Of a stretch of 24,000 nt of DNA, positions 1-24,000 are shown in pieces. Where the stretch lies: NCBI GenBank assembly GCA_004356895.1, contig SMWK01000250.1, positions 17,164-41,163 on the forward strand. The letters are read 5' to 3'. The translations under genes were made by a program, and so were the position numbers. Below the pieces are notes generated by a model, which was not told where the DNA came from, did not search any database, and worked only from the letters and a program-made list of their open reading frames with translations. Source of the stretch: Gammaproteobacteria bacterium. Lineage in GTDB: Bacteria > Pseudomonadota > Gammaproteobacteria > Pseudomonadales > Azotimanducaceae. The first letter of the stretch is position 1, and the number at the start of each line of letters is the position of its first letter.

Positions 1-884
1 ACTCCGGTGCCGAGGCCAACGAGGCCGCAATCAAAATAGCGCGGCTTCATGGACACCAACAAGACATCGACCGGCCGACGATCATTGTCATGGACGGAAG
101 CTTTCATGGCCGGACTATGGCCACACTGACCGCGACAGGCAGTCGCAAGGTGCAGGCTGGATTCGAGCCCCTGCTCAACGGGTTCGTGCGAGCACCGTTC
201 AACGATATCGAGGCGGTTCGCCAAATCGCGCAGAACAACAACGACATCGTTGCTGTATTGACCGAGCCGCTGTTAGGCGAAGGGGGTATCGTTATTCCAG
301 ACGAGGGCTACCTGCCCGCGCTACGGGAATTGTGTGACACCGAAAACTGGTTACTCATTCTCGACGAGGTGCAGACTGGTAACGGCCGCACAGGCAAGTT
401 CTTCGCGTACCAGCACACCGACATCTTCCCCGACGTGGTGACCACTGCAAAAGGTCTCGCTAACGGTGTGCCCATTGGCGTATGCCTCGCCCGTGGTATC
501 GCGGCGGGGCTCTTTCAGCCTGGCAATCACGGTTCCACCTTCGGCGGCAACCCGCTCGCGTGCGCCGCTGCGCAAGCCGTGCTGGACACCCTGGAGGAGG
601 ATGACCTCCTGAATCGCGCAGCCCTGCTGGGTACGCGGATGCTCGAAGGGTTCACCGAATACCTGAAAGGCAACAACCGAGTTACCGAGATACGCGGCAA
701 GGGGCTGATGATCGCGATCGAGCTCAGCGAATCCTGTACTGAGCTTGTCAACCGTGGGCTCGACGCCGGGATTCTCATCAACGTCACTCAGGACAACATC
801 GTGCGGCTGCTGCCGCCTTTGACTCTGACTGATGACGAGGCGGACGAGATCGTGCGCCTGGTCAGTCAGCTCATCAACGACTAG
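1..884 (+). CDS. argD: acetylornithine (class III, PLP-dependent) aminotransferase, 5' end outside window
   Basis: The frame is already open from base 3 (SGAEANEAAIKIARLHGH...), so the track ATG at 90 is internal. Motifs LILDEVQTGNGRTGK, TTAKGLANG (PLP lysine) and GSTFGGNPLA. Stop TAG at 882-884. Lies directly upstream of argF. Confidence 0.88.
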   Translation, partial: SGAEANEAAIKIARLHGHQQDIDRPTIIVMDGSFHGRTMATLTATGSRKVQAGFEPLLNGFVRAPFNDIEAVRQIAQNNNDIVAVLTEPLLGEGGIVIPDEGYLPALRELCDTENWLLILDEVQTGNGRTGKFFAYQHTDIFPDVVTTAKGLANGVPIGVCLARGIAAGLFQPGNHGSTFGGNPLACAAAQAVLDTLEEDDLLNRAALLGTRMLEGFTEYLKGNNRVTEIRGKGLMIAIELSESCTELVNRGLDAGILINVTQDNIVRLLPPLTLTDDEADEIVRLVSQLIND

Positions 885-910
885 TCCTGACAACTTAACG
901 CTACTGTCTC

Positions 911-1810
911 ATGGCTAAACGTGATTTTTTATCCCTTCTCGATTTCGCTCCGGAAGAACTGAGCCAGCTGGTCGAACGCGCCGGAACGCTCAAGCGGAAA
1001 TTCCTCGGTGACAGGTCCGATCAGCCGCTGAAAGGGCACACGGCCGCGATGTTGTTTCAGCTCAACTCCACCCGCACTCGAGTCGCGTTCGAAGCCGGGA
1101 TGAGCCAGCTCGGTGGTCATGCCATAGTACTCAACTCCGAAGATACTCAGATGGGTCGCGGCGAGCCGATCTCCGACATGGCGAAGGTGCTCTCCGAGAT
1201 GGTAGACATCGTGGTCATGCGAACGATTAAACATGCCGACGTTATCGAATTCGCGGAGGCTGCCAGCATTCCGGTGATCAACGCCATGACATCGCTTCTA
1301 CACCCCTGTCAGCTCCTTGCAGACGTACAAACCTTCGAAGAACTGCGCGGGCCCATCCAGGGTAAAACGGTCGCGTTCATTGGTGACGGCTACAACATGT
1401 GCCATTCCTATATCAACGCGGCTCACCAGTGGGGGTTCAACTTGAAGATCGCAAGCCCCGAAGGCTATCGGCCTGACCCGCAAATTCTCGCCTCGACAAA
1501 CAATGCGACGCTCGTCGAAACTGCTGAGGAGGCGGCCGAGAACGTCGACCTGCTGGTTACGGACGTCTGGGCATCCATGGGGCACGAAGGCGAAGAGGCA
1601 GACCGCCGGGCAATCTTCGCAAGCTTCCAAGTCAATGAAGCGCTCCTCGACCACGCAAAAACAGAGGCACTCTTCATGCACTGCCTTCCAGCCAAACGAG
1701 GCGAAGAGGTGAACGAAACCGTGCTCGACGACCCACGTTCGGTGGTGTGGCAGGAGGCGGGCAACAGGTTGCACACTCAGAAGGCGCTGTTGCAGTTCTT
1801 ATTGGAGTAA
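911..1810 (+). CDS. argF: ornithine carbamoyltransferase
   Basis: 299 aa with STRTR (carbamoyl-phosphate site), HPCQLLAD, DVWASMG (ornithine SMG loop) and HCLPA motifs. ATG start, stop TAA at 1808-1810. Confidence 0.92.
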   Translation: MAKRDFLSLLDFAPEELSQLVERAGTLKRKFLGDRSDQPLKGHTAAMLFQLNSTRTRVAFEAGMSQLGGHAIVLNSEDTQMGRGEPISDMAKVLSEMVDIVVMRTIKHADVIEFAEAASIPVINAMTSLLHPCQLLADVQTFEELRGPIQGKTVAFIGDGYNMCHSYINAAHQWGFNLKIASPEGYRPDPQILASTNNATLVETAEEAAENVDLLVTDVWASMGHEGEEADRRAIFASFQVNEALLDHAKTEALFMHCLPAKRGEEVNETVLDDPRSVVWQEAGNRLHTQKALLQFLLE

Positions 1811-4800
1811 ACTGATCTGAAACTCTGAGAGTAGAAGAGGTTTTTCGATGCGGAAACCCTGGGCGTAGTCAACGCCGATCTCCTTCAGACGGTCCAACAC
1901 CTCGTCGTCTTCAACGTACTCGGCGATCGTCTTTTTACCCATGAAGTGGCCAATCTCATTGATGGAGCGAACGACGGCGTAGTCGCCGGGGTTGTTGGCG
2001 ATGTCCCTGACGAACACGCCATCGATCTTCACGAAATCTACCGGTAGGTTGCGAAGGTATGAGTAAGATGACAAGCCTGTACCAAAATCATCCAATGAAA
2101 ACTGACAGCCGATGATCCGCATGCGGTTCATGAAGTCCACGGCGTTTTCTAGGTTGGCGATGGCGGCAGTTTCGGTTATTTCAAAACAAACTTTACCTGT
2201 GGGTGCCTGGGACTTTGCGAACTGCTCCAGCACAAAATCAGGGAAGGTTGCATCGTTCACGGAATGGCCAGAGACGTTGATCGCAAAGCCACCAAAATGG
2301 TCCAGATCGCTGCGGTGCTCCGCCATCCAGGCGAGCACACGTTCAATCACCCAGCGGTCTATGATCGTCATGCGGTTATACGTTTCCGCCGCGTGAATAA
2401 AATCCGTGGGTGGCATCGTATCGCCGAGTTCATCGAGCATCGTGAGTAAGATCTCGTAGTGGGTATCGGTGGGTATGGATGATGTACCATCGGTGTCGAT
2501 GGGCGCGATACGCTGGCAGTTGAGGATCAGCCGGTCTTCGTCGAGCGCCTTGTCGAGTTCGGTAACCCATTCCATAACGCCATGCCGGCGCATCATGGCG
2601 GTGTCACCAAGTTCGTACTCGTGCACACGGTTACGCCCGGCATCTTTGGCGGTGTAGCACGCCTCGTCCGCAAACTGCATCGACTTCTCTACGCTCTCCG
2701 TCGTCTGATCCAGGAACACCAGGCCCATGCTCGCGGAGATCGTGTACATGCGTCCGTCCCATTTGAAGCGCTGTTCACGAATTACTTCCAGTAGTTTTTC
2801 GGCCAGATCCCGGGCTTCGCTGGTTTCCACCTGCTCGACCAACACGCCGTACTCGTCTCCACCGAGGCGCGCCACTTTCGCGGTCTTATCCGCGACGCTT
2901 TTCGTCAACGTATCCGCGACGAGTTTCAGCAGCTCATCACCCGCTGAATGACCGCTGGTGTTGTTGATGATCTTGAATTGATCAAGATCCAAATATAGCA
3001 GCGCGTGCTGGATCTCTTTGGTCTTCGCCCCCTGAATTGCCTTCTCAACGAAACGCTCGAACTCCTTGCGGTTCAAGAGCTGCGTGAGATCATCATGACT
3101 TGCCTGGAACGCGAGCTGGTTGTGCATGTTCTCGAGCATGCGTTGTGACGCCCTCTCCATGAGCGGCAGGTCGTAATCGTCAAGCGATGTGATTTGACCT
3201 TCATGCAACCCGTCAGCCATATCCTGAAGCGTGAGCTCACGCGTCTTGATGCCTTTGCGGTTCACGAGAACGAAGGAGCTGTAATCATCGCCTATGTAAG
3301 CCACGGTTAGAATCAGCGGCCGGCCCTCTCGGTCACTGGCAGCGAGCCATTCGCCGATCTGCATACGTCGTGCTCGTTCAACGGCCTTCGCCCAGGTCTG
3401 TCTTACATCCTCGTCATCACTTTCGATTACCGGATCGGTTTCGGGGAGCAACCCCTCCAGGCCTAACGCGGCCGGTACACCGCTTGGCTCGACTCGGGTC
3501 GCGGCGACAGGTGTTTTGTGACCGGTGCTATCACCGACAAGCGCCGCAGAGAGGCTCATTATGAGCGGCGTGCGTTTGCTCGGATCGAACGAGATATTGT
3601 TGAGACCGTCCACAACGCGTTTCAGAAGCTTGTCGGGATCGACAAATGCCTCGCTGCCGGGCTCGATCTCCCCGCTCAACTGACCCCAGACTTGATCGAC
3701 AGTTGCCAATTGGTCGCGCCATTCATTGCTGTCAACACCACGACGCAAGTGAGTGTGCACCATGAGGTTGCGCCACCCGGGATTGAGCATCTGTAAGAGG
3801 AGATCCGGAACTTCTTTACTGCCAAGTCGACCTTCCATCTCTTCGAGTACAGCTCGCCTTGCTCGTGCAAGCTTCTGCTGACCTTCGCTGGTGCGAACGG
3901 TGCGCTCGACGTTCCCGCGATATGCGCGTGTCTGCTTGTCTATCAACGGATTGAGTTCATCAACCACCTCGGAGAAGACTTCCGGGTTTTCGTCATACTC
4001 GTGAATGACTTTTTGCAGCAGCTCGTCTACCCGACGTCCGACATCGCGATCAATACCTTCGCGCACGTCACGGGTGTTCCCCAAACGCGCCAACTGGTTC
4101 AACATCTGCACCGCGCTGTGTGGGCGCTCTGGTGTGTGGCGCAGGAACCCCGGGTCGCGGGCGGCCAGCTTGTTCAGAGTAATTTCGAGGCGCTGAATCC
4201 AGTCGCGGATGCCTTCGGTGAGGAAACTGTCTTCCTGGAGGGAATCCACGAGATTTTCCATCATGTCGAGCGTGTCGTAGTCCTCTTCGGTGAAGCCTTT
4301 CCGATCGCCATGCTGGTCCCGCAATATTTCGATCAAACGCGGCTTCAGGCGACGGTCGCTCAACGGAGCGTCGCCAAGTTCCCGTTCGATCTGCAGGATC
4401 GCTTCCAGAATATCGCTGCTTCTAAATGTCTCGCCAACTCCCGCATCGGGGGCAGCGAGCATCTTGTCACGACCGTGACCGAGTATCTGTTGGGTTCGCC
4501 GTTTCAAGCCCAGTATGTTGCGAGCGGTACTATAAAGCTCACGTGCTCCCGGTTCGCTGAATGGATCGTGATCCACTCGTGAGTGCGTGGCGATGCCGTC
4601 GGCCGCCATGGCGGCTTCACGCACGGAGCTCTCCATCTCCTGGTAAGCCTCGGGTTCAACGCGTACCCCGGAAGGTGTGCGCCGAATGGAGCTGCGCATC
4701 AGCGACTCTCTGAGTTCCTCGACAGACGGGAACATCTTGCTTTCTTGTAACATCTCGTCCAACGCGCTGTACAGATTGCCTAACATTGGAACCAACACGC

Positions 4801-5848
4801 TTTCGAAGCAGAGATAGATGTCTTGTTTAACCTGTCTGCGCAAGTCGAATTCCTTCATCGCATCGTCAAACGACCAGCAGATCACGGCTGGGCCGACGGG
4901 CACGACATCTTTATGTGTCCAGGGTCTGGCGACCAGTCCCAACCGGGCTCGGATGTCCAACAGATCGTCTGAGTATCGGTTTTCCGCTTTCGAAATCATT
5001 TCTGCAACGGCCAACCAATCTTCGAACTGGTCGGTGGCTACGATCTCGAGCTTCGTTGCGTTCCCTGTTTCCCGCCTGCGACGTCTTTCCAGAATGTCAT
5101 CGAGCTCGGAAACGTTGTCTACCTGGCGTACTACCTCCCCGATAAAGTTCGTGCTGATGCTCTCGCGATGTTTCTCCAGGAGATCGAGACCTTCGAAATA
5201 CATCATCTGGACCGCATTTGTCCCCGCATCGCGCGCTCTCACCAGGAGTTCGGTGGCCGCAACATTGAAGAATTGTTTGCTGATGCGTTCCATCGCTCGT
5301 CGCACGACTCGACGCATGCTTGCGCGAACCTCTGTGGCGTCCTTTTCGTTGATGCGCCGATCACGGAAAAGCCTCTCCGGAATTTCTCCACCACCACCCG
5401 CTGCGGAGTTGGCGTCTTCACCACCATCGAGTTGCTCACTCGACGCCGAAATTTCGTCTTCGTAAGTCTCGCCCACACCCGCGCCCGAGCGCGACAGCAT
5501 GCCCGAGGCGATTGCGAACTCGATCAGACAATCGAACGCGTCGTCCGGCAACCCATCATCGAACCGTACGCCGATACCGTTGCCTGAATCGAGCATCCGG
5601 GCAATCTTGGCCTGGGTACGAAAGTGTAGCTGTCCAGTCGGTGTTGCTACAGAAAAGTGCAAAGCAACGGGGTCACCCGGATGAGGCTGTGCGCCTGTCG
5701 CCGAGAGCGAGCGCGAACCACCTGCACCCGTTAGCAACATCCCGTCATGGCAAAAATCTCGAATGCTGCACAGCCACGAACGCCCCTGTTCAGGGTGAAC
5801 AAGGGCGGAAATGGAGCTGGGTTGCCTGGGGTAATGGCGTCGATTCAA
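1799..5848 (-). CDS. 1349-aa multidomain c-di-GMP protein: N-terminal PilZ, DUF1631-like central region, GGDEF (GGDEY), EAL (EIL)
   Basis: TTG start at 5848; no ATG/GTG lies between it and the upstream in-frame TGA. PilZ signatures RRHYPR and DFCHDG (RxxxR / DxSxxG with Cys for Ser) in aa 1-105. By memory, aa ~170-890 resemble the DUF1631 family. GGDEF domain has LNRKEFERF and GGDEY (2849-2863) with no RxxD I-site. EAL domain has EIL (2447-2455), FEITE, DDFGTG, EYVE and QGF. The 3' end overlaps the argF 3' end by 12 bp. Confidence 0.85.
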   Translation of the reverse strand: MNRRHYPRQPSSISALVHPEQGRSWLCSIRDFCHDGMLLTGAGGSRSLSATGAQPHPGDPVALHFSVATPTGQLHFRTQAKIARMLDSGNGIGVRFDDGLPDDAFDCLIEFAIASGMLSRSGAGVGETYEDEISASSEQLDGGEDANSAAGGGGEIPERLFRDRRINEKDATEVRASMRRVVRRAMERISKQFFNVAATELLVRARDAGTNAVQMMYFEGLDLLEKHRESISTNFIGEVVRQVDNVSELDDILERRRRRETGNATKLEIVATDQFEDWLAVAEMISKAENRYSDDLLDIRARLGLVARPWTHKDVVPVGPAVICWSFDDAMKEFDLRRQVKQDIYLCFESVLVPMLGNLYSALDEMLQESKMFPSVEELRESLMRSSIRRTPSGVRVEPEAYQEMESSVREAAMAADGIATHSRVDHDPFSEPGARELYSTARNILGLKRRTQQILGHGRDKMLAAPDAGVGETFRSSDILEAILQIERELGDAPLSDRRLKPRLIEILRDQHGDRKGFTEEDYDTLDMMENLVDSLQEDSFLTEGIRDWIQRLEITLNKLAARDPGFLRHTPERPHSAVQMLNQLARLGNTRDVREGIDRDVGRRVDELLQKVIHEYDENPEVFSEVVDELNPLIDKQTRAYRGNVERTVRTSEGQQKLARARRAVLEEMEGRLGSKEVPDLLLQMLNPGWRNLMVHTHLRRGVDSNEWRDQLATVDQVWGQLSGEIEPGSEAFVDPDKLLKRVVDGLNNISFDPSKRTPLIMSLSAALVGDSTGHKTPVAATRVEPSGVPAALGLEGLLPETDPVIESDDEDVRQTWAKAVERARRMQIGEWLAASDREGRPLILTVAYIGDDYSSFVLVNRKGIKTRELTLQDMADGLHEGQITSLDDYDLPLMERASQRMLENMHNQLAFQASHDDLTQLLNRKEFERFVEKAIQGAKTKEIQHALLYLDLDQFKIINNTSGHSAGDELLKLVADTLTKSVADKTAKVARLGGDEYGVLVEQVETSEARDLAEKLLEVIREQRFKWDGRMYTISASMGLVFLDQTTESVEKSMQFADEACYTAKDAGRNRVHEYELGDTAMMRRHGVMEWVTELDKALDEDRLILNCQRIAPIDTDGTSSIPTDTHYEILLTMLDELGDTMPPTDFIHAAETYNRMTIIDRWVIERVLAWMAEHRSDLDHFGGFAINVSGHSVNDATFPDFVLEQFAKSQAPTGKVCFEITETAAIANLENAVDFMNRMRIIGCQFSLDDFGTGLSSYSYLRNLPVDFVKIDGVFVRDIANNPGDYAVVRSINEIGHFMGKKTIAEYVEDDEVLDRLKEIGVDYAQGFRIEKPLLLSEFQISLLQ

Positions 5849-5919
5849 CGATGCAGTATCCGTTCCGCGAAAACGTCTGGACCTTACCCGATATCATTGT
5901 CGAGGTCACGTCAGAGGCC

Positions 5920-7008
5920 CTATGCTTCGATAATGATCCCGTCACGCCCTTCGGATTTAGCGCGATACAACGCTTGATCTGCTCGCTGGATCACATCTTC
6001 AACACGTTCACCTGATTTAAAGGTCGCAATGCCGGTGGAAACCGTTAGACGGAAAGCTTCGTCCCCCGGTCCGTCCACGGGCACCGCGCACATCTGGCGG
6101 GTGCGTTCTCCCAACCGTTTCGCCACGTTCGATGCAGTATCTGCATCTGCGCCCACGAGAATCATCAAAAATTCTTCGCCGCCAATCCGAGCAACAAAGT
6201 CCACCGAACGCACAACACCTGCGGCGAGATCTGCGAAGTCATGTAACACACGATCGCCAAACAGATGGCCAAAGCGATCGTTCACCTGCTTGAAGTGATC
6301 GAGATCGCAGTAACACAGCGTAAAGCCTACGTGACCACGATCGGCAAGTGCCTTCTGGCGCTTGAGCACTTCCATTATATAGCGCCGATTGTAGAGGCCC
6401 GTGAGTTCATCGCGCATCGCAAGTTCCGCGAGCTGCTCCATAGCTTTGTTGAGTCGATCGCGCCGGCGGTCGAAAGCGGAACGCAACGCGGTTACTTCTC
6501 CGGCCATGTACGCCATGGCGGCCAACATTACGGTAAAGGCCACTGCGATGACCGCCTCGAAAGCGAAATCTGTGTCTCCGTAACGAATCAACAACAAATT
6601 GCCCCCGAGATAGGTCAACCACGTTACCAAGCTAACGAACAACATCTGTCGACGGTCGAGGAGTAGAGCCGAATATAGAATACCGAACAGCGGTGCAACG
6701 AGAATTAACAGTCGCACGGGATGCGGCACCAACAGCGCAGTTGCCACCACCCCAAGGTTGCACCATACGGCCTTAGTCAGCGTGAGTGCACTCGCCTCAA
6801 AACGTTCTTGTCTCACTCCATCGGCTAGTAACAACGCGAACAATCCGGCTATCCAGATGCCAATCAGCACAGGAAAGGCCGGGGTTGTGACTTGCAGGTA
6901 GCCATACTGAACCAAGCCCAACCAGAACAGCGCGTAGACTGACGCGCCGAACATGATGACGGCGATACGCCCGTATCTCTGCTTGACTGTCCCGCTGACG
7001 ATTAACAC
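5920..7008 (-). CDS. membrane-anchored diguanylate cyclase (GGDEF) with I-site
   Basis: GTG start. The N-terminal ~170 aa are hydrophobic (about 5-6 TM segments). Then RDELTGLYNRRY, I-site RSVD five residues before GGEEF (6169-6183), and a YRAKSEGRD tail. Only 71 nt upstream of the PilZ-GGDEF-EAL gene on the same strand. Confidence 0.88.
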   Translation of the reverse strand: MLIVSGTVKQRYGRIAVIMFGASVYALFWLGLVQYGYLQVTTPAFPVLIGIWIAGLFALLLADGVRQERFEASALTLTKAVWCNLGVVATALLVPHPVRLLILVAPLFGILYSALLLDRRQMLFVSLVTWLTYLGGNLLLIRYGDTDFAFEAVIAVAFTVMLAAMAYMAGEVTALRSAFDRRRDRLNKAMEQLAELAMRDELTGLYNRRYIMEVLKRQKALADRGHVGFTLCYCDLDHFKQVNDRFGHLFGDRVLHDFADLAAGVVRSVDFVARIGGEEFLMILVGADADTASNVAKRLGERTRQMCAVPVDGPGDEAFRLTVSTGIATFKSGERVEDVIQRADQALYRAKSEGRDGIIIEA

Positions 7009-7083
7009 TGGAATGCCTTGAGTCGTAGGTAGCTCGCATTCTAGGGGGCGAAAGGGCGGAGCACTTCACAACCTGGTGGCGCA

Positions 7084-7103
7084 TTGTAAGGAAACCCTTA
7101 CAA
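7084..7103 (-). terminator. weak hairpin downstream of glpK (TTGTAAGG-aaac-CCTTACAA)
   Basis: Perfect 8-bp stem about 35 nt after the glpK stop. No U-run follows on the minus strand, so the terminator function is doubtful. Confidence 0.2.
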
Positions 7104-7136
7104 ACTTCCGGCGGATCAGGAATCGAATAATCCCGG

Positions 7137-8615
7137 TTAGAGCAGGGTTCTCGCAACCGCACGTTGCCAGCCGGCAAGTAGTGCCGTGCGCCGCTCGGCA
7201 GGCATACGCGGCGAAAACTCTTTCTCCAGGCTCCAAAGAGTCGCCGCATCAGCAAGGCTGGCAACAAGTCCACACCCAACCGCCGCGAGCATTGCCGCGC
7301 CTAAAGCTGTGGTTTCTGTAATCACCGGCCGCTCTACGACTAGATCGAGCACATCTGCCAGGAACTGACATAACCAGTTGTTCGTCACCATGCCGCCATC
7401 AATGCGCAGCCGTTCGACCGCAGCACCGTCTTGTTCCATGGCGCTAATGAGCTCCGCCGTTTGAAAAGCGACGCTTTGCAGTGTGGCCGTGACGATCTGA
7501 TCACGGCTGGTGTCGAGGGTGAGCCCCATGAACAATCCGCGCGCCTCGGGTGCCCAGTGTGGCGCACCGAGCCCGGTAAACGCTGGAACTACATACACCC
7601 CGCCTGAATCTCCACCGGTTCGAACCGCGGCGCGGCCTGACTCCGCTGCATCGTCGATGAGCCCAAGATTGTCGCGCAGCCACTTAATGGCAGCACCTGC
7701 CACGAAAATGCTGCCTTCGAGGGCATAGGTTGTTTCTCCTGCCAACCGGTAGCCAACCGTGGTAAGTAGCTGTTGTTGCGAAACCAACTGCCGTTTTCCC
7801 GTGTTCGCAATAACGAAGCAGCCGGTACCGTAGGTGCTCTTGGTCATCCCGGGGCGCAAGCAACCCTGCCCGATCAGTGCCGCCTGTTGATCACCGGCAA
7901 CGCCGAGTATTGGTATAGGTGCGCCGAACCACTCTGCATCGGCTATCCCGAAATCCGCAGCGCAATCGAGCACTACCGGCAACAACGTTGCCGGTATGTC
8001 GAGATAGGCCAGTAGTTCGTCGCTCCAACGCTGGGTACCAATATCGAACAGCATCGTGCGCGCCGCATTGCTCGCATCAGTGACATGGCGCCGACCCTTG
8101 GTGAGTCGCCAGATAAGGAAACTGTCGACGGTACCGAAACATAACTCTCCACTTTCCGCTCTTTTTTTCAGGCCAGCAATGTTTTCCAACAACCACGCGA
8201 GCTTAGTGCCTGAAAAATACGGGTCGACAACGAGCCCAGTTATACGTGCGACAGATTGTTGCATTCCGTCTGCTCGCATGTTTTCACATTGCTCGGCGGT
8301 ACGTCGGTCCTGCCAGACGATGGCATTGTGCAGACATTCACCGGTCTGGCGATCCCAAACGAGTGTTGTTTCCCTTTGATTGGTGATGCCCAGGGCATCG
8401 ATATCAGCGGCTGACAAACCGGCGTTGGCAACCGCTTCTCGACCGGCTTCAAGGGTTGTCTGCCAGAGTACTTCCGGTGCCTGCTCGATCCAGCCATCTG
8501 CTGGAAACACCATATCGAAAGGACGTTGTCCCATGCCGAGAATGCGACCATTGAGGTCAAAAATGATGGCACGCGTACTCGAAGTACCCTGGTCGATGGC
8601 CATGATATGGCTCAT
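7137..8615 (-). CDS. glpK: glycerol kinase (FGGY family)
   Basis: The track ORF opens at 8660, but the canonical GlpK N-terminus MSHIMAIDQGTSSTRA starts at ATG 8615, preceded by GGAAAAGAG. Motifs GITNQRETTLVWD, AIVWQDRRT and DPYFSGTKLAWLL. Confidence 0.92.
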   Translation of the reverse strand: MSHIMAIDQGTSSTRAIIFDLNGRILGMGQRPFDMVFPADGWIEQAPEVLWQTTLEAGREAVANAGLSAADIDALGITNQRETTLVWDRQTGECLHNAIVWQDRRTAEQCENMRADGMQQSVARITGLVVDPYFSGTKLAWLLENIAGLKKRAESGELCFGTVDSFLIWRLTKGRRHVTDASNAARTMLFDIGTQRWSDELLAYLDIPATLLPVVLDCAADFGIADAEWFGAPIPILGVAGDQQAALIGQGCLRPGMTKSTYGTGCFVIANTGKRQLVSQQQLLTTVGYRLAGETTYALEGSIFVAGAAIKWLRDNLGLIDDAAESGRAAVRTGGDSGGVYVVPAFTGLGAPHWAPEARGLFMGLTLDTSRDQIVTATLQSVAFQTAELISAMEQDGAAVERLRIDGGMVTNNWLCQFLADVLDLVVERPVITETTALGAAMLAAVGCGLVASLADAATLWSLEKEFSPRMPAERRTALLAGWQRAVARTLL

Positions 8616-8654
8616 TTTTGCCGCTCTTTTCCACTCTTTGGGCGCGATAACGGA

Positions 8655-8670
8655 CCACAATATATAGATG
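8655..8670. promoter_or_regulatory. NrdR-box-like palindrome 1 (CCACAATATATAGATG), alternatively the glpK -10 region
   Basis: Matches the core of the NrdR box consensus as I recall it (acaCwAtATaTwGtgt) at positions 4-13. However, it lies about 40 bp upstream of the glpK ATG and reads TATATT on the minus strand. Confidence 0.25.
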
Positions 8671-8732
8671 TCGACCTAATAGTGCTATCTGTCCACAGAC
8701 CACCCACAGGAACCCCACCCGCAAGCCCGAAG

Positions 8733-8741
8733 TTATCCACA
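8733..8741 (+). promoter_or_regulatory. DnaA box, perfect consensus TTATCCACA
   Basis: Exact 9/9 match to the E. coli R-box consensus, about 300 bp upstream of nrdA. A 7/9 relative, CTGTCCACA, lies at 8689-8697 in the same orientation. DnaA boxes are known upstream of E. coli nrdAB. Confidence 0.5.
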
Positions 8742-8799
8742 GTTAATGCCTTGCAATCGACTAGTCACCGCATTATCTTGTGTGTCGTCCGATTGAAAA

Positions 8800-8815
8800 C
8801 CGCTACATATAGCGT
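8800..8815. promoter_or_regulatory. NrdR-box-like palindrome 2 (CCGCTACATATAGCGT)
   Basis: CTACATATAG core fits CwAtATaTwG with one mismatch. Near-palindromic CGCTA...TAGCG arms. TTGAAA lies immediately upstream (8793-8798). Confidence 0.45.
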
Positions 8816-8942
8816 TTTCTCTCATTTGACCCGATCTATTAATTTTCCGGGAAATGAGTCGAAAAAGGTAGCAAAAAACAGTCGGAAGAGCAGATAGAAA
8901 CGGAAATTTGTTCGGAGGGGCGTATTTCTGCCGACATCGCAA

Positions 8943-8958
8943 CCACTACATATTGTGT
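8943..8958. promoter_or_regulatory. NrdR-box-like palindrome 3 (CCACTACATATTGTGT)
   Basis: Best match to acaCwAtATaTwGtgt (caC-TACATATT-Gtgt). Sits 84 bp upstream of the nrdA ATG, where a promoter-overlapping NrdR operator is expected. Confidence 0.55.
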
Positions 8959-9041
8959 TTGCAGGTCCGCGCGTCCGCGAGTGAATCTCGCAAAGCAGAA
9001 ATAGTCGACTCCGCAAGAACTCGAGGGAGTTAGAAGCTCAC

Positions 9042-12038
9042 ATGCAAGAAACTCATATGCAAAAAACTCCTATCCAAAAAGTCGGGGACAACACGGGTCA
9101 GGTTCAGACCCAACATCAACCGGCTGCAGAATCCTTGCCACCCTCCATCGCCGCAACGGCGCCGGGACAACTCAAAGTCATCAAACGCAATGGTGGAGTC
9201 GTTGCGTATTCAGACGACAAGATTACCGTCGCGATGACCAAAGCGTTTTTGGCAGTGGAAGGAGGTAGTGCCGCAGCGTCGCCGCGTATACGCGAAATGG
9301 TGATAACGCTGGTAGATCAGGTGAGCTCGACGTTCAAGCGGCGCTTTCCGTCCGGCGGAACGATCCACATCGAGGAAATTCAGGATCAGGTCGAACTCGC
9401 TCTCATGCGCTCGGGCGAGCACAAGGTTGCGCGTGATTATGTGTTATATCGCGAGGAACGCGCCAGGGTGCGAGCCGAACGCATCGAGGAAGAAAGCGAC
9501 GATCAGGAGAGCGCCACCTCCAATATTCAAGTCGTATCTCCCAGCGGCGAACGATCCCCGCTCGATATTGAACGCATTCGCACGCTGGTGATGGAAGCCT
9601 GTGTGGACCTTGCCGATGTAGAAGGCGAGCGGATCATCAGCGAATCGATGGCTAACATGTACGACGGCATCTCCGAGGAAGATGTCGCAACCTGTCTGTT
9701 GATCACCGCGCGTACGCTGGTAGAAGAGGAGCCCAGTTACACCTATGCGACGGCGCGGCTCCTGCTCGATGGGTTGCGCGCCCAGGCATTTAGATTCCTT
9801 GACGTAAACACGGCCGGTGGGCACCGCGCGATTCAAGGCGATATGGCAGAGTTGTACCCCGTTGCCTTAACAGCTTTTATCCGCCGCGGGATAGATCTCG
9901 AGTTATTGAACCCCGAACTCGCGAGCTACGATCTCGAACGTCTCGGCAAGGCACTCAACCCAGAGCGCGATCTACAATTCACCTATCTCGGTCTGCAAAC
10001 GCTCTACGATCGCTATTTCATCCACTCAGACGGAGTCCGTTTCGAGTTGCCCCAGGTATTCTTCATGCGTGTGGCCATGGGCCTCGCACATGAAGAAGAC
10101 GACCCGAACGCACGCGCCATCGAGTTTTACAATCTACTTTCCTCGTTCGATTATGTGAGTTCGACACCGACGTTGTTCAACTCCGGTACTTTACGTCCCC
10201 AACTCTCATCGTGTTTCCTGACCACCGTGCCAGATGCGCTCGATGGCATCTACAGCGCCATCCGTGACAACGCCTTGCTTTCCAAGTGGGCCGGTGGGCT
10301 CGGTAACGATTGGACACCCGTGCGTGCACTCGGTGCCTATATCAAAGGCACGAACGGTAAATCCCAGGGTGTGGTGCCGTTCTTGAAAGTCGTAAACGAC
10401 ACAGCCGTCGCTGTGAACCAGGGCGGCAAGCGTAAGGGCGCGGTTTGCTCGTATCTGGAGACCTGGCATCTCGACATCGAGGAGTTTCTGGAACTGCGCA
10501 AGAATACCGGAGACGACCGGCGTCGAACCCACGACATGAATACGGCCAACTGGGTTCCCGATCTTTTTATGAAGCGTGTGAGCGAAGACGGTGAGTGGAC
10601 CCTCTTCTCACCAAACGAGGTAGCAGATCTGCACGATCTCTACGGGCGCGCTTTCGAGAAACGTTATGAAACCTACGAGGAGATGACTCGCAGCGGCGAA
10701 ATTTCTCTTTTCAAACGTCTGCGAGCTCAGGATCTCTGGCGCAAGATGCTCTCGATGCTTTTCGAAACAGGGCATCCCTGGATCACCTTCAAGGACAGCT
10801 GCAACATTCGTTCGCCGCAACAGCACACCGGTGTGGTGCACTCATCCAACCTATGTACCGAGATCACACTCAATACCTCGCATGAGGAAATTGCCGTGTG
10901 CAACTTAGGTTCGATCAATCTCCTGCAACATGTCGAGAACGGCGAACTCAACCTGAAGAAGCTCAAAGCCACCGTGCGTACGGCAGTGCGTATGTTGGAC
11001 AACGTGATCGACATCAACTACTACTCCGTGCCGCAAGCACGTACGTCGAACATGCGTCATCGGCCCATCGGGCTCGGCATCATGGGTTTCCAGGATGCGC
11101 TCTATCAACTACGCATCCCCTACAGCAGCGACGAAGCTGTTACCTTTGCCGACCGTTCCATGGAAGCGTTCAGCTATTACGCGATCGATGCCTCCTGCAA
11201 GCTCGCAAAGGAACGCGGCAGTTATGCGAGCTTCTCCGGCTCCCTGTGGAGCCGTGGCATCCTGCCAATCGATTCGTTGAAGCTCCTCAGTCAGGAGCGA
11301 GGCGAAAAGTATCTGGAAGCCAATTTCGATACAACGCTCAATTGGGACAAGCTGCGCAAGAAGGTTCAGATCAACGGCATGCGCAATTCCAATGTGATGG
11401 CGATCGCCCCAACTGCAACCATCGCAAACATCGCGGGTGTTACCCAGTCCATCGAACCCACGTATCAGAACCTCTATGTGAAATCGAATCTCTCCGGCGA
11501 GTTTACTGTTGTGAATCCCTACATGGTGCACGACCTCAAGCGCCTGGGTCTCTGGGACAAGGTGATGGTGAACGACCTGAAATACTACGATGGCAGCCTA
11601 CGCTCTTTAGATCGAGTGCCTGACGAACTGAAACAGCTCTACGCAACTGCCTTCGAGGTGGAACCGCGCTGGCTGGTGGATGCTGCGAGCCGGCGCCAGA
11701 AGTGGATCGACCAGGCGCAGTCGCTCAATCTTTATATGGCCGGTGCCTCGGGTCGCAAACTCGACGTGACCTACCGTATGGCCTGGTTGCGCGGCTTGAA
11801 GACCACCTACTACCTGCGCGCGCTCAGCGCAACAAGTGCGGAGAAATCGACGCTGGATAAAGGCACGTTGAACGCTGTCTCGATGAATAGCGGCGTTGAG
11901 TCTCCACCGGAACAGGCAGCAGTTGCACATGACGGGATAACGGCACAGCTGATGAACGAAGACATTACCGTAGCCGAACCTGCCGCCGTACCGCTTGCCT
12001 GTTCGATCGACAACCCCGACTGCGAAGCCTGTCAGTAA
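9042..12038 (+). CDS. nrdA: class Ia ribonucleotide reductase large subunit, Pseudomonas-type with N-terminal ATP-cone plus second degenerate cone
   Basis: ATP-cone LKVIKRNGGVVAYSDDKITVAMTKAF. Catalytic motifs SSNLCTEI and CNLGSINL. C-terminal redox-shuttle cysteines CEACQ. GGGAG lies 13 nt upstream of ATG 9042; ATG 9057 is an alternative start. Confidence 0.95.
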   Translation: MQETHMQKTPIQKVGDNTGQVQTQHQPAAESLPPSIAATAPGQLKVIKRNGGVVAYSDDKITVAMTKAFLAVEGGSAAASPRIREMVITLVDQVSSTFKRRFPSGGTIHIEEIQDQVELALMRSGEHKVARDYVLYREERARVRAERIEEESDDQESATSNIQVVSPSGERSPLDIERIRTLVMEACVDLADVEGERIISESMANMYDGISEEDVATCLLITARTLVEEEPSYTYATARLLLDGLRAQAFRFLDVNTAGGHRAIQGDMAELYPVALTAFIRRGIDLELLNPELASYDLERLGKALNPERDLQFTYLGLQTLYDRYFIHSDGVRFELPQVFFMRVAMGLAHEEDDPNARAIEFYNLLSSFDYVSSTPTLFNSGTLRPQLSSCFLTTVPDALDGIYSAIRDNALLSKWAGGLGNDWTPVRALGAYIKGTNGKSQGVVPFLKVVNDTAVAVNQGGKRKGAVCSYLETWHLDIEEFLELRKNTGDDRRRTHDMNTANWVPDLFMKRVSEDGEWTLFSPNEVADLHDLYGRAFEKRYETYEEMTRSGEISLFKRLRAQDLWRKMLSMLFETGHPWITFKDSCNIRSPQQHTGVVHSSNLCTEITLNTSHEEIAVCNLGSINLLQHVENGELNLKKLKATVRTAVRMLDNVIDINYYSVPQARTSNMRHRPIGLGIMGFQDALYQLRIPYSSDEAVTFADRSMEAFSYYAIDASCKLAKERGSYASFSGSLWSRGILPIDSLKLLSQERGEKYLEANFDTTLNWDKLRKKVQINGMRNSNVMAIAPTATIANIAGVTQSIEPTYQNLYVKSNLSGEFTVVNPYMVHDLKRLGLWDKVMVNDLKYYDGSLRSLDRVPDELKQLYATAFEVEPRWLVDAASRRQKWIDQAQSLNLYMAGASGRKLDVTYRMAWLRGLKTTYYLRALSATSAEKSTLDKGTLNAVSMNSGVESPPEQAAVAHDGITAQLMNEDITVAEPAAVPLACSIDNPDCEACQ

Positions 12039-12050
12039 AGGAGATCAGCC

Positions 12051-13379
12051 ATGTTGACCTGGGATAATTACGACGACGAGTTAGCTCAGCACCCTACGCC
12101 GGCCATCGCACCTGTACAGCCAGAAAAGATCGTAGCGGATGCCGGGCAACTCCACCCCGGACGTAGCCCAAGCCCCACAACCTCTGATGCGCTCATGCCA
12201 CCTTCGACGCAACACAAGCAAGCGATCGGCGTCGAAAAATCCGCAGAGATCGTCCTGGAAATACCAACCATGAAGGAGGTTCCAGCTACGTCCCATGAAA
12301 TCCGGGAGACAGCAACCGTCGCCAAGCTCGACACGACACTCGCATCCAGTACCGACGACCACCAGCGAGTAACGGTAGATCAAAAACGCATGATCAACTG
12401 CCGTGCGGATCTCAATCAGCTCGTGCCTTTCAAGTATGACTGGGCCTGGCAGAAATACCTCGACGGTTGCGCCAACCACTGGATGCCCCAAGAGATCAAT
12501 ATGACGGCGGATATCGCCCTGTGGAAATCCGAAGACGGCTTGACTCAGGACGAACGTACCGTCGTGAAGCGCAGCCTCGGGTTTTTCTCAACAGCCGACT
12601 CGCTTGTGGCAAACAATCTGGTGCTCGCCATCTACCGGCTAATCACCAACCCGGAATGCCGTCAGTACCTGTTACGTCAGGCATTCGAGGAAGCCATTCA
12701 CACCCACGCATATCAGTACTGCATCGAATCCCTCGGTATGGACGAAGGCGAGATTTTCAACATGTACCACGAGGTGCCGGTGGTAGCGAACAAGGCTTCC
12801 TGGGCACTGAAGTACACGCAGGAAATATCGGATCCCATGTTCAATACCGGTACGCCGGAAAAAGATAAAGCCCTGTTAAGAAACCTGATTGCCTATTACT
12901 GCGTGGTGGAAGGAATTTTCTTCTACTGTGGCTTCACCCAGATACTCTCCATGGGGCGGCTAAACAAAATGACGGGTACGTCGGAACAGTTCCAGTACAT
13001 CCTGCGTGACGAATCGATGCACGTGAACTTCGGTATCGACGTGATCAACCAGATCAAATTGGAGAACCCACTCCTGTGGGATGAGGAGATGCAGGACCTT
13101 ACTCGACAAATGATCCTTGAAGGTACCCAGCTCGAAATAGAATATGCCAAGGACACTATGCCCCGGGGCATCCTCGGCATGAACGCCAACATGATGGCTG
13201 AATATCTGCAGTTCATCGCGAACCGACGCCTGGCACAGATCGGTTTACTCGAGCAGTTCCCGGGAGTTAAAAACCCCTTCCCGTGGATGTCGGAGATCAT
13301 GGATCTCAAAAAGGAGAAAAATTTCTTCGAGACTCGGGTGACCGAATATCAGACTGGTGGTGCGCTCAGCTGGGACTAA
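12051..13379 (+). CDS. nrdB: class Ia ribonucleotide reductase small subunit
   Basis: Strong SD AAGGAG 7 nt before the ATG, 12 nt after the nrdA stop. Di-iron ExxH motifs [10 protein letters not shown] and [10 protein letters not shown], plus EGIFFYCGF. The [11 protein letters not shown]-terminus and a ~100-aa low-complexity leader resemble Pseudomonas NrdB. Confidence 0.93.
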
Positions 13380-13382
13380 TCG

Positions 13383-13601
13383 CCTTTTCATCATGATTCG
13401 GTCAACCCGATCGGTTCCCCAGAGTTCCTGTTTTCGATTGATTCATCTATCGTCAGAGACCTCAATAAGGGCAGATTCTTTGACGTATCAGCAGACGGGG
13501 AGCGATAGCTGATGGTCGAGACGACAATCAAGCCCCAGCGAAATCTGACGGTGGTACTCAATTGGCTCGACGAGGTCGAGCTTAAAGTTCCGACGGAGTA
13601 G
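13383..13601 (+). pseudogene. relic: last ~72 codons of a TolB-like/PD40 beta-propeller protein, with an internal TAG
   Basis: Translation is ...GSPEFLFSIDSSIVRDLNKGRFFDVSADGER*LMVETTIKPQRNLTVVLNWLDEVELKVPTE*. It follows the C-terminal pattern G.P..LF ... YDVSPDGQRFLM ... ITVVLNWFEELK..VP typical of that family. The in-frame TAG at 13506-13508 falls where F/Y is expected. No 5' part exists, because the fragment begins right after the nrdB stop. Confidence 0.45.
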
Positions 13602-13888
13602 CTCTGGATGGCGAAGTCGCCTTGTGGTCGTTTTCGAACTTGAAAGCCCTGAATTTTGTGTCCGCTTTCACCACAGATGTTGGCGAATGGGATGCTCCGT
13701 TGGGAATGATTCTCAGTCAAAAAAACAATTCGCGGAATCGCGTCTTTTTAGGGATAGCTCACAAGACATAGCGGAATACGGGAGGATTTGTTTTGAGGCA
13801 CTTGCCACAATTGCTGACCAATACAACTTCCCACTCGACTTCCATCCGCCGAAGTTGGAGTGGGATTAATTGTGTCACCAGCACAGTT

Positions 13889-13925
13889 AAATTGACCCAC
13901 TAGCAGCAACATAAAATTGACCCAC
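13889..13925 (+). repeat. 12-bp direct repeat AAATTGACCCAC x2, 25 bp apart
   Basis: Exact copies at 13889-13900 and 13914-13925 in otherwise non-coding DNA. Confidence 0.6.
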
Positions 13926-13978
13926 CTGTAGAGTATGCGCTTCGGTATAGATGAGGCGAGGTCTGAAACGAGTACGAA

Positions 13979-14227
13979 TCAGTGTTTGGGGTGCCACCGC
14001 TGGGACGCTGGGTCGAATGCGTACGGATCGTTTCGCGGAAAAAACGGCTTCTTGTGATGATCTCTGAGCGCGATGAAGCGACCTAATTCCTGCTCGGCAA
14101 TCTCACGGTATGTAAAAGGACCGCACGCGCCTTCACGGGTTTGAAAAAACCATTGGTCGTTCTGTCGGAAGAAGCGATCACGCGAGCGAACGTATGTGAC
14201 TGTCTTCTTTTTATCTGATTTGCGCAT
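13979..14227 (-). CDS. small conserved hypothetical protein (R.RFF..W.F.TREG..GPF signature)
   Basis: The track ORF starts at TTG 14245, but ATG 14227 (MRKSDKKK...) is more plausible. RDRFFRQNDQWFFQTREGACGPFTYREIAEQEL resembles a small gammaproteobacterial hypothetical family that I recall only as a DUF. No clear SD. Confidence 0.5.
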   Translation of the reverse strand: MRKSDKKKTVTYVRSRDRFFRQNDQWFFQTREGACGPFTYREIAEQELGRFIALRDHHKKPFFPRNDPYAFDPASQRWHPKH

Positions 14228-14313
14228 AGTGAAGATTGTGCACAAATCAGCAGGTCATTGGTTAAGGTGGTTTTGTAAACGCTGACAGGCGGTCAGAAAA
14301 AGTTGATGAACGG

Positions 14314-14457
14314 TCAGAATTGGGTCTCACAACAAAACAGCCCATCTCTCGGTATCTTGCGCCCCACGTTCAGTACCTTACCCTGACCATCTTCCAGCAC
14401 CGACACCAGTGCCCCGTCACAGGTGAGCCCAAAAGTAGCGAGGCAGACATGAGCAGA
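14314..14457 (-). pseudogene. possible relic of an HNH endonuclease (DUF222-type) internal segment
   Basis: The minus-strand frame gives ...LTCDGALVSVLEDGQGKVLNVGRKIPRDGLFCCETQF*. The 22-aa core fits the C-D-[AG]-x(3)-V-x(3)-D-x(2)-G-x(2)-L-[DN]-V-G-R-K pattern that precedes the HNH motif in that family. It is bounded by stops, has no start and no HNH motif follows. Confidence 0.3.
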
Positions 14458-14508
14458 TTAATCAAATACTCTTCTGAATCCGGTCATTGTTGAGGAGTAT
14501 GGAATGAA

Positions 14509-14592
14509 ATGACAAAGAAGCCCAACATATGGATTCAACTACTGGAACCTGGCCGTGTGTGGCGGCATGACCGTAGAATTCGTTTCCTATGA
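14509..14592 (+). CDS. candidate 27-codon upstream ORF whose stop overlaps the acylase start (ATGA)
   Basis: ATG 14509 is preceded by GGAG (14494-14497). Translation is MTKKPNIWIQLLEPGRVWRHDRRIRFL. TGA at 14590-14592 overlaps the acylase ATG at 14589-14591, and the acylase has no SD of its own. Confidence 0.2.
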   Translation: MTKKPNIWIQLLEPGRVWRHDRRIRFL

Positions 14593-16940
14593 AGTTTAGG
14601 CGCAACGTGCACTTAGTTTGCTGGGCACAGGTTGTAGGTCTCGCGCTCAGTTTTTATGCGACTGCCGAGGATCTGAGCTACACGGTCAAAGGCTTAACGC
14701 GCCCCGCCGAGATTATCGTAGACACCTGGGGTGTCCCGCACATTTACGCCCAAACGCACTACGATGCGTTTTTTGTACAAGGCTTCAATGCGGCACGAGA
14801 CCGCTTGTGGCAAATTGACCTATGGCGCCTCAGAGGTCTCGGAGAACTCTCGGCGGTACTCGGCGCCCGTTACCTCGAGCAGGACCGGGCCGCCCGGTTG
14901 TTCCTCTACCGGGGCGATATGTACCGTGAATGGCTCGCTTATGGCAGCGACGCAAAACGTATCGCCGAAGCCTTCACCGCCGGTATCAACGCTTATGTAA
15001 ACACGCTTTCCCAACATCCAGAACTCATACCCCCTGAATTCGAATTGTTAGATTACGCACCGGCAATCTGGTCACCAGAAGACGTCGTGCGCATTCGCAG
15101 TAACGGTCTCTGGCGTAACGTTGTGAGCGAAGTGCGCAGGGCGCGAATTGCCTGCAAACTCGGCCTCGACGCAGCTTCGCTGTGGAAAGTACTCGAGCCT
15201 CAATGGGATACAAAAATACCCGCAGGGTTGGACCCATGCGACATACCAGAGGGTGTACTGGATCTCTATCTACTCGCTAAAACACCCGTTCGCTTCGACG
15301 AACCAGTCCCTGATCTGACCCAGGCCTGGGCCGATGAACTCAGCGCAGACCTCGGCAGTAACAACTGGGTAGTGGCAGGAAACCGCACCGCCACGGGTCG
15401 CCCCATCCTTGCGAATGACCCTCATCGGGGTCACGCCGTTCCGTCGCTTCGCTACATCGCCCACCTGGTTGCACCCGGGCTCAATGTAATTGGCGCCGGT
15501 GAACCAGCGCTGCCCGGGATTTCAATCGGTCACAACGAACGGATAGCTTTCGGGCTCACAATCTTCCCCATCGACCAGGAAGACCTCTACGTCTACGAGC
15601 GTGTTGAAAATGGTTATCTCTACCAGGGTAGAGTAGAGCTTCTCAAGACGTTAACAGAAAGCATCGCTAGCAAAGATGCGCCCGACGAACTCGTGACGCT
15701 CGAGTTCACCCGCCATGGTCCGGTTGTGTTCAAAACCGAAAACCAGATTTTTGCAGTGCGCGCTGCCTGGCTCACTCCGGGTATGGCACCTTATTTTGGC
15801 AGTGTGGAATACATGCGAGCGCAAAACTGGCGCGAGTTTGTAGCGTCGCTCAACCGTTGGGGCGCTCCTTCGGAAAATCAGGTATACGCAGATGTGGATG
15901 GCAACATCGGATACAAACCCGCAGGGCTATTTCCGCGCCGTGACAACTGGGACGGTCTGTTGCCGGTGCCTGGCGATGGTCGCTACGAATGGAACGGCTA
16001 CTTCGATATGGATGTGCTCCCCGAAGAGTACAACCCGGAGCGGGGATTCACCGGCACAGCAAATGCAATGAGTCTGCCTGACGATTACCCAATCGCGACA
16101 CACCGGGTAGGCTTCGAATGGTCAGCACCCTGGCGCTACAAGCGGCTCAAGGAAGTGCTGCGAAGCCAATCAGCGCACACGCTCAAAAATTCCTTGTCAT
16201 TACAACGCGACTATCACTCCATGTTGGCGCGAAAAATCATCGTACGGCTGCCGTCGCCGGAGAACCTGACGGTTAATGCACAAACTGCTGTCGCTATGTT
16301 GAGTAACTGGGATGGAAACCTCTCGGTGGATTCGCCCAACGCGGCACTCTATGCAGTGTGGTTCTACCGCCACCTCCAGCCGGAACTTGCGAAAGCAATC
16401 GCGCCGCTCGCACCGGACCTGCTGAAACCTCTAGACACTCAAGCCGTTCTGGAAGCTTTGCGTTTTCCGCTTGGTCAGGGAGTGGCCAGCGCAACCCTTG
16501 GCCCAGCCTTCGTTGAAACCCAACAATTGCTCGGAGAGGATCCATCCGCCTGGCGCTGGGGAGACCTGCACCAGATCCAATTCGTACATCCCTTGCAGCA
16601 TCGGGCGACAGACGAGTTGGCGAACGCGATGATCTATCCGGCTTACCCTCGTGGGGGAAGCGGCAATACCACCAACAGCACGAGCTTTCGGGCGGATGAT
16701 TTTCTCGTCCGCTCAGGCGCGTCTTTCCGCATGGTTCTCGACGTTGGCAATTGGGACGCCGCAAAAATGACCAACGCACCCGGGCAATCTGGAGACCCAC
16801 GGTCCTATTTTTATGACAACTTGTTGGAAGGCTGGGCCACCGAAGCCAGCTTTCCGTTGGTCTATTCCCGTAAGGCGGTACTCGATAACAAAGTGTTGAG
16901 CATCAAGCTCGAACCTCTGGACGACAAGAGCAGCGATTAG
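14589..16940 (+). CDS. secreted Ntn-hydrolase of the penicillin acylase / acyl-homoserine-lactone acylase family (S45)
   Basis: Signal peptide MKFRRNVHLVCWAQVVGLALSFYATA. DTWGVPHIYA and FVQGFNAARDRLWQID in the alpha subunit. Autoprocessing site G-SNNW (Ser codon 15357-15359), followed by ANDPHR. An in-frame TAG at 14574-14576 rules out a longer N-terminus. Confidence 0.9.
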   Translation: MKFRRNVHLVCWAQVVGLALSFYATAEDLSYTVKGLTRPAEIIVDTWGVPHIYAQTHYDAFFVQGFNAARDRLWQIDLWRLRGLGELSAVLGARYLEQDRAARLFLYRGDMYREWLAYGSDAKRIAEAFTAGINAYVNTLSQHPELIPPEFELLDYAPAIWSPEDVVRIRSNGLWRNVVSEVRRARIACKLGLDAASLWKVLEPQWDTKIPAGLDPCDIPEGVLDLYLLAKTPVRFDEPVPDLTQAWADELSADLGSNNWVVAGNRTATGRPILANDPHRGHAVPSLRYIAHLVAPGLNVIGAGEPALPGISIGHNERIAFGLTIFPIDQEDLYVYERVENGYLYQGRVELLKTLTESIASKDAPDELVTLEFTRHGPVVFKTENQIFAVRAAWLTPGMAPYFGSVEYMRAQNWREFVASLNRWGAPSENQVYADVDGNIGYKPAGLFPRRDNWDGLLPVPGDGRYEWNGYFDMDVLPEEYNPERGFTGTANAMSLPDDYPIATHRVGFEWSAPWRYKRLKEVLRSQSAHTLKNSLSLQRDYHSMLARKIIVRLPSPENLTVNAQTAVAMLSNWDGNLSVDSPNAALYAVWFYRHLQPELAKAIAPLAPDLLKPLDTQAVLEALRFPLGQGVASATLGPAFVETQQLLGEDPSAWRWGDLHQIQFVHPLQHRATDELANAMIYPAYPRGGSGNTTNSTSFRADDFLVRSGASFRMVLDVGNWDAAKMTNAPGQSGDPRSYFYDNLLEGWATEASFPLVYSRKAVLDNKVLSIKLEPLDDKSSD

Positions 16941-16967
16941 CTTTCAACTAACAGGCGCACCACCATT

Positions 16968-17300
16968 TTGGCCCAACCATTCCTGGAAAACCTCAAGGTT
17001 CTCGCTAGCCAGCATCTAACGGAGCAATCCGATATCGAATGCAAACATTTCTTTAGTGGTGCGGCCCTCTATGCAAACGGTCTGATATGCGCTTCTCTCA
17101 CACCTGTTGGGCTGGCGTTCAAACTTCCCGATGACCTTTGTTCTGAGTTAATCGAGTCAGGCGCAGCTTCTCCCCTGAGATATTTCGCCAAATCTCCCGT
17201 CAAAAAGGGTTATGTGCTTTTTCCTGACTTCGACGATCTCGACGGCAGTTCTCTCACGGGATACTTCCGCGAAGCCGTTTCCGGAACAGTCGGCGACTGA
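16968..17300 (+). CDS. TfoX N-terminal domain protein
   Basis: KHFFSGAALYANGLICASLTPVGLAFKLP fits the TfoX_N pattern (MFGG.GLY.dG..FA....d.LyLK). The start is uncertain: TTG 16968 has no SD and there is no in-frame ATG near the 5' end. Confidence 0.6.
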   Translation: MAQPFLENLKVLASQHLTEQSDIECKHFFSGAALYANGLICASLTPVGLAFKLPDDLCSELIESGAASPLRYFAKSPVKKGYVLFPDFDDLDGSSLTGYFREAVSGTVGD

Positions 17301-17313
17301 CCGGGCGGAGTAT

Positions 17314-17329
17314 GGGTCCAGATGGACCC
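17314..17329. terminator. hairpin GGGTCCA-ga-TGGACCC between convergent TfoX and kinase genes
   Basis: Perfect 7-bp inverted repeat in the 34-bp convergent gap. No flanking T/A runs. Confidence 0.3.
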
Positions 17330-17334
17330 CGACG

Positions 17335-18852
17335 CTAATCCGCGGCACTCACCTCTACCCCAGAATCCAATATGCGGCGAACCCGCTCCAGCAACGCTTC
17401 TTGCTTGTACGGCTTCTTTAAGAGTTCAAGATCATATTCGTTGATGAAGTCGGATTGTTGGGCATCATAAAAGTAACCACTGGAGAACAGAAACGGCACG
17501 GTCGTATCGGTTTCGCGAATCTTCAGCATGACATCCTTGCCATTCATTTTAGGCATCACTACATCCATCAGAATAAGGCCAATGTCCTTTCTGTGTTGAT
17601 CAAACAATCGCAGCGCATCAAGCCCATCCTTCGCAAGCAACAGATGATATCCGGCCCCCTCTAGCATCCGGGATACGACCGCTCGAACCGGTTCATCATC
17701 CTCCACAATCAGTATCGTCTCTGTTCCTCTATGGGACAAAACCCTGGATTTGGGGTGGGGGCTTGCCTGCACGCGTTCAGTTGCCTCAGGCAGATAAACA
17801 ACAAAATCGGTACCATCTTCGCGCTGGTATGCCGTCACATAACCGCGATGTTGCGTGACGATGCCGTAAACCACCGACAAACCCAGCCCGGTTCCCGTAC
17901 CTTCCAGTTTTGTCGTAAAAAAGGGTTCGAATAACAGTTCGATCTTGTCTGTTGGAATACCAATACCATAGTCTCGTACCACAAGGCGCGAGTAGTTCAC
18001 ATCGAGGTGATCACTCTGTTGATGAATAAACTCGTCATCCGGCCCCACTCGATCCAATATGATATTCAACTGACCACCGTCCGGCATCGAATCCCTCGCG
18101 TTAACAACCAGATTAACTATCACCTGTTCCAACTGGCCACTATCGCCATCGATGTAGTTGTCTTCATTTGTCGTGGTGATGGTTAGATCGATATCTTCGC
18201 GGATCAGCCTGCCTAACATTCCTTCCAACTTGAGAACGAGTTCGTTCAGGTTGATCGATTGTAGATTGAACATCTGGCGGCGACTGAACGCCAGCAACTG
18301 CCCCGTCAACTTGGATGCCCTGAGTGCGGAGCTCATGACACCTTGCAGGTTTTGCCTGACTTCTTCGTTGAGTTCGCTGTTCAGGCTGAGTTCGGTATAA
18401 CCCATGATCGCGACCAGAATGTTGTTGAAGTCGTGGGCAATGCCGCCCGCAAGTTGACCAACGGATTCGATTCGTTGAATGTGGCGAATTTGCGTCTCGA
18501 GTTCGCGGTTGGCTTGTTCTGCCCGTTTGCGTTCTGTGATGTCGCGACTAACACCAAGCAAACAGGCGTCGTTACCGTCTGAGCCGTGCACAATCGTGAC
18601 TCGTGTTTCTATCCATACGTAGTGGCCGTTCTTGTGTGAGATCTCGTATTCGAGGGGGTAGACCCTATCTATTCCCGCCTCCATATCCTTGAATGCCTGC
18701 TCGAGGGTCGTTGTTACCACATGTCTGGTTTCCGGGCTAATCGACGAGAGCACGTCGAGTTCAAGGACCTCTTCGGCCGTATAACCTCTCTGCTGCAGAA
18801 CTGAGGGGCTGCAATAAATTGTTTTCAAATCTAGTGTCAACGTGAACACCAC
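17335..18852 (-). CDS. C-terminal portion of hybrid sensor histidine kinase (PAS, HisKA, HATPase_c, receiver)
   Basis: PAS (TIYCSPSVLQQRGYTAEEV ... GVSRDITERKRAEQ), H-box IAHDFNNILVAIMGYTEL, N/G boxes (NLVVNARDSMP, DYGIGIP, GTGLGLS), and a receiver ILIVEDDEPVR...LILMDVVMPKMNG. The GTG start has no SD and is in frame with the upstream ORF. Confidence 0.8.
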   Translation of the reverse strand: MVFTLTLDLKTIYCSPSVLQQRGYTAEEVLELDVLSSISPETRHVVTTTLEQAFKDMEAGIDRVYPLEYEISHKNGHYVWIETRVTIVHGSDGNDACLLGVSRDITERKRAEQANRELETQIRHIQRIESVGQLAGGIAHDFNNILVAIMGYTELSLNSELNEEVRQNLQGVMSSALRASKLTGQLLAFSRRQMFNLQSINLNELVLKLEGMLGRLIREDIDLTITTTNEDNYIDGDSGQLEQVIVNLVVNARDSMPDGGQLNIILDRVGPDDEFIHQQSDHLDVNYSRLVVRDYGIGIPTDKIELLFEPFFTTKLEGTGTGLGLSVVYGIVTQHRGYVTAYQREDGTDFVVYLPEATERVQASPHPKSRVLSHRGTETILIVEDDEPVRAVVSRMLEGAGYHLLLAKDGLDALRLFDQHRKDIGLILMDVVMPKMNGKDVMLKIRETDTTVPFLFSSGYFYDAQQSDFINEYDLELLKKPYKQEALLERVRRILDSGVEVSAAD

Positions 18853-18876
18853 GTCGGAGACGTTGTCTGCGAGCAG

Positions 18877-19518
18877 TTAATACATCTGCTCGCTTTCCAG
18901 ACTCATCTGGATCGCGTTTTCCTTTTCTTCGACTTCCTGCTCCAGTCTCCTTACCAGGCTGTTGGCATGATTCAGGCTTCTGTTTAGACGGTCCATCAAA
19001 TACACGGTGGCACCACTAATAGCCCCCGCAAATAAAAGCAGACTCAAGTGGTCCCATACCCAACCAGTCCAATTTTCAGGTAATCCGTCGGATTCTGGTT
19101 GTAGCTGCAGCCAACCATTTTGCAAGAGAAATGCGACACTGGAAATCGTAAACAGACAGATAGCGATACTAACAATCGCGCCTCTGGCGCCAATCAACGC
19201 ACTCACGAGAAACGTGGCAAGTACGAAACATTCGATGTGGGCACCATCAAAGCCATCGTCCAACAATTCTGTAACGCCAACGAAGTAAAAAACGCAGAAC
19301 AAGACGTAAGCCCCTACATCGGGCAATTTTTTCTGGAAGTAAATAACGCCGATTAAGAGGAACTCGGCACCGAGGTGGACATAGCGATAGGGTTGGTCTT
19401 GAACAAAGGACCAGGCAACTACTAACGCGCCTACTCCGACTAATACTTTCAGCGAGATCAGGCTCACCTGGGCTCTCAGGGCCGTCAGATCGTCATGGAT
19501 GATCGAGGCGGTATTCAA
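18877..19518 (-). CDS. N-terminal membrane portion of the same sensor kinase (multi-TM plus coiled-coil linker)
   Basis: TTG start. About 5-6 hydrophobic segments, then a heptad-like linker LNHANSLVRRLEQEVEEKENAIQMSLESEQMY that ends at TAA 18877-18879. Confidence 0.6.
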   Translation of the reverse strand: MNTASIIHDDLTALRAQVSLISLKVLVGVGALVVAWSFVQDQPYRYVHLGAEFLLIGVIYFQKKLPDVGAYVLFCVFYFVGVTELLDDGFDGAHIECFVLATFLVSALIGARGAIVSIAICLFTISSVAFLLQNGWLQLQPESDGLPENWTGWVWDHLSLLLFAGAISGATVYLMDRLNRSLNHANSLVRRLEQEVEEKENAIQMSLESEQMY

Positions 19519-19612
19519 GCCAGAATTTTTCTCAGTCAGACAACCTGAGGATATTCCCTAAACAGGTAGTGTCAATCGACAGCGCTCATATCGATACCTC
19601 CGAAGCACGCTG

Positions 19613-20470
19613 CTAGTCGAGTTTCAGCACCTTCCTTGCGTTGTCCCGCAAAAACTTCGGCCAGACTTCGTCTTTGAAAGCCACGTCTTTCATATCGGTC
19701 ATGATCCGTTCAACCGACAGCCCCATCGGGAAATACCCAGCATAAATGACCTTGTCCGCCCCTCGTGAGTTTGCGTACTTGATGATCGCCTCCGGGTAAT
19801 ACTTGGGCGCGAACGCAGAAGTGGAGTAATACAAGTTCGGCCATTTGAGCATGAGTTTCACCGCCAGATCTTCCCAGGGCTCGCAACCGTGACGGGTGAC
19901 AAACACGAGTTCCGGAAAGTCGTACATCACTTTGTCGAGCAATTCCACATGCTGCGGCCACATGGGAAAACGAGGGCCCGGAACCCCGACACACGAAAAA
20001 ATAGGCACATCGAGTTCCACGCACTTGGCATAGATCGGATACATCAGCGCATCGTTAATCCCAACCTGGGGGTTGTATCCGGCATTAAACGCACCGAACG
20101 AACGCACCCCAAATTCCTCGTACTGACGCACCATGTTACGCACGCCCTCCATACCCGTGTTCGGATCCACCGAGCCCTGAGGCACAAAACGATCCGGGTA
20201 GTCGGTCAGTGCCTTACGACTCACATCACCGCCCACGCCGATGAGTCCTATTTCGATATCGAATCGGTCCATTTCGTGGAGCGTGACCGAAATCGGGTCT
20301 TTGCTTCCGTAGAGTTCCTTGGGAACGTTCTTGAACATGTACTCCACTGGAAAATCGAAATCGGTAGAACCGTCTTTGAGCTGTGCACGGATGAAGTCGT
20401 ACTGGGCAAAGTCGCTTGCGGGAAAACCGATCATGGTATCGACGATCCCGAGATTCTGAGGCATGGCCAT
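19613..20470 (-). CDS. amidohydrolase-2 (PF04909-like) family protein, paralog 1
   Basis: Start moved to ATG 20470 (MAMPQNLGIVDTMIGFP), with AGAGG 10 nt upstream. The track's 36-aa extension lies inside the palindromic element. Family-like segments FVTRHGCEPW and the C-terminal FLRDNARKVLKL. Confidence 0.8.
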   Translation of the reverse strand: MAMPQNLGIVDTMIGFPASDFAQYDFIRAQLKDGSTDFDFPVEYMFKNVPKELYGSKDPISVTLHEMDRFDIEIGLIGVGGDVSRKALTDYPDRFVPQGSVDPNTGMEGVRNMVRQYEEFGVRSFGAFNAGYNPQVGINDALMYPIYAKCVELDVPIFSCVGVPGPRFPMWPQHVELLDKVMYDFPELVFVTRHGCEPWEDLAVKLMLKWPNLYYSTSAFAPKYYPEAIIKYANSRGADKVIYAGYFPMGLSVERIMTDMKDVAFKDEVWPKFLRDNARKVLKLD

Positions 20471-20475
20471 GGTTG

Positions 20476-20736
20476 AGGAACCTCTGATTAATTCTCGAAA
20501 GCTCAGAGCATATCGCGCCTGTCCTGCCAAGGCGCGTACCGCGGGTAATGTCGAGCACATTGCCAAGGTGCGCAACACCGGCAGGGCAGGCGCGATATGC
20601 TCCTGAAAGGCACGGACTACGGGGCCTGTGGTGTTGTTACGATTCTTGGCAATGTGCTCGACATTACCTACGAACCGCGCCTAACCACAAGCCCCGTAGT
20701 CCGCGCTGAGCAAACGAGAATTAATCAGAGGTTCCT
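20476..20736. repeat. 261-bp composite palindromic, MITE-like element (modules A-B-C-B'-X-C'-X'-A')
   Basis: A 20476-20497 / A' 20715-20736 is 22/22. B 20506-20528 / B' 20580-20602 is 22/23. C 20544-20567 / C' 20645-20668 is 24/24. X 20613-20625 / X' 20691-20703 is 13/13. TTG lies on both flanks (20473-20475 and 20737-20739). Confidence 0.75.
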
Positions 20737-20740
20737 TTGC

Positions 20741-21955
20741 CTACATCCCATAAAGTGCGCTTTGAAATAGCGAACAGGTTGCGTCCCGTGGAATCTCGTC
20801 GCGCGTTAACGGCTGGTTGACCTGCTCAGGGGTTGGTCCATATTGATCGGCAAGGGGCTTGAGTTTGTCGAGATCGAAGTTGTAGAGCGACGCTGCGTTT
20901 TCACCGAAAAGCATACGCCGCTCACGCTCTGCTACGTCGGCGAAGGTCAATCTCAGGGACTCGAGGTTGTAGGGGAAAGTCCCCTCGTAGTGCGGGTAGT
21001 CATTCCCCCACAACACGTTCTCTGCGCCGATCTCAGCTAAACCATCGAGTTCGGCTTTGCTTGGGAAGCTCGCGCCATACCAACAGCTACGCTGAGCGTA
21101 CTCACTCGGCAGATCTTTCAATACCCAGTCACCATCGTAGTGCATTTCGCCGATCGCACCTGCTTCAATACCCATGTGAATCCGGTCGAGCTGCTTCAAC
21201 ATAGGGCTCACCCACGCGCACCCGGATTCGGTAAGGATGTATTTCAGTTTCGGGAAACGTTCGAACACACCACTCATCAGCAGGTGGCGATAGCCCGCCT
21301 GGCAATAAAAAGTTACCTCCGATATCCACAAGGCTTCGCCGACCAGGCTCCGCCCATAATCGGGCGACCCTTGGCCCGAATGCTGATTGATCACGAGATC
21401 GTGATCCTGGATGGCGGCAAACAGCTTGTCCCAAGCCGGATCGTACAGCGGAGTCAACCAATTACAATCAGGAGGAATCAACGGCAACAACACTCCGCCA
21501 CGTAAACCCGCTTGTGCAATGAACTCAATGTCTTTAATCGCTTCGTCAAGATCATTCGGTAAGATCAAGCCAATTCCAGCTCGCCGGTCCGGATCCTCCG
21601 CGCAGAAATCTTTCAACCAGCGGTTATGCGCACGAATTCCAGCGAGGGCAAGTTCGTAGTCCTCAGGTCTGGGCGGTTGTGCAATGACGATGCTCTTGCT
21701 AAAAAAAGGCGGTACGGTATTCGGGAACACGACCTCTCCCACAACCCCCTGACCGTTCTGATCGTTGGTGCGGATCTCGAGATCCCAGTTCCGCATCTTC
21801 TTGCTGCCGTAGTGTTCTTGCGCTGGATTCTTGTATCCACCACGCCATTCGTCGAACGCCTGTCGATAGGTCGGATCGAGACATTCCCGATATTGTGCGT
21901 GACTACCACCCGCATGCGTATCGGCGGTAATGAGAATGTAGGGATCGTTGCTCAC
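20741..21955 (-). CDS. amidohydrolase-2 (PF04909-like) family protein, paralog 2
   Basis: GTG start with GGGAGGTGG 7 nt upstream. N-terminal ILITADTHAGG, C-terminal LWGNDYPHYEG and MLFGENAASLYNF, all typical of this metal-dependent hydrolase/decarboxylase fold. Confidence 0.85.
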   Translation of the reverse strand: MSNDPYILITADTHAGGSHAQYRECLDPTYRQAFDEWRGGYKNPAQEHYGSKKMRNWDLEIRTNDQNGQGVVGEVVFPNTVPPFFSKSIVIAQPPRPEDYELALAGIRAHNRWLKDFCAEDPDRRAGIGLILPNDLDEAIKDIEFIAQAGLRGGVLLPLIPPDCNWLTPLYDPAWDKLFAAIQDHDLVINQHSGQGSPDYGRSLVGEALWISEVTFYCQAGYRHLLMSGVFERFPKLKYILTESGCAWVSPMLKQLDRIHMGIEAGAIGEMHYDGDWVLKDLPSEYAQRSCWYGASFPSKAELDGLAEIGAENVLWGNDYPHYEGTFPYNLESLRLTFADVAERERRMLFGENAASLYNFDLDKLKPLADQYGPTPEQVNQPLTRDEIPRDATCSLFQSALYGM

Positions 21956-22124
21956 AGCTATCCACCTCCCGTAACTGATGGGTCGAGGATAGTATTTCGA
22001 GATTGTCAGGTCGAGGGATCTACACTGAGTTTCTTTTTATCAAAGCCAGCTGGCAGTCGATTACGCTGGAACAGACCTGTGTTGGCGGCTACATTAGTGA
22101 GGCACTCATTCGCAGAGGGGGAAG

Positions 22125-23288
22125 ATGAAACCGATTTCTGCAGATTCTCACGTGGTTGAAGCCGAAGAGGTTTTTGTTGGGCTCAAAGAACGTTTCGGAG
22201 ATGACGCACCGCGCGTCACAAACGCAGGCACCGAACTGGATGCCATCGTCATTCCTGCAAAAGGGCCACGAGGTATCAGAAAACGCATGGGCTGGGCCGG
22301 CATGCGGCTCCGCGAGGGCGTATCCATCGACAGACGACCCGGCCATAAGCCGGAAGTTGACGAGTTGAATGACGCGGAAGCAGTCGCGACACTAGCCAGA
22401 GGCTACGACGGACTACGTCCCGGAATTCGCGACGGTGCTTGTCGGCCTGACGATCAGGATATCGATGGAGTTGCGGCCGAGTTCTTGTACCCAGGGTTTT
22501 TCGGTATGTTCAGCTTCGAAAACACCGAGCTTCTTGTTGCTTGTCAGCAGAACTACAACGATTGGCTGTACGACTATGCAGACGCGGCAAACGGGAGGTT
22601 ATTCGGGCTTGCGGCAATTCCATTGCAGGATCCCCAAGCCGGGGCTGTAGAACTCGAACGCGTTATCAAAAAAGGTTACAGAGGTGGTTGTATCCCCTGC
22701 TCAGCCCCCGCTGAAAGACCGTATCGGGACGAGTGTTACGAGCCAATCTGGTCGCTGGCGGAGGAAGCCGGTTTCCCCTTGTCCATGCACGTCGGCACCA
22801 ACGCTTATCTACCCTCTCAATTCCGCCAGAAACACGCGATGCGCGACTCTATTTTAGACTACGCCAACGCGCCGACGACCGTACAACGAACGCTCGTTGA
22901 ACTGATTTGCCGAGGGGTCGCCGAGCGCCACCCCAAACTCAAGTTTGTGGTGAGCGAGTTCAACGCAGGGTGGATCGCTCAGTGGCTCGACCGGGTGGAC
23001 CAGGGACTGTTGCGCGACCATCGCTTCAGAATGAAAGAATTCACCGGAGAACGACCCCATGAGGTGTGGAAACGACAGTTTTATGCAACGATCGAGGACG
23101 ACCGCCCGGCGATTCTCACCAGAGAACTGATCGGCATCGACAATCTCATGTGGGGCTCCGACTATCCCCATGTCGATTCGACATGGCCCTGTTCATTAGA
23201 CGTTCTCGACGAGATCTTCGCTGACGTGCCGGACGAGGACAGGGCGAAGATCACCCATGAAAACGTGAAGGCTTTATACCAGCTCTAG
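22125..23288 (+). CDS. amidohydrolase-2 (PF04909-like) family protein, paralog 3
   Basis: ATG preceded by GAGGGGGAAG. N-terminal ISADSHVVE, C-terminal MWGSDYPHVDS and ITHENVKALYQL. Divergent from paralog 2. Confidence 0.85.
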   Translation: MKPISADSHVVEAEEVFVGLKERFGDDAPRVTNAGTELDAIVIPAKGPRGIRKRMGWAGMRLREGVSIDRRPGHKPEVDELNDAEAVATLARGYDGLRPGIRDGACRPDDQDIDGVAAEFLYPGFFGMFSFENTELLVACQQNYNDWLYDYADAANGRLFGLAAIPLQDPQAGAVELERVIKKGYRGGCIPCSAPAERPYRDECYEPIWSLAEEAGFPLSMHVGTNAYLPSQFRQKHAMRDSILDYANAPTTVQRTLVELICRGVAERHPKLKFVVSEFNAGWIAQWLDRVDQGLLRDHRFRMKEFTGERPHEVWKRQFYATIEDDRPAILTRELIGIDNLMWGSDYPHVDSTWPCSLDVLDEIFADVPDEDRAKITHENVKALYQL

Positions 23289-23305
23289 GGTTGACGGAGT
23301 TCATC

Positions 23306-23698
23306 ATGAAAACTCAACCGATGATCACAGTGCGCGATGTCCAATCAAGTAGTCTTTTTTATCAACAGGTGCTGGATGCTAAAAGCGGCCACGGTGGTAC
23401 CGAGTACGAGCAGATCATGCGCGATGACATACTGCTGCTGCAGCTCCATCATCGCGACGCTCACGAGCATCCTCATCTGATTGATGACGATGTTCCGGTC
23501 GGGAACGGAATCTGGCTCTATTTCGTGACCGACCGTTTCGATGACGCAATAGAGCGCCTGCGCGCGTCCGGTGCCGAGATCCTCGAAGGGCCACACGTTA
23601 ATCCTTTAGCCCGGCATCGCGAATGCCTTTTCCTGGATCCCGACGGGTACAAAATCGTGTTCGCGAGTCCCTATGGCGATCTTGGTGAAGATGGCTAG
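23306..23698 (+). CDS. small single-domain VOC (glyoxalase/bleomycin-resistance fold) protein
   Basis: ATG 23306 (MKTQPMITVRDV...) with ACGGAG 7 nt upstream is preferred over the track TTG at 23291. Fold-like pattern ITVRDVQSSSLFYQQVL ... LFLDPDGYKIVF. Confidence 0.7.
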   Translation: MKTQPMITVRDVQSSSLFYQQVLDAKSGHGGTEYEQIMRDDILLLQLHHRDAHEHPHLIDDDVPVGNGIWLYFVTDRFDDAIERLRASGAEILEGPHVNPLARHRECLFLDPDGYKIVFASPYGDLGEDG

Positions 23699-23726
23699 GA
23701 CGGTAAACTCTAATTAGTTCTTGTCC

Positions 23727-23858
23727 GGAAATTCGCTCCTGCGAATTTTCCTCCGTCGGTTTTCTACGAAAACCTCGCATTTTCCTTCGGAAAAAGTAGC
23801 GAACGCCGTGGGCATCCCTGCCCTCCACTAGTGCGGTCTCAGAATGCTCCGCATTCTG
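23727..23858. terminator. array of four short hairpins in a convergent intergenic gap
   Basis: H1 23727-23751 GGAAATTCGC-tcct-GCGAATTTTCC has a one-base bulge. The other three are perfect: H2 23758-23774 GGTTTTC-tac-GAAAACC, H3 23780-23794 TTTTCC-ttc-GGAAAA, H4 23840-23858 CAGAATGC-tcc-GCATTCTG. Confidence 0.35.
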
Positions 23859-23865
23859 GACAGCA

Positions 23866-24000
23866 CTATCTACGAAGATCCCGTAACATACCTTTCAACG
23901 CGTCAATAAACGCAAACGGTTGGTCCAGGAACAGGTGGTGTTTGGCATTTTCGAGTACAACCGCGGGAAAATCCTGGGTAATGAGCTCCCTCATGTATTC
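23866..24000 (-). CDS. alpha/beta-fold hydrolase, C-terminal 44 codons only (5' end outside window)
   Basis: The minus frame reads EYMRELITQDFPAVVLENAKHHLFLDQPFAFIDALKGMLRDLRR*. This is the usual C-terminal catalytic-His segment (..i.nAGH....E.Pe.f...l..fl). Stop TAG at 23866-23868. Not in the ORF track because there is no start in the window. Confidence 0.5.
   Translation of the reverse strand, partial: EYMRELITQDFPAVVLENAKHHLFLDQPFAFIDALKGMLRDLRR

Follow-up and report, generated by a model that had tools for sequence, protein, structure and literature searches.

What occupies the 270-nt gap between two amidohydrolase genes of one operon, and how did it come to lie there? The locus was analysed within the window, by which we mean the whole 24,000-nt stretch of DNA under study. 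A preliminary description had seen in the gap a block of nested inverted repeats, and had offered two readings of it: a non-autonomous mobile element, or a structured RNA switch gating translation of the downstream gene. The explanation that we favour, at a probability of roughly 0.88, is that the block is a non-autonomous MITE with ends matching those of IS5-group insertion sequences, inserted by a transposase supplied in trans into the 10-nt spacer between the two coupled genes. The MITE accounts for the operon gap, and also for a spurious extension of the downstream reading frame to 321 aa.

The block and its predicted fold

The features of the locus are as follows (window coordinates; elements of the block are given without strand).

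20477-20735: body of the MITE, GGAACC...GGTTCC, 259 bp, with the family-level ends found in L011-L045; missing from the empty alleles L002, L003, L004, L008 and L009
20476-20497: terminal inverted repeat, arm A, matching 20715-20736; its first 18 nt are the left end of the L053 IS5-family insertion sequence
20715-20736: terminal inverted repeat, arm A'; on the mRNA it follows the stop codon of the upstream gene at a distance of 4 nt; mostly deleted in L001 and L007
20501-20506: GCTCAG, inner extension of the outer stem, pairing with CTGAGC (20706-20711) past an AAA/AAA internal loop; conserved in relatives of the nested subfamily
20506-20602: hairpin 1 of the MFE folds, with stem B (20506-28 / 20580-602) and the self-folded module C as its tip
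20544-20564: tip of hairpin 1 (module C), GGTAATGT at 20544-51, loop CGAGC at 20552-56, ACATTGCC at 20557-64
20610-20706: hairpin 2 of the MFE folds, with stem X (20610-32 / 20684-706) and the self-folded module C' as its tip
20648-20668: tip of hairpin 2 (module C'), GGCAATGT at 20648-55, loop GCTCG at 20656-60, ACATTACC at 20661-68
20471-20476, minus strand: right flank on the mRNA, TCAACC, from element to ATG; TCAACC or TCGACC in other filled alleles
20736-20740, minus strand: left flank on the mRNA, GCAAA, from stop codon to element; the expected GCACTAA minus CT
19613-20470, minus strand: downstream 285-aa amidohydrolase gene (PF04909), its ribosome-binding site now supplied by the element
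20741-21955, minus strand: upstream 404-aa amidohydrolase gene (PF04909), stop codon TAG at 20741-43

All four repeat pairs of the preliminary description were recovered. Arms A and A' are complementary at 22/22 positions, a value reached by 0/100 shuffles, and the terminal repeat lengthens to 34 nt at 88% through GCTCAG (20501-06) and CTGAGC (20706-11). B and B' match at 22/23 positions and the C and C' cores (20544-67 and 20645-68) at 24/24, with an extended C/C' match of 48 nt at 81% (20530-77 / 20635-82); X and X' match at 21/23 positions over the intervals listed. The limits first given for the block, 20476-20736, correspond to the family-level body plus one flanking base per side. The TTG trinucleotides do lie on both sides of it, at 20473-75 and 20737-39, and an AGAGG (complement of 20481-85) is indeed present in arm A, 10 nt before the ATG on the minus strand. 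The stop codon is the complement of 20741-43 and the ATG that of 20468-70. Neither the terminal repeat nor the C core has a second copy within the 24-kb window.

The element is non-coding, the sole open reading frame across it being a chance 5' extension of the downstream gene from a GTG at 20578. The downstream frame stays open for 36 codons into the element (20471-20578, minus strand), and gene callers could mis-annotate the resulting 321-aa ORF. No promoter-like or terminator-like site was found in the sequence of the element, so that transcription terminating inside the block, raised earlier as an objection to occlusion of the ribosome-binding site, is unsupported by sequence. Two candidate protein sites were rejected by eye: a sigma-54 promoter in module C, where the GG/GC spacing is unsuitable, and an IHF site in the terminal repeat, which departs from the consensus.

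Module C is a near-palindrome, GGTAATGT-CGAGC-ACATTGCC, and C' is its exact reverse complement. Because of this near-palindromy, both modules are self-folded, C at the tip of hairpin B and C' at that of hairpin X. In the MFE structure the outer stem (A:A' plus GCTCAG:CTGAGC) meets two hairpins of about 100 nt in a three-way junction; B:B' and X:X' close the hairpins, and each hairpin is capped by a self-paired C or C'. For the mRNA strand the free energy is -177.6 kcal/mol, with z = -15.9 relative to dinucleotide shuffles; z is about -16 on either strand, and the same architecture was obtained from the other strand and from DNA parameters. It had been proposed that a long C:C' helix competes with the two hairpins or joins them in a loop-loop pseudoknot. 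With C and C' self-paired in the MFE folds, such a helix is unneeded. In the window the apical loops, CGAGC and GCUCG, could pair with each other; by eye, those of the related elements L037, L038, L023 and L040 are not complementary. A C-C' pseudoknot or kissing-loop contact was rejected on this ground, and the complementarity of the loops, lost in relatives, is taken to be a by-product of inverted duplication.

Filled and empty alleles of the junction

At least 15 public contigs, some with the element and some without it, encode the identical 285-aa protein. The empty sites that the preliminary description had called for were found on five of them (L002, L003, L004, L008, L009), where the junction reads TAG-GCACTAAACC-ATG and measures 10 nt. 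The 6-nt empty junction GCAACC that had been predicted was never seen: in more distant relatives the junction is 8 nt long (GTTCAAAC) at 95–96% identity, 24 nt at 97% and 3 nt at 85%. Since junctions are tight in these relatives, the insertion is the derived state.

Filled alleles fall into several forms. The element is complete in L005, where it differs from the window by 3 SNPs, and L054, with a 99% identical protein, has a 274-bp variant. Three different internal deletions, with microhomologies of 2–4 nt, are present in L001, L007, L006 and L010, the ATG-side arm being kept in all of them. The flanks of the alleles are 97.2–99.9% identical to the window. Over the 858 nt of the downstream gene, the empty alleles L003 and L008 differ from the window by 0 SNPs and the filled allele L001 by 12, and one SNP, 49 nt upstream of the stop codon, shows linkage to whether the site is empty or filled. 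The element thus segregates as an insertion polymorphism in a recombining population, present in some members and absent from others, and microhomology deletions across its hairpins are eroding it. That deletions recur may be due to instability of the palindrome, to selection relieving occlusion of the ribosome-binding site, or to both.

An assembly artefact was considered as a source of the palindrome, since palindromic sequence can mislead assemblers and the element contains the break points of several short-read contigs. We attach next to no probability to it: the full element was recovered in three independent assemblies (window, L005, L054), and microhomologies of 2–4 nt at the deletion junctions are too short for k-mer path artefacts.

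Two further observations concern contigs that carry parts of the element. Five short-read contigs from Logan (L066-L070) share one end point, CTGAGC in the element, 36 nt upstream of the ATG, which suggests that the element breaks assemblies, either as a repeat or through allele variation. In L006 (GCA_022566475.1, JADFIW010000176.1, 2135-2250) the deleted element joins the 285-aa gene to another upstream gene, for a MaoC dehydratase on the opposite strand, with a left flank of TTAA. Either recombination between two copies rearranged the DNA at the element, or the MAG contig is chimeric.

Other differences between alleles were noticed in the neighbourhood. An in-frame TAG at 18877-18879 (minus strand) splits a MASE11-PAS-histidine kinase-receiver gene of the window into ORFs of 213 and 505 aa; the gene is whole in the relatives L001 and L002 (772 and 727 aa), and the TAG is possibly a nonsense mutation or the mark of a pseudogene. 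At about 23721-23875, between a glyoxalase and an alpha/beta-hydrolase gene, an indel of about 155 nt is present in the window and L003 and absent from L001 and L002. It contains several small hairpins, may have short inverted ends (TAGTTCTTGTCC / GGACAGCACTA), and may be another small mobile element. L054 (ENA ERZ21829507 contig_69) has extra mobile elements at 5650-7074, 10977-11405 and 14910-15338, encoding one 474-aa DDE transposase (PF13701/PF01609) and two 142-aa Y1_Tnp proteins. As these mobile genes are missing from the window, the region is regarded as an insertion hotspot.

A dispersed family with IS5-type ends

The terminal sequence of the element, GGAACCTCTGATTAATTC, bounds elements of 37–340 bp at 35 further loci in distant Proteobacteria (L011-L045). 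Among species-representative genomes, the 20-mer GGAACCTCTGATTAATTCTC was found in 25 stretches from Beta-, Gamma-, Delta- and Alphaproteobacteria, four of which belong to a single betaproteobacterial chromosome (CP070643.1). Its hosts include Burkholderiales, Microbulbifer, Methylomonas, Thiodiazotropha symbionts, Chromatiales and Povalibacter, as well as Deltaproteobacteria, Desulfobacterales and Methylocystaceae. A second pattern, anchored on the terminal repeat, gave 10 more stretches from metagenomes. In most matches the inverted ends are accompanied by 4-bp direct repeats CTAG, TTAG, TTAA or CTAA, that is, YTAR. The end, of 18–20 nt, is common to all members of the family, and interiors vary by subfamily. 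Single genomes hold full, half and minimal (55-nt) forms, matching the deletion series seen at the window locus.

Copies of the family adjoin unrelated genes, at gene ends or between convergent or divergent genes. Many of them abut stop codons, because YTAR includes TAG and TAA. In L037 and L038 a simple ORF scan placed the present end of an adjacent ORF within the terminal repeat. L037, 282 bp long, lies at another locus, with a clean CTAG/CTAG duplication and a B stem nearly identical to that of the window; it comes from the SMUY01 metagenome assembly, which is also the source of the empty allele L009. Two small insert blocks are common to L037 and to the amidohydrolase-locus allele L054, which points to gene conversion between copies, or to the window version being a deletion derivative.

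Further copies in the genome itself were sought in about 20 kb of extra flanking sequence and none was seen, which makes one copy in the roughly 44 kb covered (window, L054, L078). A BLAST search with the whole element against plasmids returned chance matches only. A full-text search of the accessible literature for the terminal-repeat sequence retrieved no papers, and a proteobacterial MITE family with these ends appears undescribed.

A possible source of the transposase was reached through L049, a sequence of a viral collection in which the same end is followed by MEQNQQFSFADAEYANKG. Used as a query, it led to L053, an insertion sequence of 1205 bp on plasmid pUP202 of Methylomonas sp. UP202 (NZ_CP123898.1, 52817-54021). 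It starts TTAA|GGAACCTCTGATTAATTCC and ends ...CAGAGATTCC|CTAA; its left end is identical to that of the MITE over 18 nt, and the insertion sequence has TTAA on one side and CTAA on the other. Against NF033581, 'IS5 family transposase', for which the cutoff is 140, its transposase reaches 283 bits, and this membership together with the N-terminus SFADAEY is typical of the IS5 group. A 4-bp YTAR duplication is the textbook signature of IS5. The transposase gene of L053 is frameshifted or contains a stop, around TTTTTATAAAGCC.

The resemblance between the two elements is confined to their ends. The right end of L053 (GGAATCTCTGAAAAACAG) matches the MITE end only partly, and its own left end only partly, whereas both ends of the MITE resemble the L053 left end. 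The MITE encodes no protein, and its interior has no significant similarity to the L053 insertion sequence or transposase. An origin of the interior from the 3' end of a transposase gene was rejected, as tblastn searches with the L053 transposase and with E. coli InsH against 13 elements gave only E >= 0.3. No IS5 partner was seen in about 44 kb of the genome itself (window, L054, L078). The mobile-element reading of the preliminary description is supported by three kinds of evidence: empty sites, 35 dispersed relatives with the same ends, and an IS5-family insertion sequence with the same end. We infer that an IS5-family transposase acting in trans was the mobilising enzyme.

The two Y1_Tnp genes of the 99% related L054, situated near the element, could be taken to suggest a host palindrome of the REP/REPIN type, moved by a Y1 (RAYT-like) transposase. 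Like the assembly artefact, this origin is given next to no probability, as the ends match an IS5-family insertion sequence and the family makes 4-bp YTAR duplications. REPINs are not known to make such duplications.

Which target received the element is less directly readable. The 3-bp TTG target duplication first proposed does not hold: the family duplicates 4 bp of YTAR, and the CAA/TTG repeat, real in the window, is absent from other filled alleles at this locus. The flanks are CAAA...TCAA in the window, where only a 3-nt CAA is repeated, and GTAA...TCAA and GTAA...TCGA in L054 and L001. In the empty allele, the point of divergence of the flanks coincides exactly with a canonical CTAA (GCA-CTAA-ACC). 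The left flanks of filled sites are GCAAA (window, L005) and GTAA (L001, L054), and each corresponds to GCACTAA minus one small deletion, of CAC in the case of GTAA. Derivation of the right flank, TCAACC or TCGACC, from CTAA needs a 1-nt deletion and a substitution, and TCAACC would be a degenerate remnant of the target duplication. Most probably, then, the element was inserted at CTAA in TAG-GCA-CTAA-ACC-ATG, and its flanks eroded later. Against this origin, the window has no clean 4-bp duplication, and many changes are required for alleles with flanks about 99% identical. It is possible that the insertion occurred instead into a GTTCAAAC-like junction in a sister lineage and was then transferred by homologous recombination.

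Conservation of the fold was examined in an alignment of eight full elements (window, L005, L037, L038, L023, L040, L042, L043). The three-way junction comprises 87 pairs, and 93.5% of the cells are paired. Compensatory double changes were found in 34/87 pairs, as compared with 2–9 in slid controls, and 0/500 shuffles reached the observed value. They affect 14 of the 23 pairs of the hairpin 1 stem and 13 of the 22 pairs of the hairpin 2 helices, and they keep the fold across Gamma- and Betaproteobacteria. Stems B and X drift gradually from one element to the next yet stay paired, and the hairpin tips stay similar in sequence. This shows that pairing is under constraint, for which RNA, single-stranded DNA (during transposition or replication) and palindrome-preserving repair are all possible sources.

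A purely junk interior leaves this strong covariation of the hairpins unexplained, which counts against our main explanation. The two-hairpin interior might instead be a functional nucleic-acid structure, serving either mobilisation or a role in RNA, so that the changes reflect selection on structure in a selfish element, beyond maintenance of the palindrome; we consider this unlikely. If it served mobilisation, the interior would be needed for efficient IS5-type transposition, for instance to bring the ends into synapsis by folding back, or to present the conserved hairpin tip GGYAATGT...ACATTRCC to a binding protein. If it served in RNA, it would hold stop and start codons together, and insertions into operons would be tolerated. 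The covarying three-way junction raises the modest question of why the interiors of MITEs keep structure.

Consequences for the downstream gene and known relatives

Insertion of the MITE into the 10-nt spacer of two translationally coupled amidohydrolase genes would have removed the old stop-start junction, leaving the AGAGG of the terminal repeat in the position of a ribosome-binding site for the downstream gene. In the filled allele the 285-aa gene has no SD-like motif other than the one in the terminal repeat. The preliminary description had pointed out that the outer stem would bury this site, and in silico it does. For the SD region, P(unpaired) is predicted to average 0.00 in the full element and in L006 and L010, which have kept both terminal repeats, 0.11–0.20 in L001 and L007, where A' is deleted, and 0.25 in the empty allele. 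At equilibrium the AGAGG would be paired with the other terminal repeat, and the non-coding interior would fold, as RNA or single-stranded DNA, into the three-way junction. With the SD region predicted to be paired in this way, the insertion probably lowers or restructures expression of the 285-aa gene, without designed regulation.

The same pairing, an AGAGG held within a perfect 22-bp stem of a very stable fold kept by covariation, is what an evolved structured-RNA switch, or translational operator, burying and releasing the downstream ribosome-binding site would look like. Several results make such a switch very improbable. Rfam contains no family matching the element at the gathering threshold, and an E-value threshold gave only sub-threshold microRNA-hairpin noise. 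The same type of element adjoins unrelated genes in varied arrangements. At the amidohydrolase locus itself, empty alleles and alleles devoid of A' (L001, L007) exist in the population, so that the stem is not under purifying selection there. Moreover, C and C' are exact reverse complements, so that wherever one strand forms a U-G pair the other has a C-A mismatch, and neither strand is favoured as the folding one. No ligand pocket or alternative pairing was identified. On this evidence the switch reading of the preliminary description, as an evolved regulator, is not supported: an element moved by IS5-family transposases and polymorphic in the population is of an ordinary kind, not a dedicated RNA switch.

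A MITE may also have been co-opted after insertion, if its outer stem juxtaposes stop codon and ATG so that coupling survives across 270 nt, and if the fold is kept locally for that purpose. The stop codon and the ATG lie 4 and 6 nt, respectively, from the base of the outer stem, as judged from the sequence and the predicted fold, the end carrying the ribosome-binding site is retained in all deletion alleles, and SD motifs are weak in both empty and filled alleles, which suggests that the gene depends on coupling. We nevertheless hold co-option to be very improbable. Alleles without A' exist, and known ribosome footprints imply that a terminating ribosome would open only the first few pairs of the stem and leave the CCUCU paired with the SD.

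The reading of the block as a MITE inserted between coupled genes leaves two mildly unusual features: an interior of two hairpins kept by covariation, and a natural series of alleles at a junction where translation is coupled. This series (empty, full and three internal deletions) could be used to test the effect on the downstream gene and the decay of an insertion. The invariant end of 18–20 nt, found across four proteobacterial classes, is usable for repeat masking, for explaining contig breaks and for finding the IS5 partner.

Intergenic palindromic MITEs that are co-transcribed with their neighbours and fold into long hairpins are represented by the Correia elements of Neisseria and by ERIC/IRU in enterobacteria and Yersinia. 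They can alter the stability or translation of neighbouring cistrons, occur in full-length and internally deleted forms and, in the case of Correia elements, duplicate TA. They have no sequence relationship to the element of the window and consist of one long hairpin, whereas the window subfamily forms a three-way junction with two hairpins.

The closest described element is MITEPsy1 of Pseudomonas syringae pv. phaseolicola, whose ends read GGAAGGTCTGAAAAAGCC and which duplicates 4 nt of target, CTAG or YTAA (Bardaji et al. 2011, PMC3189936). It derives from ISPsy2, of the IS5 family, and has been mobilised experimentally, presumably by an IS5-family transposase acting in trans; its authors note that relatives seem widespread (PMC3189936). 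Like the window MITE, it is short and non-coding, with terminal repeats of the same class, its end GGAAGGTCTGAAAAAGCC being identical to GGAACCTCTGATTAATTC at 12/18 positions by our own count. In contrast, MITEPsy1 is 100 nt long and lacks the double-hairpin interior, whereas the window family has a different, very conserved end and interiors of up to 340 bp. Mobilisation has been shown for MITEPsy1, whereas the window MITE is known here from its sequence.
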